Below are positions 1 to 64,000 of a stretch of 64,000 nucleotides of DNA, piece by piece. Origin of the DNA: Chlorokybus atmophyticus (Eukaryota; Plantae; Mesostigma and Chlorokybus algae); NCBI GenBank assembly GCA_009103225.1, contig RHPI01003389.1:186001-250000 (forward strand). Reading direction: 5' to 3'. The notes under the pieces are model-generated. The model saw only the letters and a list, made by a program, of their open reading frames with translations. It had not been told where the DNA came from and did not search any database. Each line of letters opens with the position of its first letter. The first letter of the stretch is position 1. Made by a program: the position numbers and the translations under genes.

Positions 1-830
1 TTGCTTGACAGCCTCGTCGCCGGTGTCAACGGCAGTCCCGTCAACCACGCATTAGCACCCAACCCGCGGCCGACAGTCGACGTAATATGTCCTCAACCGG
101 TGCGCCACTGTCGTGGATAGCAATCATGGCGTCTACCGTCTGCCCCCGGTCCTGCTGCAAGAATCGTGCCGTGGTGCGCACAAATGCCGAGAACGGTGGT
201 ATCAGGTGACGCAACGCCGGCGGCAACGAAGAAGAAACTGCTGCGCGCAAGACCTACTGAAACGCGAGTGCGCCGTCGACACCCTAGGGTCTTCATGGCT
301 CTAACCATCTCGCCATCCATTTGCAGACAATGACGTCGCAGCTCCGCGGCCGTTGCACCCCAGCCGCCCATAAAGGCTGCGAGCGCATGAGACGTCACAC
401 ATCGCAGCCCAACGCCTACAGCCGCTACAGGCAACGATGCCTGCACCGTGATGCAGGTCCCTCTGCTTTTTGTACTCAACAATACGGGCTGCCGCAACAA
501 CTGCCGTAAAGTCTTCTGCGAACCATCAAAAACCTTGAGCTGTCACAAACCTTCGGCAAGGGCGCCACTATACGTGTGAGATATGAGGGGCGTGCTCCCA
601 TACAAAGCGTCAGCAGCAGCACCGCCACTTGTGTATCACTCAACTCCTCCAATGCCGACAGCACCGCCATGTGGTCGCGAAGGGTAGTGGAACAGTGGCG
701 GCGCACGAAAGTTGGTGACCCCAACGGCACGCCCAACGCCACCACACCATTAGCGATGCCTCGCACCTCCTCAGGCAGAGTCATCACTGCCGCAGCAACA
801 GGCATTGTCATAGTACCTGCCACACCGCCG
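1..830 (-). mobile_element. Degenerate CRE/R2-superfamily non-LTR retrotransposon fragment (RT thumb and downstream region), runs off the left edge
   Basis: Frameshifted minus ORFs carry GVVALGVPLGSPTFV, LLLTLCMGARPSYLTR (476-823) and QASLPVAAVGVGLR..AAFMGGW (93-500). These match the G-x-P-hG and QA-x-LP-xxx-GG-h-G-h-R motifs C-terminal to the RT core of CRE-like elements. Confidence 0.65.
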
Positions 831-1662
831 GTAGCATCAGCCTTGTGTGCTTAAGTGTTGTGTGCGCTCTTGCATCTGGACCATTGGAAAGCTCATACAA
901 GAAACACCCCAACTTCGTGAAATGCAATCACTAGGCCAACTCATCAATTGCCCCACATGCATGCAAAGAACATACGTGTTGTATGTGAGAGTGCGCTGGT
1001 AATGATGACTGACTGCATGTATGTGATAAAACGGCGGTGTGCCTTGCATGCATGAATCCCGCCTTACATCTTTTGTACAATGTGGTGTATGAAGGCGCAT
1101 GCACCAAACATGCAAGTGTGAGCAGCTTCTCAAACACTAAAAATTTGAGGTGTGAGCAGCACACAGCATGCGGGCAATCATTGTCATTCAGGAGTTCACC
1201 ACCGGGCTGACCTATTCTACCTTCACTACCACTACTCATTGACACCACCACCCCAGTAGACATGCAAGCATGCATATAATCTGCAAACTACCTACACAAT
1301 GTGCAGTCTTGCCCAAATTTTTGCGTATGCATGACCACCAAACAGTAGCAGGCATCATGCATGCCATACACTGTGGGCATATTGCGTGTGCAGCCATGTT
1401 TCCATCCAGGCTTGGCGGATATGTATAATACGCCAAGGCTTGGATAACATTGTGCGCGCACGTACTGCACTGATTCCGCCACTGACACCATATAATCACA
1501 AAGCATGCATGATGCAACTAACATCATTCCATCATGTACAATGAATGGCCATAACACAGCCCGCATGTACCACCAAGAAGAAAGAGTTCGGCAGGAGCAC
1601 AACATACGTACCAGGTAGAGAATGCACAAGTTTTGAATGAGAATCTACACTAAATGTAATTG

Positions 1663-4600
1663 TCACGACGAAATAAGCCCTTGCTTTTGTAAATAGAGCG
1701 TTAGACTCCGATAAAAGGCAAGCTGATCATGCGGATGAAGGGCCGCCACCTGTGCAACAGATGCAAGTGCATCATGTTCATTTTGCATACTACTAAACAA
1801 GTTGCATCAAGCAGTATCAGGCTGCAACATGGCTGTGTGCAACTGCCCCCATATGACAAGACCACGTAGTATGGTCAACTTGTATGACCTACCTTTGACA
1901 CAAGCCGCGACACCGTGGATGCAGACTGGGCCACCATGTTCTGGTAATAGATATACGAGAACACCGCCATCACGCACTGGCAACGCATTAGTGATTAGTT
2001 GAAGAACAACAACCAAGTCACTGTGGAAACAGCACACAATAACCTCACAGACCACCCAGCGCAGCAACCTGTGCTAAGCAATGCTAACTCACCTGACAGT
2101 CCATGCGATCCGTCAAGCCACCATGGCCAGGAATGCTGTCACCAAAGTCCTGCATGAAGGGTGGTACGAAGGTTGATAGGCATGAGCAGCAATCCACGTG
2201 CTCAACACAGACAGCGCATCAAAGGTTGCATGACATGGTGCACAAATCAATGGTGTTTATATCCGCACAGCACCTTGATTTTGAAGGCGCGCTTGAATCC
2301 TGATGCAAAAAAGCCGCCAAAGGGTGCAATAACTGAAGCGAAAGCAGAGAGCACAAGAGCGTGAAGCTGCACGGGTTGTACTCGGATGACGGTGAAGGGC
2401 AGCTGCAAAGAGAACACAGTTGTGCCAACCAACAACGGCGTATACACCATAGCAACTGGGTTAGCAACAAGACTTCTACTCTATTTACCCATCGGCCAGT
2501 AAGAGCCAGAATCCATGCAGGCAGAGGGTAATCCTGAGTTTCAAACAAAGGCCCCGGATCGCAATGTAGCCACTGCGTGCTCAGGTCTGTTCTTGGGCAG
2601 GTCATCCACTGGTAATCAGCCATAATGCCAGACACAAAGAACCCCCAAATGATGGTGCCGAAAGTTGCACCAATGAAACCTGTTGGGTTCGGGACGCAAT
2701 GTCATGCTAACAGCACTGTTGGTCACGAACACAGTGATGATGAGCTACATGCACAGCTTGCCTTCCCAAGTCTTCTTTGGGGACAGCTTGATGAGAGGCG
2801 TGCGGCCAAAGAAGACGCCGAAGAAGTATGCTGAAATGTCATTGATGATAATTAACGAGACTGGCAAGCAAAACCTGCGGCCAGAACCATCGCTGTTAAT
2901 ATGTACCAGAGGCAAAAGGCTGATAGCCATGAACGTTACATAGACCTGACAGTCCCGCCCATGACGAAAAATCAGTAAACGTTGGACTTTTACCTCACTC
3001 AAAGCCAAAGCACACCACTAGCACTCAATAGCTCTAGACATTGATAATTATGTATGTACACTGGGTGGCTAGTTTCCATGCACTGTATGCCAGACCGTTG
3101 CAAAAACTGCTTATGACTAATGCTTACCATATGAGGCCTTCGAAAATATTCGCCACTGTAAACGACGACTGAGTGAAGACAACAAAGAGGATCATATGCG
3201 TCCAAGCGTACTGCCCAAATTGATACTTGTACTGCCCCTTTTTCAAAGTCAGTATGAAGAGGACAAACCCTGCCACATGCGACTGTGTTGTGAGTACTCC
3301 ATAGCTGCGCACCACACGCCAGTACGCTTCATACCTGTTATGTAGAATAGGTACGAGTACAGCGTGTGCCTGCGCAGTGTATTCGCAAATAGCGCTGAAA
3401 GCAACTTATCCGAAGATATTGTGACAGCCAACTGATGTGTCAAAAACCTGCCGTACACGTAGAAGAACGCCACTGCTGCATAGTACCTGCAGGTACCCGC
3501 AACAACAGCAATACACTTGTAAGCTGCAATTGCAGCCCTTATGCAACAAATGGCGTGGACAACTTCCTATGCGACTACCTGGACCGAGACCTACAAATAA
3601 CGGACACCGAACGCGAGTATCCAGTGTTAGGACTTTTAACACTACTAGCAACTTGCTTACCATTGGAGCAATCGGAATCCGGGCAACTTGTTTTCTCGTT
3701 GTGCGCTGCTTGCAAGGGTGAACAACTCATGTATCATAACAACCTGCAGTAATACAGCAACCCTTCGTATGTACCTCCGATGCACATAACAAGTGACAGA
3801 CATCGGCTTTGCTACAACAGCATGAGTAAGATTGCGTTTTCACCTGTATGCAGAGAACCATCAAAGAGACATACACGTGTCCTCCATATATGCACAGAAG
3901 AAACAGGACAACCATCACAGTGGCCGACATGACTCTCGTTCGCATCCGTTTCCATTTGGACGGGTCTTGCGCTTCCAATGTGACAGCTTTGCGCTCAATA
4001 CGCAATTCTGGTGTCTCGTGAATATGATCACCCTGCTGAGTTACCTGGCAGACAACTTATTAGCGCCACATCCATGTGCACATGACAATGGGACACCAAC
4101 AGGAGGCTACCACCCAATCACATTGCACTCCACAGCAATGCATTGCGCACAAAATGGTATAGCCGTTGTTGCCAATAAGTTGTTGATTTAGTGCACATGA
4201 TTGCTACGCATTGCTGTCCAACAGTTTGACCAAATAAACCTCACGCATGAGGCAGCAGCGACAGTCAACTGAGCAGGTTAAAAGTCACCAGAACAAATGC
4301 AACACAACAACAATTAAGACAGGCACAAACTGGTATGTGTAGCACATGTATACACACAATGGACTGTGTGTAGAGAGTTTCGTGCAGGCTTGGTGTGCAA
4401 CCAGCGTGGCAATGCACTTCAACTTTTCAACTACCTCAACATATGAGCGAGCTAAACAAGGATGATGCCCCACATTTGTGTATGCTGTAAGCAGCATGAA
4501 ACACTTTGCTGGAACCTACCAGTGAAATGTACTTGCATAAACCACGCAAAATACAGACGACTGCACGCGTGTGCTACGAGATGACGAGTGGGCAGCTTTA

Positions 4601-4871
4601 TTTGCAACACATAATCCCACAACGGCGGACAGCACACAGAGAACAAAGCTGATTAAGCCTGCCACGTTGGTAGTGGCTCGAACAAACCTCCAATACTATG
4701 CTGACTGCCATGCACTCGCACACAAGGCTGCATGCATGGCGACAGTGGATCACATTATGCCCCACACAAACATCACAATAACTGATGCTCACAGCATGAC
4801 CTTACCCTTGAGCCGTTCGATGAGCTGAAGCTGACCCGCTTTTTGCGTCGCAGCAGCGGATTGGTTGCCAT
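1663..4871 (-). CDS. CDS1: Phosphatidate cytidylyltransferase (CDP-diacylglycerol synthase), eukaryotic ER type, multi-exon
   Basis: Exons give [12 protein letters not shown]...[19 protein letters not shown]; [16 protein letters not shown]; [29 protein letters not shown]; [37 protein letters not shown]. Last exon [19 protein letters not shown] with TGA at 1663-1665; canonical GT/AG boundaries. Confidence 0.93.
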
Positions 4872-5692
4872 GCTGCACGCAACGCCAGAGCAACGCAAAC
4901 CCTACGTCAACAGCTTGACCAAAACGCCAGACAGCCAGCGCTAAGTAACCGGCACAGCTGCCAGCTGTGACCCCATGCTGGGCTGCGCCCCTTTTTCTAG
5001 GGTTTCACTGCAGGCAGGAGAGGAGCTTCTCTCCTAATACTACGACGCTTGCATGCACGAGGGAAAGCACTGCAACAACTAGAACAAAGACCACCTCCAT
5101 CCACTCGCGGCTCCTGTCGCCGACCAGCTCGACAATCACAGCGCCACGCCCGCCGCTGCTGGCATGCAATAATCTATATTTGACAAACTGCTAGGCTGCT
5201 GATATCATTTAGATGTCTCGCAGATATCGAGGGGGGGGGATCCTGTGCAGCTGCCACGTGGCGGAGGTGGCGGCGGCGGTGGTGCTGCATGCGTAGGGCT
5301 GGCTTGTGCGTATACTGTTGAGGCAGGTTGGAGCTGGCAAGCTGGCTGGCTGGCTGCTGTAAACCCATGCCAGGCCTGGGCAGCACAGGCTGCATCAGGA
5401 ATGCACGCAGTTGGCAGCTACATGCATGGGGCTTGAGTGCAAGCATGTGCATGCGCTGTATTGTATAAGTCAAACGTGCTACTATGGTGCTAGCACGGCA
5501 GAGTGTAGCAGGTTGTAGGCACGAAAGAGGGCTGCATCAGCAGCAAGCTGCAATCCTTGACAATGCAAACCACAGCGAAGCTAAGCTTCTTGTTTGCTAC
5601 TGGAGGCTACAATTCCAGCTGAAGTGCGGTCGCTTGAGCTGCGGTTGGACAGCTTGATTGAGTTTACACTTGAGCAGAGTTCAGACAGCAGG

Positions 5693-7870
5693 ATGGATTG
5701 GGTGGCAGTGGCAATTCTGCTGGTAGCGCTGCTCTGTTTGGGCACCTGGCCAGCGTGCTTTGCTTGCAACGAGCGCCGTGGGCGTGTCCCCGCCCACACT
5801 TACATCGACTATGCTTGCGCCTTTGTCGTTACTGCCGTTGTCTGCGCTCTCGCACTGGGCAATAAGGAGTTCATCTCACAGGTAAGCAGCACAGGCACTC
5901 TTTTACTCGCATGCCGCTGTACGCAGTGGTCTGTTGCTGAAAGTACAGGCATGTTGTGTGGTTGTTCATCCAGCGCACATGCACAGACTCATGCGTGTGG
6001 GTGCGCGACACAGACAACTCGCGCACACGCACGCGCGCACTCACTCGCGCGCGCATACCTTGTGTGCACACAATACTGCAGTCAGTTCACAGCCCGACAG
6101 TGCTGTGGGCTCACTGCAATGTTGACTCACCGCTACGCTGTAACATGCGACAGTTTGATGGAGCGGAGAGTCATTTGCATTTTCTCACTAGTATAGTGAT
6201 GTGCTTCTGCTAAAGTGCATGGTTGACAGTTGTCTGAGAAGAATGGCGCCGCGGCATTGTGGGCAGCGTGCGGCGGCGTGCTGCTAATGTTGGGCAACAT
6301 GAGCCTGCAGTACGGCGTTGCTCTTGTCGGCCTCGCAGTGTGCCTGCCCGTGCAAGCATCCCTTACTGTCATCATCGGTAGGTGCTTACCTGGTCGCACG
6401 CACGCAAGCATGCACACACAGACATGCGCATGCGTGCAGACATACATACAGAGGTGCGCACTTGCGTGGGCGCGCGTGCGTGCATGCGCACACACACTTC
6501 TGTGAACACATGCATGCTGCATTAAGCTAGATAGCGTGCTTCAAGTGACAGTCCACATGTGTGTTCTCTCTCTCAGGCACCACTTGCAACTACTTGCTCG
6601 ATGGCGGGCTCAACACACCCATTCCACTCTTCAGCGGTGTTGTCTGTTTTATTGCCGCCATTGCACTTGGCTGTCTGGCCCATCTTGCAGCAGCAAACAA
6701 GCGGCACGAGGAGCCTACTGTGAGACACGATAGAAACAACCACAGAAGTCCTGCCAATGACCAATGCGATGACAGGTTTGTAAATTGGTTCAGGTCTCTG
6801 CTTGCTTCAATTGACCTAAGATAAGAACTGGCAACTTATCCTCTCACTCAATGCCGTCATCATAGCCCAAGCATGAAGCGGGAAGTGTCATTGCCGCTGC
6901 TTTTTGCATTGGAGCTGCGTACACATGGCGAAGAGCAGAAGACAGAGTTCGAGCAGGCAATGGAGCTGCCATGTGCCATAGAGTTGCCTGCTCGCTCGCA
7001 ACCCTTGCAGATTGACTCTCAACACCAGTCAGTGCTTGAAGGTGCCACATCGCTGGTCCTTTGCCAACTCATGAGATGGCTGGCTGTGGTTGCTGATACC
7101 AGTCACAGGTGGCATCAATGCATTGCCAGGCAGGTCGCCAATGTTCGGGCTTGCCGTTGCGGCTGTGGGAGGCCTGTGCTTTGGCTTCTTCTCTCCGGCC
7201 TTCAACCTAGCCACCAACGATCAGCTTAACTTGCTCCCTGACGGTGTCGCCCCGCTGGTATGTTGATGCAACCAGTGTTTCAATTGCCATGCATATGAGT
7301 GGAGCTCAACCATGTATGCGCATGAACACGCACCTGTACGCACATGCGCGTGCACGTGTCTCTCAAGTGCAGACGGTGTACACAGCATACTTCTACTTCT
7401 CGCTGGCCTTCTGGGGAGTTGCGCTAGCCGTAAATGTATGCCAGCTGTACAGGCCACCTTTTAGTGGTGCGAAGAGCAGCGTCATGGCGTTCATGCACGA
7501 CCACGAAGGCCGGCCGATGGCTATCCTGGCAGGTTTCATCTCCGGCCTGGGCAACGGGCTACAGTTTGTCGGCGGCCAGGCCGCAGGCTACGCTGCAGGT
7601 ACGAGACTTGGCCCAACAGTATTGTTGTGTTCCCGCCTCTCACCTGCTTTGGTGCAATCTTATCATGTGGGGTTATGGCGTGTTTGTTGCTTGGCAGCGG
7701 ACCTCGTGCAGGCGTATCCGCTGGTGTCCACTCTGTGGGGGATACTATGCTTCGGGGAGTTTCGCCGAGCCCCACGACGAGCCAACATGCTGCTGGCCTC
7801 TATGTACATTGCGTACGGCATTGCTGTTGTTCTGCTTGCCATCTCCGCTAGGCCCAGGCCGTCAGATTGA
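5693..7870 (+). CDS. UPS: Ureide permease (UPS family nucleobase/allantoin transporter), multi-exon
   Basis: LLCLGTWPA..ERRGRVPAHTYIDY; GGVLLMLGNMSLQY; TTCNYLLDGGLN; GLGNGLQFVGGQAAGYAAADLVQAYPLVSTLWGILCFGEFRR are plant UPS motifs. Confidence 0.88.
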
Positions 7871-8157
7871 TGTGTGCAAAGGCTGGCAGTCAATCAGATA
7901 CCAGCGTGCGCTTCTTGTTTGCCAGAGATATATATTCATTCAATGTACAAAGTATGCAATGCGGTGCACATGTTGAATGAATGCTTATGCAGCAAATTTG
8001 TTGACGCAGCTGACTCTGCCTGAGTACAGACACTAGCACAGTGCCTCTGCATATATGCATATGCGTTGTGCAAAAAAGTGTCAACTCACGCCGCTGGCTC
8101 AATTGTACACATGCACATGGCAACAGTAGTGCGCAGATGCAATCTCTGAGGGGCACA

Positions 8158-11100
8158 TCACGTCTCATTGAGAAAGTCCTCAAGCTGCTGTCGTGCCAAC
8201 TGAGCAGTCAATTCATCGCTAACAGGTTTTACCGGTGTCGACTGTTGCTGCCGCCTGCTGGATGTCGGACTTGCGCGTGATGTTGAAGCAGTTTCATCGA
8301 CCGCAGCATCCACACTGGCTGCGTCAGCTTCCTCTTGCGAGCGACCGAGCAGTGGGGTTGCGGCATGCCTGCGTAGAGGTTAAGGTAGTGTGTTAGCATT
8401 TACTACTGTATGCTGTAAGTGGTATAGGTGTGGGGCGCGCGCGCGTGCATGCGGGCGTGCATGTGCATGTGCGTGCGCGTGCGCGTGTCTTCTGTAATTG
8501 CGTGTGTGCTGATGTTACATGTCCAATGATATGCGTGCTTGCATGCAATTGCCCCTTGAGCAGCCCTTGCACATGCTCACGCAAGCGCATGCGCACGCAC
8601 ACGTGGCATCTTGTCACAGATTAAGCTGAACGCAGAGAGACATTGAGTGCGCACCTATCATCCGGCGATATTGCTGCTCGCTGTAACGACAGGTCTACCG
8701 ATGACGCGCCTGGTATGTCCAAAGGGGGACTTGACATCTGCGGCCAGCCTTAGTTAGTTCCCACTTGAAACATAGCCAGCAAGCCTGCACCTGCACTGTG
8801 TGCTTGATAGTATCAACATACCAGGTCAAAGCTGTCATCCTGCAAGAAATCTTCCAGCTGCTGCGCCAAGGACGTGACGATCGGTGCTTCTGCTGCAGCA
8901 AAAGGCAATGGTGACGGCGATGGTGCGGCGGCGGCAGCAGCAGTCGATGGCGACTCAAACTCCACCACGCGCTGGACTGCAGGCTTGGATACTGGCAGCT
9001 GATCAGAGGGAGAACTTCTAACCTGCATGTAAACAAATACATCAATAAACAATGGTTCAACGCAACAACGACACAACAGACAGCCTTATGTAGTGTAATG
9101 TTCGTGTGGGTGTACTATCTAGATGAGACTGTTCTGCCACTGAAAACACACAAAGGAATACCGTTGAGTCTGCTTGTTCGGAAAACGGGGGCACGGGCTC
9201 GTATCCGGGAGCTTTGTGCCCGACGCTCAACGATAGAGTGTTCAATGCGAGGGCTTTGTCGGTCACCGCGGCTGAGGACAGTTTGGGCGTGGGCCGGGGA
9301 GTGAGAAAGATCATTTGAGCCAGCTGGCGGAAGTCATCATCGTTGCTTTGCTCGCCGTTTGTCACTCGTAGCAGTGATAGCGCACGGATCGTGCGAGATC
9401 GGTCTCGTACATCGAAGCTCTCGTCCAAATCAGCTTGGTCCAGAATGTAATCAAACACTCTTATAAACCGGTCCGGGTCGCGTGCGTACAGCTTTGCGGA
9501 GCTATTGAGCACCTGACCGTATCAAGGAGGTTAAGTTTTATTGCATTGCAGAGGAACATCAGGTTGGAACAGGTGACGCGTGTGATATACCAGTTTGTTA
9601 GTACCTCCAACTTGGTGGCGACACTCTCTGAAGCAAAGCTGCGCGCCAACCGCTTCAGAGCCATGGTGGCGCTGGCTTGCATCTCAGCACTGATGCCACA
9701 AAGCTCACCTGCATACAGCAAGCAAGGTAATGCGCGTGCACAGAAAACAGAGCACCAGTGTGAGCTTGAGTGTGAAATTCTGTCCCCTGACCTGCCATCC
9801 AAGCCACCACTGCACGGACATGGTTGACTTGCAGCAGGTGAGCGCCCCCCACCAGTCGCTCCAGCATGGCCATATGATCCTGCGAAACAAGCATGTACAT
9901 AGTGTGCGCGTCTGTTGGCATTCTCATTTATATACACAATGTAGATACGCTGTGTGCAACATAACAATATACCTGAGGCTGAAGCATTGTCAACGCCCTA
10001 ATGACAGTGATGCTCTCAATGCCAACAGCCTCATTCTGCCCAATGGCAAGTCTCAACAACCCTGGGAAAGCAGCATATCAGTTTTGGTTGTCTTGAGTTG
10101 TTTCATGACTGCATGGCCATCAGCACCTCTCGCACAGCTTGGGGCGATGTGCGGCAGTCTTGATGCGCAGCGTCCAATCGCACGGATGGTAGCGATGACA
10201 AACAACTTGTCGGGATCATGAAGGTACACCTGTTGGCGTGGATGTGTATACTGTGTGCACGCTGTAACCCCATTCATCATGGTGTGTATAATGTGTGCAC
10301 GCTGTCGCATCATACCTGGAATTCCCTCAGAGTGTCTGCAATGTTGAAGTCATTCGCTATGCACGAGAGTATTTCCAGTTTCAAGACTTTGACGAAGCGC
10401 GGCTCGTTGGCAAGAATGAAGAAGTCATGGTAGAAGTCTTGAAAGAGCTGAGGGTGCTCGCTACAGACCAGAGATATGTTCTGCAAAGCCAGGTACTTCA
10501 CCTCTCTGCGCAGAAGATCAAGTTTATGAGTGGACAGAGGCATGCATCACTGTGGTATGCGCACACTGCTTGCGCATAATACACGAACATGCATACACAT
10601 TTGCGCGTGTGTACATGTACTTGTAACAGATTGTTGGGCTTGCGTGTCCTTGTAAAATGTGCGCGCGAGCACATGTGTTCGTGTGCATCTATTGCAAGGC
10701 ATAGTGCATGTAATCGTGACTTTTTACATTTTCACTCTGTACAACATGCCAACTGTGGGGTTGAAGGAGTTCAAGACCGGGGTGTATCACCTGCTGGTCC
10801 CATGCAGCAGGAAGACCATTGGCGCGGCAATCTCAGTCAGAGCATCCAGGGGTGCTATGTAATAGTACAAGCTGGCGACCGCCATCACGACCGCGGCATT
10901 GGCTGCTTGAAGCAGCGGCCGAGTGCATCGCAACAGCAAGTGATGGTCATCCTGAGCGAGGGCACAGTCAAGTATGACGTGTCATGATGAAAAACACATC
11001 TCTGGACTTGGTTATGAGATGTTGACATGCGTGTTGTAATCACTTGCACCTGCAGCTTGGGTGGCTTCTCCGAGTTCTTATTGGGGTCCACAAACTGTGT

Positions 11101-12581
11101 TCTCGCATAGTGCTGAAGGACTCTCATTGCAACAATCTGCGCAAGATAAATGTCGACTTAGTTGCAAATCAGCACGCGCACGTGCAAGCACATGTATCCA
11201 TAACTCTACCTGTCCCCAGCCGTCAAAATCAGGAAGGTTGCTGCATATCCGCCGGTACTGTTTGTGGAGCAGGTCGAAGCGATCTGGGCAAACCTGCAAG
11301 AAGGCCGATAGCGCGCTTCCCAACACCATCGTCGCGCCGTCCGCGAGGAGGGTCGCGATGGTATCAGTTAGCGTGGCCGCTTGCGAGCGGTCCAAATCAA
11401 ACACCTGCCATGTTGAACTTTGCTGATGTTGGGAGCGTATATGTGTGCATGCGCGTGCGCGAGCATGTGTGCGTGTGTGCGTGCACGAATAGGTGTGTAT
11501 GTGCCTGTGTGTACGCGTGTGTTTGTGCGATCACTCAATCCATCATGCTGATGAATAAGCTGCCAACTCTATCTGACTATCTGCAGCCTGACCTTGGGAA
11601 TGGCATGAGCGGCTGCTTTGCGTACATAAGGGGAGGGGTCAACGGCGCACTTCTGGATGGCCAGAACAACCTGGCAAAGCACACAACTCGTTGTGCTTGC
11701 TTCCCACCTTTCGACTGATGGACAAAACTCTTCACAAGTGCCCATAACACAATTGCCATACCAAGTTCACTATGATGTGCACGCGTATAGACGACAACGC
11801 TCGCAGCGCCAACGCGCGAATCAACGGGTTGGGATCATTCAAATCCTGTGAGACAACAACCAATGTTGATTTGAATGACAACAGCAGTAAACCTAGTCGC
11901 AACACAACAGCAGTAGTAGCCAACACCTTCTGGAAGGTGTTTATGCAGAGCAGAGCCTCGTCGGGTTTCTTCTCGGCGTAGTGTGCGACGTACACGTAGA
12001 CGAGGCGGCGCACCTCGAGAGACTGACTCACGATGTTCTTCACGGCGTACGGGAAGAAGAAGGACATGTCGTCGCCCATTGACATCATCTGTCACAGCAA
12101 AACAAGCAAATGTAACACACGCACGCCAAGGAGCAAACACAGTAGTGACAAGTCACATGTAACAATAACAGGCCAATATGGCTGATGTTGCTAACATATA
12201 CCAACCACTTGTCACACAACCTGAACGCCAATGGTGGTATGTGATATATGAATGTGATTAACATGTCATGCATACCGTCACCGTTGTGTGTGTGCAGCAC
12301 ACACACAACGGTGTTGTACTGGCCCTCTCGCTGCACACACACGTCAACACACGCCCGTGCGCGCGTGCTTTCGAGAACGTGAACAGCACAACACAACCAA
12401 ACATCTACACTGCAAGTGTTGTGTTTACAGCGATGAGGCGCTTGAGGCCTTGTATCTTCTCCGGCGCGAACGACGAGTCCAACAGAGCGCGCAGCTCGGC
12501 CCCGTTGCCGCTGGCGCCGGCGCTGCCGTCCTCGTCAAAGTACTGCGCGTCGCCTCCGACACGACCGAGAATGCCCGACAT
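8158..12581 (-). CDS. AP3B: AP-3 adaptor complex subunit beta, multi-exon
   Basis: [107 protein letters not shown]. C-terminal exons splice in frame to QQLEDFLNET* (TGA 8158-8160). Confidence 0.93.
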
Positions 12582-13881
12582 GGCGTTCCTGGCATGCATA
12601 TAGGAAGTTGTTGTGACCAAAGAAAGCACATACATGAGTGTCAACTCCGTTCAACTGACTAGTGCGTGAGAGCATTCGAGTCTTGCTGAGAGCGCACACA
12701 TATGCACACGCACACACGTGTGCGCGCAACAATGGGGCTCGATCTCTGCAAGTAGCGGAGCAAAACAAACAACTGAACCCCAAGCAACACGCATCGCACT
12801 TCACAATGCTGATACTGACACGCAGAGTGCAATCTCAGCATCGCGACTGGCGTCACTGGCCCGTTGCCCCCAAAATGTTGTGCTGAGGTGCATGCGGGTC
12901 ACAAACACCACCAACCAGCGCGATCGACCTCAGTTGTATGCATGACACGGATGCATACAAGGGGACAGGAGGGTGCATGCATGCATGCTCAGCTGACACA
13001 CAATTGCAGCAGGTTGAACTGACTGGATTTGATCCCCAAGTTGTTGCAAGCAAAGGCAAAGTGAAGTGAAGTGAAATGAAGTGAATGTGAACACACACCG
13101 TCTGGAATCTATTGACTGTTTCAGGGCAAGGTGGGCTTGCGCTGCGGCTGCTGTGGCCTCGTTGATGAACAGCTGCGCCCCGTGATCCATCCTCCACGCA
13201 CCACCATCAAGAGGCAGAATTTGCCACTCCAACTTCTTCTAGCTCACATGTTATCAAACACATACATACAAGAATCCTCAGTCTCTATCTAGCAGCAGCA
13301 CCTCTCGCCAACAACATCATGCAGCCGTCAAGCTTGAAACAGCAAGCGGCATGTACACCGCCAAGGCTACTGTCTAAGCTGCATGCTCCGCCTCCTCCTG
13401 CTTCTCCTACTCCTCGTCTTCGTCATGTGCTTCTTGACCCTCCTTGTCCTCGTCCTCCACCTCCGCCTCCGCCTCCGCCTCCGCCACTCTCCGCCAGACT
13501 CTGCCACATGTGCACAAGCATGCTTGCACAGGCAGTCGTCCAGGGCGGCAGCGGCGGCGGCTTGGTGTGAGCTTTGGACGTCGTGGTTGTCGTCGTAGTC
13601 GTCGTCAGTGTTAAGGTTGTCGTCCAGGTCAGCTGTAGCAGGCGCTGCGTGGTTGGCATGGGCAGCCGGCGCTGGCCTACTCTGGTGCAGCTGCACAAGG
13701 CGAAAAAGGTGGGTGGCTGTACAGCTGCTGAAAGCTGCTTGTATTCACGTGCTTGCTGCTTTCTTTTGTTTGATTACAACCTCTTCAATCAAATCCTGCT
13801 TTGATGGCGTCAATTGGGGGCGTGGTGAGTGAAAGCCAAGGCTGGGGTGTAGTTGATCTTACGCCCCCCCCCCCCCCCCCC

Positions 13882-13923
13882 NNNNNNNNNNNNNNNNNNN
13901 NNNNNNNNNNNNNNNNNNNNNNN
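13882..13923. other. Assembly gap (42 N) inside a poly-C tract
   Basis: N run flanked by C homopolymers; may hide the first exon of the DUF971 gene. Confidence 0.98.
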
Positions 13924-14177
13924 CCCCCCCCCCCCCCCTTCATTCAGACGCGGTGTGCACATCTGTGCAGGGATCGCTGCCCGCTAATTGTCCCTTGGTG
14001 TGTTGGTGTGCCCTCCAACAGATCCCCTCTCTTGTGCTCTTGCTTGAGCCATTGTCGTGAGCCAATTGCACTCGCTGATTGTGCTGCTGTCTTGTCTGCA
14101 TGAAACAACTGCGTTGGACTGATGGGGGGGAGGGGGGTGGGGAGGGGATGGTGGGTGACGTTGGTGTCGTGCAACAG

Positions 14178-15074
14178 ATGTTGGAGGTGCACTTTGACAA
14201 CGGCCGCAGCTTCAACTTACCCGCGGAGCTCCTCAGAGTTGAAAGCCCTTCCGCGCTCAACCGCAGGGTCAGTATACACTAAATGTTAGTTGCAGATTAC
14301 ATGCGGGCTGAGCTCGGGTTAGAAAGGGTATAATTGGTGTTGACTATGTATAGCAGCTTGGCTCACTATGTGTTCCCGCATGCGGAACAGCGTGTATGCG
14401 CATGCATGTGTGTGTGCTAGAGTTGGTATGGTTGTGCATGCGTGTGCCTGGCTCGCAGTGTGCGTGCGAGCACGTTGACGGGTTGTTTCGCTCTATGCAG
14501 GTGGTATCGGGGAGGAGGCATGTCGGCATCATGGGGGTTGAGTCGGTTGGCAACTACGGTGTACGGTACGAGCACACATCTGTGTGCATGTGTTCTCACA
14601 CGCATGTTTGTGCATCCACCTTGCACGCACTTAAGCCAGGCATAGCAGATATTAAGACCCAGCAACTCTGTACATCACATCATATACACATAACTGGTGC
14701 TGTGGTCTTTTGTCAACTGCAATTCTTGATGGACAACTTATAAACGCACACATACACATTGACACATCAATGTTATATGCAGTTGTATCAAGGCACCTAG
14801 CACAGCACAGTATAGTGCTGTGCTGCATCTATACGACGTCGGTCATGTGGTTGATGACGAAAGATGTTGCATTCTAACATGAGCGAGTATGCGCAGACTC
14901 ATGTTTGACGACTTGCACGACACGGGCATATACACTTGGGATTTCATATACAATCTCGGTGACAACAAGTTCGGGCGAATCCGCCAGTACTTGTGCTCAT
15001 TGAAGCGTGCGGGACTTAGCAGGGATTCACTCAAACCCACGAAGCAGCGCCCCGACACAACGCGCCCAACATAG
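14178..15074 (+). CDS. DUF971 / gamma-butyrobetaine hydroxylase-like N-terminal domain protein (5' end unresolved)
   Basis: Three exons: MLEVHFDNGRSFNLPAELLRVESPSA; VVSGRRHVGIMGVESVGNYGVR; LMFDDLHDTGIYTWDFIYNLG..*, with TAG at 15072-15074. Confidence 0.85.
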
Positions 15075-15075
15075 T

Positions 15076-16509
15076 CTAAGCTTTCTGCTGTCTTTGGGTG
15101 AGGAACTTCCATGACACAACAAGGCTGGCGGGAACCACTGCGAAGGTCGCTGCGCGGAGAGTCTCTTCGGTGGCGGGAGAAATGGCTCCTATTCGGGACC
15201 AATCGCCACTGTATCTGTCATACATGACACGACGAAAGTGAACACAACAACAGGAGGTAATGTAGCAACGAGGAAAGGCGCATACGCACAGGCAGAAGCA
15301 TGTGCACGCACACACAAGCCTTCGCACGCATGCACGCACGGGTCAAGTGGCTGCTGATATGTGGATTTTGTGTGTAGGTCATGTGCGTATGTGTACCCAG
15401 CGTCGATGAAGCCGGCGTCAAAGACGAGCACCGCCGCAAGGGCCAGCAGCTTGCTTTTGCTTAAGGATTGCGATGGTGGTGTTGAGGGCTTTGTGCTGTT
15501 GGAGCCTGAGTCTTGCTTAGCTGACATGCGAGCCGGTTGCTTCACATCTGCCTGTTGGTGGGTGGGTGGGTGGGCCCGCATGTGCACTTGTATATGCGCG
15601 CGCATGCGTGTGCATGCTCGACTGTGTGTTTGCTTAGCCATACTTGTTGTTGTTGGAGTTGTGTTGTATTCAAGCAACTCTGGAGCGCTACTCGGCGTAA
15701 AATGCATGCAAAGACACATGCATTGCGTTCATGCATGAGACCTGCGCTGGGAGCTGTGTCCTGCGGTTGCCGTTGCGATGAGGTTGACATTGCATCCTCT
15801 GGCCTGCCAAGCGAGAAAGACGTCAAGTCATCTTCACAGTCTGTCATGACCTCATCAATGCGCAAATTGTAAGCACGCTATAACCGTCCTACGCAGCTGT
15901 GTGTTGCACAGCTTGGGCACATGCATGCCAGTTTGTCGCACAATTGCAGAAAGTTTGAAAAAAGTAAGTTGGGCATTGGGTAGGAAGCAACACAATAAAC
16001 AAAGTGAAGGCATGGTGGTGGCATAATGACCCACATGCGCACGCACTTGCAGTTCTGCCTGGCAGTGCATGCGCGTGAAAACCAATGCTACGTGCATAGC
16101 ATCAAGAGCAGACAGATATTTGTCAGTGCTATATTCACACTGCGTTCCGTCATCCACTGCTACGGCACAAATGTATATCCAATATACTAGAGGCTCAGTA
16201 TAGTATACAGGTTGTACGTTTGTGCCGTTGCATTGGATACTGAGCCTCTGTTGTCTTGTTGTTTTGCCAATTGTATCGGTGGGTGTGTGCATGACTGTGC
16301 ATGACTGTGCATTACCTACCCGACTCTATGCCATCACGTACACGGGCGCACAGATGCATGCAACAACAAGCAGTTGTGTTGACGACACGCAGCAAATGAT
16401 GGCAATGATGATGATGATGGTGGTGGTGCACGCAGCTGGTCAGGTTGCTTTTCTGCAAGCACGCCTCACCTGTGCACCCTATCGGCAGCACCGCCGCCGC
16501 CAGCGACAT
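15076..16509 (-). CDS. Small green-lineage membrane protein of unknown function, probable plastid transit peptide (GFIDAGYSGDWSRIG motif)
   Basis: MSLAAAVLPIGCT first exon; spliced C-terminus LLALAAVLVFDAGFIDAG|YSGDWSRIGAISPATEETLRAATFAVVPASLVVSWKF..* with the phase-2 junction GG|A restoring Gly. The motif recalls a conserved plant DUF (from memory, unverified). Confidence 0.7.
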
Positions 16510-16560
16510 CCTCGCGGAGGAGGACAAAGGTAGCCTGTGCAGAAGCCGTGCGAGCGAGCC

Positions 16561-17811
16561 ATGAGCTGGGCGGCGGCGGCGGCGGCGCTGGCGGGGAGGC
16601 GCCTGGCGACGGGGGCGGGGACGGTACGGCTGGGCTTCGCTGCTGAGGTCAGAGCGGGGCGCTTGTGTGCGCTTGTGTTTGCTGATTCACATTGGCGCTC
16701 TTGAGTGAAGAGCTCCTCTCTCTGCTCCTGTGGCAAAAGACTCAGTAGACTGGCTCTTTTGGTAAATGTATCAAGCGCTCGAACATCTAAACAAGTGATG
16801 AGCCAAGCGTTGCATCATCCTCGTAGCCAAAAATCAGTGTGTCTCTTGATCGCTTCCCTCTTGGCGTCGATTACGTTTATCATTTGTCTAGTATTTCCTC
16901 TTTGATGCTATGGTCAAGCCATAGAACGGCACAAATATGCGCCTCAAACTGCCTAACACACTGATTGAAAGCAGTTTGAACACTGTTGTCGAAGTTTGTT
17001 TGCGCCCGTCTCTGTTCCTACAGTGGGTGCTGGATAACTCTCGTTCCACACGCATGCCTGAGGCAGAGACAATCACATTATAGTGACTTGCTGCTTACAT
17101 GTGATCACTGCTGCTCATGTTCATTAGGTTGATTGTGTTCGGTGTCTTTTGAGTTGTTTACATTGAGTGGACAGCGTTTGCACAAAAACGCATGCAACCA
17201 GCCCGGAGTGTTACTGTCCCACATCTCAGACTGACGATCGTGCGCAGAGTCTTGTATGTTCATCCAATCCGCGGACGGGCGCGCTGGTGGAAAACAATTT
17301 CATTAGGGCATCGCAGCAGCAGGCAGTCAGTTGTTATGCAACGCACGCAAAGCTAAAATCCTACTCGTAAGCCAATGCTGTCCTGTTTGCGTGGCCATGC
17401 TGTCTACTCTCTGCGTGTGCGTGTGCGCACACGCAAGTGAAGTGCATGGCATTCCATGCGCCTCTGCGTGTGCACATGTCTTGCACAGTCTCAAGCACGT
17501 GCTTCGCAGGTCTCTGAAAGACCGCTTCCTTATCAACGCCAAGGGCATGTACATACGTCGCAAAGCTGGCAAGCGACACCTCGCCTCAACAAAGGTGCCA
17601 ATATGCCAGTAATTAATACTCTTGCCTTTTCAAATGCTGGGGATGCGATGTTGGTCACTTTTTGGTACCACCACCACCACCGCAACAACAACAACAACAA
17701 CAAATCCTCTTTGTCTGGCAGAACCGAGTGCGGCTAAGGTGGCTGAAGAAGCCAGCATATGTTGTTCCCGCGTATGGTTATGTCATGAAGAAGTTGGGAT
17801 TCCTGCAATAG
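16561..17811 (+). CDS. rpl35: Mitochondrial-type 50S ribosomal protein L35 (5' end tentative)
   Basis: Spliced KLKSYS|SLKDRFLINAKGMYIRRKAGKRHLASTK|NRVRLRWLKKPAYVVPAYGYVMKKLGFLQ* (17340-17811) matches plant mitochondrial L35. A presequence-like MSWAAAAAALAGRRLA at 16561 is only a candidate start. Confidence 0.85.
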
Positions 17812-18743
17812 CAGCGGCTGCAATTTATGATGTCAACGTTTCTCCAATCCCAGAAAGTGCTGAGTGAAAGGTTTTGAAGCATGAGTTATGTTGATTCATT
17901 GGAGTTGTGATTGTCCTTACAACAAGGGATAGCATCAGATACGACCAAAGGTTTTCAGAGCTCAACAAAGCAGTGTCGCCATGCTGGAGGCGCAGCTTTG
18001 TTGCAGTGCTGCTTTGCTACAATCACAGTTGTTGAGCTATCAGCGGTGTGAAAACCAAGTTACAAAGCTGGACTGTCTCCTGAACATGAGCTTGATGTGG
18101 TAACTGTCGCTGTCAACAGATGTGACAGATGCTGGCCGTGATGACAACAACCAGCAGGAGAACAAATGCCCATCCAAATGCTATAAGCTGAGCTCAGAAT
18201 CAAGCGCCAGGCCCCATTTCAAACACCTGGCATGCTCCAAATGCGCGGCGAACACACAAACACATGACATGTCGCCCATCCACGTGAGTGTCACCTGAAG
18301 GAATGAACTCACGGCACACTTGCACAGCTGCACATTGCAAACTTTGAACTCATTACCCAGGGTGGGAAACACAACCTGACCCACCGGCAGCCAGTGTCTA
18401 CAGGCTCACAGTTTTGGGTTTTCGGCTTGATTTCTTGTAATGTTGAGCTGATTGCGCAAGGACAGCACATCATCACGCCATGGTGCAATCACTCAGAAAC
18501 TCGAAATGTATCCATGCTTACCTTGCACATATATGCGGGCATGCGGGGAGTGGAGTAGGCCACTAACTGCCTGTCAGCGACCACACTCGCAAACACCCTG
18601 CTAAGGCTGCGTTGCCGATTGACTAATGTACACTCAGAAGAGGTATCATGCGACTTTTGGGGGTCAAAAACATATGCCACGCAGCAACTATGCTGTCGCG
18701 GCGTACACATGAACCTGCTGCTTGCCTTTCTTGCCTTACTCTC

Positions 18744-21700
18744 TCAGCTTGTCACTGTGCTCCACTGGGGTGGGATGTGTGTGGGCCGTCGATGCACAAC
18801 AGAGAACCCCGCATGACCATGTCCGTGACCATGCACCTGACCGTGACTGTGACCGTGGCCCTTGAGCGCACCAACCCGGGAAGCAAAGTTGGCCGCCGAG
18901 ATGGAGACCACGGGGCTCTTGCCGTCGCGTGGCGGGGAGAAGATCAGAGGCAGGTACTCATCCGTGTCGCACGCAAAACGTGAGTTCTTAAAGTGGTCTT
19001 CCAGAACCTCACGCCCCTGCACGCATGCATGTGTGTCATGCAAAAAATGTGCGTGGTACATGCACGTGCGCGGGTGTGTGCAGGTGTGTGTGTATGTGCG
19101 GGCCGCACGTATATCTGTGTGTGCGTGTCCGTGTGCCTGTGCTTAGAGACTTGGTACACGAGACCCACACCTGCAGGCGTGCATAGGTGATCTCGCAAAT
19201 CTTCCGGCTGTTGAACGCCTCCCAGGGCTGGCGATGGAAGGCTGTGTAGAAGCGCAAGGTTCCTTGAGAAGTAGTGAAATTTACAAACGCGTAACCGAGG
19301 TTGCAGCGGTTCCTATGGGAGCAGCATTCACGTGTGAGCAAAAAGGACAGGGAATGCACAAGCTCACAGAAGGTAGATGGAGAGTTGTCTGCAGCACGTA
19401 CTTGAAGTCAATTGGTAGGTACACAAAATCGTATGCAGAAGCTGCTTCGTCTTTCTGCAAGCCCGCATTGCACGTGCGGCAATGTTCGTCGAGCAGGGCC
19501 AGAAGCATCCCCTGACTGGCAAAGCACCATCTTTGTTCTCAAGCAAGCAGCAGCTACACACCGCAACTGGAGCACACGCTCTACATGATGCAAGTGTGAA
19601 TTGTGCTCTGATTCTAACAGATGTGTCATGTGCACGCAGAACAACTGACCCCACCTGTACTTGTTGGGTATGTTTTTTATCATTACAGTGGTACGTTCAT
19701 CCTCGCTCGAAGCGGAACAGCTGTCAGTAACAGTGGAAGCAGAAGCCGTGGGTGCCGAGAACTCGTACTGCTGAGGGCCGCCACTTTTCCTGGAGCGCTC
19801 TTTGTCACCGCAGGAGGAGGGAGCTTTGCTGTCATCAGAGGATGGTTTCACAAGCGCCGTATCCGCAGGCTCGCGGCGCAGCCTGCGCTGGGTATCTTTC
19901 CCTTGCAGACTGTGTGCAAAGTCCCTGTTGAGATATACATTACACACAGTAGCTTACACGCATGTGCGGTATGAACAGTCGTATTGCACACCTGTTCATG
20001 TGCGGCCCGCCCACGTAAGTTTCGCCCCGTGAACCATCTGAAGACAGGGCAGGATGCTGAGGACCTTGGTTTGGAGACAGCGGACCTGCAGAAGGGGAGA
20101 GTGAGTGCTAGCCCCCACTCAACATGTGTATACACATACACGGCGTGGGTTGTTATCATTTACCAACCTGGCATAGGCATAGGCATAGGCATGGGTGAGA
20201 TGGGTCCCGGGAAAGTGCCATAAGCCACAGGCCAACCGTACGGCATGGGGCGCATGTGTGGCTGCTGCTCTCGGGCGGACATGGCATGATTCATGTAGGC
20301 TGCGCCTTCCGGCATGTTGTTGGGAGGGTAACCGAGCGGGCCAGAGACCGATCTACGGGCGCCGCCTGGCCGGCTGTACTCAATCTTCAGCTTCTTGCCC
20401 CCAAGCTGGTTTGCATAAGAACATGTGCGATGTAAGTCAATGATGAGAGCGAGGTGAAGTGTAGGAAAGGCACCGCAAGCGCTCACCTGCTGGCCGTCCA
20501 TGGCCTGAAGAGCCTTGGCAGCATCGCGGACATCGTAGAACTCTACAAACCTATGCTGGTACTTTGCAGGCGTGAAGCGCACTTCCTTCACATCACCTGT
20601 GCGTGCGAATGTGGGTTATGTGTATCTCTATGAACAGTAATTACAATGCACCCGCATAAAACACCATGCTTCTGGCACTCTGCACACAAGCGTACCGTGC
20701 AAGGCAAAGGCAGCGTGCAACTCGGCGTTGCCGACAGCAGCATCAAGGTTGAAGATGACAAGAGTGCCTTGGTTGTGCCAATCGGAGGGAAAGCCACCAG
20801 CACCACCATCAGACGGGCTCGCGGCCTGATGATCGGACCTCTCTGCCGAATCCAGCGGGCCCAACACGACAGTGTAGTGCACTTCAAGCTGCTGCCACTC
20901 GGCCTCCAGCCTGGTTCGCAGCCCCTTCATGGCTTCCTGCGCGTGGCGCAAGTCATGGAAGTGTACCACCGCCACGCCACCCTGTGCCAGCTGGTCCGTC
21001 TGAAGCGCCCTGATGGAGCCGAAATCGTCAACAACCTTGCGCAAGTCCTCCGGACTGGTCGTGGCAGGTACACCCAGCAGCAGAAGGGACCTCGACGTGT
21101 GCACTCTTGGTGAGTGCGCATTCGCACTTGGTGAAGGCGGCATCGCTCCTGGCGCCTGCCCTTCCCACGGCAGCAATGGAGGTGCCATCTGAGTACAATA
21201 CAACAAGCATAAACATTAACCACCAATGAGGCGAGCAGCACCTGGTTCTCAGTTCCAACAGTCTGACAGACCGCACATGAAACTTCAAACAAGACCAAGC
21301 GCTGATGAACGTGTATACAACGACATGTGTTGTTGCTCACAAACCTGCATGTCCCAGTGCGGTGGCAGCTGGTAGGGAAAGGAGTACATTGGTGACGGCG
21401 GCAAGGGGCCGTTGGGTGATAGCGGCACAAAGTGGTAAGCGGGTGGCAGCGGTGACGGCATCGCTCCCGGCGTAAATGGTGTGGCATTCGGGTCCAGAAC
21501 TAGACCGTCATCCAACCGCAAAGCCTGGAGCGTGCAGCAACTTCCGTCAGCTCAATGCAACAAGCTTGCATACAGCAGCCACACGCAACTGACCGTCAGG
21601 TTTGGTGGCATGAACATGTGTGGCGGCATGTCCACTCGGGGTGGATGCATCCATGGACTCGGGTACATTGCAGGTTCAAGGCTTGGTAGCATTATGCCAC

Positions 21701-22411
21701 CTGCCAGATTGAAGCAAGCAGAGCAAAGACTGGGTGAACATGTCACAACAACGATGGTGTGTGCATGCATATCAGCGTACTTGGCATGGGTGCGTGCATC
21801 CACTCAGGTGGGTAGTAGTGAAAGCCTCCAGCATGCACAGACCCATTCGCGAGCATGGCATGTGCATTCTGCTGCTCCGTTGCCTGGGGCTTGTCCTGCA
21901 TGTCCACCACAAGCAAGAATACTGTTATGTGACAAGATGACGGGTGCTCCCGTTGTGTCCCACACAAGCTGCTCAAGTGCGCGTGCCAATCACACTGCTC
22001 CGCACTGCATGCATCTGCTTGACACAGCCACCTGTGCGTGTGCAAGCTGGTGCCTTGCCATCAGCAGCCAAGCGTGCATTGATACGGACAGCTGCTGTCT
22101 GACAGCTGCACGGGACTGGACACTGACTGCGCAGTGCTGCCCGCATCAAAGCCAGCTGTCAAGTTGACTATGACACCAGCTGTCAGCAGCAGCTGACGTT
22201 GCAAGCAAACAAGCAGTGAACTGAACAGCAGCAACTGCAGTGCTGCAGTGCTCCAGTGAACTGAACTTACAGTCATAGCATGGCACAGTCACTTCAGCAA
22301 CACAGGCATCAAGCAAGCACTAAGCAAGCAAGCTTCAGCCACACCAACCTCCTCATGCGACACGGAGGAGGCTGTAGCCACCACGGCAGGGTTGCCGTCC
22401 CCCTGCTCCAT
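18744..22411 (-). CDS. TEL1: MEI2-like three-RRM RNA-binding protein of the TERMINAL EAR1 (TEL) subfamily
   Basis: RRM1 [10 protein letters not shown]; RRM2 [25 protein letters not shown]; RRM3 [93 protein letters not shown]. Start codon tentative. Confidence 0.9.
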
Positions 22412-23247
22412 GCAATGGTGAGGCCGGCCACACCCTACTGGCAATGGGGGGTGGTCCTGGACCCCGCCAGCAGCAACATCTCACTCCATGCTTCAGGTAC
22501 AACGGCACTACATCCAGGCCAGGCTGAGCAGCAGCAGGCGGTGGCGGCGGCGAACAGGCCGGCCGCAATGAGGCCAGCAGCAGGATAATGTCGGCGGCGT
22601 CACCTCTCACGGGCGTAGTCGAACACCGGTTAAAACGCGGACCGGACGACTCTTGACGGCAAGAAAGGTGGCCGCGCAAATCAACTCCAATTCGACGGCT
22701 TTCCCTAGAGACAGAACCCGATATCGACAATAATAGCGATATTATGAAACGCGTCAACCATGAAAGATCAGTTAAACCGCGTTGCTCCGCCGTCTTGTCT
22801 GTTAGAGTGCGACCAAGCTGGTGAGAGGAAAGGAAAAAGAGCCGAGCTGGAGCGTGATATAATGTCTGCATGTTTATCCAACTTTATCATCCTCTGCGTG
22901 TTGTGGAGTGTTGCGTCAGGGCCGCGTAACAGTGGCAATGATGTTGAGGTACTTGGCGTTGCCGTAATTGATTTGCTGCATCAGTTCTACGTACATAATG
23001 TTCAAAACACTGATAATGTACGCGTTCAACGTGCATGGCCCATGTGTCGTGAATGACGACACGTGAATACATTTAATCTAAGTGCAGGTAAACATCATGA
23101 GTCGTTCATCATAGCTATGATGCTCTCATTCTTATCAATGCGGTGCAAGTAACCCATGTAATGTACTGATCGAATGGTAGCAAATGCATCACTGTTGGTG
23201 TACCGATCAATGGCATTTGCCCTGTTTCAAGCAGCACGTAAGGCACA

Positions 23248-23335
23248 GCAGCTGATGCTACCCCCCTTTTTTTAAGGGTGTAGCATCAGCTGCTACACCT
23301 TATTAAGGGGTGTAGCATCAGCTGCTACACCCCTT
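23248..23335. repeat. Cluster of short hairpin-forming repeats
   Basis: GGTGTAGCA-TCAGC-TGCTACACC at 23277-23299, again with a 13-bp stem at 23305-23335, plus an inverted partial copy at 23248-23264. Confidence 0.85.
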
Positions 23336-24199
23336 CATAAGATGTAGCACCTGATGGAGGTGGCGGGGTGCAGGGGGCTAGATCACAATACATCACCGTA
23401 TACTGTGACAGCACAGCACAACATCTCCTACTTTGCTTGTCCTATCAACGCCCAATCCCATGCCTAACACTAGGTTAGATTACATTGGGTTAACTCCCTG
23501 CATTGTATCCGCAGGTTGGTTAACCAATTGGTTAAGCCATTGCTATCTGCTGTTAATTGCCTGCCTCACTATTAATGCATTGCGCAGCATATAGCAACAC
23601 TTAGGGTAGCGAATGGGTGCCTCCGGGTGTGATATCAAGTGCCTCAAATTGTGTTGTGTCTGCTCTTACCCTGCTATACACCTCTGCTTGTGCACGCATG
23701 TTTTTGCATGACATGTTGCAATTTATACTCTGTACATCGCAAGGACAATAAGCACATACACACACATGCATGCGCCTTTGTAGTACGACGAGTGTATTTC
23801 AAACAAAGGCAATCAACGGTTAGTGCATGCGGGGCTAGATTTATGGTACCACATACATTGCTTGAACATGCTTACATCATGATAGTGCAAACGTGCTGAC
23901 AGACTGCATAAGCATAACTGGAGTACTCGGTTCATTACCCACATGCTTTCAAAGTTAGCGCGATGATGGTCGTCACGTATCTCAGCAGTGTTGTGGCTAC
24001 CCTCACACATGTGTTCACCCATGTGTGAGAGCAGCAAATGCATTTCGGCGATACAACATGCGATTATCGAATTTAAGCAATCGTCATGTGTGTGGACGTG
24101 TGGACGTGTGGTTGCTACTCGAGCGCACACTTGTGCTACTCCGCACTTCAACATTATGACAACCATTGCCACTTACCTTACAACAATCATTGATGCATC

Positions 24200-25330
24200 C
24201 ATTGCTGGATAAAGCCGAAGGCATTCGTTTTACATATTCCCGCTAAGGTTGGAAGCAAAAACCGCACCCTCGTCACTCAAAAGGCCCCGGTACACGCATT
24301 GGTCGTGCATGCGGTGGCGGTGGTGTGACACTTACAGAATGCTCTTTATCTGTTAATGTACACATCGATGACATGCGCCGTGTGCACCATATGTACATGC
24401 TGCCCCGTTTTATTTCACAACGTTGTTTACCAACTTGCAGCATGCTGACTTGCTCCATCGCATGCAAGCATTGCTGGTAGAGTTGTTTGCAGTGGCCCAG
24501 CAACAACACCGAGCACCGGTGTTGAAAATCATCAAGCTGCCGCGGAAGCAATACACGCACTCTTAAACGTGGCCATAGAATGCTGCCCTGGAAAACAAGG
24601 ACACTCAATTCAAGCGGTGCACAGCGGCCCCCGTATATGAGTGGTTGTTGTTTATGATTAACAACTTGTACGTGCAAGCAGCTGCAGACGAAGTGCACCG
24701 CCAACTCATAAGCATTTCGATGGGCAATGACGCTATTGTCTACATCGCCAACAACGTTTTGCAATCGTTCGAGTTGGCGTGGGTGCGCAGGGCAAAGCCA
24801 TTACCCGACAGTTCTATATTCCTCAAAGTTGTTCGCAGTAGTTTGCGGTATGTGGATGACCTCCTAGTTGTGGAAGTGCATGACTTCATGTCGTTCATGT
24901 ATCTACACCATGACGCTTTGGGGGGTGGCATCTACCCACATCATATGTTAACCTTGTTGTGCACAGCAGCTAGTGACAAGTGCCATACCTGGGCATGCTC
25001 ATTTTTCAAACAAATTCTTGTTGGGCAACCTGGGTGCATGAAAAGTTCACCACCCCTGTGTATACAGGCATCCGGCATCGTAAAGCACCCCATGTCAGCT
25101 CCGACATTGCTACATCAGCCAAGATGAACGTGGTGGCTTGGTTTGTGCGCTACAACAGGCTGATTACATACAGGGAGCACTTTGTGATCGACTTTGCAAA
25201 ATGGATGATGGTTCGTGCGCTACAGCAGGCTGACTACATACAGGGAGCACTTTGTAATCGACTTTGCGAAATGGATGATGACCATGGTGGCTGAGGGATA
25301 CAACTCGCGTGCGTTCCTTGCAAAGCTGCA
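24200..25330 (+). mobile_element. Degenerate Penelope-like element reverse transcriptase (copy 1)
   Basis: LFTNLQHADLLHRMQALLVELF; INNLYVQ..RQLISISMGNDAIVYIANNVLQSFE; SLRYVDDLLVV; GGGIYP; PYLGMLI. Broken by stops and frameshifts. Confidence 0.75.
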
Positions 25331-27436
25331 CGTGCGTTGTTGCAGGAGAATTTAGGTGTGGTATGGAGTTTCGGGTCAACATCTGCACTCGCAACTCAAG
25401 CACCGGTGCCTCGCGCATGGTGGGTGATGCACTGGACATCGGCAAACAAGTAGTATGCACGGCATCGACAAACAGGTAAGACCAGGTGAGCGCAGGCATG
25501 TGGGGAGCAATTGCCCGCATGCATGCAGGTTGATCCAGTCAGCATTGTGTGTGTGGTGACAATGTGATGGGACACATGGCCACAACTGCTGTACAGTGGC
25601 ATGCTTGCCCCTGCTGCCGCAGTTAGGCCTAGTTACCCTGCCGACATGCCATTGCTAACGTGTACAGCAGGCCACGCAGCCTGTGAAGCGGGCTGGCGCG
25701 GGAGATAAGAGGCAGCGGCGGCCTTCCCAACTGGGCCGGGGCTTAGTTGCATTGGCAGTGGCATCGTCTGGTCGTTGTCCGTGTGGTCGTGCTTGAGAGC
25801 GGAGCTGCTGCTGACTTACCTCTCCTCTCCTCTCCTTCTGTGTTCTGCAGGTAGTATACCGTCTGCTGCTGTATCGTCAGTCAGTCAACGGCCCTGCTTC
25901 AGCTGGCACTTAGATTGCATTAGCTGTAGGCCCCTAGCCAGCCCTCTGGTGTATGTAGTTATGTACTTGTTTGCTTGTGTGCTTGGCGTGGCCTTGGTGT
26001 GCATTGCAAACATGGTTGCGCATGTGTGGCACAGCCCATTAGGTACATGCATGCGTGCGAATGACTGACAAAACCATAAGCGTGCGTCAAGCGGATCGGC
26101 GGTGGGGGTGGGAGCGGGGAGGGAGGAGCTCGAGTCCGTTGAGTCGGCTGCTGTGGTTACCGCTACAAGGGCTGGCCGCTGAACTCAGTCGCTGTGCAGG
26201 TAGTTTAGTAAGGCTCGACTGCTGAGTAGCTATGCATGTAGGGTAGATAGGTTGTATAGACAGAGCATACACTACTTGAATGTGATGATGGTTGTGATGG
26301 ACGGCTGCTGTGCATGTGAATGTGCATGTCTACCAGCTGAGTGCGCATGGAAACACGCCTGGAGCATGTATGATACAGCTCCCCGTACACATGCAAGCGT
26401 TCAATCGTCATCTACTACCATGCCTAGCCACACATCACAACGCACATGCTACTCTGCTAATCTAGCATAAGTAATATATATCGCACCACTCTGCACCTGC
26501 CACCTAGTATGCTACGCTCACACTCCCTTAGCAACGCCACGACTTCCTCCGGCCGTTGTGCGGCACTGCGTGCAAAGGTCCCCAACCGAGCACTGCCTCC
26601 ACCATCGCTGCTCCGTGCTGGGGCGTCACCCTCGGATGTGCTTGTTGTAGCGCACGCCACTCATGTTTGAAAGAGCATGACGAAGTCACTCAACCATCGC
26701 AGGGGCAGCTCAGTCATACACGGGCTTGCGCGTGTGGAGACACATAAAACCTCTCTGCGCGCTTAAAACGGGCGATATTGCTACCTTCTCCCTTGCCTTC
26801 CCCCGCTCCCCTTGCAAACCCTCAAATACTAATATTTCAGCAACATCGCGTGGCAAACAGTTCGTGACCATACCTAACCATCATAAAAACACAACAGCAG
26901 TACACAACGTCAGGCAGCAACGCGCAAGGCAACTATGCTACTCCTGCCAACGCTGCGTCCTCCTCCAGCGTCGGTGCAGACATGTACAGCGGGCTCCACC
27001 CCGAGCCGACCGCCACCACCGCTCCTCTCTCGAGCAGCGCCAGACCCTGCGTGCGGTGCAGCGTGCGGCCACGCGCTGCCTGAAGATTGCCACAAAACCG
27101 CTCAGACACGCTGTAACCACCATGTGGTGACTGCATGTGCAGCTCTCCTACCCATACCACGCAGCTGTCTGGTCAGTGCACCCGCGTACCACTTGCAACA
27201 TAGCCAACATAGGAACTGCAACCTGACCTGATCTGAAACACCGTCCTTAATGACCTGAACTAAGATGTAAGGCTACTCTGGTAGCACACATGGACTGCTT
27301 TAAACAACAACATACACATGCTGAAACGTGTCACACATGCGAGCAGTGACAGGAGGCATGCATTTACAAAGCATATATTTTTGATAAAGCACTACGCACA
27401 ATCTCCATTAACCTTGATGCTGCTGCATGCACTACC

Positions 27437-29564
27437 TTAACCAGGTTGCTGCTCCTCTGCCAAGTCTTCGTCAATAATGTCCACTTCGATGGGGTACCCC
27501 TCCTCCTCAGGATCTGCTTCCTCCTCTACAACCGCGGACTCAACTGCATCTTCGCTATCGGGTTGATGGAAGGAGATAACGTCATGATGACTTCCTTCCT
27601 CCTCAACAGCACTAACCCCATCAGCAGGTTCTGCTGTGGGTTCTGCTTGGCTTTCTTCCAGTTGCCGGTTGGCACTGTCATCTGCTTCTGCCAGGTAGCA
27701 GTTGATGTGCTGGATCGGTTGCTCTTCCAACCTGAACTCTCTGTGTGTAACGACGGTGTCAATGGCAAGGTCAGCCGCAGGCTGCATTGTCGAACAGGGG
27801 TGAGAACCAACACGCATGTGCGACACAAAAAACGAACGTGCTGCTTGCGTGAAGGTTGCAAAGGTTTGAATTTTTGTTGTCTTTTGCTATGGCAGCAGCA
27901 TGCAGAGAGAGCCAATGTGACTTACTCATGCTTGCAGAGCACCGGCGTGAAGTAGGTCAACACATATTTACAAGACAGTGGCTCCTTGATTGAGAAGATG
28001 AAGCTGCTGCTGTGCTGACGAGAGCACATGTACCTCACCTGAAGAAGTAATATGAATTTTCACAGTAACCGACAAGCTTGCCTCGTTTTAACGCTGTATA
28101 CGACAACATCATCGTGCCAAGTACCTCTGTTTCCCGCAAGTCGTAAGGAGCAACATCGCACTTGGTGCCGTTGGTGTAAATGTGACTATGATACCTGCCA
28201 GTAGCAACCAATTTCGTACTGCCGCATAGACTTCTAGTTGTCAGAAACAAACATGATAGCCTGAGTTCGGTCAGCAAGCACTACCATACCTTTGGGGCTC
28301 ACCGGCAGGTTGCTCGTGAGAGTATTCTTTGCCCTTCTCCATGTGGTGTCGCCTCGTTGCTGCTTCATCATACACGCCAAGTATGTACTCGGCAGTCATC
28401 TACCACAGAACTGCTGCTATTCACTCAAATTGCAAGGAGAGGCTAAACTGCATCACAGGGATACAGGTCCCAAGCCAAGTTTACGTTCATCCTGTCAACA
28501 TGTGCTCAGCCCCCCCATAAAGGTCTCAACAATACCTGATCTTTTTCTTGATGATACTGTTTCAAGTACGTCTTGAACTTGAGCTCATACGTCCACCACC
28601 CTTCAACCTGCCAACAACTAACGTATCAACATACAGTGTGGCTATGCAGTGTTGTGAAAAGCGCTTCACGCACCTACCCGGTATGAAGGAGCAGAGGACT
28701 GCAGGTCTTGCAGGAGTGTTTCGGGGCTTCTATTGGAGGGTGTACTCGTGCCATCAGCCTCGCTCATGCTGTCATGCGAGCTTGGTTGCGGGGGCTCGGG
28801 CAGGGTGCACCGGAACTGGCGGCCTTGACTGTCCATTATCATCTGCACACGCGTTTCATCCTCCTGCCAGAGACAGTCTCAATACGTCATGTATGAACAG
28901 ATGAACGGTTCTAGGCTTCAAGCATGTGTTATGGAACAGCATTCAACCGCATGAGATGCAAGCAGACTGCAGGGTGTGTGCAACGAGAGTGAAGGAAAGA
29001 CAAACAGTGTGTCACATGACACAAGCGCGGCAATCCAAGTACTTTGATTTCATCCACCACAACATACCAGCTGCCGGTATGGAAATGCATGGCATGCAGC
29101 TACCAAGGCATGTTTCTCTTGTTTCATGCGCAATGCTCAACGTGCGTTCCCAAGGGTTGCGCCTGACTTTCATCACTGGGTAAAGCCGAGCTCGCTAGTA
29201 AAACATACCGTAGAGCTAGCTGTAAGCTAAGTTGAAGAGAAGCCTGTGTGAGTCATACCTGTTCCAGGTCCGACGGGAATGGCGACGGCCCGTTGATGTT
29301 GACTCTATACCTTGGCTCCCGCAGCTCTTTAGCAAAACTTACCATGGGAGCTGTGTTGTCAACATAAAACGCATAAGACGGCGCATAATTGACAAGGCCA
29401 GGCTAGGCGTTGCTAGGCCATCACACCGATGTACTAGCCTGACCTGGAACGGCGAAGGAGTGAACGACGGTTTCGCCATAAACGCCATGACGAAGCACCA
29501 GAACTGCCGCAACGACGCTCCAGGCTACTACCCGCGACACCGTCGACACCTTCGCCGCCCCCAT
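27437..29564 (-). CDS. OS9: OS-9/EBS6-like ER lectin (MRH domain) with signal peptide and acidic tail
   Basis: Signal-like MGAAKVSTVSRVVAWSVVAAVLVL; GRQFRCTLP; GGWTYEL..KQYHQE; RYHSHIYTNGTKCD..RETEVRYMC..IKEPLSCKYVLTYFTPVLCKH; Glu-rich C-terminus. Confidence 0.88.
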
Positions 29565-29723
29565 GCCGCCCGACCAGGCTTCTCCGTCGCATAAACTGCA
29601 CAACACAGACTCACTTGAGCCAACTCACTTGGTTAAGCTAACAATCAAACTGGTAAGTTTAACCTCAGTTCGACCAAGCCGGGCAGCCTGGTCTGCGCCG
29701 GCCCAGGCGGCCCAGGCTAGTGG
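29565..29723. promoter_or_regulatory. Short bidirectional promoter between OS9 and the AKAP7-like gene
   Basis: Divergent ATGs 159 bp apart; two GGCCCA (site II-like) motifs near 29700-29715. Confidence 0.45.
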
Positions 29724-32000
29724 ATGCAGGCCATGTTGGCGAGGTTGGTGCAGGGGCCGGGTGTGCGATTGGTAGTTTCATTCCCAGATCTGTCGTACCG
29801 TAGTGGCGTGCGCTGTTGCAGCTGCCAGCAGCAGCTCAAGCTTGCCATGGACCAGGCCGGCGACATCATCCGGCCTGTGCGGCGCGGGCCACAGAAGCAG
29901 CATCTCACAGATGAACAGGTACATATCTTGATATACGCATGCAGATGGATGCACGTACTCGTTCAACTCAAACAATGCGGAATGGACTGCTTCAGGCATG
30001 CACGAGCTTCAGCACGAGCATGCTACCCTGCAAGAGCATGCTCATGAGCTTGAAGAGGGGGGGCATCAAGTTTCTTTGCGGTTCACCAATTGAGCGCGTG
30101 TCTCAAGCAAACTGGTAGCGGTTAGCGCGTTGGCACTGAGCTTGGGTATTGTGTTGCAGCTTGCTCGAGGGGACAGGTTGCTGCCCAGGCAGCTAGTCTT
30201 GCAAGGGACAGAAAGACGCTCTCACTTAGCCGCTGCTGCTTCTTCCTCTATTGCTGTTCCAGCCTGCGATGAAGGTGAGAGTGCCGGCCACACAAGTAAC
30301 AGTAGCCATGCCGCTGCAGATCAACAAGACCGCCTCTACCATGCCGGGTAAGAAGCTGGTTCAGCTCTAAAGTGAAGCACAAAGCTTAGGACAAAGTCAA
30401 CAGTCCGTCTGGATTGCCCACAGCACGTCCTGCTATGACTGATGGTTCGTTCCTCTGTGTGTTGTTTGGCTGCAGCGAAGTTGCAGCCGCAAGCAGCAAT
30501 GCTGTGGATGCAATGGGCGATGATGACACGTTGGGTATGATGCGCTTGGAGCAAAGGTATGGGTAGTCATTGGGAACTGTGAGTTGTTGTGACGGTGACA
30601 AAATTCTCACGTGCATAGCATGTAACAGCGCACTAGCAGCAAGTCCTGGTGATGTACGCATCGTTGAAGCAATCAGCGAGCCGGGGACTTCACATGCCGG
30701 CAGCAGCCAACAAGTAGGTAGCAGACTATGATCTTGCCATGAGCATGCACACGGTGCAGTTCTGTCACTATGCTACAGTGTTATCGCTGCATGGTCGTGT
30801 TTTGCTGCATTGCATATTTACATAAGGCGTAGTTCTGGCTGGCTTGCAATTCATGCGTTTGCGGCTTGTCTTATTATGCCTTAGCAGGCGAGGCCCCACA
30901 ACGGAAACTGGGACAGGCCAAGACATCAACGGCCAGACCATTTCCTGAGCCTCCGCATTCGCAGCGATCGCGTGAGGGAAGTGTTTCAACTCGTTCAAAG
31001 CTCGCTCATTGACCACGACCCCGCTTTGCAGCGGTAAACACTGCCTTGTTTCATTGTGTAGAACGGTAAGTTCATGTCATTGTGACACGAACACGCTTTG
31101 GTTGCAGCGCGCTGGTGAGCTGTGACAGCGCTCATCTCACAGTTCTGGTTTTGGCTATCGGAGGCAATGATGACGCATTGGCGCGTGCAATGGACGCTTT
31201 GGCATCGTGCCAGCAGGCATTAGCAGCGACCGGGCTGTCTACTCGTAGAGGGGAGTTCCAGATTCAACTGTCTGGTTTGAGCAGCTTCCGAGACGAGGTA
31301 ACGTGCTTTGATAATTTTATGCTTGCCTTGACAGTAGGCCTAGTTTACACAACGTGCACCCGCTCGTCGGTGGTAAACAGCAAACTCTTGTAACTTTCAG
31401 GTGCTGTACTTGGCGGTGGCAGATGGACCGGACAAAGAGCGGCTTCACCAGCTCGCCAACTGCATACGACAGCACTTTATGGACAATGGGCTGTTTGATA
31501 GGCACATGAACAAGAACTTCACACCACACCTCACCCTTGCAAAACTATCCAAGATGCAGTGGGCGGGCCGCGGCTCGCACCGCAAGCGAATACCGTTCGT
31601 ACGTTGGTTTGGATTGGTTATGCAAGCTTTGTTTTCATTGAGTTGCAACTCAGGTCAACCCATAACTGTCAACACTGACACAGTTCTTGCTTGCAGGAGG
31701 CGTATCGGAGTCATGCTGGCATTGATGCCGGAGTTGTGACGCTCTCAAGCCTGGAACTGTGCAGCATGACAGCGCCCAAGGTATTCGAAAAGGCCTTCTC
31801 AACTTTGCTTAGTGTCATTCAAAAACTCGTTCACATCATGCGCTTGTTCAGTCTGCCGGTGGTGATCAACGATCAACCACCGGCAGCCCGTCTTCATTGA
31901 CAAGTACTGTGTGCTAAAGTTGGGTGCGCATGCGGTTGGCCCTCAGGTGGATGGTTACTACAAGGTGATTTCAAGTATTCCACTGGCAATGGTGTCATAA
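29724..32000 (+). CDS. AKAP7-like 2H phosphoesterase (2',5'-phosphodiesterase/RNA ligase-like fold)
   Basis: RPDHFLSLRI..IDHDPAL; first HxT motif SAHLTVLVL; second FTPHLTLAKLSK; LSSLELCSM; DGYYKV..* (TAA 31998-32000). Confidence 0.85.
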
Positions 32001-32686
32001 GGAAGCTCGTGTTCCCTCTTTGGCCAGCGTGGACAAGACGTAGTGGACAACTCTAAGTTGACGCCACCAGCAGCACAACGGCGTATAATAGCAAGCTGGC
32101 CCTGCTCTCCACCACATCTGCGCATTGCTTGATCAAAGCATGCTGACAAAGTATGGTGTTGCGTGCATAGAGGCTGGTGCTTGAACAATACAGTTTCTGG
32201 GAGAGGCTCCTGCTGTGAGACACTCCTCCAGGGGTTACAGGTAATAAGGCTGTTCATGTCCGTGTTGTTACACTCTCTGAAACTTCTGAGAGGAAAGGAG
32301 ACTAGATCTCTAGTAAGTGGAGGAACTTGTGAAATCAAGTCGCTCACCTGGCTGTGGCGCAAACATGTGCATGTTTGTGACCAATTGTGTGTACGAGCCG
32401 TTTAACAATGTGCACGCGTGTGAGTGCCTATATGCGCGTTTTGCATACTGCCTGCACAAAACCACAGCATGGTACATTGTTCTGAGAGCATGTTCGCATT
32501 GATTTTGGCCGCGGAGCGTTTGCCAATACCTAGGCATCCAAGCAGTTGTACTAGAGTGTGCCTATAAAGTTTAATGCGACGCACACAGGCAGGCAACACT
32601 CGACGCAAGCTCTCAAGTCTCCAAGTTAGGGCTCCTCAGCTCTGCACCTCCCCTGAACCAAAAAAAAAAAAAACAGCTGCGGTGTG

Positions 32687-35600
32687 CTAGTATCTCCTGG
32701 CCTCTGGTGAAGTGAAGCGTGCTGGTGTCGGCTTCTGCTGCTGTACTGCTCTATGCCCCTGCTGCATGCAGTGATGTGTTAGACACAGACACACAGGCAG
32801 AGGAGCATCGTTCCCGACACGGCCTTCCAGACGTGACCTTCTACCATTATGTTACCTGCATGGGGCGTGGTCGCGCGGGGCTGATACCATTTATGTAAGG
32901 CGAGTTGGTGGGGAGCGGTAGCGGCGTCTTCTTGGCTTGGGGAAACGCTGGCAGGTGAGGCTTTCTCGGCACAGCATCAGCCCTTGGCCTCACTGGACTC
33001 TCCTGCTACATAGCGCCAAACAGGGTTATGCTGCATCATCTTACAACATGCATCACATACCACAACACTCACGCTCGGTGATTGCTTGTTATTGTGGTTG
33101 CCGTGCGCTTCGCTTCGTCCATCGGCTTTTCCGCCAACAACTGCCCTCCCCTGGTGGTGGCTGTTGACATCATTCATTCTTGTGCGTTTTGCCGGCGGCC
33201 TCAGCTTGGAGGGACTCTCCCCTGCTGCGGCCTGCTGCTTACCAACCCCAAAGTCCGCAGGCGGCCTAGGTATCTTACTACTACTTAAAGGATGTGAAAT
33301 ATCCTCACTGCTGGACTCTTCTCTCAGATCTTGGCCTGGCCCAGGCCCTGGAGGCGCCAGGTTGCCCCCCCGGCCTGTTCGGTGTGGGGACTTTGAGGCT
33401 GCTTTGTGGTCTTGCTGTGTGGTAATGTTGCTGTATTCGACATTATGATTAGGATGGTGTTCTAACAGAAGTGGATACGAAGTGCTCGGGTGATCGGTAT
33501 CAACGTCGCTATTCCCCTCTGCCTCGTCTATTGTTGTGGAGGGAGCCATTGAAGGCCTTTGCTGCTGCCAAAACAAGTGCCTCTGCAAAAAGTGGGATAA
33601 TACCAACATGAGAGGTGATGGTTGTGTTGTGCAGCATGTTGGTTTGTCCCTTCCCATTGGCAAATGCTCACTCCTCACCTGCATGGCGCGGGAGCCCGTG
33701 AGGTTGTGTATGCGGGGTGAAAGGGGTCCTGCTGCTGCTTCAGCATTGACTTTGCTTGAATGAGGATGGCTTGTGGCGTCTGCACCAGAAGGTGATTCAG
33801 CTGGCACTAGACCCTTTGAGTTTGCGATCTCGTACACATCATCCTTCCCAAGCCCAGCAGACTCCATCACCTGCAATGGAGCAACGTTGTGTCACATGAC
33901 ACATGCATGTACATGACTGCGCAAAGATGCACGTTTTGTTTTGGCAAGCGTGCGTGCGTGCGTGCTTGTGCAGTCTGGATGGGAGGGTGCGTCACCTTCC
34001 ACAGGGTGGTTATGACGCCGTTCTGCTCCGTGATGATGTTGTTGCGCACAGCTATATGGCTCTGCGCCTCCTCCTCAGCAAGCTGGTGCAGCATCTTGGT
34101 CACTCCCATCTGTATCACAGCGCGCACTTCGGCCGAAGCCACGGTGCTGTACATTTCCTTCGCAAGTGTGTGCCGCCTAGCGTCCATGGCAGAGATATCT
34201 TCCACGATTTTGCGCCGCCGCGTTGCAGCCTCCTCGACTTTCTTCTCCAAAGCAGCCTTTCTCTTGCTCAACTCCCCCAACTCCTCCTCGCGCTGCGGCC
34301 CCGCCAACATAGCAGCAGCCTGAGTAGGGAGCACAGTCGGACCATGCCTCAGGTGTTCTTCAACTCAAGTCAGTCAAGTGAATGTGTGTCATGCTTGCAA
34401 GGTAATGTTGATTTGCAAGATGACAACAACATGCTCGCACGCACATGCACGCATTCACACAGTTGCGTACATAGCAGGGATGACTCCTGTAAAGCTGCTC
34501 ACCTGTGAGATGGTTGGTTGGGAGAGGTCAATGGAGCGTCTAGATTCGCCCGGCTCAGGTGTGGGGTTAATGCTGACGCTGCTTTCGCTGAGTTCGTCTG
34601 CTTCAAAACCACCCGAGGACGACATGATTGCAGCTGCTGCGGCCGCAGCGGACGCAACTGTCTCCTCCATACCTGGCATCCGAGGTCAATAACATGGAAA
34701 GTACGCAAGTGTTGACTCCCTCTCATGTCCCCGCCTTTACACCAACTCTACCTTCATAGCTGTCTGCATCGTTTGTTGTACCCAGGTAGGACCCCACTTC
34801 GCCTCCTTCGGCCTCAGCCTCATCTTCTGACTGAATAGTGCGGTATTGGTTTGTGACCTGGCTGTCATGCGTGCTTCCATCATGTGGATTGCACTGTGGT
34901 TAACTTACCCCGGACTGCGCCAGAAGCCTTGTGCGCTTCCGTACTTCACTGAGTTCGCACAGAAGCTCAAGACTCTCCTCATCAATCTGGCACCAATACA
35001 TACCACCATCATCACCGCCATCACCACCATCATCAACGTCATCATCATCAACATCAACAGCATCACTATCGTTGTTTTCTTCACTCCTTGCCTTGAAGAG
35101 GAGCTTCTGCAGGCGAGCACGCTCGGCAATGTTGGCCTGCATCTCGCGGCCAAGTGCGAGGGCGGCAGCATGCTCGTCGGTGTCATCGTCCGTGGAGGGA
35201 GAGCGGACCGTGAGCGGGAGCTGCTTCCGGACCCCACCAGCAGCCAGCTGGCGTCGCAGCCCGCGCACCTCGCTCTGAAGGTTGTCAATGATCCGCTGCG
35301 GTACACACAGAGAAGCCATGTAAGAGCAAAAGTAATGTTGATGTTGAGCAAGTGACTCGACTTGACAGTCCATCAACTGGCCTGCTACTGACAGATCACA
35401 AATTCAGCGACTGTCAAAAGTACACGTGCATAGCTGATTGTCAACCAACGCACACTCACAGGTGCCCTGGTCACCCTGTACTATTACTATAGATTTGGTA
35501 ACCCAACAACGTATCAATCTAACAGAGATTGCGGACAGCATTGGTGACATCAGTTCACATCTATCACAAGTGGTGTCTTGGTACAGGTTTACGGGATGTT

Positions 35601-37529
35601 GGTGATGGTACTACTGGTATCATTTCCTGTATCTGACTGCAGGGCAATGGTGGTACACATGCACATGTGATGCGAACCTGGTACTCCTCAACGTGGCTCT
35701 GTACGGTGCCTCGGTTCTCGCGGACGGCGGTCTTGATCTCCTTGGCGCGGTCGGCATACTTGAGGGTGTTGACGCTGTGGTGGTACTGGTTCGACGAGCA
35801 CGACACCGTCGCCACCATCACCGTACGGCTGTTGCCGCACAGACCGTCCTTCAGCAGACGCGTCAGGCGGCTGTCCCGGAACGGCACAAACACCACCCTG
35901 CAATGGCGTTTGAGATCAAGCGCACGCGCACACAATCTATCAATGAGTACCGGTATCATCACATCTACTTGTTGGTATTGATGGTACCACTAGCAGTGGT
36001 ATCAGCCAGCTTGTACCTTTTGTTACTAGCCGCTGCTGCTATATACTGACTTCACAGCGGCTGCAACAACCACTGCTGGCACTACCAACCAGCAGTGGTT
36101 GTGGTACACTGCTGCTGCGCTTCATAACCTTAGCAGCCACGGTGGCCACTGCTAGCGGCACTCGTAAACGACGAGGTGTTGCATTGGCTGCTGCTGCTAT
36201 GACCACTGATGACTAGTCGTGTTACACTACCACTACTAGTCATGGGTGTGATGGTAGTGGCACTGTTGGAGGCAGCGGTACACCTGCTGCTGCAACCACT
36301 CTGCTGCTACTGGTAGTGGTAGTACTGGCACCATCTGTACCACTACTACCACCACTTGTGTGGTATCACAAGGCAGTCACACCAGTATCACTGCTACTGT
36401 TAGTATTGAATTGCCAACTGACCCTTTGCGGCCGCGTTTGCCGAGAGCGTTGATGCAGTTGGCGAGCGCGAGGAGGGAGCGGTTGATGCCGGCGCCATCG
36501 CGCAGCTGGCGCGCGGCGTTGTTGGTCTCCGACGCGCGCTCTGCCCCCGCCAGATCCACCAGCGCCAACCTCCCCTGCAGCACCTGCGCATATACGGTGC
36601 GACAGTTTCAGCATCAGTGCCAACATCACTCACAGGGGGTCACACACACACAAGTCTCCTGCCTGCTTGTGGTAGTGGTCTTTGTCGCTGCGCCGCACGC
36701 AGATCTCCAGCACCGCATGGGACCGGGACGATGTCTGAATTGGCATGGAAGAGAGGTGATCAGGTGAACACCCACCAGAGAGTGTGAAAGTGAGTGAGTC
36801 TGCGTGCGTGTATGGGTATTCGCGCACATGTGTGTGCGTCCCCTCTTACACTCCCACCTGGTTAGCCTCCGTGGCTTCCGTCTTCCTCCTCATGTTTCCC
36901 TCCCTCAGTAGCTCCAGTATCCTCTCCGCGGACGTGACCTTCTGCTTCTTGAGTCCGACTACGACGGGGCCAAGCTCGGGGTCCTCACGGAGGTCGAGAC
37001 CAGCGGGGGGCACGCCATTGTTGCCGCTGGGGTCGGCGAGGAGGTCGTAGATGATCTCGTTGTAGACCTCGAGGTAGGAGCACGTGATGTCCCACTGCTT
37101 GTCCGGCTCCTGCGCCACCTAGTGGTACAGTTAGCAATTACTTAGCACCTAGAACTCAGCATGGCACGTAGCACTTAGCACTTGGGTAAGCCTAGCATAC
37201 TACGCTGTATGACACTTGCGTAACAATATGCTGCGATGCCGCCTGTATTCTGTGCTACCTGATGCTGTACACTATACCAAGCTACCATACATTATAGTCT
37301 GCTGCCCCACACAGTCCTACGCTACCCCACAACATTTGGCGATGGTTTACTCATGGACGTACTGTACTATGCTACTCCCACGCAGTAACACACGATGAAC
37401 TACTAACGCACTGTGTAATAATCTGCACACTGCACTACAGCGACGCTCTCTGCTGCTACTGAGCAGTGCTACAGTGACAACATTAGCACGGCAACGTTGT
37501 TGTTGTTGTTGTTGTCTTCGTCGTCGTCG

Positions 37530-37566
<37 letters not shown>

Positions 37567-38667
37567 CGCTGTTGTTGTTGTCGCTCTTACTTGGCGGAAA
37601 ATGTCGCGAAGTGAGAGGACCATCATGCCGACATCTCCGTCGCGTCCAACCATGGTGTAGGTCTTGCCGCTGCCCGTGGCCCCGTACGCCAGCACCGTGG
37701 CGTTGAGTCCGCGCAGCAGGCCCGGGATCAGCGGCGCCGCCGTCCTCTCGTACAACTCCTGTTGTACGAGAGGACGGCGTTGTTGTGATGCACACGTTGG
37801 GCTTGCAAAGATGTCAGAATCCCGTCACTCTCACCACTGTGGTGGCGTTGTCGCCGAAGGCTGAGTCGAACACATACTGCTTCTCGCGGCTGCGCCGCCC
37901 GGCGCTCAGAGGGTCCTTGCTGTTGGGCTCCAGGTCGTTCGGGTCCAGAATCACCACAATCTGAGCGTACGAAACAGTTGTTGCGTATGTGTGTGCATAT
38001 GTGCTTCATTCAAGTGCTTCCGCAACAGCGAGTGCGTGCGTGCGTGCGTGCACATGTGTGTGCTTGTGCACGTGTTGATGTCCGCTTGCATGAGTATATG
38101 CTGTGTGCATGTGGGCGGGTGTGGGCGTACATGTTTGTGTACATGTGTGCATGTGTGGGGTATACCTTGTCGTCCACGAGGCGGGCAATGTTGTGGCAGC
38201 CGTGGGCTTTTTCTTGCTTCGTCATGGGCCGGCAGCTAGTTTGATTAATTCACAATCAAGGAGACACAAACATTTGCACATGCTGGCAATCAGCAAGTGA
38301 CACGCATGCAACAGCTACATTTCTACGCTATGCTTGAGACAACTGTGATGTGTGTGCTGTCAGGATACCGCACAACCACCTGCGCACAGACAACACGGGG
38401 TCAGTTGCGTATCGCGAACTGCTCACATAGATGAATAAGTTTCTTGATGCACACGAATCACCATGATGTTTCTGATAGGCCAATGCACGACTGACAGCCA
38501 GCCAACAATCAAGATAATATCAGTCACTTTGTGTATTGATGTTTCTCCAGGATGCCCCAAACACCCCTCCTTACTTGGAGAGTGGCTTGAGACACTCCTT
38601 TGCGCTGCAGCACCCGGGTGAACTTCAGACTGGCATCCACCAGGTCTGCAATCCCTGCCCTCCCCAT
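32687..38667 (-). CDS. Kinesin-8 family motor protein, multi-exon
   Basis: ATLQ|VVVR|CRPM; YVFDSAF; [18 protein letters not shown] (P-loop); [14 protein letters not shown]; LREDP; [10 protein letters not shown]; [13 protein letters not shown]; [15 protein letters not shown]; [18 protein letters not shown]; [12 protein letters not shown]; then coiled-coil and a disordered tail. Confidence 0.93.
37495..37582. repeat. Compound (GTT)n/(GTC)n microsatellite in a kinesin intron
   Basis: Direct trinucleotide repeats. Confidence 0.9.
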
Positions 38668-40477
38668 GATGGATCAAAGAAGTGCTGCAGTGCTATGGTT
38701 GAAGTGAGTGTCCCTTCTCAGCAATGATTGAGTTCTGGTCTCCACATCACTGGGTGCTACTCATGCTATGAAGATTAGTGTCCTCCTTTGCTACTGATCC
38801 AGCCACTGGCATCAGCGTGTGGCAGTCATTCAACCAAGTATCAAGTAAGGTTGCTAACCCGAGTATCAGCATTGTGTCTACCCCATTTCTGCATCACAGG
38901 GTCTCCTTTGACTTCTACCTGAGCCAACCGAACCCAGCCCAATGACCCCAAAGTGAACCCCCTGTCATCGCACAGCGGTCAACCTCCTGCCGCAAACTCA
39001 ACGGACCCGCCACAGGTTATCAAACCACCCCATCCAGATGGGACCCAAGTCAAGGACTAGCAGCTGGTCCAGGTGGAGGAGGAGAAGGAGGAGGAGCACA
39101 GCTAGGGCAAGGATCAGGCAGAGGCGGAGACGGCGGCGGAGTCACATGGTGCGCGCACGGACAGTGAGCCACGTGACACCCCAGCACTGGCGTTTTTCGC
39201 TCGCGACGGAAAAACGATTGGATTGATCAAATGTCACTCAACAATTCATTTATTCATCAGCAAAGCAATCAATCTGATGTCCAGCGGTCATGAGCTAAAG
39301 GGGGACACATCAGGCGTGGTGAAATGAACGATCGCTGCAGTGTTTTCTGAAACCGAAAGCAAGACAGTGTTACCTAAAGCCTTGACTGGGTAAGAGTAAT
39401 GTAATTCATCTTATAAAAGCACATCCATTCTACGAAAGCACAAATCCATAAACAACAACTACACACAAACATGTATCGGTCTGGATAAGGTGCAGTGTAA
39501 CATCTGCAGCCCAAATTGGGGGTCACGTGACGTGCCTCTTACTCTCGCGCCACTTGCGCGATCCGGATCGGTAAATAACCTCGGTACAAGTCAAAGAACG
39601 CCTGAACCCGTTGCTTTGGTCGATCAGGGTCGGAGATTCCAACTTGGACTTAGTCGTTCGATTGCGCGTGATTCCGATCCCTCGATCGGACGGCTTCAGA
39701 GAGTGCTCACGCAGCGTTGCTGCAGCAACGCGGCGCAGGAGAGCGCCTGCACCTGACAGCGTCTTTGCAGCAACGGCGGTAGCGGTGTGCAGGCGCACGC
39801 TTGCTGCTTGACCATGTGGCTGGCGTTGTCCGTGTAGTGGTCCAGGGTGTCTGCTGGTGGAGCTCGGCAAGCAAACAATCTGGAGGTACAGCTTCGCAGC
39901 TGCGAAGCTGAGCTGCCGTGTGGTGGCTGCACGAGCGCTGCGCTCGCAGCGCAGCGCAGGGGGGCTTGCATTGTGACGGACTGGTCGAATATGCTTGGAT
40001 GTGAGGTTGAATTGTGTCGGCATCAGCGCTCCCGTAGCTGTCGGCGTCATTGTTGAGCTCAGCTGTAGATTAGACAGGTACCGTCGTTGAGCTGGAAGCT
40101 GCAGCAAGCGCAACAGCCCACGGTCACTCGCAGCAGGTACACCTCCTGTCGAGCGCACATGCTCTGTGTGCATGCCAGAGCACTCTGAGGCGCTGCATTT
40201 CGTGTGTTTGCGCAGTCGGGTGCTACAACACCAAACATTTGCATGCTGCTACATGCTCAATTGCCTGGACTGCGCCATGGCAATCAATGATGCGAGTGCT
40301 TACAATCGCAGATTGTCACAGCTAAGCCAAGCATTGAGTGCTCCGGAAGTGTCACCAGCCAACCTGCTATACAGTGACTGCGCTGTGTAGTTGCTTGGTG
40401 TAGTCGGGGTCCAGCAACAATGGCCTAGTGGCTAGGCGGAGCTCTACTACAGCAGCGGCGAGCTAGCCAGCATTCCC

Positions 40478-42739
40478 ATGCCGGTTGCAATAGTACAAGC
40501 GACCCTCGTGGTTGTCACAGCAGTCATGTCACCGCCATCACCTCCAGCAACGGATCGTCGGCAGCAGCACGACCGCAACCAGCAGAGCCAAAGACCGCCG
40601 CTGCTTGTGCCCCCAGCTACACAGCCTGGTCCGGATGAAGGCAAGGTCGTCTTCGTTGTGAACCCCAAAGGTATGTGTGATGAATGCTTCACAGCTTGTA
40701 AGAAGCTGTAAGGTACTTAGCAACTGCTGCATTGCCTGGCAGGCCGTAATGGCAGCACAGGCTCTGCGTGGGCAAAGCTGCTGCCGCAGCTGCAAGCTCG
40801 CCTGGGTAGGGAAAAGGTCAGCACACACACATAGCATGCATTCAGCTCAGGCCAGATAGTTCCTTCCAACATCCACCACAACACAGCGCGACCGCATGCA
40901 GTGTTCATCAAGCGTCGCGCGTGGCAGGTGAAGGAGAGGTTTACCAGTGCTCCAAAGCACGCAGAAGAAATTGCAAGAGAGGTACAATTGGCTACTGCCT
41001 AGGATGGATTGTGATGTGTGTGTGCGGTTGTTGCACACAGGTAAAGTAATGCGTGGCATGTCGTTCATGGTAGGCTGTGCGCGATGGGGCGCAGGCGGTC
41101 ATTGCTGTTGGAGGCGACGGTACGATAAGTGAGGTGAGGTTTATACAGAATCTAGGCTCAGCTACCATCAGGATGTGTTAGCTTGTAGCCTAAACCCATT
41201 GGCTGACCATGCCACAACTGAGTGCAACGCATACCACACATTGAGTCTGTAGTGGAGCGCCTGCATGAGGCTTTGTTGAAGTTTCATTGACTGAAAGTGC
41301 TGAAACCTTATAAATGACAGATGTTCGTCTGTTTGTCCATGACCACATTGGTTCGGATTTGGGTTAAACACACGTACCTGTTTTCCTCGTACAGGTGGTG
41401 AATGGATTCTTTGAGGATGGCAAGCCTGTGAGCAAGCGAGGTACCTCCAGCCAGTCTACTACAGCTATGGGGGTGCGTGCTTATCTTGTTAAGCGACACA
41501 GAATTGTGCAATTACTTTAAGCTTTTTACTGCTGCCAACATGTACTTCCTCCTGCAGATTGTGCCCATGGGCACAGGCTCGGACTTTATCAAGACCTTTG
41601 GCTGGTAAGTGCAAGTGCGCGATTATATCTGTATGTCTGCGAAGGCACGCTAACAACGGCTCAGGCTCACCTATTATGTGTTGCTGTTCGCAGGAACACG
41701 GATGCCCATGCAGCCATAGACAGGATTGTGGTAGGTATGTGCAGCTGCTTGGTCAATCAATCAGTGCATTATGTTGTGCCAGCGAGGTCGGAAACAAGGG
41801 TATGCAAATGTTGCCTGGCAGGCAGGCGAATGCCATTAGACGTTGGCAGAATACGCACACGCGGAAAGGAGCGCTACTTCTGCAACGTGGCCAGTGTGGG
41901 ATTGTGAGTGGTGTACAGTAGCTGGTTGCACTGCTGCATGTCAAATGCGCTGGGTTTATAATCCCACATCGATCGCCAGTATCTACCTTGACTCCTGCTT
42001 GTGCGTCAGATCAGCACAGAGTGCCGCACTTGCGGAAAGGTGGAAATGGACTGGTTTGCTGACTTATACAGTGGCTACATTGCAAGCCTTCACTAAACAC
42101 AGCAACCAGGCCTGCAAGATACGGGTAAGACTAGGACTCGCACGCCTTGACTGAGTGTTGCTGTCTTGAATGAGTATCAATGTCATCACATCAGCCTGTC
42201 CTAAACGCATCCATGTGTCCAGATTGACGATGGCCCATGGCAAGAGCTGCCCGCGCTTACGGCCATGGCCATTGGCAATGGCAAGTTCTTCGGCGGCGGC
42301 ATGAAGATTACCCCTAATGCGGATCCATCAGATGGCTCTCTAGAGGTAGGTGCATTCTTGCTTAATCACGTTTGGTTTTTTTTGTTGCTTACATGGCCCT
42401 GGTCATCAATTTGCTTCCGTGCAGGTGGTAACTTTCCAAGACTACGGCCTGGTCAGTTTTGCGCTGCGCAGCTTTCAGCTATTCAGAGGAACGCATGTTT
42501 CGGCTCGCGGCGTCCAGGTCCGGAGGTAAGGTTGCGCAATCAGCTCATTCGTCGAGTGGTTGACATGGTTGTGTATCAAACCTTGTTGTGTTTGCAGAGC
42601 TCGTAAGCTGGAGATTGCGCGCATGGACACAGATAGCCTTTCGCCGCTGCCGTTCCTAGTGGATGCTGATGGTGAAGCAGCAGGGGTAACACCCGCGACT
42701 TTTGAAGTCATACCTGGCGCTATAGAATTACTCTGTTAA
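40478..42739 (+). CDS. LCBK2: Sphingoid long-chain base kinase 2-like / YegS-DAGK family lipid kinase (start tentative)
   Basis: VFVVNPKG; AVIAVGGDGTISEVVNGFF; IVPMGTGSDFIKTFGW; YFCNVASVGL; AIGNGKFFGGGMKITPNA; VDADGE..TPATFEVIPGAI. Confidence 0.88.
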
Positions 42740-44178
42740 GGCCATTTTTGCATGTTTTCGCCGCCACGCTTTCAATGTCTGCTGCCTATATGCAGGTCCC
42801 AGGGCAAATACCATGTCCATACTGCAGCCCTCTATTGCAGCAGCTATTGAAGCAGCTATTACTCTCTAAGCCCTGTGTGAGCCCAAGACGCATTTCGCTT
42901 GCTATGTATTACTACTACTACTTATGCATAAACTTCGTAGTATGCGCAGACTCTTGGGTTTGGTCAGCGATAGACCCATCACGTACGATGTAATTGTCTA
43001 TTGTTTGTTTACAGCGACAGCGGTTGAACACAATCAGGCTGTGGACTTTGTGCTTGCCAGTACTGAGCGCATTGCGTATGCGCTCATTTGTTTGTGGCAA
43101 TCTTGAAGAAGTATGTGTACCTAGCATGGTATAGCTGTTTAGAAGATATGCGATGCTGTGATTGTGTCTGCCATATTCGCTTGGCTCTAACAACAGATGT
43201 TAGGATGACAGTTCCTGATCTGGCAGTGGTTGTAGAGCACGAAGTGGTTTACAACCACAATTCCAGTTGAGCCTGGTCCATGATGTATTGTCTTCAGTCC
43301 CTGCACTTGTAGTCTCCCGTCATCACGCATACAATTACCACAACAAACATATGCAGTTGCATCACTTTTCAGCTTGCTTGCCACTTGAGCACGGCGAGGA
43401 TGGCGACTGCACAGAGACAACTTGACGCTACTGGCGACAGGTATGGTGGCAGCACTGACAACGGACGCTTGCACGTCCATATTGAGGAATATAGTTGGTG
43501 GCAGCCTTGATTGTACATCAGGAGTTATGCAAAAGTTTTTCTCAAGTCAACTTGTTCACAATCTATTATTCTCGTATACCCCACAGCGCATGTAAGTATT
43601 AGCTATGCTGCTGCATGGGGTGGTTGGTTACGACAACTGGCTAACAATCTTGGCACACAATGAACCGCTGAACTGTTGTCAACGTGCTAGTAGCAGACAC
43701 TCAATCTTAGTGTATGTATGCAAGCGCATGTGACTTGGGGGTAACGTAAAGGCGCTGAGTACTGGATTATGGTATGATGTTCTGCTTACAATCCGAAATA
43801 AGTGGATGCACAGTGCATGGCGGTTACAATGTTGCAACATTGAGAAATTGAGGTGTCAAACACTCTGCAACGCAGCCGTAGTGTTGACATGTTGTGGTGA
43901 CACAGCAACCTTACACAGCTTGAACACACACGCTGCTGGTTGGAATGAGTCTAACAGGCACTATTCATGTACCATAAGTTTGTACCAACCATCATCACTT
44001 GCAAACAACTTTTTCCTCACAAGCTTCACATAGTAATTCAAAAAAGTGTACACCAGTTTCTGTCAGCTATGCACAACTGTACACAAAATTGGGGGCTAAC
44101 ATATCGCATCAATTCTATGACCGAATAGAAGATTTGACCGCATCAACAGCTCCACTAGCTGCATCAACTCCTCCCAAC

Positions 44179-47080
44179 TTACTGGGGTCCTGCAAAAGGG
44201 CAACACCATTTCAGACACCAGCATCATGATGAATGCGACAGCAATTTTGCACACAACATCATTGTCTCTTCCAGCTGAAAATGCTTCAGACCTGACCTTG
44301 TGAGGTGAGATCACGGGCAGAGCGGTTGATCTGGTCGAAGACATTGCCAGCCTGGCCAAGAGTGTTCTTGATGGTGTCCTGCATATGAAACAGCGTTAAT
44401 CACTGACGACATATTACAGCATAACTGCAATGCAACAGAACAATCTGGAAAACAAGTCACTTACCCCTCCGGAGCGGGCGAAACGGTCAGCATTCTCAAG
44501 GGGATTGGCGCTGCCAACAGTGTCCTCAGCCTGCTTCTGGGCGTTGCCGAGGGCGCCGCGGACTCTCTCACCAAGGTCACCGCCGGTGCTGCTGCTCTGC
44601 TTGTCAAACTTGCCCTGAGCCTCACCGAAGCGGTTGTTGACCCTGCCTGCAGCCTTCTCAGCCTGACCCTTGGTGAAGTCATCAGCGCCGGAGGTCTGGC
44701 CCTGGCCGAAGTCGAAGCTGCGGTTGTCGAGGTCACGGCCAACATTGGGGAGCTGCTTCTCAATGTTGGAGGCCTGGCTCTGACCCTGGTTGAAGAGACC
44801 CTTAGCCTTGTTGGCAACATCACCAGCGTCGGGAGCCTGGGACTGAGCCTGACCGAAGAAGCCCTTGACCTTGTTGGCGACATCACCAGCGTCGGGGAGC
44901 TGGTTCTGGGCCTGGCCAACGAGGCCCTTGGCCTTGTTAGCCACATCATCAGCGTTGGGGGCCTGGGCTTGAGCCTGGCCAAAGAGACCCTTGGCCTTGC
45001 CGGCAACCTCATTGGCATCGGGAATCTGATTCTGAACCTGGCCGAAGATGTTCTTGGCCTGGTTCTTCACATCTCCAGCGTTGGGAGCCTGAGCCTGGGC
45101 CTGGCCAAAGATGTTCTTGGCCTGGTTGGCAACATCGCCGGCATCCGGGACCTGGTTCTGGACCTGGCCGAAAATGTTTCTGGCCTTGTTCTGCACCTCT
45201 CCCGCGCTGGGAACCTGGGCCTGGGCCTGGCCAAAGATGTTCTTGGCCTGGTTGCCAACGTCGCTGGCATCAGGAACATTGTTCTGGACCTGGCCGAAGA
45301 TGTTCTTGGCCTGGTTCTTCACGTCTCCAGCAGTGGGAACCTGAGCCTGAGCCTGGCCGAAAATGTTCTTGGCCTTGTTACCAAGGTCGCTGGCGTCGGG
45401 GACCTGGTTTTGAGCCTGGCCGAAGATGTTCTTAGCCTTGTTGCCGATGTCGCTGGCGTCAGGAACCTGAGCCTGAGCCTGCCCGAAGATGTTCTTGGCC
45501 TTGTTGCCAAGGTCGCTAGCGTCAGGGACCTGGTTCTGAGCTTGGCCGAAGAGACCCTTGGCCTTGTTGGCAACATCACCAGCGTCGGGGAGCTGAGCCT
45601 GAGCCTGGCCGAAGATGTTCTTGGCCTGGTTGGCGACATCACTGCCACTGGGGACCTGGGCCTGAGCCTGGCCGAAGATATCGTTCGTGCCACCCACATT
45701 GCTTGGTGGGGCCTGGTTGATGGGAATGCCAAGGATGTTCTTGGTCATGGAAAACCTATTGTTGTTGCTGTTGGGCATCTGGCTCTGAGCAAGGAGAGAG
45801 TCCTCCTTGGCAGCGGAGCGGCTCTGGCCCTGACCGAAGATGCCCTTGGCCTTGCCTGCGACATCATTGGCGTTGGGAAGCTGGTTCTTGGCCTGTCCGA
45901 AGGCGTTCTTGGCCTTGCCTGCGACATCATTGGCATCGGGGAGCTGGCTCGTGGCCTGGCCAAAGGCGTTCTTGGCCTTGTTTGCAAGGTTGTCGGCATT
46001 GGGGAGCTGGTTCTGGGCCTGGCCGAGAATGTTCTTGGCGTTGCCGGCTATCTGGTTGGCATCAGGGACATTGCTCTGAGCTTGGCCGAAGATGTTCTTG
46101 GCCTTGTTGGCGATGTCATTGCCGTCAGGGAGGTTGCTCTGAGCCTGGCCGAAAGCGTTCTTGGCCTTGTTCGCCAGGTTGTCGGTGCTGGGGAGCTGAT
46201 TCTGTGCCTGGCCGAAGGCGTTCCTTGCCTGGTTGCCAATGCTGTTGACGTCAGGAGCCTGCGCCTGGACCTTTCCAAAGAGACCCTCCGCCTGACCCTG
46301 AGCCTTGCCAAACAGACCCTCAGCCTGGCCCTGGGTCTTGCCGAATAGCCCCTGAGCCTTGCCAGAGACTTCATCAGCAGCTCCCTGAGCAGTACCCTGG
46401 GCGTTGCTGAAGAAACCCTCCGCCTGACCCTTGAGCTTATCTGCCTGGCCCTGCGCCGCCCTGGCCGCCGCCCTAGCCTCAATGCCCGCACGACCAGCTT
46501 CACCGAAAGCCAATGCAGGGTTAGCCTGTAACAACCACAAAGCGTGTCGGCGTCTGTTATGCACCATATACACTCAATGCAGCTGCTGCAGGCAAAGATA
46601 TGCAACGATGAAAAACCCTAACCAGCAAGCGACATGCTCTTACCGGTGCAGCGATCAGCGGCATTGTAGCCAGCAGAGCGGTGAGGCCCAGGGTGGCGGC
46701 CTTCTTGCCAGCGCCATTGCTCTTGCGCTCATCAGCCTCGGCACGCACTACCAGGGAGCGCTGCAGACACAACAACTGTCAACATTGTTCAAACTGAGCA
46801 TATCCTCCGCTAACCAATAGTGACGTCACTAGCACATGCAAAGCTGCGTGACACGTCGGCTGCATTCACCAGTGCATTCACCACTACAAACACAGCAACC
46901 ATCGAGCAGGCATGCTGAACCAAACTGGGGGGGCAGGATATGTGAAGCACAGTAGCATGCATGCATGTTTGGGGCGCTAACCTGCACGGGCTGTGGGCGC
47001 TGGGAGGTGTGCTTTGCCTTGGAGACTCCGAGTTGCTCTCCGGAGACGGCCTTCAGCTGAGCGGCGATTGCTTGAGCCAT
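44179..47080 (-). CDS. Large LEA/apolipoprotein-like tandem-repeat protein with a bipartite chloroplast/thylakoid-lumen targeting signal
   Basis: Exons splice in phase 0: MAQAIAAQLK..PVQ|RSLVVRA-EADERKSNGAGKKAATLGLTALLATMPLIAAP|ANPALA-FGE. About 5-6 11-mers are followed by 21 copies of a 21-aa unit like FGQAQAQVPDAGDVANKAKNI. Two short 3' exons end ..GPQ*. Confidence 0.85.
46818..46860. promoter_or_regulatory. bZIP palindrome and overlapping DRE/ABRE-like element in intron 1 of the repeat-protein gene
   Basis: TAGTGACGTCACTA (46818-46831); GCCGACGTGTC on the minus strand (46850-46860). Motif match only. Confidence 0.35.
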
Positions 47081-48039
47081 GGTTGCGTTTCCAAACTAGC
47101 GACTGTAAGCTTTCTTACACGGTTCTATACACACACAAGCGCTCAACAAGATTCAACGCACAACGAACTGTACACAAGCTTCTCTTTGAAGTGCAGCGTG
47201 GCCAGAATGGGGGCCACGGCAGAGTTTATATCGAGTGCGTTGTGTTTCGAGAAACTCTTTCTGTCATCTGCGCGCGTGGCAGCCGGTTGCATGCGAGAGA
47301 TCCTCCGTTAGAGCTCGGAACGATTATCATTGACGTTTTGGAAAATCACCGCTGTCTGGTGCGAAACCTTAGGGGCAATGCTACTGATATCTGAGATCTA
47401 TGGATATCGTTATCCTACGCTGAGCGCCAGCATCTCGATCTCTCACGGATCTCTTCGGACTGTCCGAGTCAGACGGGCAGGTCTGACATCAGCGCGATTA
47501 TGATCTCTTGTGTGGTATTTTCCCCTTTCGTCTCAGTGGGCTGACATTCGTACATGAGCTTGCAGTTTATAATGCAACGGATGAACTCAATGCCGGCCGT
47601 TGCGCATGTGACGTGGCGGTCCGTGTCGTCGTCAGTGTTGAGTCGTCACCATTGGAGCTGCGCGTCACGGTCCGTGCCTCTGGGCGTCACGCGCATAGTG
47701 TGAATGCTAGATGGCATTAAAGAAGTGCAATGCTCAACCGTGCTCACAGCCATGAGCAAAAGCATGCATACAACGCCATGTTGATCTATCAGCGTTTATC
47801 AATCAAGCACGCACGCACGCAAGCCGCTAAGTACTGGCCCTAAGTACAAGCGCAAAGCCTTTGCTAGCTCACACCAACAGGGTGGTGTACACGCGTGCAC
47901 AGCGCACGCGCTCTCACCATGCATAATGGCAGCGTTACCGGCGCTGTTGTTGAATACTAAAGCATGTGTGTATATCTTGCTTGTAGTATGGTCGACCTCC
48001 TCGCTTCAATAGCATATGAACATTGTCACATCAAGTTCT

Positions 48040-49700
48040 TAAGCGACTTAACATAATTTTGGAATTGTGGAATACTTTACATTTGCGCACATTTCACAAC
48101 AGTCGCAGCTGCCCCTCATTGCATTGCATTGCATGCAGCCGTGTATAGCTGTTTTGCTTTATTATATAATAAAATATCATAAAAATAAATATCATAAAAC
48201 GTTTTTAAACAAGGTTACCATACAAGGTTACGCAAAATTTACAAGTAGTGTTAAGTAAAGTAAGGTAAACCGCAAGTTCACGAAACTAATTGAAGAGTCT
48301 GCGTCGCCGAAGATACAGTGACCATGCCATTAGCTCAATTTGAAATATTTTAGTTTCTTACACGTGCATATTAATCAATTAACACATCACATTTAATATG
48401 TAATCTGTTTGTGAATATGATGCATGTTGTGTGGGTATGTTTGTGGAACAGAAGTTCTTACCTTCCATATACAAACCTTTAAGAAATTGAGATTTGTGTA
48501 CATATTTTTCGATATACATACGTATTTGTAACATTACTATTGTTGAAACTACAATTGCGATGCCCATGTAATAGTCATGACAGTAAGCATGTTTTGTTGA
48601 TATAGCCCGCCATCTAATGCAGTTGATGACTTGTACTACATATTATTGTTATTTGCAACATTTGCCACAAATATCATAAACAAAATGTTACACTAATAAC
48701 CAATTGACGAGTACTACTGTTATCAGTTTAAGCAACATTAGAACCATGAATGTATTCAAATTTATTTAAAAAGAGTTAATATTGGATTAGCATGTTGTTT
48801 TTTAAACATAAACAATTAAAAATCGTATTGTTTATTTTTTAGCCGTTATGTTAATGTTTTGTTATACAGGTCATTGACATTGTACAAGCATGGATCTAAA
48901 CTTCAAATATGAAGCGTTGCCTAAGGCCTTTGCAGGCCTTATTGGACACATTATGTGTGTCATCTCGGTCTCCCCTATCATCCATGTATATTGATGCCCA
49001 TCTCGGATTGCGTTGTTTCTAGAAGTTTTGCACTTGATTACGCCACCGTGGTTGAACCATTGTTGTAACATCTCAAGCTTGTACACAAACGCAAATAGTG
49101 CCTAATATGGAGACAATGTCTTTTAACAAGATGATGGCTGCCATACCACTTGTTAAGACTGGTGCAAAAAGTGATACCGGACCATTAATGGGTTTGCAAG
49201 TTTAAAGTATATAGCATTTGCTATATATACTCGTCCAAAATCTTGCCAAAAGAAATATCGGTATACAGAATAATACCGGAAAACTATTGCACTTAATTAA
49301 TTCATACTGCAGCACCTCCATGGTTTTTTTTTGAAGTCATACAACGACGGCAACACATCATGCCCAGTGAGCGATTATAAAGTATCCATGATACCCTGTA
49401 TTTAACATATCATGCTATAACTTATCATGCCAGTAACTTTCTAGCCAATAGTTGATGCTTATGCAATAATGCAAGCGCCCTTGCTTTATTATTGGTATGT
49501 GTTAACAACAAACACATATTGTCACGCCTGCAAGGCAAGGCTTTACTCGTTTTAATAATATCGCTTGCTATAGCATAGCTTGCCAATAGGATTGCAAATA
49601 TCTCTCCCATGCAGGTGTTTGTACAATGCATGAGGGGTGGTTTGCAATCGGTTGCAAGATCTACCTCTGAGCCCAAGGGCCTTAGGCAAGGAATTTTTCA
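48040..49700. other. AT-rich island without an intact ORF
   Basis: Visibly AT-rich compared with its flanks; only short broken ORFs. Confidence 0.7.
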
Positions 49701-50388
49701 AGAATTGAGATGAGCCAGCACAGGGCCAATCAGTACGCAGTCATATGATGTGATGTGACATGCTATGTTGCTTCATATGAGGACAGCCCCGCGTAAATAT
49801 CACTCGCGTAAGGTGCTATGCTGTGACAAGCAGGCACAAAGCAATTAAGTAATGTGCTTGCTTGGTAGTGCTACAGCCTAAGGTGGCACCTGACTGAGGT
49901 CAACACATGTGGCGCTGAGAGCACTTAGCAAGCTGGCTGATAAGGTGCTACTCGGCCAATGCGTGGCCAAGTGGGAAGGCAGCCGATGGAATACATAAGG
50001 AGGTTGCTGGCAGTGTGTAGACAATCACAAGTGTTAGGCTCCTTGTGCTCACTACGGTGTAAGGGGTGCTTGGCGGTAGTTGTTCAAGGGGCCTTCCCCT
50101 GCTCTATGTTAAGTAGGCTGTGTCGCGGTGCTGTGTTGGGGGCGGTGTGCGAAGGACGACTCAAGTCTAGGCTTCTTAAAGGGTGTGTCTTTACGAGCCT
50201 GCTCAAATGAGAAGGGCTTTAAACTTTCCCTCACTCAGATGGTTAAACTTGAAGACTGATCAGTGCTGTCTTGCATACAAGCATTACGAGCTGCAGTACT
50301 GCAGCACATGCAACCATGCCGGAAGGATCATATTACAACCTGGAAGTACAGCAAGACCGTCTTGCTATACTTCCCAAAGGGCCTGCGT

Positions 50389-50895
50389 TGTAACAGCACT
50401 ACCGTCGCCGGTGATGCCCCTTCAATCCTCTACCCAAACACCCACACCGCCTATGACAAGCCTTTCAGCGGCGTGGCCGCCACTGAGCAGAGAACTGAAA
50501 GTCCCTCACATCAGTTTGATGTGGCCTTTTATATCAAGAGTAAATCAAATATATACCTCTCGATAATTAACTCACAACTAGACATCGACCCTACAGAAAG
50601 GGTAGTTAAAAAATCTAGCGTGAGTCAATCACAGATAAGGTACCTATCGAAAGATACCTATCGTAAGGTACCTACTGAGATAGTGATCACATTTTATTAA
50701 ATGTGACATCAAAGAGGCTTGAATAAGCAATTCTACGCCCATTGGGACTTATTTAAGCTATGATAAAGCATCATAGCCTTTTATAAGCGAGGAACCGTGG
50801 AAATGAGGTATACATAAGCATATTTAGATACTTATTTATACAAAATGTGTTAATTAGGTAGCAATAACACCCCTATTATTATTGCTCCCGTTACA
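50389..50895 (-). repeat. 3' LTR (507 bp)
   Basis: Direct repeat of 56878-57397, adjacent to the PPT. Confidence 0.95.
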
Positions 50896-51042
50896 TTTCC
50901 CCCCACTTAGGTTTTCAACGTTCTCGTTGAACTCAAGTTGATCAGGCTTGATTTTGAGTAATTGTAACCAGTGAGATAGCAGGAAATGACAGGGTGGTAA
51001 TGAAACTGCACTGCCAGTTTGTCATAAAAGCAAGCCCACAGT

Positions 51043-54000
51043 TTATGGGACAGGACATGAATCCCAATAAGCTCGAAGCAACTCGCGGCAGTGCGTAAGA
51101 TGCCTGTCGGGCTCCCAACTGTTATGTTTTGGGCCATACCCTTTCCATTTCACCAAATAGCGAGTTACGCGTCGTCGACTATTTAGCTTATGGTTCAATA
51201 TATAGCTTCCACCTCGTATTCGAGCTCGAGACGCTGTCCACCTCAACTGGCGGTGGTGGAGGCTGTGTTCTACCGTCTGAGCGGTAAGGTTTTAATAAGT
51301 TCACATGGACCACGTTGTGTATACACACTTGGGGGCAATTGCAGCTCATAAGCGTGCGTACCAACTCTATGAGTGATGGAATAAGGACCTAACCATCGGG
51401 GCAGCAACTTGCGAGCACCCGTACCTTTGATGGTTATGTTTTCTTTGCGTTAAGCAAAATTTTATTGCCGACATCGAAAGTGGCCGTTCTTCGATGTGTA
51501 TTGGCATAAGCTTTTTGCCTGTCCTGTGCTTCAAACAGACATAGCTTGGCTCGAGCCAAATTTTCTTGCATATCAGTGGCAAATTCCTTTGCCGCTGATA
51601 CAGTCAGGGCATTGCGAGGTACACGCAATGACGCTGGTTTGTTCGGGCGAATCCCGGAATTCAAGAAAAATGGGGTTTCCTTTACACTTTCCTGCCACGC
51701 GCTGTTCACAGCAAACTCTGCCATTGGCAAGTATCTGTCCCAATCAGCAAGGTTACGAGCCACATAGTGGCGAAGCATTTCTTCTAGTATTTGATTTGCT
51801 CGCTCAGTTTATCCGTTTGTTTGCAGGTGGAAAGCAGTCGACATGCTTTGTTTTACCCCCAACAATTCACAGACTTCTCTTCAAAACTTGGAGACAAACC
51901 GAGGATTACGATCTGTGATAAGCTCACGCGGTACACCGTGAACTCCAAAGACCGTGGACACAAATAAATGTGCTAAGTCCCGTGCACTCACAGTTGTGCA
52001 ATACGGGGCAAAATGCACCATTTTGGTTAAACGATCGACAAAAACCACAATAGCAGTGTATTTGGCTGCTGTTTCAGGTAGGTCAGTAATCAAATCCATA
52101 CTGACACTATCCCATATTTGTTCTGGATTTATCAATGGTTTAAGCAATGCCGCTTGTTTTTGTCGTAGTGGCTTATTACGCTGACACACGTCTCATGTGC
52201 GAACATATTGATCCACATCAGCTGACATTAACGGCCACCAGTATAACTGTTGCGCAGCTTTGAGTGTTTTGTGGTTCCCCAAATGCCCAGCACACGGCGG
52301 GTCATACACTGAATGTAAGCATTGCTTATGCAAGTCGCCCGAGTTGGGAATTGCCAACTGCTCCCCTTTATACCACATATTGCTAACAGCAGTAACCTGT
52401 TGCAAGTCGGTTTATCTGCTAAACCAATCATCTGAGTTACCTGTGGACACTTCCTTTAGGAAAGGGTCTTCAGGCTGTTGTACATTACGCATACTTCGAG
52501 AGCGCGTAAGTGCAACAAGAGCAGGGCTACGACTTGGTGGATCCGCCATATTGGTGCGATCTGGACGGTATTGCCAAGTGAAAGTGAAATGAGAAATGAA
52601 TTCATTCTACCTAGCTTGCCGCCTCGACAGCTTTTGTTGCGTATGAAAGAATGTGAGCGGGTTGTGATTAGTAATCACTGAAAACTCCACACCTTCCAAG
52701 TAGCAACTTGCTACTTGGCGTTGAACGCCATGTGCGCAGCGCGTGCACCACCCCGAGCAATTCCTGCTCAATGGTTGTGTGGTTATGTTCAGCAAGAATG
52801 AACTTTCTGCTTTCATATGCACATGGTCTGTCATCATGTGGAAGGACTGCCCCACACTTAATGGTGGAAGCATCACTGATCACCATAAAAGGCTTGGTGT
52901 GGTCCGGGAAGGCTAACACAGGGGCTTGTGTTAATGCATCTTTAATGCGTGTAAAAAGCAACCTCGTGTGCCTCCGCTCACACCAATTTAACATCCTTTC
53001 TTAGTAAAGATGTCAAAGGATTTGCCATGCTAGAATATGCTCGCATGAACTTGCGGAAATAATTGGCCAGCCCCAAGAAAGCACGTATCTGATGTACATC
53101 CTTGGGTGGTGGCCAAATCCTTCACCGCACACATTTTTCGAGGATTAGGTTTTAATCCTTCTTTGCCAATCACATGCCCTAAAAAGGGCAGTTCATCCTT
53201 TGCAAAGTTGCATTTGGACAGGTTGGCATAGAATTTGTGTTCGCGTAACTGAGCTGGAACCAATTCCACATGCTTGTGGTGTTCCTCCCGGTTTTGCTGA
53301 ACACAATAACGTCGTCAAGTTATACCAGTACAAACTTGTACAATTCATCGCAAAGCAAATACCGCGTTCATTGCTGTCTTAAATGTAGCTGGTGCATTTT
53401 TTAACCCAAATGGTAACACTTTATACTCAAAGTGTCCTAGTGGGGTGCGAAATGCAGTCTTTGTGTATATCTGACGGGTGGATTTTGATTTGATGATAAC
53501 CACTGGCCAAATCCAGTGCGCTGAACACTGTTGCACCTGACAGCTTATCAAACAAATCATCAATCCGAGGCAAAGGGTATCTGTTTTTCACAGTTACCTT
53601 ATTCAACGCACGGTAATCAATACACATGCATAGCTTGCCATTTTTTGGGGCACAAACAAAATCGGTGCACCAAAAGGAGATACGTTTTTTGTTATCAAAT
53701 CTTTGTCCAATAATTCTTTGAGCTGTTTTTCCATTTCCGCGTGTCCTAAGGGACTTAGCCTATAAATAGGCCGCCAAGGTGGCTTTGCCCCCTCTTCCAA
53801 CGGCATGGTATGATGTATGTTTCTATCAGGAGGCAACTCCGGGAGTTCATCCTAAAATACATCAGCATATTGTTCCGTAAGTGATTGCACCCTAGATCAG
53901 TTACGGCTTGTTTAACAAGTGTCTCTACCTGTCGTAAGTGCAGTAAATATACTTCCTCACCTTTACGCATGCAACGTTTCAGTTGCATAGCAGAGAGGAG

Positions 54001-54693
54001 CGGAACATTGTCACGAGCAACACGTGCGAGTACAAGTGCGGTTAACGTCACCTTACGTTTACCCTTCGAAGGGTGTGTATTTGCTCGAGAGTCCAATTGC
54101 AAACCTGCTTCGGTGTGCCACTGTTCACCCAAAACAACATCCACCCCGGGGATACCTATATCCACCACGATGAAAGCTGGTCAAGTCTTGTGGCTGTTAA
54201 TAACAAAACGCCCCTTCACCTCCCCAATTGAATTGAGGGTGAAACCAGCAGCACGTACATACAACGTGACTGGTGTGAAAGGTATGTTACTACGTTTCAC
54301 CCAAGCATGTTCAACAAAGTTATGGTTTGCACTAGTATCAATCAATGCTGTACATGGTGTGCCTATAAGTTGACTCTCAAATCTCCATTTGAGTGGCACT
54401 GAGTGACCATCAAATGTAGCAAATGTCGGAGTGCCGTGATTGGTAGCAGACTTGATAAAGATCACTTGCAACGGTGAAGCTCCTATATCTTTGCGTGAGA
54501 GTTGCATGATTACTTCTCCCCCTTTCAACAATCGCGACCATGGGCCATGATATTGAGGGATAACTACACATGCAGTGACAGTATGTTGTAATTGCAAATC
54601 GTGTAAGTGCTTAACAGCAGTTACTAATTTAGAGAATGGAACATTGATTAAAACACAACCGTTTGTATTTCTCAACACAGGTGGTGTGCTCAT
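51043..54693 (-). pseudogene. pol: Disrupted pol: protease, RT, RNase H, integrase, chromodomain
   Basis: ALIDTSANHNFV; [25 protein letters not shown]; [17 protein letters not shown]; FPDHTKPF..SDAS; AYES..EQELL; WDSVSMDLIT..VFVDRLTKMVHF; RYLVKWKGYGPKHNSWEP. Many stops and frameshifts. Confidence 0.92.
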
Positions 54694-54797
54694 ATCATCC
54701 CTACATCTGATACATCACAAAGAGAGGAAACTTTATCAAGAAGTACAGAGTTTTTAAAGTTGTTCTGCTCGACTAAGCTACCAATTACGAACAATAC

Positions 54798-55849
54798 CTA
54801 TTTCTTGTCCTTCTGCTGCTTGGCCTTTTGTGCATTCTGCTCTGCATAGCACTTGGCCTCCCCATAACCTGTCTTCTTATAGAAGTTGCAAGTGATGGTA
54901 GATTTGGCCGCGTTGTAGGGGCCAGCAGGCTGAGATGTTTTCGCCCTTTTTACAAAAGGTTTGTTGTCGGTAGCCGGGCGCTTTGCAGCTGAAGCCGGGG
55001 CTGCCTCTTTTTTTGTGGTTTGCATGTTTGCGTGAGAGCGCTTCACACTGTCAACAGCAGCAACCATCTGCATCAGCATTGGTAAATCCATCGAGGCCCA
55101 CTCTTGCAAACTCGCGGGGTTGACGGCCACATGCTGCACGAGATCTGTGTCCAAGCCACGCCTGAACATATCCAGCTGATCAGCATCACTGATGGGTAGT
55201 TTGCCAGCATTGATCTTGCTGCCAAAAGACTGGAAGTCCTGGATATACTGCTGAACTGGACGCCCGTTCTGACGCAGAGTGTGCAGCTGGTTGCGAGCAA
55301 CCTGGGCAAGGTCTGCGCCACCATAGCGCTGCTCCATGAAAGAGCACAACTGATTCACTTCCCGCCGGAGGTTCGTATCATGTTGCTTACGGCGGTACCA
55401 CTCAGCCAGAGCATCGTTTGAAATCAGCAACTCAGCTACACGCAACTTCCCCTCCTCGGAAATGTGAAGGGAGTTGACATAGTGCCTCAGCTTCACGAGC
55501 CAGTGATAAATTGCCGCTTGCTTGTTGGGAACAAACTTGGCAGGACGAGCAAGCGCCTGAGCAGGTGGGCCATTGTCATAGCGTTGAAGGCGCTCGATTA
55601 TATTCAGAACACGTTTGCCTTCAAAATCGATCCCTCCCAATCTCGCCCCATAAAGGTGGTGAGCTTTGAGATCTTTTCCGCCACATGAAAGAGGAAGGTG
55701 ACGAGCGAGACAATTGCCTCACAAGGCTCCTCATTATAAGTGCCAAGGAGGTGGTCCATCAACTCCTGTTTTGTCAAACGAATTGAGATTTTAGGCTGCA
55801 CGAATGATGGTGGTGGTGGTGGCCCGTCTGGTTTCACCAAATCATTCAC
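54798..55849 (-). pseudogene. gag: gag with a degenerate zinc knuckle
   Basis: 280-aa ORF 54798-55640 (HWLVKLRHY..ARNQLHTLRQNGRPVQQYIQDF..FRRGL) ending CNFYKKTGYGEAKC; frameshifted 5' part at 55604-55849. Confidence 0.85.
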
Positions 55850-56877
55850 ATCCTAAGCAGCATGAGCTTCATCAGGTGCATCATCCGGGTTGGAAATCTT
55901 CCATGGATGGAAACTCCTCCTCACGGGATAATTGCTCTTTTTGCGAGCGTTCCCCCTTTGAGGTGGGCATCGAGTTCTCTTCCCTTTGTCTGCAAAACAG
56001 GCAAAATGGAATGGTGAGAACCTCACCATTGGACCAGGTTCAACAAGAGGATCAAAATGACCAAGTTGTAAAAGTCCCCAACAGAGTCTAAACCAGTCTC
56101 AAAACAGGAAAGGTTGGATCTGAAGTGTCACCAAACTGAACAAGTCTAAATGGGTCCAGGATATCCTTACCCTGTGTTGTCCTTAACCAAGTCCCAATCT
56201 CTAGGCCGAAGCCAGACGGGGAGGGTTTCAGTCTAGCAGAGTTTGGGAACAAAATACCCTAGAATTTCCCCAAAACTGTCCTAACCAAGTCCTGATCTCC
56301 AGGCCGAAGCCAAAGGGGGAGGGTTTGGGAACAGCTTGGTTCAGAACTTGCGGCCTCGGGTCAAGCGACCCAAAAAAGCAGCTGGCAGGTCACAGGTACG
56401 TCACAGGCATGCAACAGGCAAGCCACAGGCATGTAACAGGCAAGCCGTACAGTGACCAACTGTAACATGCACTGGCAAGCACAATGACAAGCAATCACCG
56501 CATGCAATGATAGGCAATCACTGCAAGCAATGATAGCGCACTAAGTGTGACAAGCTGTGATGGCACACTAGGAAGCCGCACTCATGCACTGGCAAGTCAT
56601 TGAATGATGTGCATGAAAATACACACGTGCACATGGCAAGCACCTGGCAAGCAGCTGGCAAGCAGGCAAGTCACCGACGTGTGTGATGGTACCTCACACA
56701 TGGAGAGGCCGCCTCTTTGATGGGTGGCTTCAACGTGGAGGTAGCGCAGGGAAGCTAACTTGAAGCTTAGGCTGCGTGGACGGATAAGAGGCCGCCGCCG
56801 AAGTTTTTTTTTTTTTTTTTTTTNAGATTGCCGCCCCCTAAAAGTACCCACGTCACCCCCCAGCTCCTGGATACCAA

Positions 56878-57397
56878 TGTAACAACACCACCATCGCCGG
56901 TGATGCCCCTTCAATCCTCTACCCTAACACCCACACCGCCTATGACAAGCCTTTCAGCGGCGTGGTCGCCACTGGGCAGAGAACTGAAAGTCCTCACATT
57001 AGCTTGATGTGACCTTTTATATCAAGAGTATATCAAATATTTACCTCTCGATAATTAACTCACAACTAGACATCGACCCTACAGATAGGGTAGTTAGGAA
57101 ATCTAGGGTGAGCCACTCACAGCTCAGATAAGGTACCTATCGATAAGGTACCTATCAAAAGATACTTATCGTAAGGTACTCACCGAGATAGTGATCACAT
57201 TTTATCAGATTTGACACCAAATAGGCTTGAATAAGCGGTTCTACACCTGTTGGGAATCATTTAAGCTATGATAAAGCATCATAGCCTTTAGTAAGCGAGG
57301 AACCGTAAAAATGAGGTATAAGCATATTTAGATACTTATTCATACAATGTGTTATTCAGGTAGCAATATTACCCCTATTATTATTGCTCCCGTTACA
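56878..57397 (-). repeat. 5' LTR (520 bp)
   Basis: Direct repeat of 50389-50895 with scattered substitutions and small indels; adjacent to the PBS. Confidence 0.95.
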
Positions 57398-58404
57398 TGG
57401 GTGATGCTGTAATCATTAGAAGTTCCCTAGTCACCAAGTCTATGCTTGCAGGATGCATTGCAATCAATCATGAGAGGGGTGAACAAGTTCGCAGACATGG
57501 TGGAGCTGAGTAAGCATCAACCAAGATTGATGCAGCCCTAGGTACATGCTGTGCTGGTTGCAGTGCAGAAACAATATGATGCTCTACATGCTGAGCTGCC
57601 TGCCCTACTTTCGCACTTGGCTATGGCTGACACTGACCGCCACTGCCTCAAGAATTTGCAGGCAAACATGGTGCTGGTACAAGTTGATAAGTGCGGGGGA
57701 ACTCTGGCCGTCATCTGTAAAGCTTACTATTTGCAGTGCCTGCGTACGGAGTTGGCAACCCCAACTTACCAGCTACCTTCGGCTACATGTCAAGAGATCG
57801 TGCAGCTACATTAGGCCTACAACACATAGCAAGGATTCTCCACCTTGCAACAAAAAGTACTTGCACGCTTGCCCCACTTGTAAATGACGGTTAAATTGCA
57901 TAAAGAAGCCCCCAAGCCACGCTTCATTGCTGCAACGCATGCTACAACGTTGTTTGATGCTTCTTTGTGGCTAGCCCATTGTTACAAGGGAATGACAATT
58001 GTTGTTGATGTGTTATGGAGCGAAGCTTTGGGGGAACAGCTGCAGAGTTGGATACTCAAGGACTCTAAGGGCTTTGCTCACCTGCGTGAGCACTTCAACC
58101 ATATGCGCAGCCCACAACAGAAGCATGAGCATGTGCTGCGGCAAACTTTGGATGTTTCCTTACCTTTTATACAAACCTTGCACAATGACTTGCTGCAACG
58201 CATGCAAGGCTTTGTGGACAAGGTTTTTGACTGTGTCGTGTCGTGAACACAAACCCCACTTGCACATTAACATTTAGGCAAGGGTAGTGACTCATACTTG
58301 GGTAAGAGGCACTATTGTGGTGTAAGAGGGTGTCACACGTGTTTTTCATGCACCTATGCTACATGCTATGTTGCCATTTCTCATCAACAACCTGTACGTG
58401 CAAA

Positions 58405-59951
58405 CAGCAATAGCACCCGTCGCAAAATGTTACACTTAACGGCTGACTAAATATATAGGTATAAAGTGGGTCTGAAGATACTCATTTAGACTGTCGTTGT
58501 TCAGTCTACCGGCGATCTCGATACAAGCGAGTTAAAATAACGGCCGTCCCCGGCCGTTTACACATAAGGACTAACCTAGACGGACAGGTACCTGTCAGGT
58601 ACTTATCAGTCAAGCAAAAGACTGAGTCTAACCAATTGGTGCTTGTCAGATACCTATCAGTCAAGCTAAGATAACTTAGCCTAATTAACAAGTATCTGAC
58701 CGGTACTTATCAGTTAGGTACCGGCAACTTTGTAATAACTGTCCCTAACTGCCAGATACTTAATGACGATACCTTAGGTACCATCAGTAATGATTTTAAT
58801 ACATTGGATACCGCGCTTGTGTGACATCTACTGTGCAAGACGGCAATTATATATCACAACTTAATGACATCACACAGTCATATACATGTGACCTACACAG
58901 TACGAGCCCCACTATTATCATACTATGGTATACTACTACACTATTACGGTAGTAGTACTACCTACTACACTACACTTTGCCGCCAGCCCTAAGTCTTGTG
59001 CTGCCGCTTGCCTGCTGCCTTCGCCCTCCTGGCCTGACCGTTCCAAGGAAAGAGGGGCGGTCATTTAGGGCGGCGCAACACAACATATACACACCACCAC
59101 CACCACCACCACCACAACAGCGCACCTGCTGTTGGCTACCACCGCCGCCGCCTTGCCTTGCCTTGCCTTGCCTTGCCTAGTGGCTGCCCTGCTTCACGAA
59201 GGGTCGAAAAGTGGTCAGGATGCGCTGCTGTGCACTACTTGACAATATATACACAAGCACACAAGCACATACCTGCCGCCGCCGCCGCCGCAGCAGCAGC
59301 ACAACGCTCAACTGTGTAAGTTAAGTTGCACAGTTGAGCGTTGTGTTGCAGCTTAGCGTTTGAATTCACAAGGGGGCCGTTGAGTTTGAAAAGTCAATGG
59401 CTTCCCTTGTGAGTTGACAATGGCACAATCGTACCATCATAATGGTATGTAAGTACCAATACAATGGTACCATTGTAATGGTACTGCTGAACCATAACAA
59501 TGGTACGATTGTATCATCATATTATATACCGGTAGCTGACCCAACTCACCGCCACCGCTCGTCCCTAAGTTGGGACTGATACCGTATTAGTGACGTTACT
59601 CGCTTGCCATTTATGATACATCGCCGTTGAAAGTGCTGTACGACTAGCGGTCGGCCATATTACCCACGTGAATGTTCGGCATTATTCGCCATTAGGGGAC
59701 TAAGAGGTGACTTTATTGCCAAAACAAGTAGGTCGCCGCCACGGGTGCGGTACGATTGGCGATCGGCCGTCAACAACATACATAACAAGCAGGTCATGAC
59801 AAGCAGGCAGCAGTCCACTATAATGTACGATATGCCATCGGCCATTGATTATGCTCCACAATATACACCGGCAATCCACTGAGTCCCTTTATGGCCCAAG
59901 TCGTAAGGGTCAAGTAGGGTCCCGTCAGTCCCTCAGACCCTGGTCAATTAT
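58405..59951. mobile_element. Unclassified non-coding ~1.55-kb insertion in the PLE RT
   Basis: Flanked by direct repeat CGTGCAAA (58397-58404 and 59952-59959); the RT reading resumes on the right; rich in palindromes and microsatellites. Confidence 0.55.
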
Positions 59952-60075
59952 CGTGCAAAATTTGCTGGGCCAGCTGTTTTAACAAGTTACAGGCATCCCT
60001 ATGGGTAACAGTGCTGGGGTGTATTTGCTAACTATGACTTGTTTACATGAGTTGGACTTTATAAACAGGCTGGTA

Positions 60076-60586
60076 TGTTTCAGCCCACTCGACCACAAAA
60101 GACTTGGTGCTTTTATGGTCGATTTGTGGTGATTTAATGTACCTTCCCGTTACATTCCCCCCCACTTAAGAACGCTGACGTTCTCGGCAGCTGCGTATGC
60201 TCAGCTGGGGAATTATCCCAGGGGTTTCTTGGGTCGGTTACCGGCCCCACGGTCAAGGACCGGCCAATTTAGGCCCATACCGGTCAACGCGCGCATAGCG
60301 CACCGCTGCCGGCCCCACAGGTCGCATCGCGACAAGAAGGTCGCGTCCTGCCGCGCCAACTGAACGTCGGCACAATTGCCATTAAGCAGTCGCAACCCAT
60401 CAATGATGGCACTTATGAAGTGACCATTTACAAGATCAAGAAACAACGACCGCGGCACTCGTGTGCAAGGCAGGAATTGAACCCGGGTCTGAAGCTCCGA
60501 TGATTAATGTCACAGCCCACTCGACCACAAAAGACTTGATGCTGTAATAGTCGATTTGTGGTAATCTGATGTACCTTCCCGTTACA
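60076..60586 (-). mobile_element. TRIM (terminal-repeat retrotransposon in miniature), 511 bp
   Basis: 79-bp direct repeats 60076-60154 and 60508-60586 (70/79 identical by hand count) with TG..CA ends; perfect TSD TGGTA; PPT at 60155-60167; degenerate PBS-like sequence; no coding domain. Confidence 0.88.
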
Positions 60587-63553
60587 TGGTAGCTGCGGGG
60601 AACAACCATTGACCTTGAGGTTTGCACGAGGTCTTGCGTTATGTAGATGATATGCTGGTGGTTGCTCTGCCAGAGTTTATGCACATATACCTTAACCAGC
60701 AGTGCTAGGAGGTGGCATGTACCCATAAGCAATGCACACAATTACAAAGACAGCACGTGGTGTCAGCATACCATTCCTGGAGTTGCTCATATTGCAGGAT
60801 CCACAGGTGGGGCTGTGCACAAGGGTATACAACAAACTGAACACCGCACCTTTTAGCATGGTGCCAGAGAACCCGTGCACCGCATCTAGACAATAACATC
60901 TCCATCACTGCGAAGCTTGGTGTCGTGATGTCCCACTGTATAGGGTTTGAGCGCATATGCACCTTTCGGCATCACTTTCTCTTTGACATGGTGCAGTTGT
61001 TGTGAGACATGCAAGCACAGAGCTATGTGATGCATGTGCTGCTAAACAAGCTGCGTGGAAGGATGTACATGATGATGGGGACGGTATATAGAGCTACCTA
61101 TTAACAGCTATGTAGGTTGGTGGCAACAAGGTGTGCTGCAACGCCGTAGGAAATTGAGGCTATAACTCACTAGCGATTACGAGTCTTACACCGACACCGG
61201 CGTTGCTATGGCGGCTGCAGTACACCGCTTGACTACAACAGTGCACAGCACAGCGCTCCCACCCACGCCATCGCCCTTGCCCTCGCCTTGCTGCTACTGC
61301 TGCTGTTGTTGTGCAAAGTTCTCCGGAAGGGTCTAACGCCTGGCGTGCCAATAGATGGTGCACCATTGCCACTACTTTGCTTTCCCTGCCCTGCTGCCTA
61401 TTCCACCCTCACCCCCCCCCTTACCATTTACTTAGCTACGCCACATGGATAGCATTGCCCCTGGCTGAATTCCATTCCCCTGTGCCTATCTTGCTTGCTT
61501 TGTGTGCTGTGCTTAGGCTTAGTGTCTTAACGTGTGGTGTGCCTTTGCATATACTTCAATAGCTCATACATTGTTGTATGACTTACAATGTCTTGGTATG
61601 AATGCTAGTGTTAAGTTGCATTATCAAGCTAAGTTGATTAGTAAGGCCAGGCACTTGGTGGTCAGCCTTACACATGTTCTATTCAATATGCGTAAGCAAA
61701 GTTCGCTTACGCACCGTGCGCAAGAGAATAGAACTTGGTGATGTACATGTGACATGTACATCACCGACAGCAAGTTTAAATGTTATTTAAATGATAACAA
61801 AATAGTAAGCATGTTGCGCGGCTGTAGCCCAGTGGTTGGTAAGGCGCCAATGTTACGTAATTCAACAAATGAGTTAATTCTCTAGTTTGTCATTTTCATT
61901 GAGCTTGCTGGAGGATTAAAGACCAGGTCGTGGGTTTGCAAATGCAAGCTGGCGCTTCTCATGACATTGTGGGCAAGTCATTGCCCACTGCAACACTCGA
62001 AGCATCTCCAATGTCGCGGTAATACTATCTCGGGTTCATACTATCTGCCGTATATGACCCTTTGTAATCATTAATCATTAATGAAGGATCATTATAGCAA
62101 TACACGTCCGAGTAGAGCCCCACGCTTCATCCCCGCAGCAGTACTTGCTACGAGTAATTACTAAGTGTTCATCCATTTAAGTGCTTATCCCGTATTTGGT
62201 ACTTAGGTTTTACCGTCTTCTCTTTTCGGCCAACTAGTTGAAACTCAACTTGGCCGTTTTATGACAATGTTTGCTTGAACATTCAAGTCATATCATGAGG
62301 GTAGTTGTAGCAGCGCTGTCCCCGCAGTATGAGTTATTTTTGTTTTAAACGGCTTCCCCGTCATGCATGAGTTTGCTCGCGTGTGGCGTTTCAAAAGCCA
62401 CTTGCGTGTGTTTGTAACTTAACACTTAGCGTTTTCACGTGCACATAACTCTTCACAATTATTAACTTACAAATAATTGCCACTTGAGAATTTTATACCA
62501 CCGTCAATTAACCCATTAGTTCACTAATCTAGAACGCATAACCGATTAGACCTAGCGTAGTTGCAGCGTGCCACGGCGCGGGCGCGGGTGCGCATGATAC
62601 CACCACCTGCACTTTCACATATGCCGTCATCCCTACCCTCGACATGGCACTCAATCTTGACCAGTACACAACTTGCACGTGAAGTACTAGCCTCGGATCT
62701 GCTACTTGTACTTGATTATCCACAAAGCGCAGCACTTATCCCTACTTTTGTTGACTTGACATGTCCATGGACTGACACTCCAATATATCTATTATGGTGG
62801 GCTAGAACCTAAAACCATCTTGGATGAGAAGGGTTACCTACATGCTTACACTGGCAATTACTAATGTGTGGCGCTTGTGTAACTGGTGTGCCGGCATGCC
62901 AATCATCTTCGCCGCTGATTGTATAAAGGGTATGGTCCTATGGCAACATGCATGGTGTGCGTGCCAGCCTACCAACCTCACTGCCTACCTCCTCACCTTT
63001 GCGGTTGCTTGCGTGCTGTTGTGTACTGTTCAGATAGTAGGGGTCTGGGCCAGCTTATTGCAGTTGTTGATGTTGTTGTTGTCAACCTTCACAATTACCC
63101 TGTGCTACACTGTGCTACTCTGGTACTGCATGCTCCCACCCATTCTGCTATTTGTACACATGCATAGTAGACTACAGATTGACACCAACAGATACACCAA
63201 CAAGTACGCACAGCATGCAGGCTGATGTATAGAAGCAGAGCTGTGTCATGACACATTATCCGACAACCACAAGTGACAGACAGTATGATATCAACCCACT
63301 CAACAAACATCAATACATGTCACAATCGTATTCTAGATACAATCTTGTTGAGTCTCACCGTTGCACAACGCGTATGGCACTGGCCTTCACGTGTAGAGCA
63401 CTGGGAAAACAGCACATCTACTGGCAATACTGTAACTGCACACCATGCAATATGGCTGCTCACAACTCTTACATAACAATACAAGTAAGCTAACGGCATA
63501 TTCAATATACGTAGCTCGCATATGCTACACTCACTACCACTAACTCTCGCAAT

Positions 63554-63939
63554 CTACGCCTTGGCAGGTGTAAGTCCATACTCCACATCAACAAAGCTCT
63601 CCACATCCCACAGAAAACTGCCAAAGGCGACAGCCTCCAATATCACTTTCTTCAACGCCGAGACACTAATGGTAATCACATTGTCCTCAATTGCCACCAT
63701 CCCACCCTCCAGAGACTTGGGCTGCAGCAGACAACAGTGGGTCAAGACAGAAGGGTATGTATGCACGCTGCATGCAGTCAAAAAATACGCAAATGTCACG
63801 ACTAGATACACTGAGATGGAATGGTTGGTGGGCTATCTGAGAAAAACGACCTAATTATAACCGCCAATGGCCATGCGTATACCTGAGGAGGGTCACCAAA
63901 GAGGGCTCGCAGATGCCGCTCTGCGACATTCGCAGCCTC
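63554..63939 (-). CDS. 3' end (last two exons) of a DUF760 / UV-B-induced At3g17800-like chloroplast protein; gene continues past the right edge
   Basis: EAANVAERHLRALFGDPPQ (63883-63939) spliced to PKS..ITISVSALKKVILEAVAFGSFLWDVESFVD..* (63554-63721); the LEAVxFGSFLWDVES motif is characteristic. Confidence 0.85.
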
Positions 63940-64000
63940 CTGTGGAGCAAATATCACAATGAGAACAATGCAAGCTTGGCAGCGGCATTCCCACTGCGGA

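Follow-up and report, generated by a model that had tools for sequence, protein, structure and literature searches.

Gene structure and expression

The window analyzed, a stretch of 64,000 nucleotides from Chlorokybus atmophyticus, contains a minus-strand gene of five exons, running from 47080 to 44179, whose product is a precursor of about 789 amino acids. The first-pass annotation had placed a repeat protein at 44179-47080; a gene was indeed found there, but its strand had to be corrected to minus, and all features given below lie on that strand. Exon 1 (46982..47080, 33 codons) contains the start codon together with the beginning of a transit-peptide-like region, and its joint with the next exon, 46982/46760, was observed in the transcript contigs of both runs X1 and X2. 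Exon 2 (46644..46760, 39 codons) encodes V-V-R-A as a candidate site of stromal processing, a charged n-region ending in KK, and a 19-residue h-region. It is followed by exon 3 (46525-44465), which accounts for 87% of the protein and encodes the c-region, a series of 11-mers, two blocks of 21-mers with a spacer between them, and a C-terminal region. Exon 4 (44297..44378) contributes 27 codons plus one base, and exon 5 (44179..44189) the two last codons and the TAA stop (44181-44179). All the introns are of the GT..AG type, and the four joints were all found in spliced transcript contigs of X1 and X2, which come from two studies; exons 1 to 3 are therefore joined in RNA, as had been proposed. 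The spacer between the repeat blocks is exonic, with no splice joint inside it in the contigs. The 5' UTR covers at least 47081..47274 (the X2 contig reaches 47274 and that of X1, 47174) and by sequence reading includes an upstream open reading frame of 13 codons at 47267-47226, while the 3' UTR covers at least 44023..44178, since the X1 contig reaches 44023. A plus-strand open reading frame of 459 amino acids (44969-46348) was rejected as a mirror artefact of the repeats because splice sites and contigs match the minus strand only.

Several isolates splice and express the gene, among them a sibling lineage (X4) whose sequence is 95-99% identical. This lineage showed six synonymous differences and six conservative replacements, small numbers whose position within the repeats is uncertain. 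Transcript contigs were present in every culture transcriptome containing the organism, with word depths of hundreds to thousands, depth being a poor measure here. Since these are ordinary culture transcriptomes, the gene is not expressed under stress only.

Repeat anatomy and amphipathic helices

Analysis with Tandem Repeats Finder detected a 63-bp period in two arrays, with 14 copies at 44801-45679 and 6.1 at 45845-46230, and a 33-bp period in a third (3.2 copies, 46256-46359). Combined with the protein register, these data placed five to six 11-residue repeats of the E/Q-G-L-F-G-K-x-Q-G-Q-A type at exon-3 residues 25-85 (46271..46453), followed by block A, with seven units of 21 amino acids at residues 86-232 (45830..46270), and block B, with 14 such units at residues 296-589 and a super-period of 42 amino acids (44759..45640). 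The blocks are separated by a spacer of about 60 residues (~63 by the protein register, 45641..45829), itself made of two to three decayed 21-residue units and predicted to be disordered, and exon 3 ends with a non-repeat region of ~98 residues (44465..44758). The first-pass annotation had reported 21 copies of a 21-residue unit arranged as seven, spacer, and 14, plus about five to six 11-mers, and this repeat-protein observation was confirmed. Its likening of the units to the 22-residue period of apolipoproteins did not hold, since the measured period is 21 amino acids or 63 bp, and not 22 or 11.

The block B consensus unit is D-V-A-N-K-A-K-N-I-F-G-Q-A-Q-A-Q-V-P-D-A-G. Every unit holds a (G/N)-(L/I)-F-G-Q motif amid residues rich in Gln, Asn, Ala, and Gly, along with two Lys and two Asp. 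A degenerate DNA pattern for F-G-Q-A-Q-x-Q gave 17 matches, all of them within the gene, against 0.07 expected. The claim of one proline per unit was correct for 19 of the 21 units; it is not universal, as the proline has been lost from the last unit of each block. Differences between units amounted to a pS of 0.53 and a pN of 0.18 (pN/pS 0.35), showing that the 21-residue units are old and that their peptide is under purifying selection.

The hydrophobic moment of the units peaked at 100 degrees with a value of 0.41, about eight standard deviations above that of shuffled sequences (0.21 ± 0.024). On the helical wheel, V2, A6, I9, F10, A13, and V17 form a hydrophobic face flanked by K5 and K7, an arrangement that is class-A-like. 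In agreement, AlphaFold predicted helices of 15-18 residues with a break at every proline and local pLDDT up to ~80; the pTM was 0.20-0.21, and no fixed tertiary fold was predicted. The 11-mers were modeled as one long helix, and the C-terminal region of exon 3 as three helices. Wheel, hydrophobic moment, and structure prediction thus agree that the units are amphipathic helices, as had been suggested. Over 681 residues of the mature part, the composition showed a GRAVY of -0.72, a pI of 9.05, two Met, and no Cys, Trp, Tyr, or His. This part is hydrophilic, free of Cys and Trp, and built from tandem amphipathic helical repeats, the physical features of LEA-type proteins; the wheel angles, with proline in most units, also give the proline-punctuated class A amphipathic helix of the apolipoproteins.

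Relatives and presequence

The exon-3 product or its pieces were used as queries in the sequence and Pfam searches. A phmmer search run exhaustively against 1.84 billion representative sequences returned 111 matches at E up to 0.001, and upon inspection nearly all were unrelated low-complexity repeats, S-S-L-G-D-A-K 7-mers among them, or giant repeat proteins. One was kept as a homologue, the unnamed predicted protein ME000480S07854 of Mesotaenium endlicherianum (P0001), the sole credible relative to come out of this search and of word searches; two more, P0045 and P0073, were kept as distant kin with 21-mers in register. When P0001 was the query of a word search, it matched itself alone, its cluster has one member, and no mention of it was found in the literature searched. 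The libraries failed to return the Chlorokybus protein itself, so their coverage of streptophyte algae is incomplete, and absence of the family elsewhere is weak evidence.

No characterized family was matched in the Pfam, PDB sequence, and phmmer searches, as the first-pass annotation had anticipated. The likeness that it drew to group 3 LEA proteins and apolipoproteins did not extend to detectable Pfam membership: neither family was matched at E up to 1 by the exon-3 product or up to 10 by the N- and C-terminal pieces, nor did the Mesotaenium relative match LEA_4 at E up to 10. Pfam matches of the exon-3 product to DUF745 (43 bits), Laminin_I, and LiaF-like_C were rejected as compositional because they fall on Gln/Ala-rich repeats, the last without any independently passing stretch. 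No PDB chain was matched by sequence at E up to 1 or, in a Foldseek search with an eight-unit model, by fold at E up to 10, and a feature search of the ESM Atlas gave no usable match.

P0001 and the Chlorokybus protein have in common the unit core K-G-L-F-G-Q-A-Q-N-Q...A-G-D-V-A, with 33-40% identity over the repeat region, and the best conserved part between them is G-L-F-G-Q. Both are hydrophilic and basic, P0001 being devoid of Cys, Trp, His, and Met. The relative is smaller, with 446 amino acids and about six units of irregular length (18-22 residues), and it carries Ser or Ala where the Chlorokybus units have proline; the proline punctuation stressed in the first-pass annotation is therefore missing from it, and the hinge is not conserved.

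The region encoded by exon 1 is rich in Ala, Ser, Gln, and Lys, with a single acidic residue. It is followed by V-V-R-A, the charged stretch ending in KK, the 19-residue hydrophobic core, and A-N-P-A-L-A (46508..46525), a candidate thylakoid processing peptidase site placed before F-G-E; inspection and hydropathy bore out these elements as first described. The core has a Kyte-Doolittle value of 1.61 in a 19-residue window and is the sole segment of this kind in the protein, the mature part having none. A standard lumen signal consists of basic residues, a hydrophobic core, and then Pro...A-x-A, with Ala at -3 and -1 as the established rule for thylakoid processing peptidase sites, whereas an ER signal peptide stands at the extreme N-terminus. 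Here, the core lies about 52 residues in, where a lumen signal requires it, and by eye and hydropathy the presequence has the bipartite layout of transit peptide, basic n-region, h-region, and A-x-A. The Mesotaenium relative has an equivalent two-part presequence, with a V-R-A site, T-R-R-S, a hydrophobic core (1.30 in the same window), and A-Y-A. Its signal contains a twin arginine in contrast to the KK of the Chlorokybus protein, which lacks the Tat motif; this points to a Sec-type route for the latter, and the two proteins would therefore take different import routes. Judged from the sequence, the Chlorokybus protein is thus a putative resident of the thylakoid lumen, with predicted import route and cleavage sites.

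Proposed role, alternatives, and known systems

The explanation that we favor, and hold tentatively, is a lumen-targeted LEA-like protectant of membranes or proteins in subaerial streptophyte algae. A nuclear gene would give rise to the precursor, which would be imported into the chloroplast, trimmed near V-V-R-A, and then translocated in an unfolded state into the thylakoid through the KK, hydrophobic core, and A-L-A signal. The mature protein released into the lumen would be basic and very hydrophilic, with ~710 amino acids and 73 kDa, and without Cys, Trp, Tyr, or His. It would be loosely structured in the hydrated lumen, where each 21-mer may form a helix of ~17 residues whose narrow hydrophobic stripe (Val/Ala/Ile/Phe/Ala/Val) is flanked by two lysines and whose polar face is rich in Gln and Asn. 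Pro-Asp-Ala-Gly hinges would connect the helices. Upon a fall in water activity by drying, freezing, or osmotic shrinkage, the helices would settle on the lumenal leaflet and also come to lie on proteins exposed to the lumen, and this coat might stop facing membranes from fusing and shield the oxygen-evolving side of photosystem II, much like group-3 LEA and COR15-type proteins. The interpretation in the first-pass annotation, a lumenal membrane-coating desiccation or stress protectant, is as a whole partly supported. Weighing against the explanation that we favor are the differing KK and twin-arginine signals of the two proteins, the lack of LEA_4, apolipoprotein, or CsbD membership by HMM, the transcripts in ordinary cultures, and the missing proline hinge in Mesotaenium.

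The protein could instead stay in the lumen without coating membranes, as a soluble molecular shield or as a cohesive gel rich in Phe-Gly and Gln/Asn that thickens or vitrifies the lumen on water loss. The F-G-Q motif of every unit with its Gln/Asn/Ala/Gly-rich context, the conservation of its core in Mesotaenium, and the low tertiary confidence of the models are in keeping with this, as is a weak match to the FG-nucleoporin family (PF13634, 12 bits, E 0.41). However, the strict 100-degree amphipathicity with lysines at the interface is the pattern of a surface-binding helix, and the two Lys and two Asp per unit leave charged spacers where cohesive FG domains have uncharged ones; we consider this reading unlikely. 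Some 21 helices of ~2.5 nm would make a long molecule, if fully helical, and with transcripts in all the cultures this would suit a constitutive scaffold or flexible spacer that sets lumen width or organizes thylakoids, such as those crossing the pyrenoid, unrelated to stress. This is quite improbable, given that Pfam, PDB sequence, and Foldseek searches revealed neither a partner-binding motif nor a folded domain, and that the libraries cover many green algae and plants but gave no further member of the family, which would be odd for a core architectural part. A check of the pyrenoid literature brought up nothing relevant on lumenal repeat proteins.

A destination other than the lumen also has to be weighed, with the core serving as an uncleaved membrane anchor, or with the protein bound for the stroma or plastoglobule surface, the mitochondrion, or the secretory path as an ordinary organelle-targeted LEA-like protein. 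In both distant 21-mer relatives, P0045 and P0073, the presequence is of a simple organelle type and lacks a hydrophobic core, and P0073 has a faint precomputed match to the family (PF28479) of At4g13230, which belongs to the LEA_4 group and has a predicted mitochondrial location; the model of this family turned up in none of the scans with the Pfam copy used, not even for P0073. Against this, the position of the core, the basic residues before it, and the Pro...A-x-A after it are those of a standard lumen signal and not of an ER signal peptide, and Mesotaenium repeats the layout with a textbook T-R-R-x twin-arginine motif; we consider such a destination likewise quite improbable. Finally, functionless low-complexity expansion by replication slippage in an unimportant gene, which the simple composition and the mostly low-complexity database matches might suggest, is highly improbable and already largely refuted, because half of the synonymous sites differ between units while the peptide is kept, splicing and expression were seen in several isolates, the sibling lineage among them, and a zygnematophyte retains the unit motif and presequence layout.

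Returning to the lumenal protectant, its interest lies in that the part of photosynthesis most prone to damage is located in the lumen, and the gene is a concrete, clonable candidate for its protection in drying cells. The absence of oxidizable side chains is a design feature of interest for any protein surviving beside photosystem II. Chlorokybus is subaerial, living on soil and rock (PMC8611356), and for Mesotaenium the reference list of the same paper cites 'Genomes of subaerial Zygnematophyceae'; the family is thus found in two streptophyte algae of subaerial habit, which stand on either side of the lineage toward land plants, a tie to subaerial life that is an anecdote because the family has just two members. 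The modular design, the conserved lumen-type signal, and these two algae make lumen protection an experimentally testable question. It is conceivable, though doubtful, that the protein is the first LEA-like hydrophilin of the thylakoid lumen, where its 21 hinged class-A helices would form an oxidation-proof coat and, in drying cells, guard the lumenal membrane face together with the water-splitting side of photosystem II. It would have been inherited from or shared since the deepest streptophyte split (Chlorokybus to Zygnematophyceae) as part of a pre-land-plant toolkit for life in air.

When compared with known systems, the N-terminal 11-mers and C-terminal region resemble the Gly/Ala/Lys/Gln-rich helical motifs of the CsbD-like and YtxH-like general-stress proteins of bacteria, with scores below threshold: 18.1 and 12.4 bits for CsbD-like (PF05532, cut-off 40), and 16.5 bits for YtxH in the relative (cut-off 37.5). 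The exchangeable apolipoproteins (ApoA-I/A-IV/E, PF01442) and apolipophorin-III also have tandem amphipathic helices of the class A pattern, punctuated by proline and with basic residues where polar and non-polar faces meet, but the Chlorokybus period differs from theirs and their model was not matched, giving only 16-44 bits in the relatives (cut-off 90); since apolipoproteins are an animal lipid-transport family, any likeness is convergent. LEA-type protection against desiccation and freezing is documented in the cytosol, in mitochondria, in the stroma, and along the secretory path, and to our knowledge no LEA-like drying-protection protein has been described from the thylakoid lumen; among the 20 papers of our literature search in which LEA proteins and the thylakoid lumen both occur, neither term appears in any title or abstract. 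The group 3 LEA (LEA_4) proteins of organelles, such as COR15A/B of the stroma and the predicted mitochondrial At4g13230, are likewise hydrophilic and free of Cys and Trp, with 11-mer-based tandem amphipathic helices, for which folding during drying and a position along the membrane surface are expected. Unlike them, the Chlorokybus protein has a 21-residue unit with a proline hinge and an F-G-Q core, does not match the LEA_4 model, and is putatively lumenal. Its hydropathy is similar to that of LEA proteins, whose GRAVY ranges from -0.54 to -0.83 (PMC2292704).

Structure and transcription of the repeat-protein gene

The repeat protein is encoded by one minus-strand gene at window positions 44179-47080, and sequence reading with exon-by-exon translation divided it into five exons: exon 1 (47080-46982, 33 codons), exon 2 (46760-46644, 39 codons), exon 3 (46525-44465, 687 codons), exon 4 (44378-44297, 27 codons plus one base) and exon 5 (44189-44179, two codons and TAA). 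Each of the four introns starts with GT and ends with AG, and the product is about 789 aa long. Exon 3 accounts for 87% of it, and the queries and folds reported here used exon 3 or its pieces rather than the joined five-exon protein.

The locus was found in four public runs from two studies, a multi-organism one with a run from 2013 and one of 2021 that covered several isolates, and this set fits the 1KP run together with the RNA-seq of four isolates of cryptic Chlorokybus species (PMC8611356). When compared with 44000-47300, the contigs of two runs, X1 and X2, omitted exactly 46761-46981, 46526-46643, 44379-44464 and 44190-44296, and these pieces have CT..AC ends on the plus strand, i.e., GT..AG on the minus strand. 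Because the introns are missing, these contigs came from RNA, the runs themselves being only guessed to be so. The expression and splicing proposed in the first-pass annotation, including the joining of exons 1-3, were thus confirmed, and the whole repeat region, with the spacer between its two blocks, was unbroken in the contigs of both runs. The contigs showed word depths of hundreds to thousands, depth being a poor measure according to the tool; they say no more than that this is not a rare transcript in ordinary cultures. In a third run, X4, the transcript belongs to a sibling lineage; it is 95-99% identical and shares the exon 2/3 junction (46524/46643).

The untranslated regions extend at least to 47274 and 44023. 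An upstream ORF of 13 codons lies in the 5' UTR at 47226-47267 on the minus strand (ATG at 47267, TAA at 47228-47226); it is inside the X2 contig, but the X1 contig stops short of it, so perhaps only longer transcripts have it. The X4 transcript keeps the last codons, G-P-Q-stop, and diverges straight after the stop (44174-44296), with 44296 joined to 17 other letters and then to 44174; the 3' UTRs of these cryptic lineages have diverged. Next to the gene on its upstream side, 48001-50000 has a G+C of 0.38 vs 0.50-0.56 elsewhere. Farther away, an exon-sized plus-strand ORF at 7244-7870 strongly matches Pfam Ureide_permease (E 2e-42), placing a plant-type ureide permease gene in the window, and a minus-strand ORF at 20631-21206 matches RRM_1 weakly (E 1e-4) and may belong to a gene for an RNA-binding protein.

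Repeat units and their helical character

Tandem Repeats Finder detected 63-bp arrays at 44801-45679 (14 copies, 126-bp super-period) and 45845-46230 (6.1 copies), and a 33-bp array at 46256-46359 (3.2 copies). In the protein register, five to six 11-mers of the type E-G-L-F-G-K-A-Q-G-Q-A occupy exon-3 residues 25-85, followed by 21-mers in block A (7 units, residues 86-232) and block B (14 units, residues 296-589), as first annotated. The 21-mer consensus is D-V-A-N-K-A-K-N-I-F-G-Q-A-Q-A-Q-V-P-D-A-G, and the single Pro claimed for every unit was found in 19 of the 21 and failed in two. The degenerate pattern F-G-Q-A-Q-x-Q gave 17 matches vs 0.07 expected, all inside this gene. The spacer of about 60 residues retains unit remnants, such as K-N-I-L-G-I-P-I-N-Q-A-P-P-S-N, indicating decayed copies rather than a foreign insert. 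Pairwise comparison of the 63-nt units gave pS 0.53, pN 0.18 and pN/pS 0.35 in block B, and 0.52, 0.22 and 0.43, respectively, in block A; half of the synonymous sites have changed yet the peptide was kept, and the copies are therefore old and not the result of fresh slippage. A Leu/Gly/Val-rich plus-strand ORF of 459 aa at 44969-46348 was rejected as an artefact that mirrors the periodic coding sequence on the other strand.

Averaged over the units, the helical hydrophobic moment of residues 1-17 reached a sharp maximum of 0.41 at 100 degrees; shuffled units gave 0.21 ± 0.024, and the highest of 1000 shuffles was 0.29. On the helical wheel, V2, A6, I9, F10, A13 and V17 all fall within 80-180 degrees, bordered by K5 (40 degrees) and K7 (240 degrees), and the remainder is Gln/Asn/Asp. 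A narrow hydrophobic face flanked by Lys is the class-A pattern of lipid-binding helices that lie on surfaces. AlphaFold2 without an alignment spanned the 11-mers with one long helix, gave the 21-mers helices of 15-18 residues that are interrupted by each Pro, and left the spacer disordered (mean pLDDT 53, pTM 0.21); an eight-unit piece alone reached pLDDT 70.6 and pTM 0.20, the other four models being much worse. The amphipathic helices anticipated by the annotation are thus supported by moment, wheel and model. These local helices and the low pTM indicate a strong tendency of short stretches to form helices but give no sign of a fixed solenoid, and Foldseek found no match for the model in the PDB.

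The 681 aa of exon 3 after the A-L-A site have a GRAVY of -0.72 and a pI of 9.05. Cys, Trp, Tyr and His are absent from them, and the only Met, two in number, lie in the decayed spacer. These five are the most readily oxidised residues, and their scarcity fits both the LEA/hydrophilin habit and life beside photosystem II.

Presequence and predicted compartment

Nuclear-encoded lumen proteins carry a stromal transit peptide and behind it a domain resembling a signal peptide, in which positions -3 and -1 are small residues. Here, Ala/Ser/Gln/Lys/Arg abound in exon 1 and the beginning of exon 2, with one acidic residue before V-V-R-A; then come a charged stretch ending in K-K, a 19-residue hydrophobic segment (Kyte-Doolittle 1.61) and P-A-N-P-A-L-A, followed by F-G-E. 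Translation and hydropathy thus reproduced the annotated order, which by inspection is the textbook one for a nuclear-encoded lumen protein. The segment is the only hydrophobic one in the protein (exon-3 maximum 0.35), and its distance of about 52 residues from the N-terminus speaks against an ER signal peptide. We regard lumen targeting as probable.

A word-index search with the exon-3 product returned a single protein, P0001 of Mesotaenium endlicherianum (ME000480S07854, 446 aa, E 1e-11), which as a query found only itself. It has its own two-part presequence, a polar start to K-V-R-A, then T-R-R-S, a hydrophobic core and A-Y-A. A twin-arginine motif at that position is a hallmark of Tat-routed lumen proteins, and KK in Chlorokybus vs RR in Mesotaenium suggests that the two may use different translocases. 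The strongest pointer to the compartment is that a predicted lumen-type signal precedes the repeat in both of these very distantly related streptophyte algae.

Relatives and the proposed protectant reading

Exhaustive phmmer against 1.84 billion representatives gave 111 matches at E up to 0.001, and on inspection nearly all were unrelated low-complexity or giant repeat proteins. The window's own protein was absent from the library results, so algal coverage is incomplete. Pfam scanning of the repeat protein found neither LEA_4 nor Apolipoprotein, and membership of either family is not shown; matches to DUF745, Laminin_I and LiaF-like_C fell on Gln/Ala repeats and were regarded as compositional. 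Below threshold were CsbD on the 11-mer and C-terminal pieces (18.1 and 12.4 bits, cut-off 40) and Nucleoporin_FG on a piece (12 bits, cut-off 32.2) of the Chlorokybus protein, and Apolipoprotein (cut-off 90) and YtxH (cut-off 37.5) on P0001, both at 16.5 bits. Searches with the repeat protein gave no match among PDB chain sequences and no usable one in the ESM Atlas, and literature searches for LEA proteins or disordered repeat proteins of the thylakoid lumen turned up no more than incidental co-mentions.

We infer a lumenal location and a protective role. The interpretation first proposed is supported in part: its lumen-type signal and its design of hinged amphipathic helices are both real and conserved, whereas membership of LEA_4 or the apolipoproteins is not shown. 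Taken whole, the interpretation of a LEA-like protectant in the lumen that works chiefly at the membrane surface is offered tentatively; a soluble shield or gel, a constitutive scaffold and a non-lumenal location are its main rivals. Chlorokybus grows subaerially on soil and rock surfaces, and the Mesotaenium genome is cited under "Genomes of subaerial Zygnematophyceae" (both PMC8611356), so both holders of the family are exposed to air; with two members and incomplete algal coverage, this link to subaerial life is only suggestive.

P0001 shares the unit core K-G-L-F-G-Q-A-Q-N-Q-A-S-K-A-G-D-V-A and likewise has no Cys, Trp, His or Met, but its roughly six units of 18-22 residues, unlike the Chlorokybus 21-mers, contain no Pro. 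Two metatranscriptome proteins of about 600 aa, P0045 and P0073, have Pro-punctuated 21-residue units (M-P-S-M-D-S-V-K-G-A-A...) that align in register with those of Chlorokybus (x-P-x-x-x-D-V-K-N-x-A..., 24% identity), whereas their start is a plain organelle-type one without a hydrophobic core. A faint precomputed match connects P0073 with the At4g13230 family of Pfam; Hundertmark and Hincha (PMC2292704) place At4g13230 in the LEA_4 group and give its predicted location as mitochondrial. P0045 and P0073 may both be plant At4g13230-type LEA proteins, a possible link of the 21-mer module to LEA_4, and they hint that the module could belong to a broad LEA_4-like world, the lumen signal being a special addition in Chlorokybus. 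The repeat protein is best placed with the LEA-like amphipathic repeat type, which is already known; what is new is the unit and the compartment predicted for it.
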